Source of the DNA: an uncultured Candidatus Cenarchaeum sp.
GTDB taxonomy: Archaea > Thermoproteota > Nitrososphaeria > Nitrososphaerales > Nitrosopumilaceae
Direction: 5' to 3'
Assembly (NCBI GenBank): GCA_958295735.1
Contig: OY282369.1
Location: 2,084,983-2,116,982, forward strand
Length of the DNA: 32,000 nucleotides
Shown here: in pieces, positions 1 to 32,000 of the stretch
How positions within the stretch are numbered: the stretch's first letter is position 1
Layout: each line of letters opens with the position of its first letter
Position numbers and translations under genes: made by a program
Notes under the pieces: generated by a model
Database searches by the model: none
What the model was told of the DNA's origin: nothing
The model's input: the letters and a program-made list of their open reading frames with translations, nothing else

Positions 1-2
1 AG

Positions 3-2000
3 GAGAGGGGGATCACCATATACCAGGCCAACGTCACGCTGCACTACACCAAGGGCGACAGCGAGTACGTGGTGAACATGATAGACACGCCGGGGCACGT
101 GGACTTTAGCGGCCGCGTGATACGCAGCCTGCGGGCCATTGACGGGGCGGTGGTCGTGTGCGATGCCGTCGAGGGGATAATGACCCAGACCGAGACGGTC
201 ACGCGGATGGCGCTGGAAGAGAGGGTCAGGCCCGTCCTGTTCATAAACAAGGTGGACCGGCTCATAAAGGAGCTCAGGCTGACGCCCGAAAAGATGCAGG
301 AGACGCTCCGCGCGGTGGTCTCGGACTTCAACCAGCTGCTGGACACGTACGCGGAGCCCGAGTACAGGGAAAAGTGGAAGGTCTCCATACCGGAGGCCAG
401 CGTCACGTTCGGGTCGGCCAAGGACAGGTGGGCCATCAACATGGACGTGATGAAGGAGCGGGGGATCACCTTCAAGGACGTGATAGACGCGTACACGGAC
501 GGCAAGGTGGAGGGGCTGGTCGAGGCGGCGCCGCTGGCCGACGCCGTGCTCGGGATGGTCGTAAAGCACCACCCGCCCCCCCACGAGGCGCAAAAGTACC
601 GCATACCCAAGATATGGCACGGCGACCTCGAGTCGGAGATCGGGCGCGCCCTGCTGGAGTGCAGCGACGAGGGCCCGACCATAATGATGGTCGTGAACAT
701 GGTGCTGGACAAGGCCGCCGGGCCCGTGGCCATCGGCAGGCTGTTCTCGGGGACCATACGGGACGGGCAGACCGTGAGCATAATCGACGCGCGCCGCGAG
801 GGGCGCGTCCAGTCGGTGAACTTCTTCATGGGGAACCAGAGGGAGCAGGTGGGCGAGCTCGGGGCGGGCAACATACCCGCGCTCATGGGGCTCACGGAGT
901 CGCGCGCCGGCAACACGCTCTCCTCGGTCAAGGGGATAAAGGTCTTCGAGGGGGTCAGCTACGTCTCGGAGCCGGTGGTGCAGGTGGCCGTGGAGCCGAG
1001 GCACCCGAAGGACCTCCCGCGGCTCGTGGAGGTGCTCAGGCAGCTCACCATAGAGGACCCGAACCTGGTGGTGAAGATAGACGAGGAGAGCGGGGAGACC
1101 ATAGTGGCCGGGATGGGCGTGCTGCACCTGGACGTGGCCACACACCGCATACGGGACGCCAACGTGGACGTCGTGACCTCGGAGCCGCTCATAAACTACC
1201 GCGAGACGGTCAGGACGGGATGCGATCCGGTGATGTCAAAGTCGCCGAACCGGCACAACAAGATATTCATGCGCGTGGAGCCGCTGGAACCCGCCATAGG
1301 GGACATGCTGCGCTCCGGCCAGATAAGCGAGATGAAGGACAAGAAGGAGGTGGCCGACCTGCTGAGGGCCCAGGGCTGGGACGGGGACACCGTCAAGAGG
1401 GTGATGCGGCTGGACCCGCGCGGCAACGTGCTCATAAACGGGACCAAGGGGGTGCAGTTCGTCCAGGAGTCGACGGACTCGATAAGCTCGGGGTTCGAGG
1501 AGGTCATGAAGGAGGGGCCGATGTGCCGCGAGCAGATGAGGGACTGCAAGTTCACGTTCACCCACTTCGTCCCGCACGAGGACACGGCCCACCGCGGCCT
1601 GTCCCAGCTGGGCCCGGCCTCGCGCCGCGCGTGCATGGGATCGCTGCTGACGGCGGGGACGTCGCTGCTCGAGCCCGTCCTGGCCATCGAGGTGAGGGTG
1701 CCGACGGACATGGTGGGCAACGTGGCGACGGTGCTGTCCAGCAAGCGCGGGAAGGTGCTGGACATGGCGCAGAAGGGGGCCGCGAGCATAGTGACCGGCG
1801 AGATCCCCGCCTCGGAGACCTTCACGCTGTCCGAGGAGATGAGGGGGCAGACGGCGGGCAAGGCCATGTGGAACTCGCACTTCAAGCAGTGGGCCGAGGT
1901 GCCAAAGTCGCGGCTCGAGGCGGCCGTGGAGGACATACGGAAGAGGAAGGGCCTGGCGCCCGACCCCCCGCGGGTCGGGGACTTTATAGACAAGGAATAA
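3..2000 (+). CDS. fusA: Translation elongation factor 2 (aEF-2), N-terminus cut by window edge
   Basis: Frame 3 is open from nt 3 (ERGITIYQANVTLHYTKGDSEYVVNMIDTPGHVDF...). It has the DTPGH GTPase motif and EF-2/EF-G-like sequence through ...RKRKGLAPDPPRVGDFIDKE, with TAA at 1998-2000. The M at 69 in the ORF track is internal. Confidence 0.95.
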   Translation, partial: ERGITIYQANVTLHYTKGDSEYVVNMIDTPGHVDFSGRVIRSLRAIDGAVVVCDAVEGIMTQTETVTRMALEERVRPVLFINKVDRLIKELRLTPEKMQETLRAVVSDFNQLLDTYAEPEYREKWKVSIPEASVTFGSAKDRWAINMDVMKERGITFKDVIDAYTDGKVEGLVEAAPLADAVLGMVVKHHPPPHEAQKYRIPKIWHGDLESEIGRALLECSDEGPTIMMVVNMVLDKAAGPVAIGRLFSGTIRDGQTVSIIDARREGRVQSVNFFMGNQREQVGELGAGNIPALMGLTESRAGNTLSSVKGIKVFEGVSYVSEPVVQVAVEPRHPKDLPRLVEVLRQLTIEDPNLVVKIDEESGETIVAGMGVLHLDVATHRIRDANVDVVTSEPLINYRETVRTGCDPVMSKSPNRHNKIFMRVEPLEPAIGDMLRSGQISEMKDKKEVADLLRAQGWDGDTVKRVMRLDPRGNVLINGTKGVQFVQESTDSISSGFEEVMKEGPMCREQMRDCKFTFTHFVPHEDTAHRGLSQLGPASRRACMGSLLTAGTSLLEPVLAIEVRVPTDMVGNVATVLSSKRGKVLDMAQKGAASIVTGEIPASETFTLSEEMRGQTAGKAMWNSHFKQWAEVPKSRLEAAVEDIRKRKGLAPDPPRVGDFIDKE

Positions 2001-2226
2001 GCCGCTGCCGCCGCCGCGCGGACCCGGCAGCCCGCAGTCTGGGATGGGCACCCGCAGCAGCTCGCGTTGCCGCCGCGCGCGGACGGCGCGGACCCGGCAG
2101 CTCCCCTCCCCCGCGGGCCCGCGCCGGCGCGGCCGCTTTCGCGCCGGCGGGGCGCGGCCCCGCGCTGCAGGGGCCCCGCCGAGCCGGATGCGCGGGCGGG
2201 GGGCGGGGCGGCCCCGCGCGGGGCCG

Positions 2227-2451
2227 CTACCGCTGCCGCCGCCTCGCGCGCCGGCCCGCCCGCCTCTTGGAATCGTCCCACCTGTCGATGTTGAACAGCA
2301 CGAAGCTCGCCGCGAACGCGGCCAGCATGGCGATCCCGGTGACGAGGGCGAGGCCGGACGACGAGGATCCGCCCGCCCCGCCGTAGTACGTGACGAGAGT
2401 GGCGACCAGCAGCACGGCGCCGAGGAAGGTGAGCGCCCTGTGGAGCTCCAC
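2227..2451 (-). CDS. Small two-TM membrane protein with basic C-terminal tail (hypothetical)
   Basis: 74 aa with a GTG start at 2451. Two hydrophobic helices (FLGAVLLVATLVTYY, LALVTGIAMLAAFAASFVLF) are followed by RRAGRRARRRQR. A TATA-like box lies ~25 nt upstream. Confidence 0.5.
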   Translation of the reverse strand: MELHRALTFLGAVLLVATLVTYYGGAGGSSSSGLALVTGIAMLAAFAASFVLFNIDRWDDSKRRAGRRARRRQR

Positions 2452-2470
2452 GCCGCGCCGCGCCGAGCGC

Positions 2471-2480
2471 CATATTTACG
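2471..2480 (-). promoter_or_regulatory. TATA box for 2227-2451 gene
   Basis: Minus strand reads cgtaaatatg, centred ~25 nt upstream of the GTG at 2451. It is the only AT-rich patch in a GC-rich spacer. Confidence 0.5.
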
Positions 2481-2568
2481 GCTTGGCAGGCGCGCCCGCC
2501 CCTCCCGCCGGGCGCATCGCGCGGCGGGGCCGCGCGCCCGGGCGGCCCGCCCCGCCCGCCGGCTAAAC

Positions 2569-2578
2569 TTGTTATAAC
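2569..2578 (+). promoter_or_regulatory. TATA box for purP
   Basis: ttgttataac is centred 26 nt upstream of the GTG at 2600. This fits a leaderless start at 2600 better than at 2661. Confidence 0.55.
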
Positions 2579-2660
2579 GCGGCGGGCCGCGCCGCGCCCG
2601 TGATAGACGCGGGAGAGATGGGCCGCATAGCGGCGGGGGTACCCGCCGGACGGCATCCGC

Positions 2661-3698
2661 GTGGGCGTGATGGGCAGCCACTCCGCGCTGGAGGTGATGG
2701 ACGGGGCCGTCGACGAGGGGCTGGGCACCGTGGTTATGTGCGAGCGCGGGCGGGAGGGGCCGTACGAGCGCCTCTCCAGGATCGCCGGGGAGGTCGTGGT
2801 GCTGGACAGCTTTTCGGACATGGCCTCGCCGGAGGTGCAGGAGATGCTGCTGCGCACGTGCACCATACTGGTCCCCCACCGCTCGCTGGCCGCCTACCTC
2901 GGGTACGACGCGATCGAGGAGCGGCTGGCCGTGCCGATGTTCGGCAACCGCGCCCTGCTGAGGGCCGAGGAGCGCGCGGAGGGCCGCAACCAGTACGGCA
3001 TGCTGCGCAGCGCGGGGATACGGCACCCGCGGCTGTACTCCGACCCGTCGGAGATAGACGGCCCGGCCATAGTGAAGGCGATGGAGCGGGAGCGGGGCCT
3101 CGAGAGGGCGTTCTTCGTGGTGACGTCGGCGGCCGACTACGAGGCGAAGGCGGCCGAGCGCCTGGAGCGCGGGCTGGTCTCCGAGGAGGGGCTGCGGGCG
3201 GCGGCCATAGAAGAGTACGCCGTGGGCACGTACATGAACTTCAACTACTTCTGGTCGCCGGTCTCGGACAGGGTGGACTTTCTGGGCATAGAGCGCCGGC
3301 TGCAGACCAACGTGGACGACTATGCGTCCATGCCGGCGCGCCAGCAGCTGGACATGGACGTGCAGCTGCAGAACATCGAGGTGGGCCACACGCCGGCCAG
3401 CATCCGCGAGTCCCTGCTGGGGAAGGTCTTCGAGATGGGGGACGCGTTCGCCGGGGCGGCCGCCCGCGACTCGCCCCCGGGAGTGGTGGGCCCGTTCTCG
3501 CTGCAGAGCGTCATAACGCGGGACCTGGAGGTGGTCGTGTACGACGTCTCGCTCAGGGTCCCCGGCAACCCGATACTGGCCACCACCACCCCGTACACGA
3601 AGTACCAGTACGGCCGCACCTTCGGCGTGGGCGCGCGCATAGCCATGGAGGTGAAGCGGGCAGCGCGCGAGGGCCGGCTGGCCGGCGTGGTGACCTGA
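2661..3698 (+). CDS. purP: 5-formaminoimidazole-4-carboxamide ribonucleotide (FAICAR) synthetase PurP (ATP-grasp); intact frame shown, true start probably GTG 2600 across a 1-nt frameshift
   Basis: GSHSALEVMDGA, VPMFGNRALL, IEEYAVGTYMNFNYF, IRESLLGKVFEMGD and GPFSLQS track Methanocaldococcus PurP (MJ0136) as I recall it. See the finding on the G5 run at 2635-2639. Confidence 0.9.
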   Translation: MGVMGSHSALEVMDGAVDEGLGTVVMCERGREGPYERLSRIAGEVVVLDSFSDMASPEVQEMLLRTCTILVPHRSLAAYLGYDAIEERLAVPMFGNRALLRAEERAEGRNQYGMLRSAGIRHPRLYSDPSEIDGPAIVKAMERERGLERAFFVVTSAADYEAKAAERLERGLVSEEGLRAAAIEEYAVGTYMNFNYFWSPVSDRVDFLGIERRLQTNVDDYASMPARQQLDMDVQLQNIEVGHTPASIRESLLGKVFEMGDAFAGAAARDSPPGVVGPFSLQSVITRDLEVVVYDVSLRVPGNPILATTTPYTKYQYGRTFGVGARIAMEVKRAAREGRLAGVVT

Positions 3699-3708
3699 GC
3701 GGCCGCCG

Positions 3709-4161
3709 CTAGCCGCCCGGCCCCCGCAGCAGGCCGTCCTTCACCAGTATGGGGACGCCGTAGAACGAGGCCAGCGCCGCGGCATCCGAGGCGCGGTAGC
3801 CGCGCAGCACTATCTCCCTGCCGCCGGCGCCCGTGAGGTACAGGTTGGCGCGCAGCACCTGGCCGCTCTCGTACAGCTTTACCTTGACGAGGGCCAGGCC
3901 CGCGTTCTCGCAGATCTCCTCCACCATGCGGTATATGGTGGGGACGGGGAGGGCCGACCCGCCGGCCCCCGCATCGGGGCCGCCCCCGACGAAGTCCAGT
4001 ATGTGCCTGGCCACCTCGCCGGAGAAGGCCCTCATGTGGAACTGGCGGCCGTCTTCCGACTGCAGCACGAGGAGCCCCTCGACGGCGTACGGATCGGCGA
4101 ACCCCACTTTCCCTATCGTGGCGGTGCGGTAGCCGGGATCCTGGCCCTGGTCTATCCTCAT
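3709..4161 (-). CDS. Bifunctional-nuclease (BFN/DUF151) domain protein
   Basis: Only the last 150 aa of the 859-aa track ORF look real: MRIDQGQDPGYRTATIGKVGFADPYAVEGLLVLQSEDGRQFHMRAF...YRASDAAALASFYGVPILV, with a DUF151-like RxSDAxxLA...PI pattern. ATG is at 4159-4161 and a TATA lies 25 nt upstream. Confidence 0.65.
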   Translation of the reverse strand: MRIDQGQDPGYRTATIGKVGFADPYAVEGLLVLQSEDGRQFHMRAFSGEVARHILDFVGGGPDAGAGGSALPVPTIYRMVEEICENAGLALVKVKLYESGQVLRANLYLTGAGGREIVLRGYRASDAAALASFYGVPILVKDGLLRGPGG

Positions 4162-4180
4162 GCGGGCGGGGCGCGCCCCG

Positions 4181-4191
4181 CGGTTATAAAG
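4181..4191 (-). promoter_or_regulatory. TATA box for BFN gene
   Basis: Minus strand reads ctttataaccg, centred 25 nt upstream of the ATG at 4161. It is one arm of the 8-bp inverted repeat ggttataa/ttataacc (4182-4189 and 4200-4207). Confidence 0.55.
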
Positions 4192-4222
4192 ATCGGGCCT
4201 TATAACCGCCCCCCGCCGGCTC

Positions 4223-4237
4223 GTAGAAATATTAGTT
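4223..4237 (+). promoter_or_regulatory. TATA box for CBS-TrkH gene
   Basis: gtagaaatattagtt is centred ~28 nt upstream of the GTG at 4258. Confidence 0.55.
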
Positions 4238-4257
4238 GAGGCGGGCGGGGAGGGGGC

Positions 4258-6075
4258 GTGTCCAGCGCCCCGTCCAAGTCCGTGGAGTACGTCCTGGCCA
4301 AGCCGGTCTCGATGTACATGGACCGCGACGTGCTGATGCTGGGCGTGGTCACGCCCACGCGCGAGGCGGCCCACATGCTGCGGCACTACGAGCGGGACGA
4401 CGTCGTGGTCGTGGCGGACGGGGAGGCGGTGGGGATAGTGACCGACCAGGACATACTGGACAAGGTCGGGGACGCCAGCGTGTACGCCGAGGCGACGCGC
4501 CTGCGCGACATCATGAGCTCGCCGGTCATAACCATAGGGGAGGATGCCACCCTCAGGGAGGCCGCCCGCGCGATGAGGGACGCCGGGGTGAGGAAGCTCC
4601 CGGTCACGTCCAAGAAGGGGGACGTGGTGGGGATGATCCGGGTCTCCATCATCGCCGACCGCATCCGCGTGGCCGCGGCCTCGCAGCCGCGAGTCCTCAG
4701 CCCCCCCGTCAAGGCGGTGCTGGGCAACCTCGGGTTCGTCCTCCAGTTCGCGGGGGCGCTGCTGCTCATACCGGCCATAGTGGCCACGCTGCTCGGGGAC
4801 ACCGTGGTGGCCACGGGCATCTACCTGACCACGGTGCTGCTGCTGGTCACGGGGTTCTGCCTCAACTCGTACGGGGAAAAGGCGGCCCTGAACATGCGGC
4901 AGGCCTCGGCCCTCGTGTTCTCGAGCCTGCTCATACTGGTGCTGTTCGGGACCATCCCGTACCTGTACGTCTCCCCGCACGGCGCCCAGGAGCCCCTGGA
5001 CGCGTTCGCCAGCGGCTTCTTCTCCAGCGCCGCCGGGTTCACCACGGGCGGCGTCTCGCTGTTCGACGCGCCCGAGGAGCACCCCCAGAGCTTCACGTTC
5101 TACCGGAGCTTCACGCAGCTGGTGGGGGGGATGAGCTTCATCTACCTCGTGATCACCGCATTCTACCCGGAGAACAAGCTGCACTCGATGCGCGGCTTCA
5201 TATCCGGAAAGATGCTCCACATGAGGGAGCTGTTCGGGACGATCACCGTGATATTCGCCCTGTACATACTGATCGTGACCGCGCTGCTGCACGCGATAGG
5301 GGGCGGCGACCTGCTGGACACCGTGTCGCTGTCCATGAGCACGCTGGCGACGGGCGGCTTCCTCCCGTCCTCGACCGCGCTGGACGGGCTGGGATGGCAG
5401 GGGCACGCGGTGCTCATGGCGGCCATGCTGCTGGGCGCCCTCCCGTTCACGTTCCACTACGGGTTCGTCCGCCGCCGCTTCCTGTCGGCCCAGCTGGGCA
5501 GGGAGGTGATGGTGTTCTTCGGGATCACGGGCGCCGCCGCGCTGCTGTTCTCGCACCTGGCGGGGCTGGACCTGCTGTCCGGCGCATTCTACGCCGTGTC
5601 CGCCTCGACCACGGCGGGGCTGCAGCCGGCCGGCCTCGGCTCGCTGGCCGCGCCGGCCGTGTCCGTGCTCATACTGCTCATGTTCGTCGGCGGCTGCGGC
5701 TTTTCGACCGCCGGCGGCGTGAAGGTGTTCAGGCTCATGCAGGTGGGGAGGGCCTGCCTGATGCTGAGGCGGAAGGGGCGCGAGTCCATGAAGCCGGAGG
5801 AAAAGAAAGAGATCGCCACCGCCGCGCTCATACTGGTCATGTTCCCCGCCGTCGCCGCCATGGCCGCGGTCCACCTCTCCGCCGCGACGGGGGCCGGCCT
5901 GGACGACTCGTTCCTGGAGGCGGCGGGCCTGATAACGACTGGGGGCCTCTCGGCGGGCGCGGTGACGGCAGAGGCGGACCCCGCCACGCTGGTGGCCTTT
6001 GCGTTCATGATGATCCTGGGGCGGCTGGAGATAGTGGCGGTCCTGTACGTCTTCCTCCCGAGGCTCTCGCCGTAG
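4258..6075 (+). CDS. trkH: TrkH/KtrB-family K+ transporter with N-terminal CBS-domain pair
   Basis: The first ~135 aa form two CBS repeats (VVVVADGEAVGIVTDQDIL; RKLPVTSKKGDVVGMIRVSII). A polytopic membrane domain follows, with P-loop-like glycine motifs (FTTGGVS, LATGGF, STTAGL, LITTGGL) and the Trk/Ktr GGCGFSTAGGVKVFR loop. Confidence 0.85.
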   Translation: MSSAPSKSVEYVLAKPVSMYMDRDVLMLGVVTPTREAAHMLRHYERDDVVVVADGEAVGIVTDQDILDKVGDASVYAEATRLRDIMSSPVITIGEDATLREAARAMRDAGVRKLPVTSKKGDVVGMIRVSIIADRIRVAAASQPRVLSPPVKAVLGNLGFVLQFAGALLLIPAIVATLLGDTVVATGIYLTTVLLLVTGFCLNSYGEKAALNMRQASALVFSSLLILVLFGTIPYLYVSPHGAQEPLDAFASGFFSSAAGFTTGGVSLFDAPEEHPQSFTFYRSFTQLVGGMSFIYLVITAFYPENKLHSMRGFISGKMLHMRELFGTITVIFALYILIVTALLHAIGGGDLLDTVSLSMSTLATGGFLPSSTALDGLGWQGHAVLMAAMLLGALPFTFHYGFVRRRFLSAQLGREVMVFFGITGAAALLFSHLAGLDLLSGAFYAVSASTTAGLQPAGLGSLAAPAVSVLILLMFVGGCGFSTAGGVKVFRLMQVGRACLMLRRKGRESMKPEEKKEIATAALILVMFPAVAAMAAVHLSAATGAGLDDSFLEAAGLITTGGLSAGAVTAEADPATLVAFAFMMILGRLEIVAVLYVFLPRLSP

Positions 6076-6090
6076 GCGGGGCCCTCCCGC

Positions 6091-6104
6091 ATACAGTTTA
6101 ATCC
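6091..6104 (+). promoter_or_regulatory. TATA box for 6125 gene
   Basis: atacagtttaatcc is centred 27 nt upstream of the GTG at 6125. Confidence 0.5.
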
Positions 6105-6124
6105 GCGCCCGCCGCCCGCGGGGC

Positions 6125-6985
6125 GTGGAGCGGGAGGCCGGGCGGCGGCAGCGGCGGCGGGGCGCCGCCTCCGGCCTCCCCCTCGCCGCCTCCGGCGCCG
6201 CCTCCATCGCGGCGCTGTTCGTCGTGTACTCTTGGCACCAGTCCCCCGAGCTGGCGACCCCCGAGGCCGTCGACGGCATGGTCCGCATGGCCGCCGCGTT
6301 CTATGCCGCGCTGGTCGCCTCCATGGGGGCCGTGGCCGCCGGCCTGCGCTCCCGGCACCGCGCGATGGCCCGCGGCCCCCCCGGAGCGGCGTGGGGCCTG
6401 GGGGCCGTGGCGGCGGCCACGTGGAACCGCAGGTCGTCCAGGATACTCGCCGCCGCGTTCGTCGGGTACGGCGCCCTGTTCTCCGTGACGTCGGGCGCGC
6501 TGGTGTACCAGCCGGACGTCAGCTTTTCCCGGCACTACGGGGTGGACGTCCCGTCGGCGGAGGCGATCCCGTGCTGCGGCGAGCCGGGCTACATGCCCAA
6601 GGTGCTCGTGTACGCGACGGACCATGTCGGGATCCAGATCGTCCCGGTGAACGTGGTCCTGCAGGCCGCGGTCTCGTACATGGTGGGCATCAACGCGGCG
6701 CTGGCGCTGGGCGGCGGCATCCCGGCGGGCGGCCGCGGCGCGGGCGGCGGGATAGGCGCGGCCGCCGGGCTGTTCGTCGCGTGCCCCACGTGCGCGGGCA
6801 CTGCCCTGTCGGTATTCGCGGGGGCCGCGGGGGGGATCGTGCTGGGGGCGGCCCTGGCGCAGATGCAGACCCTGCTCATGGCGGTGAGCATACCCGTGCT
6901 GCTCGCCGCCCCGCTGCTCGCCGCCCGCAGGCTCGGCCGCCGGCCCCCGGGGGCAGCCGCCTGCGCCGCGGGGAACGGCGCCTAG
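6125..6985 (+). CDS. Polytopic membrane protein with vicinal CC and intramembrane CPTC motifs (hypothetical)
   Basis: 286 aa with several hydrophobic helices, IPCCGEPGY in a loop and LFVACPTCAGTALSVF inside a helix. TATA spacing supports the start. No family assigned. Confidence 0.55.
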   Translation: MEREAGRRQRRRGAASGLPLAASGAASIAALFVVYSWHQSPELATPEAVDGMVRMAAAFYAALVASMGAVAAGLRSRHRAMARGPPGAAWGLGAVAAATWNRRSSRILAAAFVGYGALFSVTSGALVYQPDVSFSRHYGVDVPSAEAIPCCGEPGYMPKVLVYATDHVGIQIVPVNVVLQAAVSYMVGINAALALGGGIPAGGRGAGGGIGAAAGLFVACPTCAGTALSVFAGAAGGIVLGAALAQMQTLLMAVSIPVLLAAPLLAARRLGRRPPGAAACAAGNGA

Positions 6986-7215
6986 CGCGCCGGCATCGCC
7001 GGCCTCCGTCCCCGGGCGGAACGCCAGCCCGGATCGCGCGGGGGCGCCCGCCCGCCCGCCGGCGCCTCCCCCCGATCCCGATCCGCGCCGCGGGGCGGCG
7101 AGGCCACGCTCCCGGGATCCCGCGCGGGCGGGCCCGAACCGTGACCGCGGCAGGCCGCCCCAGGATCCCGCGCCCGGATCGCAATGGGCGCGATCCCGCG
7201 CCTTGGATCTTGGAT

Positions 7216-7241
7216 CCTGCATTATACACTTATAATGCAGG
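7216..7241 (+). promoter_or_regulatory. Palindromic TATA/operator region of the SBP gene
   Basis: cctgcattata-cact-tataatgcagg is a perfect 11-bp inverted repeat with a 4-nt centre. It ends 17 nt before the ATG at 7258. Confidence 0.6.
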
Positions 7242-7257
7242 CGGGCCGCAACGCCGC

Positions 7258-8676
7258 ATGCGGTTGCTGGAGAGGGGAGGCGCGGTCTTGGCCGCGGTTG
7301 CTGCTCTCGCCATGCTCGCCGCCCCGCTGTCTGCCGGCCCCGCCGACGCGCAGGATATGACGCTGACCGGCGTGGTTGCCGCCCCACCGGGGTGCGCCGA
7401 CGGGATGGAACGCATCATAAAGATCGCCGACATGTCAGAAGCGTGCGTAAAGCCGGCCACCAAGATTGTACTGATCGAGAGGGGATGGGGACAGGAACCG
7501 CCCATGATGGAGGATCCCATGTCCATGATGGAGGATCCCACTATGATGGAAGACCCGATGATGCCGCCGTCGATGCCGCCCCTTGACCTTACGGACGAGG
7601 AGACGGCGTGGCTGGATCAGGGCCAGACCCTGAGGGTGGCCTACGACCCGTACGGGCTTCCGCTGGAGTTCGTCGCCGACGGCATGCTCGGGGGGCTGTC
7701 CGTAGGGTACCACGATATGCTAAAGGTCGCCGTGCCAGTGCAGACCGAGCTCGTCCCGCTGGATAGCTGGGACGAGGCCCTGCAGGCGATGAGGGAGGGG
7801 AGGGCCGACATCATGTTCTCGGTAGTCGAAAACGAGCAGAGGCTCGAGTACATGGCGTTCACCGAGCCGCACACGGTGCTCACTTGGGACATGGTGACCG
7901 CCGACGAGCGAGCGGTGGATCCGTCCGACTTGGCCGGCATGGACGTGGGCATCGTGAGGGGCTACGAGATAGGGGACTGGCTGGACGCCAACATGCCGGA
8001 CGTGGAATATGCCGAGTACAATAACGCGATGGAGGCGATAACCGCACTCAGGTCTGGCGAGATCGAAGTGTACGTGGACACGTGGCCGGTCGCTTCCTAC
8101 GCGGCGCTCACCGCCGGCGACGGCCCACCCGTGCACAACGCCGGAAAGATAGGGCACGACATGGCGCTCTCCATAGGCTACGCAAAGGACAACGCAGTGC
8201 TCGGATCTATACTCATGAAGTTCTTGGACTCCGTTCCGGACGACCAGAAAGAGTTGTTGGCCATGACGTTAGCCAATCCGGTGGGCGCGCTCGCCAGCGA
8301 GGAGTTCATAGGTGCGGTGGGCGAGGCCGATCCGGCCGCGGGCGAGCTGCTGGAGGACCTTGTAGGGATGGCCGAGGAGATTAAATCGAACAACTCGGAG
8401 GATATGAACGCGTTACTGGCAGAACTCTTGGAGAGCCCCGAGTCTGTCGCCTTTGCGGAAAAGCACCCCGAATACGACGTGCGGACAGACAACCTTGGGT
8501 CATTCCAAGTGGAATTCAGGCTTTCCGCTACGGACGGCACCGGCACCCTCAGAATTGAATACGACAAGGAGTCCAGCACGCCCACGTACACCTACATGTG
8601 CGACCAGAACGACATGAGCGACGCCGCTGACGGCGAAGGACTGGCCGACAGGATACCAGGCCTGTGCGTGCCGTAG
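7258..8676 (+). CDS. Secreted family-3 solute-binding (SBP_bac_3/PBPb) domain protein with Met-rich N-terminal linker and extra C-terminal domain
   Basis: Signal-peptide-like MRLLERGGAVLAAVAALAMLAAPLSAGPADA, then PPMMEDPMSMMEDPTMMEDPMMPPSMPP. The PBPb-like core runs LRVAYDPYGLPLEF...GRADIMFSVVENEQRLEYMAFTEPH...VGIVRGYEIGDWL. The first 342 aa of track ORF 6232-8676 are rejected. Confidence 0.8.
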   Translation: MRLLERGGAVLAAVAALAMLAAPLSAGPADAQDMTLTGVVAAPPGCADGMERIIKIADMSEACVKPATKIVLIERGWGQEPPMMEDPMSMMEDPTMMEDPMMPPSMPPLDLTDEETAWLDQGQTLRVAYDPYGLPLEFVADGMLGGLSVGYHDMLKVAVPVQTELVPLDSWDEALQAMREGRADIMFSVVENEQRLEYMAFTEPHTVLTWDMVTADERAVDPSDLAGMDVGIVRGYEIGDWLDANMPDVEYAEYNNAMEAITALRSGEIEVYVDTWPVASYAALTAGDGPPVHNAGKIGHDMALSIGYAKDNAVLGSILMKFLDSVPDDQKELLAMTLANPVGALASEEFIGAVGEADPAAGELLEDLVGMAEEIKSNNSEDMNALLAELLESPESVAFAEKHPEYDVRTDNLGSFQVEFRLSATDGTGTLRIEYDKESSTPTYTYMCDQNDMSDAADGEGLADRIPGLCVP

Positions 8677-9084
8677 CCGTCCGCCGGATCCGCCGCATCG
8701 AGGGACTAGCCAGAAGGGTAGCCGTGCGAGGCCGCCCGTCACTCTGCTTGGCGCGAATCCAGTTCAGCTGAGGCGTTCCAGCGCTTGGCCCGCTCGTGCG
8801 TGACCTTGCGGATGCCCGGCTCGCGCATGCCGTAACCGCCCGCCGGATCCGCCGCGCCCGGGACAGCCGGCAGGACGGCCGGCTCGCGCGCGGGCCGCTT
8901 CCTGCTTCCGTACGCCGCGCCAATTATTGATGCAAATCCCGCCGCGTTGCCCGTTGCCAACCGCCCGCGCATGGGAGCGGAGCGTGGCCTTGCAGGCATC
9001 CGGCGGAGCCGGCATCGTTGCAGAATGCGGGGCCTCCTGCCCGTTCTCCGGATGCGCCGGCGCGCGCCAGCTTGTGGCGGAAGG

Positions 9085-9122
9085 GACGCGCCGCGCGGTG
9101 AGGATGGCGGGCCCGACCGGAT
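9085..9122 (-). repeat. Duplicate of tRNA-Arg 3' end plus 20-nt 3' flank (att-like)
   Basis: The 38 nt gacgcgccgcgcggtgaggatggcgggcccgaccggat are identical to 9156-9193, which covers the last 18 nt of the tRNA and its downstream flank. Confidence 0.8.
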
Positions 9123-9175
9123 GCAGTTTAACGAACAAAAAACGGAGGCCCAAGAGACGCGCCGCGCGGTGAGGA

Positions 9176-9253
9176 TGGCGGGCCCGACCGGATTCGAACC
9201 GGCGACCTAACGCTCCGCAAGCGTTCGCACTGTCCATGCTGTGCAACGGGCCC
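9176..9253 (-). tRNA. tRNA-Arg (anticodon GCG), CCA encoded
   Basis: Reverse complement GGGCCCGTTGCACAGCATGGACAGTGCGAACGCTTGCGGAGCGTTAGGTCGCCGGTTCGAATCCGGTCGGGCCCGCCA folds by hand as a cloverleaf. It has a 7-bp acceptor stem, D stem GCAC/GTGC, anticodon stem AACGC/GCGTT with loop TTGCGGA, and a TTCGAAT T-loop. Confidence 0.9.
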
Positions 9254-9272
9254 CGGCTGTCTGTGGCGCGGT

Positions 9273-9284
9273 CGCTTAATGTGG
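9273..9284 (-). promoter_or_regulatory. TATA box for tRNA-Arg
   Basis: Minus strand reads ccacattaagcg, centred ~25 nt upstream of the tRNA 5' end at 9253. Confidence 0.5.
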
Positions 9285-9301
9285 ATTGCGATCGCGCGGC
9301 C

Positions 9302-9952
9302 CTACAGGGCGCGGGCGAACAGGTACGGCGTGGCGTCCGGCTCGCCGTTGGTCCAGGCGGTGGGGAGCACTGTAGTGCGTACGGCGCGCATGCGCCCGGC
9401 CGCGACCGTGCTCCCCCACCCCGCCATGCCGGAGGGATCCGGGGCGTACTTTGGCGATCGCGTGCCCGGCATCACGACGACGGAGCCGCCCAGGGCGTCC
9501 CCCATGCCGCGGATCACGGCGGCCGCCAGCGCGTCCCCGCCCATCTGCGCCAGGCCCCCTATGAAAAAGGCGGGCCGCGAAAGCCCGAGGGAGCGGTAGT
9601 CCACACCGGTCCCGTCGGCCTCGATCACGTCCAGGCGCGCCCCCGCCGCCGCGGCCGCCTCCCTCTGGACGGCGGCCAGCCGGCGGTCCAGCTCCACGGA
9701 ATGCGCCCTCATGCCGAGGGCGGCGGCGCAGTACGCGATGCGGCCGTCCCCCGACCCGACGTCGACCGCCTCGCGGCACCCGAGCCTCCGCGCCTCCAGC
9801 GCCATTTCGTACGCGGACGCGAGCCACGTGGGCGAGAACGGGGCGCGGCATCCCGGATTGCGCACGCTCCCCAGCCACAGCCGGTCCGTCTCGCCCTCGC
9901 ACGCCAGGCACGCCGTCCCTGCCACGTCCCGCTCCGCGATGCTGCCGTACAC
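9302..9952 (-). CDS. Class I SAM-dependent methyltransferase (substrate unknown)
   Basis: 216 aa with a GTG start. Motif I VDVGSGDGRIA is followed by an acidic residue after the next strand (HSVELD), a Rossmann-type layout. Confidence 0.6.
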   Translation of the reverse strand: MYGSIAERDVAGTACLACEGETDRLWLGSVRNPGCRAPFSPTWLASAYEMALEARRLGCREAVDVGSGDGRIAYCAAALGMRAHSVELDRRLAAVQREAAAAAGARLDVIEADGTGVDYRSLGLSRPAFFIGGLAQMGGDALAAAVIRGMGDALGGSVVVMPGTRSPKYAPDPSGMAGWGSTVAAGRMRAVRTTVLPTAWTNGEPDATPYLFARAL

Positions 9953-10083
9953 GGGGCTGGCCTCCGCGAACCGCCGCAGCGCCGCCAGGCGGCCCTCCCG
10001 GCCGCGCTCCCCGAGCGGGACCGCCTCGACCAGGCGCCCGCTGCCCGCCGCATCGGCGCGCAGCGCGCGCTGGATGGCTACCA

Positions 10084-10259
10084 GGCCTTCCGCGGCCGGG
10101 CGCGCCGGAACCCCGGCGCCATCGGCGTCCGCTTCGGCGCGGGGGCCAGCTACACGGCCTTCCGCGGCCGGGCGCGCCGGAACCCCGCCGCCGTCGGCGT
10201 CCGCTTCGGCGCGGGGGCCAGCTACCCGGCCTTCCGCGGTCAGGCGCGCCGGAACCCCC
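10084..10259. repeat. 72-bp tandem repeat, about 2.4 copies (degenerate extension back to ~10049)
   Basis: ggccttccgcggccgggcgcgccggaacccc... restarts at 10084, 10156 and 10228 with a few substitutions between copies. Confidence 0.85.
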
Positions 10260-10659
10260 TCTCGTACTGGCCGACGAACTCCTTCACGCTCATCAGCTCC
10301 CTCAGGCGGCCGTAGGCGGCCGCGTCCCGTTCCGGGGCCCCGGCCAGCCGGTCGGACTCGCCGTCCACCTCGGCTGCCAGGCGCGCCACGGCCTCCGCGT
10401 GGGGGCCCGCATCGAAGGCTGCCACGGCCTCGGCCGCCGCGCGGAGGGCGGCGCGCGCCTCCTCGCCCGCCGCCCCGCGCCCGAGGGCCGCCGCGCCGGC
10501 CCTGACTGAGATGGCCGCGTGGTACGCGCCGATCAGCCTCGCGGCCGCGGGCCTGCCTCCGGAAAGCTCCGCTACCTCGGCGGCCAGCCCGCGCGCTTCC
10601 TCGGCCAGCCCGCGCGCCCCGGCCCCCCGCACCCCTGCGGGCCCCCCGCTACGCTTCAC
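10240..10659 (-). CDS. Ala-rich helical hypothetical protein
   Basis: 139 aa. The GTG start overlaps the aquaporin stop by 11 nt. Codons are G-first (gcg/gcc/gag/gtg) and the C-terminus is protein-like (YGRLRELMSVKEFVGQYERGF). It could still be a GC artefact. Confidence 0.4.
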   Translation of the reverse strand: MKRSGGPAGVRGAGARGLAEEARGLAAEVAELSGGRPAAARLIGAYHAAISVRAGAAALGRGAAGEEARAALRAAAEAVAAFDAGPHAEAVARLAAEVDGESDRLAGAPERDAAAYGRLRELMSVKEFVGQYERGFRRA

Positions 10660-11353
10660 GCTCGGCCCTTTTGACGTACAGGGCGTTCATCAGCACCGCC
10701 GCGATGATGCCGCCGACGATGGGCCCCACCCAGTACAGCCACTGGAACTCCCACGCGCCAGATGCCAGGGAGGGGCCGAAGCTCCTGGCCGGGTTCATGG
10801 ACGCCCCGGTCAGCGGGACGCCGACCAGGTGCAGCAGGAAGACCATGCCGCCCACCGCTATGCCGCTGGCGCCGGCCGCCGCCTTTTTGTGTATGACGGC
10901 CCCGAATATGGTGGCCACCAGGAAGAACGTGAATATCACCTCCAGGACGAGGCCCGAGGCCGCGCTACCGCCCAGCACGCCGCTGGGCCCCGTGTGCGCC
11001 CCCAGGTTCGCCGCCATCCCCGCCTCGGGCAGCACGGCCAGCAGCGCGAAGGCGGCCACCACCCCGCCGACCAGCTGGGCCCCGACGTACGCGGCGCCCT
11101 CGGACGGGGATATCCTTTTCGTGATGATGAGCGGTATGGTCACGGCGGGGTTGATGTGGGCGCCCGATATGTGGCCGAACGCGTACACCACGAGGCCCAC
11201 GGCCGCGCCGTGCGCCAGCGAGATCATTATTATGGACTCGATGCCCAGCCCGTCCCCGTACACCACGACGGAGAGCACCACCGCGAGCGGCCCGAAGAAG
11301 ACCAGGGCGAACGTGCCTATCCCCTCGGCCAGCCAGTTCCTGGGATCGACCAT
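10649..11353 (-). CDS. aqpM: Aquaporin / MIP-family channel (AqpM-like)
   Basis: Both NPA boxes are present (HISGAHINPAVT, GASMNPARSFGP). I place the start at the internal ATG 11351-11353 (MVDPRNWLAEGIGTF), which lies 25 nt downstream of the TATA, not at the track start 11419. Confidence 0.9.
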   Translation of the reverse strand: MVDPRNWLAEGIGTFALVFFGPLAVVLSVVVYGDGLGIESIIMISLAHGAAVGLVVYAFGHISGAHINPAVTIPLIITKRISPSEGAAYVGAQLVGGVVAAFALLAVLPEAGMAANLGAHTGPSGVLGGSAASGLVLEVIFTFFLVATIFGAVIHKKAAAGASGIAVGGMVFLLHLVGVPLTGASMNPARSFGPSLASGAWEFQWLYWVGPIVGGIIAAVLMNALYVKRAEREA

Positions 11354-11371
11354 GGGGCGCGCTCGCGGCGG

Positions 11372-11383
11372 TTTTAATATAAA
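11372..11383. promoter_or_regulatory. Near-symmetric TATA box (ttttaatataaa) between aqpM and element copy A
   Basis: Its centre is 25 nt from the aqpM ATG (11353) on one side and 28 nt from the first base of the 88-nt element (11406) on the other. Confidence 0.6.
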
Positions 11384-11405
11384 CGGTGCCGGGTTCCGGG
11401 GGCGC

Positions 11406-11493
11406 AGACTTGCGTCCAAACCGGAACCGCGCCCAGCAGCGGCGAGACGCCCCGCGATCCCGCGCCCGGATCGCGGCGGACGTAAGCCCGCAC
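11406..11493 (+). repeat. 88-nt conserved element, copy A (candidate structured small RNA or MITE)
   Basis: Aligns without gaps to the reverse complement of 19403-19490 with 73/88 identities. The terminal 9-nt inverted repeat is cttgcgtcc (11409-11417) / ggacgtaag (11478-11486). Confidence 0.75.
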
Positions 11494-11536
11494 TTCCGGG
11501 GCGGAGCGCGGCGCCGCGCGCGGGGCGGGAACCAAC

Positions 11537-11547
11537 CGTTAATTAGG
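11537..11547 (+). promoter_or_regulatory. TATA box for bcp
   Basis: cgttaattagg is centred 26 nt upstream of the GTG at 11568. Confidence 0.55.
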
Positions 11548-11567
11548 GCGCGCCGCCCGGCGCGCCC

Positions 11568-12029
11568 GTGCTGGGCGAGGGCGACGCGGTGCCGGAGTTC
11601 GAGGCGGAGGACGCCGACGGCGGGACGGTCGGCTCCGCCTCGCTGCGCGGCAGCAGGTACGTGGTGTACTTTTACCCGCGGGACTTCACGCCCGGCTGCA
11701 CCGTGGAGGCCGGCGAGTTCGCCAGGGAGTACCCGAAGTTCAGGCGCGCCGGGATAGAGGTCGTCGGCGTGAGCCCCGACGGCGCGGAGTCGCACAGGCG
11801 CTTCCGGGAAAAGACCGGCGCGCGGTTCCCGCTCCTGGCCGACACCGACAGGAGCGTGTCCACGGCGTTCGGCGCGTGGGGGAAGAAAAAGATGGCGGGC
11901 CGCGAGTACATGGGCGTGGTGAGGAGCACCTTCCTCGTGGACGAGAGCGGGACGGTATTCAGGGCGTTCCCGAAGGTGAAGCCGGCGGGGCACGCGGCGG
12001 AGGTCCTCGCCTCGTTCGCGTCAAAATAA
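11568..12029 (+). CDS. bcp: Peroxiredoxin, Bcp/PrxQ type (AhpC/TSA family)
   Basis: YVVYFYPRDFTPGCTVEAGEF holds the peroxidatic Cys in the PxxxTxxC context. At 153 aa the length is typical of Bcp. Confidence 0.9.
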   Translation: MLGEGDAVPEFEAEDADGGTVGSASLRGSRYVVYFYPRDFTPGCTVEAGEFAREYPKFRRAGIEVVGVSPDGAESHRRFREKTGARFPLLADTDRSVSTAFGAWGKKKMAGREYMGVVRSTFLVDESGTVFRAFPKVKPAGHAAEVLASFASK

Positions 12030-12037
12030 GGGAAAAA
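12023..12037 (-). terminator. Oligo-T tract downstream of the repeat-protein gene
   Basis: Just after the TAG (12046-12048) the minus strand reads gcagcagatttttcccttattttga, with T5 and T4 runs. Archaeal terminators are oligo-T. Confidence 0.35.
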
Positions 12038-12045
12038 TCTGCTGC

Positions 12046-13263
12046 CTAGAAGCCCTTCGGCATGGTGCCCCTCGAGGGCTTTCGCGCGCTGCCCTCGGCC
12101 TCGGCGCGCTTTTTGGCCGCCAGCTCGGCCGCGGCTGCCGCGACCTCCGCTGCCCTCTTGGCATCGGCGTCCAGCCTGGCGAGGTACTCTTTTTCGTACG
12201 ACTCGAGCGACCCCGCGCCGGACTGCGGCGGCGGGGGCGGAGCCTGCTGCTGCTCCTGCCTGGGCGGCGGGGGCGGCGGCGGCGGCGCCTGCTGCCTTGC
12301 CTGCGCCTTGGCCTCCGCCCCGACGCCGGCTACCGCGTAGCCGTACCCGTCAAAGTTCTTCTCCGCGGGGTGGTAGGCGAGCCTCTGCCTGGTCGCAAAG
12401 TAGTTGTTCGACGCGGCCGTGTACCCGGTGACCTTCTCCTTCTGCAGGTTCCAGTCGGACAGGGGGGTCGTGCCCCTCTTTGCGTGGAGCCTCTCGTAGT
12501 ACCTGTTGGGGGAGGGCGAGTAGCCGGGCGTCTTGGCCTTGTAGTCGAACGGGTTGCTCATCGCGGCATCCCTGTAGATGGCCTCGAGCGCCTGGGCGTT
12601 GTTGGCGGGCGGCGCGGCCGACACCGTGTCGGGCTTGGGCGCCGGCTTGGACTCCTGCTTTGCCTTTGCCCCCTTCGGAAGCGTCCCGTGCGGAGACGGG
12701 GGCTTTTCCTCCTTGGGCTCGGCCTTCGGGGGCGGGGGCGGCGGAGCCGCCTTCGTTCCCTTCGGAAGCGTCCCGTGCGGAGACGGGGGCTTTTCCTCCT
12801 TGGGCTCGGCCTTCGGGGGCGGGGGCGGCGGAGCCGCCTTCGTTCCCTTCGGAAGCGTCCCGTGCGGAGACGGGGGCTTTTCCTCCTTGGGCTCGGCCTT
12901 CGGGGGCGGGGGCGGCGGAGCCGCCTTCGTTCCCTTCGGAAGCGTCCCGTGCGGAGACGGGGGCTTTTCCTCCTTGGGCTCGGCCTTCGGGGGCGGGGGC
13001 GGCGGAGCCGCCTTCGTTCCCTTCGGAAGCGTCCCGTGCGGAGACGGGGGCTTTTCCTCCTTGGGCTCGGCCTTCGGGGGCGGGGGCGGCGGAGCCGCCT
13101 TCGTTCCCTTCGGAAGCGTCCCGTGCGGAGACGGGGGCTTTTCCTCGGGCGCCGGCTGGGCCTCGGGCTTCATGCTGATGTTGGCTGACAGCGTCTCGAG
13201 CTTTTTCTCGAGATATGCTATCTTGTCTTCAAGTTCCTTCTTTGTCGGCTTTGACTTAGCCAT
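12046..13263 (-). CDS. Coiled-coil / polyproline tandem-repeat protein (hypothetical)
   Basis: 405 aa. N-terminus MAKSKPTKKELEDKIAYLEKKLETL, then 5.5 copies of the 29-aa unit KPPSPHGTLPKGTKAAPPPPPPKAEPKEE. The C-terminal region has P8 and P5 tracts and ends in a motif echo, KPSRGTMPKGF. A TATA lies 29 nt upstream. Confidence 0.8.
   Translation of the reverse strand: MAKSKPTKKELEDKIAYLEKKLETLSANISMKPEAQPAPEEKPPSPHGTLPKGTKAAPPPPPPKAEPKEEKPPSPHGTLPKGTKAAPPPPPPKAEPKEEKPPSPHGTLPKGTKAAPPPPPPKAEPKEEKPPSPHGTLPKGTKAAPPPPPPKAEPKEEKPPSPHGTLPKGTKAAPPPPPPKAEPKEEKPPSPHGTLPKGAKAKQESKPAPKPDTVSAAPPANNAQALEAIYRDAAMSNPFDYKAKTPGYSPSPNRYYERLHAKRGTTPLSDWNLQKEKVTGYTAASNNYFATRQRLAYHPAEKNFDGYGYAVAGVGAEAKAQARQQAPPPPPPPPRQEQQQAPPPPPQSGAGSLESYEKEYLARLDADAKRAAEVAAAAAELAAKKRAEAEGSARKPSRGTMPKGF
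12671..13146. repeat. 87-bp tandem repeat, about 5.5 nucleotide-perfect copies (in-frame within 12046-13263)
   Basis: ttcggaagcgtcccgtgcgg recurs at 12674, 12761, 12848, 12935, 13022 and 13109. By eye there are no substitutions between copies. Confidence 0.95.
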
Positions 13264-13284
13264 TGCGGCACCGTCCTGACAATG

Positions 13285-13300
13285 CCTTATTTACATTTTG
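13285..13300 (-). promoter_or_regulatory. TATA box for repeat-protein gene
   Basis: Minus strand reads caaaatgtaaataagg, centred ~29 nt upstream of the ATG at 13263. Confidence 0.55.
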
Positions 13301-13542
13301 GTTGGCCGCGGGTATGGGGTCGCGTGCCCGTCAGTCACAGGCGTGAGAACGCCTTCCTGATCCGGATTCGCGCCCGCGGAGCGGGGGTTGCTGACCTCGT
13401 AAGGCCGCGGGCGCGGGTCCGCGGGCCCGCCGGCCACGGGCGCGAAAACGGCCTCGCCGGTCCGGATCCGCGCCAGCGGCGGGGGCGCCGCCGGCCCCGT
13501 GCGGCCGCGGCGCGCCCGCGGCCCGGCCGCCGCCGGCTGCGC

Positions 13543-13560
13543 GGGGGGGGGGGGGGGGGG
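13543..13560 (+). repeat. G18 homopolymer
   Basis: 18 consecutive G between ctgcgc and aggcgaag. Confidence 0.95.
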
Positions 13561-13716
13561 AGGCGAAGCCTTCCGGATCGGCCGGCATGCCCGCGCCGCA
13601 TCGCCGAGGCGTGCCGGCGCATCGGCCGCCGGCGCGGGGACGCCCCTGCCTGTCCGGGCCGGCGCCCTGCGGAGGGGGCGGCCGGCGGCCCCGCCCCGCC
13701 CGCGCCGGGGCCGCGC

Positions 13717-13908
13717 CTAGTCGGGTTCCCAGAACGTCGCTACGTACAGGCAGTTGTTGCACCTCCAGACCTTGACATGCACGCCGTTGTATGTGTCCAC
13801 CCGGTACGAGCCGTCGGCGCGCTTTTTTAACCTCGGGAGGTAGTGGATGTGCGGGTTCCCGAGCCACTCGTTCTGCCCGCAGTTGGGGCAGGCGTCGGCG
13901 GGAGGCAT
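13717..13908 (-). CDS. Small zinc-ribbon protein (hypothetical)
   Basis: The last 63 aa of track ORF 13717-14094 read MPPADACPNCGQNEWLGNPHIHYLPRLKKRADGSYRVDTYNGVHVKVWRCNNCLYVATFWEPD, with CPxC...CxxC knuckles. The N-terminal part of the track ORF is Arg/Ala/Pro junk. Confidence 0.55.
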   Translation of the reverse strand: MPPADACPNCGQNEWLGNPHIHYLPRLKKRADGSYRVDTYNGVHVKVWRCNNCLYVATFWEPD

Positions 13909-14819
13909 GGCGGGCCCCGCCGCGCTGCCCAAAAGTACCTTTCTGTCTGCGCGCCCGCCGGCGCGCGGGGCGGACGCCCGGCAAGCGCGGCAGGGGACGC
14001 GCCGCGCCGGCCGCGGCGCGCGGCAGCAGGGTGGGCGCCGCGCGAGAGGCCGCGCATCCGCAAGCTGGCCGCATGCGCGAAGATCCTCCCACAACCGAAT
14101 TTGCGCCTGGCCGGGAAGGGCGGTTGCCGGCTTCGGCAGCCGCGGCCGCCTGGCCGTCCGTAACGGGCCCTGCCGAATGCGCTAGGGCAGTACCCGTGGC
14201 GGAAATGCGGATGCATTTCGGGAGAAAATCGCCCACGCCCGAGGCGCCGAAAACCGACGCCCGGAACCAACCCGCCCACATTCCTTCGTGGCCGCGTTCC
14301 GCCTATCCCGGCAACGCGGGGACAGCACTCCTCGATCTTGGCGCGACGATCGAGGCGCGCCGCGATCCCAAGCTGCCCGCAAAACGCCGGCGCTCCGTCT
14401 GGCTGGACAAGCGCGACGCCGTTCGTTCCAAGGCCGAAAACACCACGAAAGTGTCCGGAATGCCGAAGGCGCATGCCGGCGAGATGCCTCCGGGCTGGCT
14501 GGGGCCGCCGGCTGCGGGGTTCCGGGCAGCTGGTTCCTGCACCCCGCTTGCGCTCAGAAGCATGCCGTGCGACTTGCGCCTTTTCGCGCGGGGGAGCGTG
14601 GGCAACGCGGGGAGGCGAGCTTCCGGCTCGGACAAGCCGGCGGATCTTCTGGCTGCGAAAGGAGCTGGGTTCCGGGCGGCGGCGGCACGCACCAGCCATC
14701 GGCGCGGTGCCTCCGCGCGCCCGCTCGGGGCAATCCGCTCCGCCCCGATTCTGGTGGGGGGATGCGCCCGCCTGTCCGGGCGCCCGCGCGCCCCGCCCCC
14801 GCGCCCGCCCCGCCGGGGC

Positions 14820-14930
14820 GGCCGGCAGCCCCCGCCCCGCGGGCGCGAACCCGGACCGGCAAAAGCTCCCCCGGCCGCGGCCGGCGGGCGCGCGGCCCCG
14901 TGCCGGGGGCCCCTGCGCAAATTTAATAGG
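14820..14930 (+). repeat. Promoter-bearing GC-rich repeat, left arm (copy X)
   Basis: Shares ggccggcagc, ccccgccccgcgggcgcg, acccggaccggc and ggcgcgcggccccg, in the same order and ending at a TATA box, with the reverse complement of 15601-15700. Confidence 0.75.
14919..14928 (+). promoter_or_regulatory. TATA box for 14946 gene
   Basis: aaatttaata is centred ~23 nt upstream of the ATG at 14946. Confidence 0.55.
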
Positions 14931-14945
14931 CAAGGCGTGCGGGGC

Positions 14946-15326
14946 ATGCCCGTGGACGACTTTGAGCGGGACTATCCCGACTTTGACTGGCGGAACACGC
15001 CGGCCTACAAGCACCCCGGGGGAAAGGACTGCCCGTGCCCCAAGCACGAGTACGTGCGGGAGCAGATCAACTACACGAAGCAGGTGAACGCGGGCGGCAA
15101 GGACAAGGCGAGCGTGACCCTCCGGTTCTGCCCCGACCACTACCGCGTGTACGTGGACGAGGTGGTCCCGTCGATGCCCTTCAAGTACCGCATGTTCACC
15201 AAGATAGCCCTCCGCGTGGGGGCCATCCGCGTGGTGCGGCTGGGGCACATGCAGTCGGACATCTGCTTTTACTGCAAGTTCGGCTCCGGCGGCTACGGCA
15301 AGAAGACCGAGCTCCCCCCGGTGTAG
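14946..15326 (+). CDS. Cys/His-rich hypothetical protein (126 aa)
   Basis: The last 126 aa of track ORF 13791-15326 read MPVDDFERDYPDFDWRNTPAYKHPGGKDCPCPKHEYVREQINYTK...RFCPDHYRVYVDE...SDICFYCKFGSGGYGKK. Composition is protein-like, unlike the upstream part of the ORF. Confidence 0.65.
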   Translation: MPVDDFERDYPDFDWRNTPAYKHPGGKDCPCPKHEYVREQINYTKQVNAGGKDKASVTLRFCPDHYRVYVDEVVPSMPFKYRMFTKIALRVGAIRVVRLGHMQSDICFYCKFGSGGYGKKTELPPV

Positions 15327-15336
15327 GGCCGCGCCG

Positions 15337-15576
15337 TCAGGCGGGCCCGACCAGGATCTTGGGCCTGTTGGGCGTGTCGTGGTGGCACTTTTTCCCGCAC
15401 AGGGGGCAGACCTTCCTGTCCAGCAGCACGCACTGGCAGATGTGGGACTCGAGGTAGGCGCTGGCCGCCCTGCTGGACTCGCCGGTCCCGTTGCAGAACG
15501 GGCAGCCGGAGCCGAGCAGCCGTATCGTGCCGCTCCCGCCGCACACGGCGCAGCGGCCGCCCCCCGAGCCCTCCAC
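15337..15576 (-). CDS. Small DnaJ-type zinc-finger protein (CxxCxGxG x2 plus extra Cys/His cluster)
   Basis: 79 aa from the GTG at 15576: (M)EGSGGGRCAVCGGSGTIRLLGSGCPFCNGTGESS...HICQCVLLDRKVCPLCGKKCHH. A TATA lies ~30 nt upstream. The rest of track ORF 15337-16314 is rejected. Confidence 0.65.
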   Translation of the reverse strand: MEGSGGGRCAVCGGSGTIRLLGSGCPFCNGTGESSRAASAYLESHICQCVLLDRKVCPLCGKKCHHDTPNRPKILVGPA

Positions 15577-15600
15577 GGGCGCGCGGGCGGCGGGCGCCGG

Positions 15601-15700
15601 TAAAAATATTTGGTCTGCGCCGCGGGCGCGGGGCCGCGCGCCTGCCAGGCGCTTCCGCCGGTCCGGGTCCGCGCCCGCGGGGCGGGGGCCGCTGCCGGCC
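15601..15700 (-). repeat. Promoter-bearing GC-rich repeat, right arm (copy Y); includes TATA aatattttta (15601-15610)
   Basis: Inverted counterpart of 14820-14930 (see that feature). The TATA is the innermost part of the arm. Confidence 0.75.
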
Positions 15701-16612
15701 CCGCGCGTCCCGCGCCCAGGAAAGGGACGTGCGGCCAAAGGCGGGCGCGCCGTGCGGGCGCATCGCGCCGGCCGGGAGGCGAAACGGCCGCGGGATCGAG
15801 CGCGGCGCCCGCCCGCCAAAAGATCCCGCACCCGGCCGCGATCGCGCGGCGCGGGGGGCGGCCGCGGCGGTCGGGGGAAACGCCCGCGGATCCGCGCCGG
15901 AGGGGCTCGGGCCCCCTCCCCGCGGATCGCGGGTACCGCGGCCCGTGCGGCGGGCGGCGCGGGAGAGTTCCCCATGCCCGCCGGGACGGCGGCGGGCATC
16001 AAAAAGGCCCGGGCGGATCGCGGGCGCGGGGGGCGGGAAAGGGCGCCCGCGCGCGGGCGGCGCCGGGGGCGGGACTGTACGCCTTCCGGCCGGCCGCCGG
16101 AAAGCGCGCGCCGGACAGGCGGCGGGCGGGCGCGGCGGCACCCCGCGTCCGCCGCCGGCGCCGCGCAGGGCGCGATCGGGCGGGCCGCGCAGGGCGTGCC
16201 GGACGCGCACGGGCGGCGCCGGGGGGCGGGGAACGCCCGCGGGCCGATCAAGGGGATCCCGACGGCGGGCGGCGGGAGCCGGCCGATCGGGACGATCGCG
16301 GCGCGCCTTTCCACGATCTGCCGCAGCGTACGGCGCGCGCCCGGCCGCGCCGCCGATGCGGATGCGGAGGAACCGAGGGCCGGGCCGCACGGAAGCGCGT
16401 GCCGCCGTGCGTGCCCGTTGTGTTGATGGCCGGATTTGCGTCGGGGCCTCCGGGACGGGCACGGACAGGCGGGGCTGCCGCCTCCGGCACGCTTTCAACT
16501 CCCGATGCATTCGAGCCTGCGCCCGCTGCCGCCTCCGGCGCGCCCGCGCCGCCGTCGCTGAACGGCGGGGTCTTTTTCCCGCGCCCGATCCCCCAGTTGA
16601 ACGGGGGCAGCG

Positions 16613-16710
16613 GGCGGCCGAACCGCCTCGGCGCCAGCCCTGCCAAGCTCGGGATCGAGGGCGGGCGGGCGGCCGAGTAGCAGGCGGCCGAACCGCCTCG
16701 GCGCCAGCCC
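16613..16710. repeat. Perfect 28-bp direct repeat pair (16613-16640 and 16683-16710)
   Basis: ggcggccgaaccgcctcggcgccagccc occurs twice, 70 bp apart. Confidence 0.85.
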
Positions 16711-16951
16711 GGTGCGGTACTTGGCGCTGCGGGTTTGCCCCGACGGCGTCCAGCATCCCTGGCGCGCGCATGGGCCCGGGATCGCCGCGCGCGGGCCTTT
16801 TTCGGGCGGCGGGCGGCTTCGAGCCCGCTCGGCTTCCAGTTCTGCCTACGGCCGCCCGTTCCTGTCCCGGAGTGCGGCCGCCTGCCGCCCGATCGAGTCC
16901 GGCACGCCGCGGTGCCGCGCGCCGGGGACTTGCCTGTTGCCCTGGCCAGCT

Positions 16952-18946
16952 TCATCCGGACGGCGAACCGCCCGCCGCCCCCATTGCCCGCCCGTCCTCG
17001 TCCGTTATGCTCGTAATCAGCTTGCATGCCCTTGATGCCTTTTCTTCCCCGTCGACATACTCCCGATACGCCGCTTGCGCGCTGTGGATGAGCTCGTCGT
17101 ACATGACGATCCGCGCGGAGTAGGCTTCCAGCACATTTTCCGACCGTGTTCGCCCGCCGACATTGCCCCAGTCCTCCACGTCCCTTCCCAGCACGCAGAC
17201 GAATTCCACCGGCTCGTTCCCTTTTCCCGACCTTGCAAGGACGGACCTCACGCCCTCGCCGTATTCCAAAATCTGCCCCAGCAGTTCGACCGTCGATGCC
17301 ACGGCGCCCGGCCGCTTCAGTTCTATTATGACGTGCTTGCCGCCGGCGGCCCTGTATTTTATGCCCAGTCTGGACTTTTTTTGATCCGGCGCGAGCCCGT
17401 CATAGACGTTATCTAGCGCCTTCATGATGCTTTTTTCCATGGATTTGGTCGGCGCGGCCCGATCCCAGGAAGGATCCAGCAGCCAAAGGTGATCTAAAAG
17501 GCACTCTTGTATGGCCCTTTCCCTGGCGTTTTGATCCGTCAGTTTGAAAAGTGCGTCAATCGCCCCGAGCCGGGTTTTGGCCGTCTGGTAATACGCGCCG
17601 GCCTCAAGATCACCAAGCCGCGATAATGCCCTGGTCAGCGACGGGAGATCATCCGCGCTGATTTTTTCCAGCCTGTTCAGCACGCCTTTTAATTCGAGGC
17701 TTTCGAACGCCAGTATCCCGCTGACAAAGGCGCGCCTTTTTTCGTCCTCGTCATCAATCGGCAGCGCGTGGATCCTGCCGAACAGTTTTTGGGCCGCGTG
17801 CCCGCGATCCGGCGACAGCCCGTCGAACCATCCCCTGATCTGCGGTATCTTCAGTGCGGCCTTTTCCCCGTCCAGGCCGCGCAGACTGGTCCACCTGTCT
17901 CCCACGTGCCTGAGTATTTTCCTGACCGACTCCAGCAGTGCCCGGTATTCTGGAGAATCCTCCATGATCTGCTGCCCGTTGGTGGTGGCGACGTCACTCC
18001 CGTCACCGCGATCCAAAAAATCCGCGTATACCTCGCCCACGACATACCTGTTGTATGCGCCCGCATTCTCCAGCCCCCCGAGGATGTCTTCCTGTGCCAT
18101 CTTGCCGCGGATCATGACGGTGATCCTGTTGATGCTCTCTTCGGCGTCGTGATCTTTCAGCTGCCCTGCTTTTTTCACGGTCCCGATCCACCCGTCCAGT
18201 CTCGCGGTCCGGCCGCCCCATTCCGCCACGGGATCGCAGCCGAGATCCTGGATCCCGCCCGCGCCGGATATGGCGCCCCTGCCCTTCTCCCCCAGCCCCC
18301 ACGCGTATTCCAGGTTTTTATAATAACCCGTATCCTGTTTGGTGACGTCTTCCCCGTTCACCCTCACGCTGAAATTGCCGCCGTTTCTGACCACGCTGAA
18401 TCTGCGTGCCAGCCCCCTTTTCAGGACGGCGGGCCTCCCCACGCGCTTGAGCGAGGACAAGACTATGCGGGTTCCGGGTTTCAGATCTCTGGTCACCTTG
18501 ACGGGTTTCGGGTTGTACGCCCCGTCGGGCTTTTGGGCGGCTTTCCTGATATCGTTCGCATCCATGACGAACCCGTGCGGCTCGCCGTTACCCGCGCTGG
18601 TGATCTCCACGGCGTCGGCTATTGAAAACAACGAAAGTTTGCCTATTCCCCTGCGTCCCATGACGGGCCTTCCAAATTTGGCGGTGACGTCACCCTCCTT
18701 CCTCCGTTCATACCCCACATTGAGATACTTGTCGTTCGCGTCACGGACGGTCATTCCGCTCCCGTCGTCCCGGATCACGACCCGGTTTTCGCTTATGTCT
18801 ATTGACACTACCGTCGCGTCCGCATCCCACGCGTTGGCCACCGCTTCTGACAGAACGGCCGTAATGCTGCTGTGCAGGCCTATCCCCAGGTGCTTGAGCG
18901 CGCTGAGGCTTACCCTTGCGGTGTATGTGGGTTCATCCGCCATCAT
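16952..18946 (-). CDS. GHKL (HATPase_c_3, MutL/MORC/Hsp90-type) ATPase with C-terminal PD-(D/E)xK/DUF4263-like module
   Basis: 664 aa. ATP-binding motifs EAVANAWDA, IRDDGSGM and GRRGIGKLS appear in canonical order. The C-terminal part reads ECLLDHLWLLDPSWD...SRLGIKYRAAGGKHVIIELKRPG. A GC sample is 52%, against 83-90% in the flanks. Confidence 0.85.
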   Translation of the reverse strand: MMADEPTYTARVSLSALKHLGIGLHSSITAVLSEAVANAWDADATVVSIDISENRVVIRDDGSGMTVRDANDKYLNVGYERRKEGDVTAKFGRPVMGRRGIGKLSLFSIADAVEITSAGNGEPHGFVMDANDIRKAAQKPDGAYNPKPVKVTRDLKPGTRIVLSSLKRVGRPAVLKRGLARRFSVVRNGGNFSVRVNGEDVTKQDTGYYKNLEYAWGLGEKGRGAISGAGGIQDLGCDPVAEWGGRTARLDGWIGTVKKAGQLKDHDAEESINRITVMIRGKMAQEDILGGLENAGAYNRYVVGEVYADFLDRGDGSDVATTNGQQIMEDSPEYRALLESVRKILRHVGDRWTSLRGLDGEKAALKIPQIRGWFDGLSPDRGHAAQKLFGRIHALPIDDEDEKRRAFVSGILAFESLELKGVLNRLEKISADDLPSLTRALSRLGDLEAGAYYQTAKTRLGAIDALFKLTDQNARERAIQECLLDHLWLLDPSWDRAAPTKSMEKSIMKALDNVYDGLAPDQKKSRLGIKYRAAGGKHVIIELKRPGAVASTVELLGQILEYGEGVRSVLARSGKGNEPVEFVCVLGRDVEDWGNVGGRTRSENVLEAYSARIVMYDELIHSAQAAYREYVDGEEKASRACKLITSITDEDGRAMGAAGGSPSG

Positions 18947-19402
18947 GATCCCCCGCGCGTGCGGTTGTGCATCTTCCTGCCTCTTCCCCCAAAAGAACCG
19001 GAGCGCCGTTGCCTATAAACCCGGCAGTCCGCGGTTCGCATTGCGCAGTCCCAAAAGCGGCGGCCTCTTCCTGCACGCGCGCCCGTCCGGGCCGGACGAC
19101 GGAGGCGGGCCGAATGGGTGATCCGCGGGGCGGAAATGAAAGCGGGGGGGAGTCGGCCTTTGTCCCGATCCAAAGCGGCGGGCCGGAGCCGTGGGGCAGA
19201 ACCGGGGCCGCGTCGGGCGGATAGCCCGCCGGAAGCGCGGGGGCGGGATGGCGATCGCGCGGGTGGCGGACCATGAAGGTCCCGGCGTCCGTGGCCGGGA
19301 GGCCGCGGCTGGGATGCGGGGGCCGCGGCGGGAGGGGGGCAAGCGCGCGCCCGCCGCGGCGCCGGCGGCCCTCCGCCCGCGGCCGGCGCGCGCCCGCCGC
19401 CC

Positions 19403-19490
19403 GTGTAGGCTTACGTCCATCGTGATCCGGGCGTGAGATCATGGGGTGGCTTGCCGTTGCTAGGCGTGGTTCCGGTTTGGACGCAAGTCT
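19403..19490 (-). repeat. 88-nt conserved element, copy B
   Basis: The reverse complement aligns to 11406-11493 (73/88). Fourteen of the 15 differences are transitions in which copy A carries G/C and copy B carries A/T. Confidence 0.75.
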
Positions 19491-19510
19491 ACGCCGCCGC
19501 CCCCCCACTA

Positions 19511-19520
19511 GGCTTATACC
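19511..19520. promoter_or_regulatory. TATA box (ggcttatacc) between element copy B and the ubiD-family gene
   Basis: Its centre is ~26 nt from the GTG at 19542 and ~25 nt from the element's first base at 19490. Confidence 0.55.
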
Positions 19521-19541
19521 CCCGCCCGGCCCGGCGCGTTC

Positions 19542-20984
19542 GTGCCGTTCGAGGATCTGGGCCAGTTCGCGAGGGCGCTGGAGGAGGCCGGCGAGCTCAA
19601 GAGGGTCGCCGCGCGGGTCGATCCCGACCTGGAGGCGGCCGAGATCCTCCGCCGCGTCATGTACGCGGGGGGACCGGCGGTACTGTTCGAGGACGTGAAG
19701 GGATCGGAGATGCCCGTGCTGGGCAACGCGTTCGGCTCGGAGCGCCGCATGCGCATGGCCCTCGGGACGGACGACTTTGCGGAGATAGGCGACCGCATAG
19801 CCGGGATGGCCCGCACGGAGATGCCCCGCGGGATGCTCGGCAGGCTGCGCAAGCTCCCCGAGCTGTCGCGGATGGCCGGCTCCTTCCCGCGCGAGGTGGG
19901 CTCGGGGCCCGTGACCGAGGTGGTCTCGGAGGGCCCGTCGGCATCCATGGCGGGGCTGCCCGTCCTCAGGACCTGGCCCGGCGATGCCGGCCGCTTCATC
20001 ACCTTCGGCCTCGTGGCCACCAGGCACCCCGAGACCGGGGTGAGGAACCTGGGCGTGTACCGCATGCAGGTGCTAGACGGCACGCACGCGCTGATGCACT
20101 GGCAGAGGCACAAGCGCGGCGCGCAGCACGCGGAGCTGTCCGGGGGCGGCCGCACGGAGGCGGCCGTGGTGATAGGGGCCGATCCGGCCACCGTGTTCGC
20201 CGCGGTGGCCCCCGTCCCCGAGGGGATGGACAAGTACCTGTTCGCCGGGATCTGCCGCAGGGAGGGGATACGGACGGTCCGCTGCCGCACCGTCGGCCTG
20301 GACGTGCCGGCCTCTGCCGAGATCGTCCTGGAGGGCCACGTGGACGGATCCGACCTGAGGGAGGAGGGCCCGTTCGGGGACCACACCGGCTACTACACCC
20401 CGCCCGAGCCGTTCCCCACGTTCACGCTGACCGGAATGATGCGCCGCAAAAGGCCCGTGTACCTGGCCACGGTGGTGGGCAAGCCGGCGCTGGAGGACGC
20501 CCACATCGGGGGGGCCATCGCGCGCTCGTTCCTGCCGCTCATACGCGTGATGCAGCCTGAGGTGGCCGACTTTGCGATGCCGGCCTCCGGCTGGTTCCAG
20601 GGGCTGGCCGTGGTCTCCATACGGAAGAGCTACCCCGGGCAGGCAAGGAAGGTCATGATGGGGCTGTGGGGGATGGGGCAGCTGGCCCTCACCAAGATCA
20701 TAATAGCCGTGGACCACGACGTGGACGTGCACGACGTGCGCGACGTGGTGTGGGCCGTGACGACCCGGGCCGACCCCGCCAGGGACACCCTGCTGGTCGG
20801 CGGCGCGCCGACGGACACGCTCGATCCCGCCTCGCCCCTCCCCAACCTGGGCTCGAAGATGGGGATAGACGCGACGCAAAAGACCGCCGAGGAGGGCCAC
20901 GCGAGGCCGGTGCAGGAGCTCGCGTCCCCGGACCCCGCGACGGCCGCGGCCGTCGACGAGCGGTGGCGGGGCTACGGGCTGTAG
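19542..20984 (+). CDS. UbiD-family decarboxylase (menaquinone/futalosine-pathway type)
   Basis: 480 aa. PVLFEDVKGSEMPVLGNAFGS, LGVYRMQV, GPFGDHTGYYTP and the overall length are typical of UbiD family proteins. It neighbours an Mqn radical-SAM gene. Confidence 0.85.
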   Translation: MPFEDLGQFARALEEAGELKRVAARVDPDLEAAEILRRVMYAGGPAVLFEDVKGSEMPVLGNAFGSERRMRMALGTDDFAEIGDRIAGMARTEMPRGMLGRLRKLPELSRMAGSFPREVGSGPVTEVVSEGPSASMAGLPVLRTWPGDAGRFITFGLVATRHPETGVRNLGVYRMQVLDGTHALMHWQRHKRGAQHAELSGGGRTEAAVVIGADPATVFAAVAPVPEGMDKYLFAGICRREGIRTVRCRTVGLDVPASAEIVLEGHVDGSDLREEGPFGDHTGYYTPPEPFPTFTLTGMMRRKRPVYLATVVGKPALEDAHIGGAIARSFLPLIRVMQPEVADFAMPASGWFQGLAVVSIRKSYPGQARKVMMGLWGMGQLALTKIIIAVDHDVDVHDVRDVVWAVTTRADPARDTLLVGGAPTDTLDPASPLPNLGSKMGIDATQKTAEEGHARPVQELASPDPATAAAVDERWRGYGL

Positions 20985-21020
20985 GTCGCGGCGCCGGCCG
21001 CGCGACCGCGGCGCCCCCCG

Positions 21021-22160
21021 CTACGCGGCGGCGGCCCCGCCGCGGATCCGGACGCGGTTGTAAAAGTTGTCCCGCTCCTCGGCCGCGTACCCCATGCGCT
21101 CGATGGCGCCTATTATCCTGCCGTCGGTGAGCTCGGTGGACCGGGCCCCCGTGCACGAGACGACCTCCTCGCCTATGAGCGTCCCGCCAAAGTCGTCGGC
21201 CCCGTAGCGGAGGGCGAGCTGGGCCATGCCCACCCCGTTGGTGAGCCAGGACGACTGGACGTGCGGTATCAGGGCGTCGAGGCACAGCCTGGACACGGCT
21301 ATCATCTTGAGCAGGCGGCCGCCGCCCGCCCCGTACGCGGCGGAGGGGTTCTCGCGCTGCATGGGCGTGTTGTTGGGCTCGAAGCTCCACGGTATGAACG
21401 CCATGAACCCGCCGGTCCTCTCCTGCAGCGCCGCTATGCTGCACAGGTGGTCGGCCACGTCGCGGTCCGACTCCACGTGGCCGTACATCATGGTGGCCGA
21501 CGCGGGGAGGCCGGCCTCGTGGGCCTCCCGCATTATCCTGAGCCACTGCGCGGAGGTTATCTTGTTGGGGCTTATCTCGCGCTTCACCGCGTCCACCAGT
21601 ATCTCGGCGCCCGCGCCCGGCACGCTCTGCAGGCCGGCCTCCCTGAGCCGCCCTATGACCTCCCTCGTGGACGTCCCCTCCACGCCGGCTATCGCGTCTA
21701 TCTCGGAGGCCGAGAGCCCGTGCACGCCGACCTCGGGGTAGCGCTCCCGCATCATCCTGAACGCCTCCTCGTAGTATTCTATGCGCAGGTCCGGGTTGTG
21801 CCCCCCTTGGATGAGGACCTGCCTTATCCCGAACGACTCCCTGGCAGTCCTGACCCTGGCCTCGATCTCCTGCAGGGTCAGCGTGTACGCCCCGGGGCCG
21901 CCGGGCGGGCGGTAAAAGGCGCAGAACTTGCAGTCGGTCACGCAGACGTTGGTGTAGTTCAGTATGATGTTGTTGACGAAGGATGCCTTTTTCCCGAACC
22001 GCTTCGCGGCCAAGTGGCCGGCGGCCATCCCCATTAGGTGCACGTCGTCCGACTCTAGCAGCCTCAGGCAGCCGTCCCTGTCGGGCCTCTCCCCCCGCAG
22101 GGCGCCCTCGAGTACGTCCCCTATGCCGCTTGAGCGGATCTGTTCTGCAATCTGGCTCAA
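21021..22160 (-). CDS. Radical-SAM enzyme of the MqnC/MqnE (futalosine pathway) / CofH-like family
   Basis: 379 aa with a TTG start. The radical-SAM cluster motif is CVTDCKFCAF. I cannot tell MqnC from MqnE by eye. Confidence 0.8.
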   Translation of the reverse strand: MSQIAEQIRSSGIGDVLEGALRGERPDRDGCLRLLESDDVHLMGMAAGHLAAKRFGKKASFVNNIILNYTNVCVTDCKFCAFYRPPGGPGAYTLTLQEIEARVRTARESFGIRQVLIQGGHNPDLRIEYYEEAFRMMRERYPEVGVHGLSASEIDAIAGVEGTSTREVIGRLREAGLQSVPGAGAEILVDAVKREISPNKITSAQWLRIMREAHEAGLPASATMMYGHVESDRDVADHLCSIAALQERTGGFMAFIPWSFEPNNTPMQRENPSAAYGAGGGRLLKMIAVSRLCLDALIPHVQSSWLTNGVGMAQLALRYGADDFGGTLIGEEVVSCTGARSTELTDGRIIGAIERMGYAAEERDNFYNRVRIRGGAAAA

Positions 22161-22185
22161 TTGGGCGGCCTTCCCCTCCCAGCTT

Positions 22186-22197
22186 CGTATTTAATCC
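22186..22197 (-). promoter_or_regulatory. TATA box for mqnC/E-like gene
   Basis: Minus strand reads ggattaaatacg, centred ~31 nt upstream of the TTG at 22160. Confidence 0.5.
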
Positions 22198-22492
22198 TTA
22201 ACGGGCGGCCGGCCCGCCTCGCAGCCGCGCCCGCGGCGGCCGCGGCGGGGCGGTTTTTCGCGCCCAAAATCCCGGTTGCGGGGTGGGCTGCGGGCGGCCG
22301 CGGGGAGCCGCCCCCGCCCGCTGCCGCGCGACGCGCCTCCGACGCGGGGCGGGCCCCCCGCCCCTGCCGGGATCCGCGCCCCGCGCCGCGCGGGGCCGCG
22401 CGCCCGCCGGCCGCGGGCGCGAAAACGCTTCTGCTGATCCAGGTTCGCGACTGCGGGGCGCGGGTTGCCGGCCCCGCGCCCCGCGCCGCACG

Positions 22493-22505
22493 CTATTTTT
22501 AAGTA
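22493..22505 (+). promoter_or_regulatory. TATA box for shikimate operon (aroA')
   Basis: ctatttttaagta is centred 28 nt upstream of the ATG at 22527. Confidence 0.6.
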
Positions 22506-22526
22506 GGGCGCGGCGGCACTCGGCGC

Positions 22527-23381
22527 ATGGTCACCGCCGTGCGGATCCGGCTGGGGCGCGTGATGCGCAGGGGGATGATGCTCTGCATACCGATGGATCA
22601 CGGCGTGTCCGACGGCCCCGTGAAGGGGCTGGAGGATCCGCGCTCGGTGATAGACTCCTGCGACGGCCAGGGGCTGACCTGCGTGGTGGTGAACAAGGGC
22701 GTGCTCAAGAGCCTGCGCCGCCCGCCCCGCGCCGGCGTGTTCGTGCACTTTTCGTCCAGCACCTCGCTGTCCTCCTCGCCCAACCGCAAGATGCTCACCG
22801 GGACCGTCGAGGAGGCGGTGCGGCTCGGGGCCGACGGCGTCTCGCTGCACGTCAACGTGGGGGGCAGGGAGGAGCCCGAGATGCTGGAGCAGCTCGGGGA
22901 GGTGGCCGGCGAGTGCCACGCCTGGGGCATGCCGCTGCTCGCCATGATGTACCCGCGCGGCGAGAACGTAAAGGACGCGCACGATCCGGACACGGTGGCC
23001 CACGCGGCCAGGATCGGCGCCGAGTGCGGCGCGGACATAGTAAAGACCGTGTACACCGGCGACGCCGGCTCTTTTTCCAGGGTCGTGCGATGCACTCCCG
23101 TGCCCGTGGTGGTGGCGGGGGGCCCCAGGGCGGGGACGGATGCCGCCCTGCTCGGGATGACCGAGGACGCCGTGGGGGCCGGGGCGGCCGGGGTCACGTA
23201 CGGCCGCAACGTGTTCGCGCACGAGAGCCCGAGGGAGATGGTGCGGGCCCTGGCCTCGGTCGTGTTCCGGAAAAAGACCGCGGCCGAGGCGGCCGCCGAC
23301 CTGGAGCGCTCGCTGGGCGCGGCGCAGGGCGGGGGCGCGGCGCAGGGCGCGGCACGAGACGGGGGCGCGGCCCTGCAGTGA
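22527..23381 (+). CDS. aroA': 2-amino-3,7-dideoxy-D-threo-hept-6-ulosonate (ADH) synthase, archaeal AroA' (DhnA-type aldolase)
   Basis: IPMDHGVSDGPVKGL, GADGVSLHVNVG, MPLLAMMYPRG, GADIVKTVYTGD, PVVVAGGP and AGAAGVTYGRNVF track MJ0400 as I recall it. Confidence 0.9.
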   Translation: MVTAVRIRLGRVMRRGMMLCIPMDHGVSDGPVKGLEDPRSVIDSCDGQGLTCVVVNKGVLKSLRRPPRAGVFVHFSSSTSLSSSPNRKMLTGTVEEAVRLGADGVSLHVNVGGREEPEMLEQLGEVAGECHAWGMPLLAMMYPRGENVKDAHDPDTVAHAARIGAECGADIVKTVYTGDAGSFSRVVRCTPVPVVVAGGPRAGTDAALLGMTEDAVGAGAAGVTYGRNVFAHESPREMVRALASVVFRKKTAAEAAADLERSLGAAQGGGAAQGAARDGGAALQ

Positions 23382-24457
23382 GGGGAAAAAAGGAGATCAT
23401 AGTCTTGCCGAAGGTGGCCGGCCCGAAGCTGCCCGCGTTCCTGGCCCAGCTCAAGGCGGAGGGGGTGGAGACGGTGCACGCGGATCCGGCGCGCCTGAAG
23501 GGGACGGGCCTGCTGTCCATGCACGGGTCCCCGCTGGCCGACAGCGTCATCCTGGACGGGCCGCGGGCGGAGGCCCCGGCGGGAAGGGGGCGCCGCGCGA
23601 AGGGGGGCCGCCGCGTGGGGGGCCGCTTCGTGGTGCTCTCCAACGCCGACATCGACTCCATGCTGGAGCGGGCCCGCGGGGGGCTGGACTTCGTCGTGGT
23701 GGAGGTGAAGGACTGGAAGATCATCCCGCTGGAGAACACCGTGTCGAGGCTGCACGACACGGGAACGCTGCTGTTCGCCTGGGCGCGGAGCCCCGCGGAG
23801 GTGAGGAAGATGTTCTCGGTGCTCGACGTGGGGGTGGACGGGGTGATCCTGGAGGCCTCCTCGGTGGGCCAGGTCAGGGAGTCCATGGCGCTTATGGGAT
23901 CGGCGAGCTACCCCCTGGAGCCGGCCACGGTGACCGAGGTGAGGGAGGTCGGCGCCGGCGAGAGGGTCTGCGTGGACACCGCATCGATGCTGGGGCCGGG
24001 CGAGGGGATGCTGGTGGGCAGCCGGTCCAACTTCATGTTCCTGGTGCACAACGAGTCGATCGGCTCGCAGTTCCTGCTGCCGCGCCCGTTCCGCGTCAAC
24101 GCCGGCGCCGTGCACAGCTACACGCTGGGCCCCGACGGCGACACGAGGTACCTCTCGGAGGTGGAGGCCGGCTCGGAGATACTGGTAGTGGACCCCAAGG
24201 GCAGGGCGCGGCGGGCCACCGTGGGACGCTCCAAGATAGAGAGCAGGCCCATGGTGATGATAAAGGCGGCGGCCGGCGGGGAGGTCGGCGGGATAATAGC
24301 GCAGGATGCCGAGACGATACGGCTCGTCAGGCCGGGCGGGGATCCCGTCTCGGTGACCCGCCTGAAAAAGGGCGACAAGGTCGTGGCCTACTCCAGGCCG
24401 GCCGTCGGCAGGCACTCCGGGACGGCGGTCCCCGACGAGTACATACTGGAAAAGTAG
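23378..24457 (+). CDS. aroB': 3-dehydroquinate synthase II, archaeal AroB'
   Basis: DWKIIPLEN, RVCVDTASMLGPGEGMLVGS, RPFRVNAGAVHSY, ETIRLV and the C-terminal EYILEK track MJ1249. The GTG at 23378 overlaps the upstream TGA (GTGA). The exact start is uncertain. Confidence 0.88.
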   Translation: MRGKKEIIVLPKVAGPKLPAFLAQLKAEGVETVHADPARLKGTGLLSMHGSPLADSVILDGPRAEAPAGRGRRAKGGRRVGGRFVVLSNADIDSMLERARGGLDFVVVEVKDWKIIPLENTVSRLHDTGTLLFAWARSPAEVRKMFSVLDVGVDGVILEASSVGQVRESMALMGSASYPLEPATVTEVREVGAGERVCVDTASMLGPGEGMLVGSRSNFMFLVHNESIGSQFLLPRPFRVNAGAVHSYTLGPDGDTRYLSEVEAGSEILVVDPKGRARRATVGRSKIESRPMVMIKAAAGGEVGGIIAQDAETIRLVRPGGDPVSVTRLKKGDKVVAYSRPAVGRHSGTAVPDEYILEK

Positions 24458-24461
24458 GCCG

Positions 24462-25244
24462 ATGGCGGGAGCACGGGCGGCCGCGCCGCCGCGCGGGGGG
24501 GCCGGGCCGGCAGCGGCCGGCCGGTTCCGCACGTGCGCCACCGTCACCGCCGGGACGCCGCGTGGCATGGCGAGGGCGGCCAGGGCCGCCCTGTCGGTCT
24601 CCGACCTGGTGGAGCTGCGGCTGGACTTCCTCCGGCCCGGCGAGGCGCACGGCGCGCTGGCGGCGCTGCGCCCCGCCGAGCTGTCGCGGGCCGTCTGCAC
24701 CGTGCGCCCCGCGGCAGAGGGCGGCGCGTTCGAGGGCCGGGAAGGGGACAGGGCATCCCTGCTGGCGATGGCCGCGGGGTTCGGCCCGCGCCTGGTCGAC
24801 GTGGAGTATTCCGCGCTGCGCCGCAGCGGGAGGCTGGCCTCCCGCGTGCGGGATGCCGGGGCCGGCCTGCTGGTGTCGTGGCACGACTTTGGGGGCACGC
24901 CGGCGCCGGCCGCGCTGCGCCGCCGGCTCGCCGGGATGCGCCGCCGCTCGCCGCTGGCCAAGGTGGTCACCACGGCGGCCGCCCCCGCCGACGCGGCCAG
25001 GGTCCTCTCCCTGTACGGGGGGGAGCGGCGGCCGGGCGAGCTGGTCGCGTTCGCGATGGGCGAGATGGGGCGGGCGTCCCGCGTGCTGTGCCTGCACCTG
25101 GGCAGCCCGTTCACGTACGTCTCGGCATCGCGGCGGCCCGCGGCCCCGGGGCAGTTCGGGGCGCGGGAGATGGCCGGGATAATACGCTCGCTGGGGCGCG
25201 GCGGCCGCGCGGGCGCCCCGCCGCCGCCGCCGCCGGCCGGCTAG
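24462..25244 (+). CDS. aroD: 3-dehydroquinate dehydratase, type I
   Basis: It sits between aroB' and aroE. DLVELRLDFL, VDVEY, LLVSWHDF and the KVV Lys context are AroD-like. The N- and C-terminal extensions are low complexity. Confidence 0.75.
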   Translation: MAGARAAAPPRGGAGPAAAGRFRTCATVTAGTPRGMARAARAALSVSDLVELRLDFLRPGEAHGALAALRPAELSRAVCTVRPAAEGGAFEGREGDRASLLAMAAGFGPRLVDVEYSALRRSGRLASRVRDAGAGLLVSWHDFGGTPAPAALRRRLAGMRRRSPLAKVVTTAAAPADAARVLSLYGGERRPGELVAFAMGEMGRASRVLCLHLGSPFTYVSASRRPAAPGQFGAREMAGIIRSLGRGGRAGAPPPPPPAG

Positions 25245-25293
25245 CGCGGCGGCCGCGGCGGACCCGGGCCGCCCGCGCGCCCCCGGATCCCTT

Positions 25294-25304
25294 CGTTTAA
25301 ATGA
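25294..25304 (+). promoter_or_regulatory. Possible internal TATA box upstream of aroE
   Basis: cgtttaaatga is centred ~32 nt upstream of the ATG at 25331. Confidence 0.4.
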
Positions 25305-25330
25305 TCGCGGGAGGGGGAGGGAGGCAGGCG

Positions 25331-26197
25331 ATGTCATTCACGTACGCGCTGGTGGGCGACCCCGTGGACAGCTCGCTCTCTCCCAGCATGCACAACGCGG
25401 CGCTCAGGGAGCTCGGGATGGACGACTACTCGTACATTGTGTACCGCGTGCGGAAGGGAGAGCTCGGCGCGGGGATCGAGTCGCTGATGGCGACGGTCGG
25501 CCTGGCGGGGCTCAACGTGACCATACCCCACAAGGTGGACGTGCTGGAATACCTGGACGAGGAGGACGAGTCCTGCCGCCTGGTGGGCGCGGCCAACACG
25601 GTCTCCGTCACGGACGCCGGCAAGCTGAGGGGGCACAACACGGACAGGGACGGGTTCATGAGCCCCATATGGCGCAGGAACCTCACCGCGGCCGGATCGC
25701 GAGTGCTGCTGATCGGCGCGGGCGGCGCCGCGCGGGCCATAGTCTCGGCGTTCGCGACGGAGGCCGCGGTCGAGGTGGTCATCGCCAACAGGTCGCGCGG
25801 GCGCGCCGAGGAGCTGGCCGCGTTCGCGGACAAGGCGGGGATCGGCGCCACGGTGGTGGGGCTGGACGAGGCGGGCAGGGAGGCGCCCGCGTGCAAGTTC
25901 ATAGTGAACGCGAGCCCCATCGGGACGGCCGGCGAGGAGAGCCCGGTGCCCGCCGAGGCCATCCCGTCCGACTCCGTCGTGTACGACGTGGTGTACCGGC
26001 CCATGGCCACCGACCTGGCGGCCAAGGCCAAGCGGAGGGGGGCCACCGTCATATACGGGTACGAGATGCTCCTCTGGCAGGCCTGCCTGTCCTTCGAGAT
26101 ATGGCACGGCATGAAGGCGCCGTACGAGGCCATGAGGCGCGCCATACTCGGCCCCGGCGCCCCCGAGCCCGGGCAGCCGGGGGCGGGGGGGCGGTGA
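25331..26197 (+). CDS. aroE: Shikimate 5-dehydrogenase
   Basis: The start MSFTYALVGDPVDSSLSPSMHNAA is the canonical AroE N-terminus. Also present are NVTIPHK, GAANTV, GHNTD and LLIGAGGAARA. The track start 25301 lies inside the TATA box and is rejected. Confidence 0.9.
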   Translation: MSFTYALVGDPVDSSLSPSMHNAALRELGMDDYSYIVYRVRKGELGAGIESLMATVGLAGLNVTIPHKVDVLEYLDEEDESCRLVGAANTVSVTDAGKLRGHNTDRDGFMSPIWRRNLTAAGSRVLLIGAGGAARAIVSAFATEAAVEVVIANRSRGRAEELAAFADKAGIGATVVGLDEAGREAPACKFIVNASPIGTAGEESPVPAEAIPSDSVVYDVVYRPMATDLAAKAKRRGATVIYGYEMLLWQACLSFEIWHGMKAPYEAMRRAILGPGAPEPGQPGAGGR

Positions 26198-26247
26198 CGG
26201 CCGCGCCGCGCGCGGCCCGCGGCGCGCCGCGGCGGTGACGGCCGCGC

Positions 26248-27129
26248 ATGGAAGGGGCGGCCACCGCCCGCGTGCACGGGGCCGTGTCGCTGGTCAACGC
26301 GCTGGCCGCGGGCCGCGGGGCCACCGTCGGGGTAGCCTCGACGGTGGAGGCCGACGTGCGCGCCTCGCCGGGGAGCGGCATCACCGTGCGCTCGGAGAAC
26401 CGCAGCCTGAGCTCGCGCCTCGTGGCGCTGACCGTCCAGAAGATGGCGCCGGCGCGCGCGCTGGCCCGCACCGCGGTGCGGGTGGAACTGCGGTCGGAGA
26501 TCCCGACCGGCTTCGGCCTGAAAAGCTCCAGCGCCATATCGTCGGTGGTGGCGCTGGCCTGCGCGCGCGCGTTCGGCGATGCGGGGGGCGGGAAGGAAAA
26601 GGGGGCGGCGGCCGACTCGAGGGTGCTCGCGGCCGGGGTGGATGCCTCCATCGAGACGGGAGTCAGCGTGACCGGCGCGTACGACGACGCCTGCGCCTGC
26701 TACTACGGGGGGATCGCCGTCACCGACAACGGCAGGAGGCGGCTGGTCGCCTCGGCCAGGGCCCCCCGCAACCTGGCGGCGGCCATATTCGTGCCGCGGT
26801 CGAGGCGGCGCGGCCGCGCCGCCGATCTGCGCCTGCTGCGCCCCGTGTTCGAGAGGGCCTGGGCCCTGGCCAGAGAGGGCCACTACTGGGACGCGATGAC
26901 CGTGAACGGCCTGGCCGCCGCGCCCATGCTGGGCCCCGACCCCCGCGTGCTGGCCGACCTCGTGGGGGCGGGGGCGCTGGGCGCCTCGGTGTCCGGGAAC
27001 GGGCCGGCCGTGGCAGCGGTGGCCAGGCGCGGCGACATGCCGGAAGTGGAGAAAGTGCTCTCGCGGCTGGACGGGCGCACCGTCGTCGCCGCCCTCAACA
27101 ACGAGAGGGCGCGGGTAGCGGACATGTGA
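26248..27129 (+). CDS. aroK: Archaeal shikimate kinase (GHMP-kinase family)
   Basis: GHMP motif EIPTGFGLKSSSA; position directly after aroE; 293 aa, as for MJ1440-type kinases. Confidence 0.8.
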   Translation: MEGAATARVHGAVSLVNALAAGRGATVGVASTVEADVRASPGSGITVRSENRSLSSRLVALTVQKMAPARALARTAVRVELRSEIPTGFGLKSSSAISSVVALACARAFGDAGGGKEKGAAADSRVLAAGVDASIETGVSVTGAYDDACACYYGGIAVTDNGRRRLVASARAPRNLAAAIFVPRSRRRGRAADLRLLRPVFERAWALAREGHYWDAMTVNGLAAAPMLGPDPRVLADLVGAGALGASVSGNGPAVAAVARRGDMPEVEKVLSRLDGRTVVAALNNERARVADM

Positions 27130-27639
27130 CCCGGCGCCCCCCCGGGGCGCGGGCGGGGATATCGCGCGGGCGCGGGGCGGGCCGGGGGCGCGGCCGGTCC
27201 CGCGAGCGCGGGAACCCGCGGCGGGGAGCGCCCGCAGCGCGCCCGGGGGATCCCGCGAGGGCCGCCCGCGGTTCGGCGCGCGCGCCCCGATCCTCCGGCC
27301 GGATGCGCGGCTTGGCGCCGGCCGGGGCCGCCGGCGCCGCGCCCCCGCGGGCACCTGACCGGCCCGCTCCCGCATTCGGAGGCACGCCGCGCGGCGCCGG
27401 ACTGGCACCGGGCGGGGGGGCCCCGGGGCCGGGACTAAGATGCGGGGCAAGCCGCTTCGAAAGCGCGGTAACTCGCGCGGCCCTGTATTTTGCGGGGCCG
27501 CCGCGGGATGCGCGGCGGATCCTCCCAAGCGCGGGCTCCGCTGGTTGGCGGCGGGCCGAGCCGAAACGAACCGCCCGCGCCCGTCGCGATTTCGGCCGCC
27601 GGCGGTCGGCTCGCCGCCACCTGGCCCGTTCTCTGCAGC

Positions 27640-28237
27640 CTAGTCCCGCTTGACCTTCATGATCGGGTTTGCGTCGACGGCGTACGCCGGTTCGCCGTCC
27701 GGCGTGAAGAACTCCGTCTTGTTGATCTGGCCCGCCACGGCCTTTATGCTCACCACCATGCCGTTGCTACTATCATAGACGCTGAAATCCTCGCTGAGCG
27801 GTTCGCAATCCACGTCAAAGTCCGTTGTTCCGGATGCCACGTTGTCCTGCCGGCCCACTTTGAAATCCTGCGGCCGGCGGTTCTCCTTCGGCACGTACGC
27901 GCTGATATGGACCGAGTAGCTGATCGTAAAGCCGTCGGGCGAATCCGGAGCCGGAACCACGTGGTTTGCCACGAACAAAACGCGGATTGTGGTTCCGGCG
28001 CCGTCGTTTACCCTGTAGTAGCTCGGGCGTATCAGTCTCGGCGTGCACGTTGCGTAACCCATGCCCTCGATGCCTTTGGCGATCTCCGCCTCGGGAGTCA
28101 TTCTTCCGCCCCACAGCATGTTCCGTAATCTTGCTCGTGCCGTCTCTCTTCCCGTGCAAAACGACCACCGTGGGGTTCCTAAACATCCCGTCGACGCGGA
28201 TCACGAGCTGCTTGCACGGCTTGAGGATGATCGGCAT
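27640..28237 (-). pseudogene. Hypothetical protein split by a 1-nt frameshift at a C4/G4 run (28109-28112)
   Basis: The frame from ATG 28237 reads MPIILKPCKQLVIRVDGMFRNPTVVVLHGKRDGTSKITEHAVG and then turns into Arg/Gly junk. The neighbouring frame becomes protein-like at ...GGRMTPEAEIAKGIEGMGYATC... and runs to 27640. Deleting one G joins them into about 198 aa. Confidence 0.5.
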
Positions 28238-28291
28238 CTGGTCCTTGGTTTTGCACGCGGCTTTTATGGGGCCTACCCCCCGCTGATCTCT

Positions 28292-28672
28292 CTAGCCATC
28301 GTCCGCGGGATCGAGCTCAAGCAGCTCCACCTTGTCGCCGCTCTTTCGCAAAGCGTACTTTCTGCCATTCCATTCTACAGGGTAAATCTTGTTTTCGACC
28401 ATTTTTGCCGAATAGTAGGATATCTGCTCTACTCCGTCGACGTTAGTCACGCTGACGGGCGCGGGGACGTTTACGGCAGACGTGCTGGCTGGCGTGTGGG
28501 TCGGCGCGCTGACTGGCCGCGGATCGCAGATTCCATCCTCTCCGTCAATCCGCACCCTGCAAACCGGGTTCTGCGTGGACTGCCCCGTGGCCGCCCGGAA
28601 CCTTTTCCGGTCCTGCTCCTCCCACGTCGGCTTGGCCAAGGACATGCAGGACCCCGCATTCTTCCCTACCAT
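28292..28672 (-). CDS. Hypothetical protein (126 aa; alternative start at M10)
   Basis: The C-terminal half is protein-like (VDGVEQISYYSAKMVENKIYPVEWNGRKYALRKSGDKVELLELD). Composition is AT-shifted like the downstream gene. No family recognised. Confidence 0.5.
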   Translation of the reverse strand: MVGKNAGSCMSLAKPTWEEQDRKRFRAATGQSTQNPVCRVRIDGEDGICDPRPVSAPTHTPASTSAVNVPAPVSVTNVDGVEQISYYSAKMVENKIYPVEWNGRKYALRKSGDKVELLELDPADDG

Positions 28673-28729
28673 AAAGGCACGAAGTCACCACTATTTCACC
28701 CGCGTGTCAACAAAACCTGATCGCGCGGT

Positions 28730-28807
28730 TGCCGCGCGTCCGGGGATGCCGCGCGTCCGGGGTTGCCGCGCGTCCGGGGATGCCGCGCGTCCGGGGTTGC
28801 CGCGCGG
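28730..28807. repeat. 17-bp tandem repeat, about 4.6 copies (tgccgcgcgtccgggg[a/t], alternating, i.e. 34 bp x 2.3)
   Basis: Units are 28730-28746, 28747-28763, 28764-28780, 28781-28797 and a partial 28798-28807. The array lies 58-135 nt upstream of the ATG at 28672. Confidence 0.9.
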
Positions 28808-29532
28808 CACGGGCCGGCCCGCGGCAAACCGGAAATCGGGGGAGGCGCCGGATGCGCCTGCCCGCGTCCCCGGGGCACGGGGCGGAGCCTGCCGGCAATC
28901 GCGGGGCGCGCCCCGCGCCGCGCCGCAGCGCCGCGCCGGACGGGCGGACGGACCTGGCGGCCCGGGGCCGCGCGGGATCGCCGCCGGGCCGGCATCCGCC
29001 GCCCTCCGCCGCCCGAGCCGATCCAGCAGCCGGCCCGCCGCGTGCGCGACGGGCAGCCAGAACGCGGCGCTGCGCGCTGCCAGCATGATGTGCGGGACGG
29101 GCCGGGGCGGGCGGAACGCGCCGTTGGGGATCGGCGAGGCCGGGATCACCGGCGCGTTGCTGCGCGCGACCGGCATCGGGCACTGGTTGTGCTGGTTCGG
29201 GGCAGCCTCGGCCCCGACGAGTCCCACGATGCCGCAGATCGGAAGCGGGGCGTACGGCAGGATCCGCGCGCGCTGCATGGCGGGAAGGGGCCGCGGAGCC
29301 CCGGCCTCGGGCGGGAATCCGCCGGCATCCGGCCCCTCCACCGCGCGCTCCGGGGCGCCGCCCGCACGTGTCGCATCGCCGGGAGCCCCCGCGGGCGCCC
29401 GTCCCCGGGCGGGGCCCGATCCCGGCGCCCGCCGATGCCGGCAGCGCCGCCGGCGCGGGGGCGGGGCCGCGCGCGCCAGGAAAGGCCGGCGGGGGCGGGC
29501 GGCCCCGCGGCCGATCCGGGCGCCCCCCCTGT

Positions 29533-29544
29533 AAGGTTATATCC
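29533..29544 (+). promoter_or_regulatory. TATA box for aroC
   Basis: aaggttatatcc is centred ~27 nt upstream of the ATG at 29566. Confidence 0.6.
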
Positions 29545-29565
29545 ACCGCGGCCCCACGCGCGCCG

Positions 29566-30687
29566 ATGTCGGCCGGCTCGCTGGGCAGGAGGCTCGTCCT
29601 CACGAGCTTCGGGGAGAGCCACGGCAAGTGCGTGGGCGCGGTCCTCGCCGGCTGCCCCGCGGGGCTGGCCCTCGGCGAGGGGGACGTGCAGGAGATGCTG
29701 GACCTGAGGCGGCCCGGCCTGTCCGCCGTCTCGACGGCGCGGAAGGAGGGCGACGCGGTGGAGATGCTGTCCGGGGTGTACCGCGGCCGCACCACCGGGG
29801 CGCCCATAGCGATGCTGGTGCGCAACGAGGACCAGAGGCCCGGGGCGTACGGCGAGACGGCCTCCAAGGTGAGGCCGGGCCACTCGGACTACCCGGCCAT
29901 GGTGAGGTACGGCGGCTTCAACGACCACCGCGGCGGCGGCCACTTTTCGGGGAGGCTCACGGCGACCCACGTGATGGGCGGGGCCGTGGCCCGCAAGCTG
30001 CTGCGCGAGGCGCTCGGCGTCGCGACGCGCTCGTACACGGTGCGCATAGGGGACGTGGCCGCGGACGGGCCCGGCGGGAAGGGCGGCCGGCTCTGGACCC
30101 GGCGGCCCCCCCCCGCGTCGGCCGTCTACTCCAACGAGGTGCGGTGCCCGGACGCCGCGGCGGCTGCCCGCATGAGGGAGGCCGTGCTGGCCGCCAAGAA
30201 GGGCGGCGACTCGCTGGGCGGCGTCGTCGAGTCGGTGACCACGGGCCTGCCGGCCGGCGTGGGCGAGCCCATGTTCGGCTCGCTGGAGTCGGACGTCAGC
30301 AGGGCGCTGTACTCCATACCCTCGGTGAAGGGGGTGGAGTTCGGCTCGGGGTTCGCCGGCTCGCTCCGGCGCGGCTCGGAGAACAACGACCCGTACGCGG
30401 TGAGGTCCGGCCGCATAGTCACGGCGACCAACAACGCCGGCGGGATCCTGGGGGGCCTGTCCACGGGGATGCCGCTCGTGCTGCGCGCCGCGTTCAAGCC
30501 TGCCTCGTCCATATCGCTCCCGCAGCGCACCGTGGACGCCCGCGCCAGGAGGCCGGCCGTGCTGCGCGTGGGCGGCAGGCACGATCCCTGCGTGGTGCCG
30601 AGGGCGCCGCCCGTCGTGGACTGCATGGTCTCGCTGGTGCTGGCCGACCACGCCCTGACCGGCGGGTTCATCGGGGCGGTGCTGTAG
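29566..30687 (+). CDS. aroC: Chorismate synthase
   Basis: LTSFGESHGKCVGAVLAGCPAGL, RRPG, RPGHSDY, GGGHFSGR, GDSLGGVVE and GGILGG are AroC signatures. The start ATG 29566 is chosen by TATA spacing. Confidence 0.92.
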   Translation: MSAGSLGRRLVLTSFGESHGKCVGAVLAGCPAGLALGEGDVQEMLDLRRPGLSAVSTARKEGDAVEMLSGVYRGRTTGAPIAMLVRNEDQRPGAYGETASKVRPGHSDYPAMVRYGGFNDHRGGGHFSGRLTATHVMGGAVARKLLREALGVATRSYTVRIGDVAADGPGGKGGRLWTRRPPPASAVYSNEVRCPDAAAAARMREAVLAAKKGGDSLGGVVESVTTGLPAGVGEPMFGSLESDVSRALYSIPSVKGVEFGSGFAGSLRRGSENNDPYAVRSGRIVTATNNAGGILGGLSTGMPLVLRAAFKPASSISLPQRTVDARARRPAVLRVGGRHDPCVVPRAPPVVDCMVSLVLADHALTGGFIGAVL

Positions 30688-30688
30688 G

Positions 30689-32000
30689 GTGGCCGGGAGC
30701 GGCGGGAGCGGGGCCCCCGGGCTGGAGGCCCTGCGCGCCCGCATGGACGAGGTCACGATGCGGATGGTCGGGCTGCTCAAGGAGCGCACGGAGATAGCGG
30801 TGGGGATAGGCCGCGCCAAGCGGAGCGCCGGGCTGGTGGTGGCCGATGCCGGGAGGGAGGAGAGCCTGCGCCGCAGGGTGGCCGCCGAGTGCGGCGCGCT
30901 GGGCCTGGACGCCGCCATGGGCTCGCGGCTCCTCGACCTCCTGCTGGACGAGTCGGTGCGCGTGCAGTCGGGGGGCGCCGGCGCGCCCCCCGCGGCGCCG
31001 CGCCGGGAGCCGCGCCCGAGCATGTTCCAGCGGGCCAAGGCGCTCGAGGCGGGGGGCCGCCGCATCATACACATGGAGGTGGGCGAGCCGGACTTTGCGC
31101 CGCCGCCCGAGGCGGAGCGGGCGCTGGCCGGGGCCTGCGCGGCGGGCCGCACGCGGTACGGCCCCCCGAAGGGGACGCCGGAGCTGCGCGCCGCGTTCGC
31201 GGAATACGCCAGGCGGTACGGGGCGTCCCCGGGGGCCGAGGACGTCATGGTCACGCCGGGCGGGCGCTTTTCGGTCTTCCTCGCAATGTCCGCGCTGCTC
31301 TCGCCCGGCGACGAGGTGGTGCTGGTGGAGCCGGCCTGGCCCGCGTACCGCGACTGCGCGGAGCTCGCCGGCGCCGCGGTGCGCGCGGTCGGGACCTCGC
31401 TGGAGGGCGGCTGGGTCCCGCGGCTGGAGGACGTGGAGAGGGCGGCCTCGGGGCCCGCGGCGCGCATGCTGGTCCTCAACTACCCCAACAACCCGACGGG
31501 GCGGGTGCTCCCGCCCGGGACGATGGACGGGCTGATGTCGCTGGCCGCGGAAAGGGGCCTCTACGTGCTCAGCGACGAGATATACTCGGAGCACGCCGGG
31601 CCCTCCTCCGGGTGGAAGAGCGCCCTCTCGTACGGATACGGCCGCGCCGTGACGGTGCAGTCCCTCTCGAAGTCCCACGCGATGACCGGGTTCAGGGCGG
31701 GCTTCGCCGTGGCGGCCCCCCCCATAACGGACAGGATGGCCCGCCTGCAGGCCGTCTGCCTGACCAGCGTGCCCGACCCCGTCCAGCACGCGGCCCTGGC
31801 GGCCCTCGGCGCCGACGTCTCCGGCCGGACGGCGGAGATCCGCTCCCGCCTGCGGGCGCTCCAGTCGAGGGCCTCGGCCATGGGCCTGCGGTTCCTCGCC
31901 CCCGACGGGGCCATGTACCTGTTCGCGACGCCCGGAAACGGCGCCGGATTCGACGGAACGGCGCTGGCCAACAGACTTTTAGGCTACGGCGTGGCGGTAG
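30689..32000 (+). CDS. Chorismate mutase (AroQ) fused to class I aminotransferase; 3' end beyond window
   Basis: This gene is absent from the ORF track because no stop is reached. Frame 2 from GTG 30689 reads ...LEALRARMDEVTMRMVGLLKERTEIAVGIGRAKR...DAGREESL...LLDESVRVQ, then IIHMEVGEPDF, LNYPNNPTG and SLSKSHAMTGFRAGF (the PLP-Lys motif). The start may instead be ATG 30743. Confidence 0.8.
   Translation, partial: MAGSGGSGAPGLEALRARMDEVTMRMVGLLKERTEIAVGIGRAKRSAGLVVADAGREESLRRRVAAECGALGLDAAMGSRLLDLLLDESVRVQSGGAGAPPAAPRREPRPSMFQRAKALEAGGRRIIHMEVGEPDFAPPPEAERALAGACAAGRTRYGPPKGTPELRAAFAEYARRYGASPGAEDVMVTPGGRFSVFLAMSALLSPGDEVVLVEPAWPAYRDCAELAGAAVRAVGTSLEGGWVPRLEDVERAASGPAARMLVLNYPNNPTGRVLPPGTMDGLMSLAAERGLYVLSDEIYSEHAGPSSGWKSALSYGYGRAVTVQSLSKSHAMTGFRAGFAVAAPPITDRMARLQAVCLTSVPDPVQHAALAALGADVSGRTAEIRSRLRALQSRASAMGLRFLAPDGAMYLFATPGNGAGFDGTALANRLLGYGVAV

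Follow-up and report, generated by a model that had tools for sequence, protein, structure and literature searches.

Two candidate small-RNA genes of a Nitrosopumilaceae-like archaeon are probably insertions of a 92-bp MITE with IS66-type ends

Genomic context of the repeated element

The window, that is the whole 32,000-nt stretch of archaeal DNA analysed here (GC ~72%), carries two diverged copies, A and B, of a short intergenic element placed in opposite orientations. Copy A lies between aqpM, a gene of the MIP family on the minus strand (10649..11353, ATG at 11353), and a bcp/AhpC-TSA peroxiredoxin gene on the plus strand (11568..12029), the latter with a TATA-like motif of its own (TTAATTAG at ~11540-11547). 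The TATA box of the aqpM promoter (TTTTAATATAAAC, 11372..11384) stands outside the element. Copy B, on the minus strand, neighbours a UbiD-family decarboxylase gene on the plus strand (19542..20984, GTG at 19542), whose TATA box (GCTTATAC on the plus strand) is located at 19512..19519.

The original prediction had described the same TATA geometry at both loci, and this was recovered: TATAA pentamers at 11378-11382 for copy A and at 19518-19514 of the minus strand for copy B are each placed 23 nt before an AGAC, and both are 24-28 nt from a start codon, the aqpM ATG and the UbiD GTG, respectively. From this arrangement A and B had been read preferentially as small-RNA genes (transcripts of 80-90 nt), one near-symmetric TATA box driving the small RNA from its reverse face and a leaderless mRNA in the other direction. 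As paralogous RNA genes of ~88 nt, they would fold into a three-way junction with a 9-bp closing stem. The spacing of exactly 23 nt in both cases and the pyrimidine-purine step at the predicted start are in line with such genes; a MITE-like element inserted at promoter-proximal sites had been mentioned as the alternative.

Other repeats and inserted sequences are present in the window. A 47-nt direct repeat, 94% identical (9076-9122 and 9147-9193), overlaps the 3' end of tRNA-Arg (9179-9253, minus strand) and its downstream sequence, and looks like a partial tRNA duplication left by an integrating element. Three 72-nt tandem repeats were detected at 10065-10280, a 17-nt tandem array (CGGGGWTGCCGCGCGTC) at 28724-28823, and six tandem repeats of 87 nt (29 codons), with middle units 99% identical, at 12575-13233. 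These last sit in a 405-aa gene of the minus strand (12046-13263) without a Pfam match, the length of which ranges from 402 to 405 aa across strains. The gene of a 664-aa HATPase_c_3 protein (16952-18946, minus strand), of low GC content (59-60%), belongs to an island (~15600-19500) inserted between UbiD and a 79-aa gene, the two being adjacent in relatives. The island also holds IS insertions, and its content varies by strain: some variants add transposases of the DDE_3 or DDE_Tnp_1 type, or a gene of 417 aa. Its bounds are copy B and a member of a second, unrelated MITE-like family. The latter, 92 nt long with GC-rich ends (GCGCGGGKCCGCG...), is found at 13411-13502, 22388-22479, ~14798-14911 (minus strand) and ~15619-15707, and perfect 8-bp direct repeats surround the first (GGCCGCGG) and the second (CCCGCGCC) of these copies.

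Boundaries, terminal repeats and flanking duplications

Recomputation gave the same ungapped alignment between 11406-11493 (plus strand) and the reverse complement of 19403-19490, with 73/88 identities and the first 23 nt identical; this 23-mer has no other occurrence within the window and was matched in 0/100 shuffles. The repeat is real, but the 88 nt first attributed to it fell short of the full unit: widening the A/B alignment by 12 nt per side placed the conserved start 4 nt earlier, at a GCGY, and extended the unit to 92 bp. Copy A spans 11402..11493 on the plus strand (alignments A4 and A5, covariance-model match of 103.5 bits), bounded by terminal inverted repeats (TIRs) and 8-bp direct repeats, and copy B spans 19403..19494 on the minus strand (alignment and covariance model), adjoining the UbiD core promoter at the edge of the strain-variable island.

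The TIRs are 16 bp long and imperfect (consensus GYGYAGRCTYRSGTCC), with 11-14/16 positions paired within copies. For copy A, the 5' TIR (GCGCAGACTTGCGTCC) is located at 11402..11417 and the 3' TIR (reverse complement GTGCGGGCTTACGTCC) at 11478..11493, both on the plus strand; once the 3' TIR is reverse-complemented, the two agree at 12/16 positions. The 9-nt terminal inverted repeat with one G-U pair that had been reported does exist, but the stem CTTGCGTCC/GGACGTAAG is only the inner part of this longer structure. No coding signal was detected between the repeats, the substitutions being distributed by codon position as 4/5/6 between A and B and as 9/9/8 between B and D (a further copy described below), with no 3-nt periodicity; the long open frames that cross the element are expected at 72% GC.

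Perfect 8-bp direct repeats, which had been missed earlier, are found at the same alignment columns around both copies. For copy A, TTCCGGGG occurs on the left (11394..11401) and on the right (11494..11501), and for copy B, GGGCGGCG of the minus strand occurs on the 5' side (19495..19502) and on the 3' side (19395..19402). The chance rate of an 8/8 repeat around a 92-nt span was measured empirically at 2.3e-4 per position; against this background, their position exactly at the boundaries of A, B and a further copy, F, is not due to chance. These direct repeats are target-site duplications, and since the duplicated targets differ between A and B, they point to two independent insertions. Target-site duplications around the copies had been named in the original prediction itself as evidence that would favour a MITE over an RNA gene, and because both copies carry them, the small-RNA reading fails on its own terms.

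The duplications also bear on whether A and B might be the inverted ends of one composite transposon, or of an invertible 8-kb segment (11402-19494). The two copies do form a 116-nt inverted repeat, 78% complementary and separated by 7.9 kb, and the segment between them holds the low-GC, strain-variable island. However, each copy possesses its own, different 8-bp duplication on both sides, which indicates separate insertions and not the arrival of one unit. Furthermore, in element-free relatives the block from bcp to the 79-aa gene, which lies between the copies, is arranged towards UbiD in unchanged order and orientation, and no inverted arrangement was observed among the sampled strain variants, making a single 8-kb unit extremely improbable.

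Dispersed copies in the same metagenome

The family comprises six copies (A-F) in roughly 130 kb of non-redundant sequence. Three are in the window (A, B and C), and three (D, E and F) are on further contigs of this metagenome, which were reached through transposases present in several copies. Copy C, which is decayed and had been overlooked, lies at ~7122-7201 on the plus strand (nhmmer E=3e-6; covariance model 34 bits); it keeps the internal hairpin and a 3' repeat-like end, while its 5' part bears deletions and has lost the 23-mer. Copy D was located at 2615-2706 of contig L015 (nhmmer E=1e-7), copy E at 3236-3327 of L029 and copy F at 12862-12953 of L031 (E=3e-14). On the basis of shared IS families, we infer that D, E and F come from the same organism as A-C. 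The distance between repeat ends is 92 nt in A, B, D and E, and 92-93 nt in F. Alignment of A, B and D requires no gap and gives identities of 66-83%, a regularity that could also be advanced in favour of RNA genes.

Copy F bears TTCAACGC on each flank, again an 8-bp duplication, and an empty paralogous intergenic region of the same locus contains a single TTTTACAC at the insertion position. A clean duplication was not seen at C, D or E; the loss of flanking direct repeats is expected in older MITE copies (PMC10969869). For copy D, the missing duplication on the right side may be due to an IS terminal-repeat fragment located there: an IS of 3.1 kb from the same locus has 67-nt terminal repeats at 11836-11902 and 14851-14917 of L015, and a piece of this repeat (TAGTCTATCTCATAATCACGCCT) is contained in the right flank of D (2707-2740 of L015).

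Distribution among strains, relatives and public collections

Strain variants of the locus were obtained from the long-read contigs of ENA assembly ERZ19489113. Both A and B were present in all sampled variants, with no presence/absence polymorphism among them. Copy B was identical in every variant sampled, and copy A showed 6/92 polymorphic sites, compared with 6/705 for aqpM, 3/462 for bcp and 1/122 for the rest of the spacer. The polymorphism of copy A between strains thus exceeds that of its flanks about eightfold, which argues against a small-RNA gene. Four of its six polymorphic sites cluster at 11476-11483 in the 3' repeat, where strain variants have either GGACGTAAG or GGGCGCAAG, with GC, GT or AT before it; these clustered variants reproduce those of B and C, suggesting gene conversion between copies.

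At a larger evolutionary distance, the best named relatives of the UbiD protein, from Cenarchaeum symbiosum and Nitrosotenuis, share 71% and 68% identity with it, respectively, and even its closest relatives reach only 75-80%. The element was absent from the syntenic loci and from all sampled DNA of these nearest relatives (75-80% UbiD identity). In MITE-free relatives, the UbiD TATA box (GGCTTATACC) is kept at the same distance from the GTG, showing that it is older than copy B. Both the absence of the element and the greater age of this TATA box run against a small-RNA gene. Pattern scans of public genome and metagenome collections (CTTGCGTCCAAACCGGAACC, GTCCAAACCGRAACCRCGCC) returned no matches or only chance ones; with the covariance model, the best collection match (contig L021) obtained 20 bits and did not stand out from the other chance matches selected by pattern.

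Terminal stem, internal hairpin and RNA-family searches

Across the copies, the terminal stem co-varies, but not all helices are supported by covariation. The core 9 bp of the TIR are paired in 6/6 sequences of alignment A4, with two compensatory positions; where A and B differ on one side of this stem only, the given strand always reads as a G-U pair, and the G-U variants found among strains pair only on this strand. Pairing of the terminal stem in all copies is what small-RNA genes would display, and the G-U-only changes would also fit RNA-level selection, but copy E has an A.C mismatch in that orientation. Parallel change in the TIRs is nevertheless expected where both ends must fit one transposase, and is no evidence for an RNA helix. 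The pairing moreover reaches 4 nt upstream of the predicted transcription start, which weighs against RNA genes.

The internal hairpin of copy A (CGCGATCC-CGCGCCC-GGATCGCG, 11453..11475, plus strand) is intact, with 8 bp, and that of copy B has the compensatory change (C-G to U-A) and the U-G pair that had been described. A change from g to a at the second position of its 5' arm, overlooked before, adds an A.C mismatch (pair 49/69). The hairpin is kept in A, B and C, whereas F retains 5 bp of it; it is lost in D and, by inspection, in E, and 73% of its pairs are formed overall. Its loss in two copies weighs against RNA genes. For the second helix, no compensatory change on both sides was observed, and B and D do not form its outer pair. 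Fold z-scores of -1.7 and -2.2 on the given strand, against -1.0 and -0.75 on the other, favour the strand predicted for the small RNAs, but are only mildly better than those of shuffles.

Searches for known RNAs pointed the same way. At the gathering threshold, Rfam returned only tRNA-Arg (9179-9253) in the window, and neither locus matched an RNA family. With permissive E-values, Rfam and ARAGORN gave nothing meaningful at both loci, the best hit being a chance bZIP-intron match (20.8 bits for a gathering value of 41). Comparison by eye with characteristic features (ACA box and pocket, C/D boxes, T-loop, R''/R' cores) showed that none of the H/ACA guide, C/D box, tRNA-like or attC-like models fits. 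No T-run able to terminate transcription follows A or B. Considering these results with the target-site duplications, the hairpin and TATA losses in other copies and the absence from relatives, we judge the interpretation of A and B as dedicated small-RNA genes to be quite improbable.

The hairpin could instead be viewed at the DNA level, as part of an operator or activator site for aqpM and UbiD on which a shared factor would bind the GATCC-N7-GGATC palindrome and the identical 23-mer. The element is upstream of both core promoters with the 23-mer nearest the TATA box, and the palindrome recurs at 7164-7180, upstream of the promoter of a SBP_bac_3 gene. Against such a site, the duplications and TIRs show arrival by transposition, relatives run the UbiD promoter without the element, the palindrome is missing in D and E, and aqpM, UbiD and the solute-binding protein appear to have no evident common regulation. 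A regulatory site of this kind is therefore a very doubtful explanation.

Relationship with IS66-type insertion sequences

The sampled contigs are rich in IS, with many transposase genes of the IS630, IS66, rve and DDE_Tnp_1 types. On contig L013, GTGTGGACTCACGTCC at position 18259 forms the terminus of an element with a split transposase gene on the opposite strand; the upstream fragment of this gene (L013:20872-21318, minus strand) matches PF03050 (DDE_Tnp_IS66) with 46.3 bits for a cutoff of 23.1, and for the downstream piece a weak resemblance to transposases of IS66 was noted. A homologue of this element, 70-73% identical, is found on contig L030, where GTGTAGACTTACGTCC at 7078 is located at a distance that fits the other end, and is likely the other end of the GTGT-type IS66 element. 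The open reading frames of the L030 element had no Pfam match, and this copy is probably degenerate. This GTGTRGACTYACGTCC-ended IS66 element is the putative parent.

The L030 IS66-type end agrees with the MITE TIRs at 15/16 positions for the 3' end of B and the 5' end of F, and at 13/16 for the 5' TIR of A. By our own count, the 3' end of F matches the L013 end at 14/16 positions with a 1-nt shift, and on that count F would combine an L030-type end with an L013-type end. In copy E the resemblance to the L013 end continues into the subterminal sequence, with 2/2000 shuffles scoring equally well; in A, B, D and F no significant similarity to the IS extends past the 16-bp repeat. No complete autonomous element, carrying both ends and flanked by a duplication, was recovered, the two ends coming from two diverged, interrupted copies.

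IS66 termini classically begin with GTAA. In the MITE and the putative parent, GTGT or GCGY stands at this place instead, and another IS66 group of the assembly does begin with GTAA (GTAATAGCTCACG; ends GTAATAGC or GTACGAGC). One GTAA-ended IS66 element of L013 carries an 8-bp duplication (GAGATCCT) at 18931-18938 and 20869-20876, and the IS66 family generally makes an 8-bp target-site duplication (PMC3916326). As candidate parents, the GTAA-ended group was rejected, its ends being unrelated to the MITE TIRs, as were IS630-type elements, with ends TAGCCACGGAAATAAGTAAC / TAGCCACGG... and a TA duplication. From the sequences compared, an IS66-family IS of the same assembly is most likely the parent, and its transposase the presumed mobilising enzyme.

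These contigs also hold nested elements. At L013 18259-21320, a GTAA-ended IS66 is inserted (with GAGATCCT) in the transposase gene of the GTGT-ended IS66. At L014 18405-21320, an IS630-type element lies between the transposase fragment of the GTGT-ended element and the transposase gene of a GTAA-ended IS66, at or adjoining the left end of the latter. Three 29-nt subterminal tandem repeats were observed in the L013/L014 nested elements.

Insertion beside core promoters

A TATAA is found exactly 19 nt from the MITE at A and B and 22 nt from it at F, a TAATA lies ~21 nt from it at E, and the same element end faces the TATA-like motif in these four copies. No TATA box was found on the 5' side of D or C, which again does not favour RNA genes, and the four family-2 MITE copies of the window have no adjoining TATAA pentamer. 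The shared spacing of 19-22 nt in four copies is unexplained by simple random insertion.

As insertions, A and B each came to rest in a narrow gap separating two divergent core promoters, 11 nt past a TATAA. The pre-insertion spacer between aqpM and bcp measured ~114 nt, with one TATA box per end, and MITE A is located between them; copy B is located just beyond the ancestral UbiD core promoter. The 'mirror-symmetric' geometry therefore reflects the landing site and not a purpose-built promoter. The small number of harmless sites in very short divergent spacers may be enough to explain the TATA spacing. A more specific possibility, which we regard as unlikely though worth keeping in mind, is that insertion is aimed at core promoters through TBP/TFB-bound or bent DNA, A and B thereby being transcribed from the reverse TATA face into structured small RNAs. 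If the spacing holds genome-wide, it would point to promoter-directed insertion in archaea, a result of moderate interest.

Interpretation and comparison with known mobile elements

Taken together, the sequence evidence leads us to conclude, with a probability of about 0.85, that the two 'small RNA genes' are insertions of a 92-bp non-coding IS66-type MITE, with 16-bp TIRs, an 8-bp target-site duplication and ends matching those of local IS66 elements. The alternative mentioned in the original prediction, a MITE-like element at promoter-proximal sites, is thus the one borne out by the duplications, the TIRs, the dispersed copies and the match with IS ends. For its mobility the MITE most likely depends on an IS66-family IS of the assembly, whose DDE transposase would act in trans, as suggested by the nearly identical terminal repeats that those elements carry. 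The terminal stem would then correspond to a pair of predicted transposase-binding ends, co-varying between sub-families since both must fit the same transposase.

These results remove a false small-RNA candidate and indicate that MITE TIRs can mimic a covarying RNA helix. They also bring to light a GC-rich MITE family that had not been described and is linked with elements of the IS66 type; its contigs, crowded with mobile elements, belong to a Nitrosopumilaceae-like archaeon, and in the literature searched, no paper on MITEs in Thaumarchaeota was found. The family is new, and the kind of element is ordinary.

The element resembles prokaryotic MITEs such as the Correia elements of Neisseria, the enterobacterial ERIC and the MITEs of Sulfolobus, which are likewise small, non-coding, bounded by TIRs and dispersed in intergenic regions, often just upstream of genes. 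As in those families, direct repeats flank the younger copies, and the RNA, if transcribed, would adopt a stable hairpin structure (MITEs as defined in PMC10969869). It differs by its sequence, which had no match in Rfam or in the scanned collections, by the lack of an evident internal promoter, and by its composition: whereas MITEs are typically AT-rich (PMC10969869), this family is GC-rich (59-75% across copies) and resides in GC-rich targets. With IS66-family IS, it shares the 8-bp duplication (PMC3916326) and 16-bp termini that agree at up to 15/16 positions with the PF03050 elements of the assembly, but it is devoid of a transposase gene and its termini begin with GTGT or GCGY. Finally, the Coxiella small RNAs Cbsr3, Cbsr13 and Cbsr16 derive from QMITE elements (PMC10969869), and by analogy a promoter-adjoining copy could likewise be transcribed here, where only some copies adjoin a TATA box; some copies may even have been retained because they are transcribed, as the Coxiella example would allow.

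Follow-up and report, generated by a model that had tools for sequence, protein, structure and literature searches.

A probably disabled, orphaned restriction endonuclease gene of the BbrUII/HgiDII family in a sponge-symbiont thaumarchaeon

A 664-aa open reading frame (ORF) in the 32,000-nt stretch of archaeal DNA analysed here (the window) encodes a member of the known BbrUII/HgiDII restriction-enzyme family and is not an unknown module. With its partner methylase gone and one of its key catalytic residues replaced, the gene is most probably a disabled relic of a restriction-modification (R-M) system and not a new single-gene defence. We assign a probability of about 0.6 to the reading that it is a catalytically crippled, orphaned restriction gene, left behind by an R-M system after horizontal acquisition. 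A false annotation lead, that of a novel single-gene defence, is thereby removed. The coordinates of the features are summarized in Table 1.

Table 1. Features of the restriction endonuclease (REase) locus in the window, with the insertion found in one strain.
Feature	Position	Strand	Basis and remarks
REase ORF, 664 aa, intact	16952..18946	-	ORF listing; BbrUII/HgiDII-family restriction endonuclease homologue
GHKL (Bergerat-fold) ATPase domain, residues ~8-200	18347..18925	-	Pfam, invariant columns, Foldseek
Middle domain (Hsp90/MORC/MutL-like transducer) and long helical linker, residues ~201-470	17537..18346	-	Secondary structure of the model, Foldseek
C-terminal PD-(D/E)xK nuclease domain, probably Shedu-type (DUF4263), residues ~471-640	17027..17536	-	Model, Foldseek, profiles of relatives
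Codon 528 (GGC, Gly), where the family encodes the catalytic Asp of motif II	17363..17365	-	Codon comparison; GAC in L003 and L004
Remnant of the cognate m5C methyltransferase (MTase), final ~31 codons with motif X (IGNGAPVLLGE)	18939..19031	-	tblastn, translation, alignment
TTTATA element, a possible TATA box of archaeal type serving the REase gene	19014..19019	-	Within the MTase remnant, 68-73 nt 5' of the ATG
Foreign block, 2,052 bp	16980..19031	-	blastn, 80-83% DNA identity to the R-M loci L002 and L003
Downstream non-coding spacer, 1.35 kb, 80% GC	15601..16951	.	No codon periodicity; absent from the relatives L095 and L097
Upstream non-coding spacer, MTase remnant to UbiD, 0.5 kb, 76% GC	19032..19541	.	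No codon periodicity
GTCGAC, reported recognition site of the family, inside the gene	17051..17056	.	One of 10 in the window
IS630-like (DDE_3) insertion in strain L086, 1.3 kb, TA duplication	17100..17101	.	blastn of L086 against the window, junction sequences

The ORF reported by the first-pass annotation was confirmed by the ORF listing and lies on the minus strand. In a profile search, the window protein scored 656.2 bits (cutoff, 550) against the NCBIfam equivalog model NF050001, “BbrUII/HgiDII family restriction enzyme”, and the alignment ran end to end, with residues 8–646 of the protein corresponding to positions 1–658 of the 659 positions of the model. PADLOC called the window protein REase_II (E = 7e-87) as its sole match and did not call Shedu. 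The earlier description of the gene as a novel lone single-gene defence module is not supported by this equivalog-level match to a named Type II REase family, the members of which are normally paired with an adjacent m5C MTase. Furthermore, the architecture of the family, in which a GHKL domain, an Hsp90/MORC-like middle domain, and a Shedu-type PD-(D/E)xK domain are combined, has already been published. A sequence search found no solved structure for any BbrUII/HgiDII family member.

The N-terminal domain matched Pfam HATPase_c_3 at residues 29–152 (E = 2e-16), and Pfam revealed neither a HisKA nor a TM domain in the window protein, in agreement with the earlier view that it is not a sensor kinase. 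The ATP-binding residues E34, N38, D60, G62, G64, G97, G100, G102, and K103 are present and are invariant in all 55 family members compared; all GHKL ATP-binding motifs are thus intact. The motifs that had been quoted from the sequence, namely EAVANAWDA (E34/N38), IRDDGSGM (58–65), GRRGIGKLS (97–105), G528, and E542-L-K544, were located at the residues given for them, and every quoted motif residue except G528 sits on an invariant column of the family. Foldseek searches using the full model matched TRAP1, GRP94, MORC3, and MutL-NTD with E values down to 4e-12, which bears out the assignment of the N-terminus to the MutL/MORC/Hsp90 type of GHKL domain. The alignments spanned 400–470 columns to the N and M domains of TRAP1, to MORC3, and to MutL-NTD.

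The C-terminus had also been recognised, probably correctly, as a DUF4263/Shedu-type PD-(D/E)xK domain. Its model (pLDDT 84) has the topology alpha-beta-beta-alpha-beta-alpha-beta-alpha, and the best PDB match was the Shedu nuclease domain 8ti9, with a modest similarity (Foldseek probability, 0.99; E = 7e-3; TM about 0.42). PF14082 SduA_C matched 40 of the 55 family members (best E = 3.6e-6) and PDDEXK_4 matched 29 of them. Unlike most of these relatives, the window protein gave no match reaching E = 0.1 to either profile. The results provide structural and profile support for placing the long C-terminal domain of R.HgiDII-type enzymes, hitherto “unassigned”, in the Shedu/DUF4263 PD-(D/E)xK type with the motifs E-D-ExK-QxxxY.

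In the window protein, motif I was assigned to E504, motif III to E542-x-K544, and motif IV to Q558xxxY562, and the residues E504, E542, K544, Q558, and Y562 are all present. Motif II falls on G528, where the family residue is Asp, and the nuclease active site is therefore incomplete; the suspicion raised by the first-pass annotation that this position might be degenerate was justified. Asp occupies motif II in 53 of 55, 79 of 80, and 116 of 120 relatives in three samplings of the family. Gly was found at this position only in the window strains and in P0002 among the relatives compared, and the one relative with Gly528 is likewise without its methylase. The motif II Asp (D249) is a critical catalytic residue in Shedu nucleases (Gu et al. 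2023).

A full m5C MTase is encoded directly upstream, on the same strand, at about 66 of 80 family loci, and Vsr is found nearby at about a quarter of the 80; about 10 have no recognisable adjacent MTase. An intact MTase gene overlaps the REase gene at the loci L003 (71% identical) and L005. At the window locus, the MTase is represented by a remnant that overlaps the REase start and is matched by residues 320–350 of the L003 MTase (61% identity, E = 1.6e-7, tblastn). The earlier statement that the gene has no partner overlooked this 31-codon remnant directly upstream. No MTase was found elsewhere in the 32 kb by Pfam analysis of the 20 called genes or by a search of all six reading frames for m5C and N6/N4 motifs, and tblastn searches using five MTases and one Vsr from related loci detected the remnant only. 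The window locus does not encode an MTase with the endonuclease, as a complete Type II R-M system does. The remnant proves that the gene is derived from an M-R operon, and the gene stands alone only because its MTase was deleted. The remnant also contains a TTTATA element, missed when the gene was described as having no TATA box near its start. This putative element may possibly serve the REase gene, and the region is conserved as TTATAGG in L002–L004.

The cognate methylase was lost at nearly the same point in three of four closely related loci. The upstream junction sequence is common to L002 and L004; that of the window differs and is GC-rich, so a single deletion may or may not underlie all of the ΔM loci. 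L004 is also without the MTase yet retains Asp528, which indicates that Gly528 is not required to tolerate MTase loss, and we rejected D528G as a necessary price of losing the methylase.

The gene and the remnant span 2.05 kb with about 60% GC, and the homology to L002 and L003 extends from 85 bp ahead of the ATG to a point 28 bp short of the stop codon. In the related sponge-symbiont Thaumarchaeota L095, L096, and L097, neither is present at the syntenic site, which is empty. The gene and the remnant are thus an insertion relative to related genomes and document R-M traffic into sponge-symbiont Thaumarchaeota. The presence/absence check across relatives suggested by the first-pass annotation accordingly showed a gene of foreign composition that is absent from the syntenic site and not universally conserved. 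The compositional shift noted earlier was reproduced: the gene has 59.6% GC and a GC3 of 0.73, compared with a GC3 of 0.91–0.95 in the flanking housekeeping genes. The values given for its surroundings required correction, because the flanks measured 76–80% GC (83–90% had been claimed) and the neighbouring coding sequences 67–72% (about 62% had been claimed). Both flanks had rightly been described as ORF-less. We rejected the idea that the two GC-rich spacers derive from a common repeat or mobile element; the only repeats found in them were short, local, and in tandem. The host is a Cenarchaeum/Nitrosopumilaceae-like thaumarchaeon whose UbiD shares 71% identity with the C. symbiosum A protein, so an ammonia-oxidising archaeal lineage is a reasonable context.

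At least four strain copies retain an intact REase ORF. In the co-occurring strain L086, the insertion truncates the REase at codon ~616 and gives a product of 620 aa, and strain L088 carries a 1,685-bp IS in the upstream spacer at about 19120. Between the window and L001, the REase gene showed 5 nonsynonymous and 2 synonymous differences, compared with 5 nonsynonymous and 23 synonymous ones in the neighbouring core metabolic genes (Fisher p = 0.012), a contrast that was not significant when the fast-evolving SBP gene was included (p = 0.23). The pairwise omega was 0.11–0.35 for pairs containing a G528 copy and 0.08 for L003–L004. Both G528 copies have GGC at this codon and carry E495D. At a dS of 0.44–0.68 between them, omega is 0.31 overall and falls to 0.18 for the nuclease domain, a sign that purifying selection went on once the substitution had arisen, and a plain pseudogene is not supported in view of the intact ORFs and these omega values. 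In the C-terminal domain, the G528 copies cluster together (dN 0.12, versus 0.22–0.25 to L003), a mosaic pattern which suggests that the G528-bearing module may have been exchanged by recombination.

An orthologous MTase, followed by an array of three tandem paralogous nucleases, is encoded ~30–40 kb away, outside the window, on the same contigs as the window locus. This array MTase shares 62% identity with the cognate MTase of L003 and 59% with that of L005, and the nuclease paralogues are diverging (omega about 0.7). Since an orthologous methylase is encoded at this distance, protection in trans may be possible. We rejected the short ORFs that follow these nucleases as partner genes because they are Arg/Pro/Ala-rich translations of GC-rich spacer DNA. 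A pattern search showed no avoidance of GTCGAC in the window (10 observed, 10.5 expected). This non-avoidance fits methylation protection as well as inactivity and is uninformative about activity.

From the features described above, we infer a loss of cleavage activity in the window protein and the following order of events. An M-R operon would have entered a sponge-symbiont thaumarchaeon by horizontal transfer, and the m5C MTase would later have been deleted except for its last ~31 codons. The endonuclease carries the Asp528-to-Gly substitution at the metal-binding Asp of motif II. In the present state, DNA would no longer be restricted, and the orphan would be tolerated without its own methylase while drifting towards loss. 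The intact ORFs, the intact GHKL domain and motifs I, III, and IV, and the purifying selection on the G528 copies count against a crippled orphan, as do the retention of Asp528 without an MTase in L004 and the protection that the array MTase could provide in trans.

A rather unlikely alternative is that the G528 allele has been repurposed as a non-cleaving protein selected for ATP-dependent DNA binding or clamping, for example as a site-specific GHKL factor or as a subunit modulating the paralogous nucleases of the array. The codon and E495D change common to the G528 copies, their clustering and low omega in the C-terminal domain, the suggested recombinational exchange of this module, and the fully conserved GHKL motifs would all be consistent with such a role. 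However, only two lineages carry G528, their omega of about 0.3 is 3–4 times the L003–L004 baseline, and no conserved new partner gene was found. The IS disruption in one strain and the nonsynonymous bias of the within-species polymorphism also argue against selection for a new function.

The REase is unlikely to be still active, with its own methylase made redundant and lost because the other HgiDII-type m5C methylase, that of the array, methylates the same sites and protects the chromosome in trans. Such protection would fit the identity of the array MTase to the cognate MTases, its location on the same contigs, the intact ORF with an omega below 1, and, equally, the unavoided GTCGAC sites; L004, with Asp528 and no adjacent MTase, shows that ΔM-R+ arrangements persist in the population. 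Cleavage by the window protein is nevertheless difficult to reconcile with Gly in place of a near-invariant Asp that is a key catalytic residue of Shedu-type nucleases, with a C-terminus that escapes the profiles detecting most relatives, and with the IS and the nonsynonymous excess in the gene.

We also find it improbable that the HgiDII-type GHKL nucleases of the sponge-symbiont population follow a “one methylase, many nucleases” mode in which the window gene is a selected non-canonical member and not junk. The idea is based on the three ΔM loci among four, the single array methylase with its three paralogues, and the persistence of G528 in two lineages; if it is true, the window protein would cleave through a remodelled site or bind DNA in an ATP-dependent manner without cleaving it. 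That the gene is a self-sufficient GHKL-Shedu defence which senses infection and cuts invading DNA without a methylase, as first proposed, is very unlikely: GHKL-fused DUF4263 proteins do occur among Shedu homologues (Gu et al. 2023), the gene is alone and compositionally foreign, and some family loci are similarly without a recognisable MTase, but its equivalog-level membership in a characterised Type II REase family, its origin in an M-R operon, the lost catalytic Asp, and the PADLOC result all contradict it.

As a probably disabled R-M leftover, the locus illustrates a rare course of R-M decay, with the methylase gone and the nuclease ORF surviving it. A single metagenome provides a natural series comprising an intact M-R locus, ΔM loci with Asp or with Gly, and an IS-disrupted copy. 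The G528 protein, if functional, would be a natural separation-of-function variant for probing the role of the GHKL ATPase in a Type II enzyme.

The closest known systems are R.HgiDII and R.BbrUII (Type IIP; paired with M.HgiDII and M.BbrUII), which belong to the same family as the window gene over the full length. M.HgiDII recognises GTCGAC (PMC5867850). The window protein has the same GHKL N-terminus, which was noted for R.HgiDII (Orlowski & Bujnicki 2008), and an ancestral linkage to an upstream PF00145 methylase is common to both. In contrast to these systems, the window locus has a methylase of 31 codons, Gly in place of the motif II Asp, and an archaeal host. In regards to Shedu (SduA, DUF4263/PF14082), an architecture of HATPase_c_3, an Hsp90-like middle domain, and DUF4263 has been described for the Type 1D homologues (Gu et al. 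2023), and the C-terminal fold of the window protein is closest to Shedu, with the modest match given above. Unlike a stand-alone Shedu sensor, members of the BbrUII/HgiDII family share an operon with a methylase and act like classical R-M nucleases; the window copy is, moreover, without the motif II Asp and is not a stand-alone single-protein system. In paraMORC3, a GHKL and S5-like module is joined to a C-terminal domain of the RE fold that bears E-D-ExK motifs, and the neighbourhoods include cytosine methylases and Vsr, with a stand-alone subset that is mostly proteobacterial or from Bacteroidetes (Iyer, Abhiman & Aravind 2008). At the family level, BbrUII/HgiDII matches this published description in architecture and neighbourhood features and is a candidate member of paraMORC3.

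The window locus also resembles degenerate or orphaned R-M systems, in which one methylase is lost when another of similar type is resident: of its two components one has been deleted and the other has a substitution in its active site, and the locus is IS-ridden and polymorphic. R-M decay usually leaves behind an orphan methylase whose nuclease is dead or lost, whereas the survivor at the window locus is the nuclease ORF.

The gene at 16952-18946 (-), which the first-pass annotation proposed as a candidate lone GHKL-DUF4263/Shedu-like defence module, is a real 664-aa ORF, and each motif quoted for it was found at its reported residue. It belongs to a known restriction-enzyme family: the product matched the NCBIfam equivalog model NF050001 ("BbrUII/HgiDII family restriction enzyme") over its full length with 656 bits (cutoff 550), and also the PADLOC REase_II model (E = 7e-87). 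This family gave >4,800 matches at E ≤ 1e-10, many of them full-length and ~50% identical, from many bacterial phyla and some archaea, with many members from sponge-symbiont MAGs. R.HgiDII consists of an N-terminal GHKL domain and an unassigned C-terminal domain (Orlowski & Bujnicki 2008), and M.HgiDII is an m5C methylase with the target GTCGAC. M.BbrUII is treated inconsistently in PMC5829577 and PMC5867850, as an N6-adenine methylase in one and as a 5mC M.HgiDII homologue in the other.

Pfam detected only the GHKL domain in the window protein (HATPase_c_3, residues 29-152, E = 2e-16); no match to SduA_C (PF14082) or PDDEXK_4 reached E = 0.1. Among the 55 family sequences aligned, these two domains were found in 40/55 and 29/55, respectively. 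The AlphaFold2 model of the full protein, calculated from this alignment, had a mean pLDDT of 80, and its N-terminal two-thirds matched Hsp90/TRAP1/GRP94, MORC2/3/4, and the MutL N-terminal domain (E down to 4e-12; target-based TM up to 0.56). A separate model of the C-terminal 197 residues (pLDDT 84, core >90) gave an alpha-beta-beta-alpha-beta-alpha-beta-alpha topology, for which the top PDB match was the B. cereus Shedu nuclease domain 8ti9 (probability 0.99, E = 7e-3, TM ~0.42) and the second was an XisH PD-(D/E)xK protein. Family-invariant residues mark motif I (E504), motif II (D528), motif III (E542-x-K544), and motif IV (Q558xxxY562). These fold matches, the Pfam matches of the relatives, and the invariant motifs indicate that the first-pass domain reading, a GHKL N-terminus with a probable Shedu-type nuclease C-terminus, was right.

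Position 528 is Asp in 53/55 aligned relatives, 79/80 genome loci, and 116/120 retrieved proteins. Among the relatives compared, Gly528 was confined to the window, its strain variants, and one related protein (P0002, 77% identical). All Gly528 copies share the codon GGC and the substitution E495D; the codon is GAC in the related R-M loci L003 and L004. Because the motif II Asp of Shedu (D249) is the critical catalytic residue, the positioning of which turns the enzyme on, D528G is predicted to abolish or severely reduce cleavage by the window protein.

A full-length PF00145-type m5C methylase gene lies immediately upstream on the same strand in ~66 of the 80 family loci from named genomes, often overlapping the nuclease start, and a Vsr gene is nearby in about a quarter of the 80. 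No methylase gene was found across the 32 kb of the window. The 93 bp directly upstream of and overlapping the nuclease ATG (19031-18939) encodes RTAGFIGNGAPVLLGEEAGRCTTARAGDHDG. This peptide spans m5C motif X and aligns at 61% identity with the C-terminal 31 residues of the cognate methylase, which is intact in L003 (E = 1.6e-7). The DNA homology shared with L002 and L003 (80-83%) begins 85 bp upstream of the ATG and ends 28 bp short of the stop, which limits the foreign block to the short segment listed in the table. The window nuclease is orphaned through deletion of its methylase, and its motif II Asp is substituted.

The closest relatives of the gene all came from a single metagenome (sample ERZ19489113), in which they make up a natural series; they are summarized in the table. 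L002 and L004 share an upstream junction; that of the window differs. The nuclease gene is mosaic: the N-terminal and middle parts of L002 group with those of L003, and its nuclease domain groups with that of the window. In the strain copy L086, a 1.3-kb element inserted at window position ~17100 cuts the protein short at codon ~616. The L002 and L003 loci lie within low-GC (45-58%) defence islands (L002:7363-21974 and L003:1-21977), which also carry GHKL proteins of 711 and 728 aa, a further GHKL fragment of 233 aa, DDE transposases, and a DISARM-like cluster (m5C MTase, 1135-aa helicase, MZB/DUF1998, PLD, and DEAD helicase).

Features of the window, its strain copies (L001, L086-L088), and related loci
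Feature	Location	Size or identity to window	Methylase	Residue 528	Remark
Foreign block	16980-19031	2,052 bp			DNA homology limits vs L002, L003
L003		71%	Intact M overlapping R	Asp	Adjoins DISARM-like cluster
L004		64%	~34 codons remain	Asp	
L002		77%	~37 codons remain	Gly	Vsr immediately downstream
L087		100% across 9.4 kb	As window	Gly	
L001		99.1%	As window	Gly	
L086		Same locus	As window	Gly	IS630-like insertion
L088		Same locus	As window	Gly	1.7-kb IS, upstream spacer
Methylase + nuclease array	L090:370-10106				Contig s2438.ptg002820l; variants L089, L093
Small ORFs, second low-GC island	27640-28119 (-), 28292-28672 (-)	159 aa, 126 aa			
Tandem repeat	10065-10280	72-bp unit, 3 copies			GC-rich region
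Tandem repeat	28724-28823	17-bp unit, ~4-5 copies			GC-rich region
GC-rich non-coding spacers	2000-2660, 6900-7250, 13500-14900, 15601-16951, 19032-19541, 22161-22526, 27000-27600, 28750-29350				

The host is a Cenarchaeum/Nitrosopumilaceae-like thaumarchaeon. Three related genomes, whose UbiD is 74-77% identical, keep the order MIP-AhpC-...-128-aa gene-87-aa gene-UbiD-MqnC. In them, the orthologue of the 87-aa gene lies only ~80 bp from UbiD, versus 3.9 kb in the window, and tblastn found no nuclease trace. The window nuclease gene is thus lineage-specific, and its absence from the relatives, a comparison raised at first pass, argues against a conserved housekeeping role. The gene forms a compositional trough (59.6% GC; GC3 0.73 versus 0.91-0.95 in neighbouring housekeeping genes). 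Its flanks (15601-16951 and 19032-19541) lack codon periodicity, and their GC content of 76-80% is somewhat less extreme than was estimated at first pass.

Similar spacers (0.3-1.5 kb, 76-85% GC, without codon periodicity) lie between most genes of the window. Their GC content exceeds that of coding DNA, and they do not represent a single repeated sequence. In the related genomes L095 and L097 (~65% GC), the same sites are compact, e.g., with ~80 bp upstream of UbiD. The genes at 14940-15326 (+) and 15337-15600 (-), both small, Cys-rich (zinc-ribbon-like), and without a family match, are conserved next to UbiD in L095 and L097 (70-75% identity). An 87-bp tandem repeat (12575-13233; ~6 copies, with 99% identity among the central four) lies inside ORF 12046-13263 (-), which has no family match, encodes 405 aa (402 aa in L001), and has orthologues in L095 and L097. 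A second low-GC island (27600-28700; 56-62% GC, ORF GC3 0.75-0.79), whose two small ORFs had no Pfam or NCBIfam matches, may be another foreign insertion. The SBP_bac_3 gene at 7300-8676 (+) differs between the window and L001 by ~20 nonsynonymous and ~12 synonymous changes, and its aligned part is only 97% identical versus >99% elsewhere, which suggests diversifying selection or recombination.

The pairwise dN/dS between the window and L002 was 0.31 overall and 0.18 in the nuclease domain, and that of the remaining G528-copy pairs within the window/L002/L003 group was 0.32-0.35. The G528 copies of this group gave 0.11-0.13 against L004, with dS saturated, and L003-L004 gave 0.08. Between the window and L001, the nuclease carried 5 nonsynonymous and 2 synonymous differences versus 5 and 23 in core metabolic neighbours (Fisher p = 0.012; p = 0.23 with the fast-evolving solute-binding protein gene counted in). 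These values indicate that constraint on the nuclease is relaxed, yet not absent. We favour the reading that the gene is a catalytically crippled relic (probability ~0.6). A repurposed, non-cleaving protein is unlikely.

Approximately 30-40 kb off, outside the window on the same contigs, an array comprises one 434-aa m5C methylase gene and, after it, three family paralogues of 657 aa, which recur every 3,132 bp as units of nuclease plus GC-rich spacer. The paralogues share 48-51% identity with the window protein, keep Asp528, and have pairwise omega values of 0.65-0.73. In other strains, an IS66 element disrupts the array of L089, and L093 has a 490-aa methylase-GHKL fusion ORF. The array methylase is 62% identical to that of L003, so protection in trans is possible and could account for the loss of the window's own methylase without cell death. 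A window enzyme still active under such protection is nevertheless unlikely, given the predicted effect of D528G. The stand-alone defence module of the first-pass annotation is very improbable for this orphaned member of a restriction-enzyme family.

The GHKL + nuclease architecture of the window protein has been described previously. It is already listed among Shedu homologues (Gu et al. 2023), and at family level it is in essence that described for paraMORC3, which combines a GHKL+S5 module and an RE-fold domain and is associated with cytosine methylases and Vsr (Iyer et al. 2008).

Follow-up and report, generated by a model that had tools for sequence, protein, structure and literature searches.

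A probable partly decayed copy of an accessory three-gene operon in the aroA slot of an ammonia-oxidising archaeon

The locus lies in a shikimate-pathway gene cluster within a 32,000-nucleotide stretch of archaeal DNA (hereafter the window), whose overall GC content is about 72%. Pfam searches identified aroE (25301–26197, plus strand), the archaeal GHMP-type shikimate kinase gene aroK (26248–27129, plus strand; GHMP_kinases_N) and the chorismate synthase gene aroC (29566–30687, plus strand; Chorismate_synt, E = 4e-122). The latter two form the left and right anchors, respectively, of the conserved aroK-aroA-aroC synteny. The interval between them measured 2436 nt, matching the 2.4-kb gap described in the original prediction. 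An independent 58.7-kb contig from ENA sample ERZ19489113, read as loci L001 and L004, was 99% identical to the window. Its genes are ordered DeoC-type aroA', DHQS-II aroB', aroD, aroE, aroK, the gap, aroC, CM-aminotransferase and PDH (L004). Together with the Pfam assignments of aroE, aroK and aroC, this order bears out the cluster as first described (aroA', aroB', aroD, aroE and aroK, followed by aroC and a CM-aminotransferase gene). All shikimate-pathway genes other than aroA were intact and collinear and had host codon usage.

A scan with aroK across one genome per GTDB species returned 73 related loci. The best matches were Nitrosopumilaceae and Cenarchaeum metagenome-assembled genomes at only 46–57% identity, which marks the source organism as a divergent member of the ammonia-oxidising archaea. 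Published work describes Thaumarchaeota associated with sponges as raised in GC content and enriched in transposases, toxin-antitoxin genes and restriction-modification genes (PMC7848895). The source genome matches this profile; the organism is probably a symbiont.

Across some 55 other species of Nitrosopumilaceae, aroK and aroC lie approximately 1290–1400 bp apart (about 1295 bp), and the DNA between them holds aroA, which encodes EPSP synthase. In the window, the aroA position is occupied by a cassette of three genes, here called A, B and C, together with 1.27 kb of spacer. The comparison across relatives suggested in the original prediction therefore found the block missing at this site in those roughly 55 species, with aroA in its place. 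That the cassette sits exactly in the conserved aroA slot had been overlooked. We searched all 32 kb for aroA using tblastn (E ≤ 10), a 15-sequence profile with hmmsearch --max (E ≤ 100, six frames), nhmmer and relaxed blastn. None of these gave a signal, confirming the predicted absence of aroA from the window. Since no aroA similarity was found in any frame, aroA has been replaced at this site by the cassette. When 5.8 billion proteins were searched with an aroA profile, no protein from the source contig stood among the best 120 of 5704 matches. The spacers on either side of the cassette total 1269 nt, close to the usual 1295; we considered whether they might be the halves of an aroA pseudogene and rejected this, as the searches returned non-collinear, GC-rich noise alone. 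The junction between aroA and aroC is broken elsewhere too, with a 3-kb insert in L060 and no aroC within about 9 kb in L049, L054 and L056. The aroK-aroA-aroC order is among the most conserved syntenies of the family, and it is broken here. If aroA were missing genome-wide, this probable symbiont would have a metabolic dependency.

The three genes lie on the minus strand. Gene A (28292–28645) encodes a protein of 117 amino acids (MSLAKPTWEE...; P0005, homologue P0006) from an ATG at 28645, the mechanically called open reading frame starting at 28672. Gene B survives as a remnant (28120–28291) that we aligned to the B genes of five other loci (L002, L079, L092, L094 and L102) and of a paralogous copy in the same species (L001); intact B proteins in relatives have about 61–70 amino acids. 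Gene C (27640–28101), the terminal gene of the module, encodes 153 amino acids (MTPEAEIAK...; P0001) with a GC content at third codon positions (GC3) of 0.80. Upstream of gene A lies its 5' region (28646–28729, minus strand), which we read from its sequence as a putative promoter. It carries a TATA-like TTTATGG motif at about 28675–28669, some 28 nt upstream of the ATG at 28645. This motif deviates from TTTATCATA / TTTATTATA, retained by L004 and the L001 paralogue.

Genes A and C were full length, and gene C retained every residue that is invariant in its family. Gene B was damaged, as judged against intact references such as that of L102 (MTTRIKGSVGPVKG...). Its ancestral ATG, at 28300–28298, overlaps the 3' end of gene A. 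Around codon 7–8 a single nucleotide has been deleted in both the window and L004, which leaves the ancestral ATG with an eight-codon product (MAREISGG-stop); an internal ATG is present at 28237 in the window. Both strains had also lost the stop codon of gene B (TAG to AAG), and in the window the frame continues over gene C to 27815. At the same codon, the L001 paralogue has an in-frame TGA. The original prediction had counted two proteins, one of them frameshifted. There are in fact three genes, B and C overlapping or abutting in every relative, and the supposedly frameshifted protein corresponds to separate B and C genes. The damage it pointed to is nonetheless real in gene B.

The block (27640–28672) had a GC content of 0.55–0.65 in 200-nt windows and about 60% overall, compared with 0.72–0.82 for host genes and 0.75–0.91 for spacers. 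These values agree with the reported opposite-strand block of about 1 kb with lower GC. Its foreign composition was likewise evident in codon usage: GC3 was 0.75–0.87 for the cassette genes versus 0.94–0.98 for aroE, aroK and aroC, and 0.91–0.98 for host genes overall. Among the paralogues in this species, GC3 was 0.57–0.72 in the L001 paralogue, which lies beside an rve integrase gene, 0.75–0.87 in the window and 0.88 in a third paralogue, P0025. This series is consistent with amelioration of a horizontally acquired gene toward the host state, and the locus offers a clean natural example of that process, with three paralogues of graded GC3.

The spacers flanking the block had been described as lacking open reading frames and having about 90% GC. 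Both are indeed very GC-rich. The left spacer (27130–27639) had 71–88% GC without codon periodicity, and the right spacer (28807–29565) had 72–91% GC and was identical between the two strains. However, the right spacer contains a stretch of about 300 nt on the minus strand (about 28990–29290), termed orfX, with strong three-base periodicity in which one phase reached 0.88–0.97 GC, a host-type codon signal. The gene orfX, whose coding signal spans about 28990–29279, had no Pfam match and was found in the source species only. Very GC-rich spacers occurred throughout the window (for example, at 22200–22500 and 15500–16500), as did tandem repeats, so neither feature is special to the aroK-aroC locus. 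In the source genome, the GC content of intergenic DNA is above that of coding DNA.

Searches of A, B and C against Pfam, PHROGs, NCBIfam and PADLOC gave nothing above noise, in line with their description as orphan proteins. A word-indexed search recovered only four relatives of C and two of A. In an exhaustive HMMER search, a C profile matched 174 cluster representatives (E ≤ 1e-3), a lower bound on the size of the family; most were about 150 amino acids long. We found no meaningful Pfam, PHROG, NCBIfam or PADLOC match for 51 members of this family, and a profile built from them had no match among PDB sequences. The alignment of these 51 sequences gave a confident AlphaFold (AF2) model of C (pLDDT 95.9, pTM 0.87); three sequences alone gave a pLDDT of 30. 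In the predicted structure, a helix at the N-terminus precedes a pair of four-stranded units that bear long hairpins. The two halves of C were homologous by hhalign (97%, E = 1.7e-11): the protein consists of two tandem copies of a beta-module, each roughly 60 residues long. Foldseek searches of the model against PDB and BFVD gave nothing significant; the best E value was about 0.1 (0.08 in BFVD), with TM of about 0.2 and SSB- or GFP-like noise. No toxin or antitoxin domain was recognisable in A or B, and a candidate relationship between B and HicA was rejected (hhalign probability 0.2%). What is new here is a conserved, unannotated three-gene module and, with it, a C family whose confidently predicted fold has no structural neighbour. 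Ammonia-oxidising archaea are ecologically important, and their repertoire of accessory and defence genes is poorly known.

The module recurred at other loci. In L002, a circular genome of 2.36 Mb with 40% GC, A, B and C encode 117, 67 and 124 amino acids, and in L079/L080 they encode 110, 61 and 156; at both loci, successive genes overlap by 4 nt. The same order was found in L092, L094, L102 and the species' second copy (L001, 10001–10995). Homologues of A lie upstream of B-C in L002, L049, L079, L092, L094 and L102. The L049 locus is an A-B remnant with an IS66-like insertion inside it; the remnant follows aroA at a distance of about 8 kb downstream and is oriented as in the window. At the loci examined, C invariably closed a short cluster of genes that share a strand. 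It was preceded by A-B in seven independent settings and instead by a HicB-like gene and a HicA toxin gene at six or seven loci from metagenomes (L078, L084, L085, L086, L088/L089 and L090), where the HicA_toxin domain directly upstream of C scored E values of 3e-15 and 9e-15 and the gap before C was 19–45 nt. In L099/L100, a 66-residue protein with an N-terminus that looks by eye like a ribbon-helix-helix and a protein of 59–71 residues precede C. In the source species, C is present as at least three paralogues (P0001, P0002 and P0025). Neighbouring genes included those for AbiEii, ParE and DUF5678 in L002; IS1595, IS630, RmuC, an MmeI-type restriction-modification gene and HNH in L079; and a ParE/YafQ-like toxin in L102. 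A tyrosine integrase and ParB_N lie near distant C homologues in L098. The three families are thus patchy and multi-copy and occur beside insertion sequences, integrases, restriction-modification genes and toxin genes; they are not core genes.

To assess the state of the cassette, we compared the window with L004. The two strains differed by 0–0.4% across 10 kb of flanks and by about 5% over a tract running from 27054 to 28291, which takes in the final 75 nt of aroK, the left spacer and genes C and B. The 84 nt upstream of gene A were the most divergent stretch, at 14% (12 substitutions). Divergence ended exactly at the first unit of the repeat array described below, and the next 759 nt had no substitution. 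L004 also carries two DDE_3 (IS630-type) insertions, one at about 28486 in gene A and the other at about 27927–27931 in gene C, both of which are later insertions into the cassette. With gene B broken and two insertion sequences in the sister strain's cassette, the decayed state proposed in the original prediction holds. Between the window copy and the paralogue, dN/dS was about 0.45 for both A and C. Genes A and C may nevertheless still be functional here, because C retains all family-invariant residues and is predicted to fold confidently; 'decaying' may therefore overstate their condition.

Of the differences between the strains, about as many were derived in one as in the other. As the cause of the divergent tract, gene conversion from the paralogue was rejected, because variant bases matched the paralogue about equally often in either strain. 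The equal share of derived differences argues instead for an imported or long-maintained divergent allele. As read from the two sequences, the sharp borders of the 5%-divergent tract point to recombination or long-lived alleles rather than to simple decay in place. A sharp change in composition might also arise at the joint of an assembly chimera or contaminant; however, both junctions were reproduced in the independent contig (L004, ERZ19489113) with flanks 99–100% identical, which makes an artefact extremely improbable.

The L004 comparison also bears on the notion that the cassette or orfX is a non-homologous EPSP synthase that took over from aroA. The exact aroA position is taken, which such a takeover would explain, and the remaining shikimate-pathway genes are intact with host codon usage. 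Yet A, B and C are small and non-enzymatic-looking, they occur at unrelated loci and in genomes that keep aroA, and the sister strain's cassette has been destroyed by insertion sequences; aroA may simply sit elsewhere in the genome. We consider such a replacement very unlikely.

The divergent tract is bordered on its right by a 17-bp direct-repeat array (28730–28806; TGCCGCGCGTCCGGGGW). Tandem Repeats Finder (TRF) reported 4.5 copies, comprising four exact units whose last base alternates between A and T and a partial fifth; it also reported a 34-bp period at 100% identity. The number of matches expected by chance was 0.19, and none of 100 shuffles reached four. The array with alternating variants is therefore real, as first observed. 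It lies 85–161 nt upstream of the likely start of gene A. TRF detected many other tandem arrays in the window, two of them stronger.

The iteron-like reading given to these repeats in the original prediction found no support. There was no Rep or Orc1/Cdc6 gene in the 2.4-kb gap and no Rfam family near the array. No AT-rich unwinding element lies beside it: 120-nt windows covering the array and the DNA past it had a GC content of about 0.72–0.89, and only the 84 nt on the gene A side were lower. The array does not travel with the module, since the unit occurred solely at the orthologous site in the same species and we found no arrays upstream of A in L001, L002, L049, L079 or L094. The L004 array has one unit fewer than that of the window. 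Gain or loss of 17 nt would throw any reading frame out of register, which makes the array non-coding. The unit itself has 82% GC, like the host's spacers. Because the array is absent from other copies of the module, resembles the host in GC content and differs in copy number between strains, it is probably a slippage-prone minisatellite in host-type, GC-rich spacer and not a replication or partition site.

Alternatively, the array may be a transcription-factor site. Under one such account, A, C and a shortened B would make up a working, regulated operon of the host, with the 17-bp repeats as activator or operator sites for an archaeal transcription factor upstream of the TATA box. Archaeal activators bind upstream of the TATA box at distances such as those of the repeats from the likely start of gene A. 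The full length of A and C, the conserved residues of C and the placement of the array right where the divergent tract ends would also fit. However, a repeat unit has been gained or lost between near-identical strains, no other copy of the module has repeats, derived substitutions have altered the TATA-like box, gene B is broken, and the sister strain tolerates disruption of A and C by insertion sequences. On this evidence a regulated operon of this kind is rather unlikely.

We then considered an integrated plasmid or virus remnant, in which the array would serve for iteron-type replication initiation or for partition. Direct repeats about as long as iterons, foreign composition and the tyrosine integrase and ParB_N near distant C homologues in L098 favour this origin. 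Against it, we found no integrase, Rep, Orc1, capsid or other viral hallmark gene and no transposase in the block. Searches of IMG/VR, INPHARED, PLSDB and PHROGs returned no hit, and the structural search in BFVD found no significant hit, so that the virus and plasmid database searches that had been suggested gave no match. Around the block, searches for terminal repeats, att sites and target duplications returned only low-complexity, GC-rich direct or inverted matches, and the nearest tRNA gene was at 9176. The repeat's high GC content, its lack of an unwinding element and its absence from other cassette copies speak against an origin as well. The proposed decayed plasmid or virus fragment is accordingly improbable, less likely than the regulated operon. 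The other part of that proposal, a small foreign cassette, fared better, as the families are patchy and multi-copy, lie near insertion sequences and are absent from this site in about 55 species.

Taking these results together, the block is probably a resident, partly decayed copy of an accessory A-B-C operon that circulates among ammonia-oxidising archaea (Nitrososphaeria). Judged by the company it keeps at about 20 loci, the operon is likely to be a selfish module of the toxin-antitoxin or defence-island type, an assignment by guilt by association. The TATA-like box some 28 nt ahead of gene A would drive transcription of the intact operon, whose genes would be translated by coupling through the 4-nt overlaps seen in relatives. 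The two small upstream genes may be the interchangeable part, with C as their common output or partner. The window copy would be in the course of being lost, as suggested by the frameshift and lost stop in B, the substitutions in the TATA-like box, the dN/dS value and the IS630-type insertions in the sister strain. The recurrent link between C and HicAB provides a concrete, testable lead to function. A bolder version, which we regard as speculative and unlikely, is that the module makes up a three-component system of ammonia-oxidising archaea, of toxin-antitoxin or defence type, that has not been described before. It would have a new-fold C wired behind either A-B or HicB-HicA, and its arrival at the aro cluster would have accompanied loss of EPSP synthase from this large-genome, extremely GC-rich lineage. 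Were it true, the organism would depend on its host, probably a sponge, or on other symbionts for chorismate-derived compounds.

Several known systems resemble parts of this locus. Iteron-regulated plasmid origins combine Rep with direct repeats of 17–22 bp, and the window likewise has 4.5 head-to-tail 17-bp repeats beside a small operon; it differs in having no Rep and no AT-rich element, and in GC-rich repeats that vary in number between strains and are not conserved with the cassette. As a matter of general knowledge, the integrated elements of Thaumarchaeota (proviruses, casposons and cryptic elements) share with the block a foreign composition, orphan genes and, elsewhere, association with insertion sequences and integrases. 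By contrast, the block is only about 1.1 kb long and has no integrase, att site, tRNA target, hallmark gene or viral or plasmid match. Measured against the canonical archaeal shikimate cluster, aroA'-aroB'-aroD-aroE-aroK-aroA-aroC, the locus keeps every other gene, collinear and host-like; aroA alone is gone, and the cassette and 1.27 kb of spacer stand in its position. Type II and three-component toxin-antitoxin systems (HicAB and toxin-antitoxin-chaperone systems) are alike in consisting of small, coupled, multi-copy, fast-evolving genes in variable regions rich in insertion sequences and restriction-modification genes. Unlike in those systems, A and B match no toxin or antitoxin family and C has no SecB-like or regulator-like fold match, so that a toxin role here is putative; the likeness extends to the C family itself, whose genes come immediately after genuine HicB-HicA pairs at six or more loci.

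Comparison of the window with the orthologous cassette site in the sister strain (contig L004, ENA ERZ19489113) revealed a tract of about 1.7 kb (window 27054-28730) with roughly 5% divergence, sharply delimited by the 3' end of aroK on the left and by the first 17-bp repeat unit on the right; elsewhere, the two strains were 99.6-100% identical. The tract resembles an allele that is long-lived or was imported by recombination. In the sister strain, cassette genes A and C were interrupted by two DDE_3 (IS630-type) elements (L004 6955-8269 and 8831-10158), and IS66 and rve elements lay no more than 20 kb away on the same contig. Together, these elements indicate that IS activity is high in the sister strain.

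The right spacer, described as ORF-less in the original prediction, contained a minus-strand coding signal of about 300 nt (orfX, 28990-29279) with host-type codon periodicity. This signal lay upstream of the cassette and on the same strand, and its open frame (28691..29341) read through the 17-bp array. A Pfam search with orfX returned no match, and among the sequences searched, orfX was confined to the source species. Two other tandem repeats in the window were stronger than the 17-bp array: a perfect 87-bp repeat of 5.5 units (12671-13146), located within a 405-aa minus-strand ORF without a Pfam match, and a 72-bp repeat of 2.5 units with 93% identity (10077-10258).

Across the window, GC content was higher in spacers (0.84-0.91) than in coding DNA (0.65-0.80), a reversal of the usual pattern; examples of GC-rich intergenic spacers are 15500-16500, 22200-22500, 27130-27400, 28870-28990 and 29320-29500. 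Taken together with a GC3 of 0.94-0.98, this reversal suggests that mutation or conversion is extremely biased towards GC. Foreign composition also marked a gene that lies 9 kb from the cassette and encodes a 664-aa HATPase_c_3 protein (16952-18946, minus strand; 60% GC, GC3 0.73), and GC3 was likewise low (0.74) in an 814-aa plus-strand ORF with an SBP_bac_3 domain (6232-8676).

The source species carries a third paralogue of C, the terminal gene of the A-B-C module. This gene (P0025, L081 8001-8564; GC3 0.88) was solitary, lacking A-B and flanked by eIF2-alpha/Nop10 and a DUF354 gene, and its product had an Arg-rich N-terminal extension and a Cys/His C-terminal tail (CNVCGRDLTAGHNDHG). In several other lineages of 50-67% GC, the aroA|aroC junction was disrupted downstream of aroA (loci L049, L054, L056 and L060). 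L060 had a 3-kb insert there with a low-GC orphan gene, and L049 (12100-20500) had, about 8 kb past aroA, an A-B remnant that was interrupted by an IS66-like element and oriented like its counterpart in the window.
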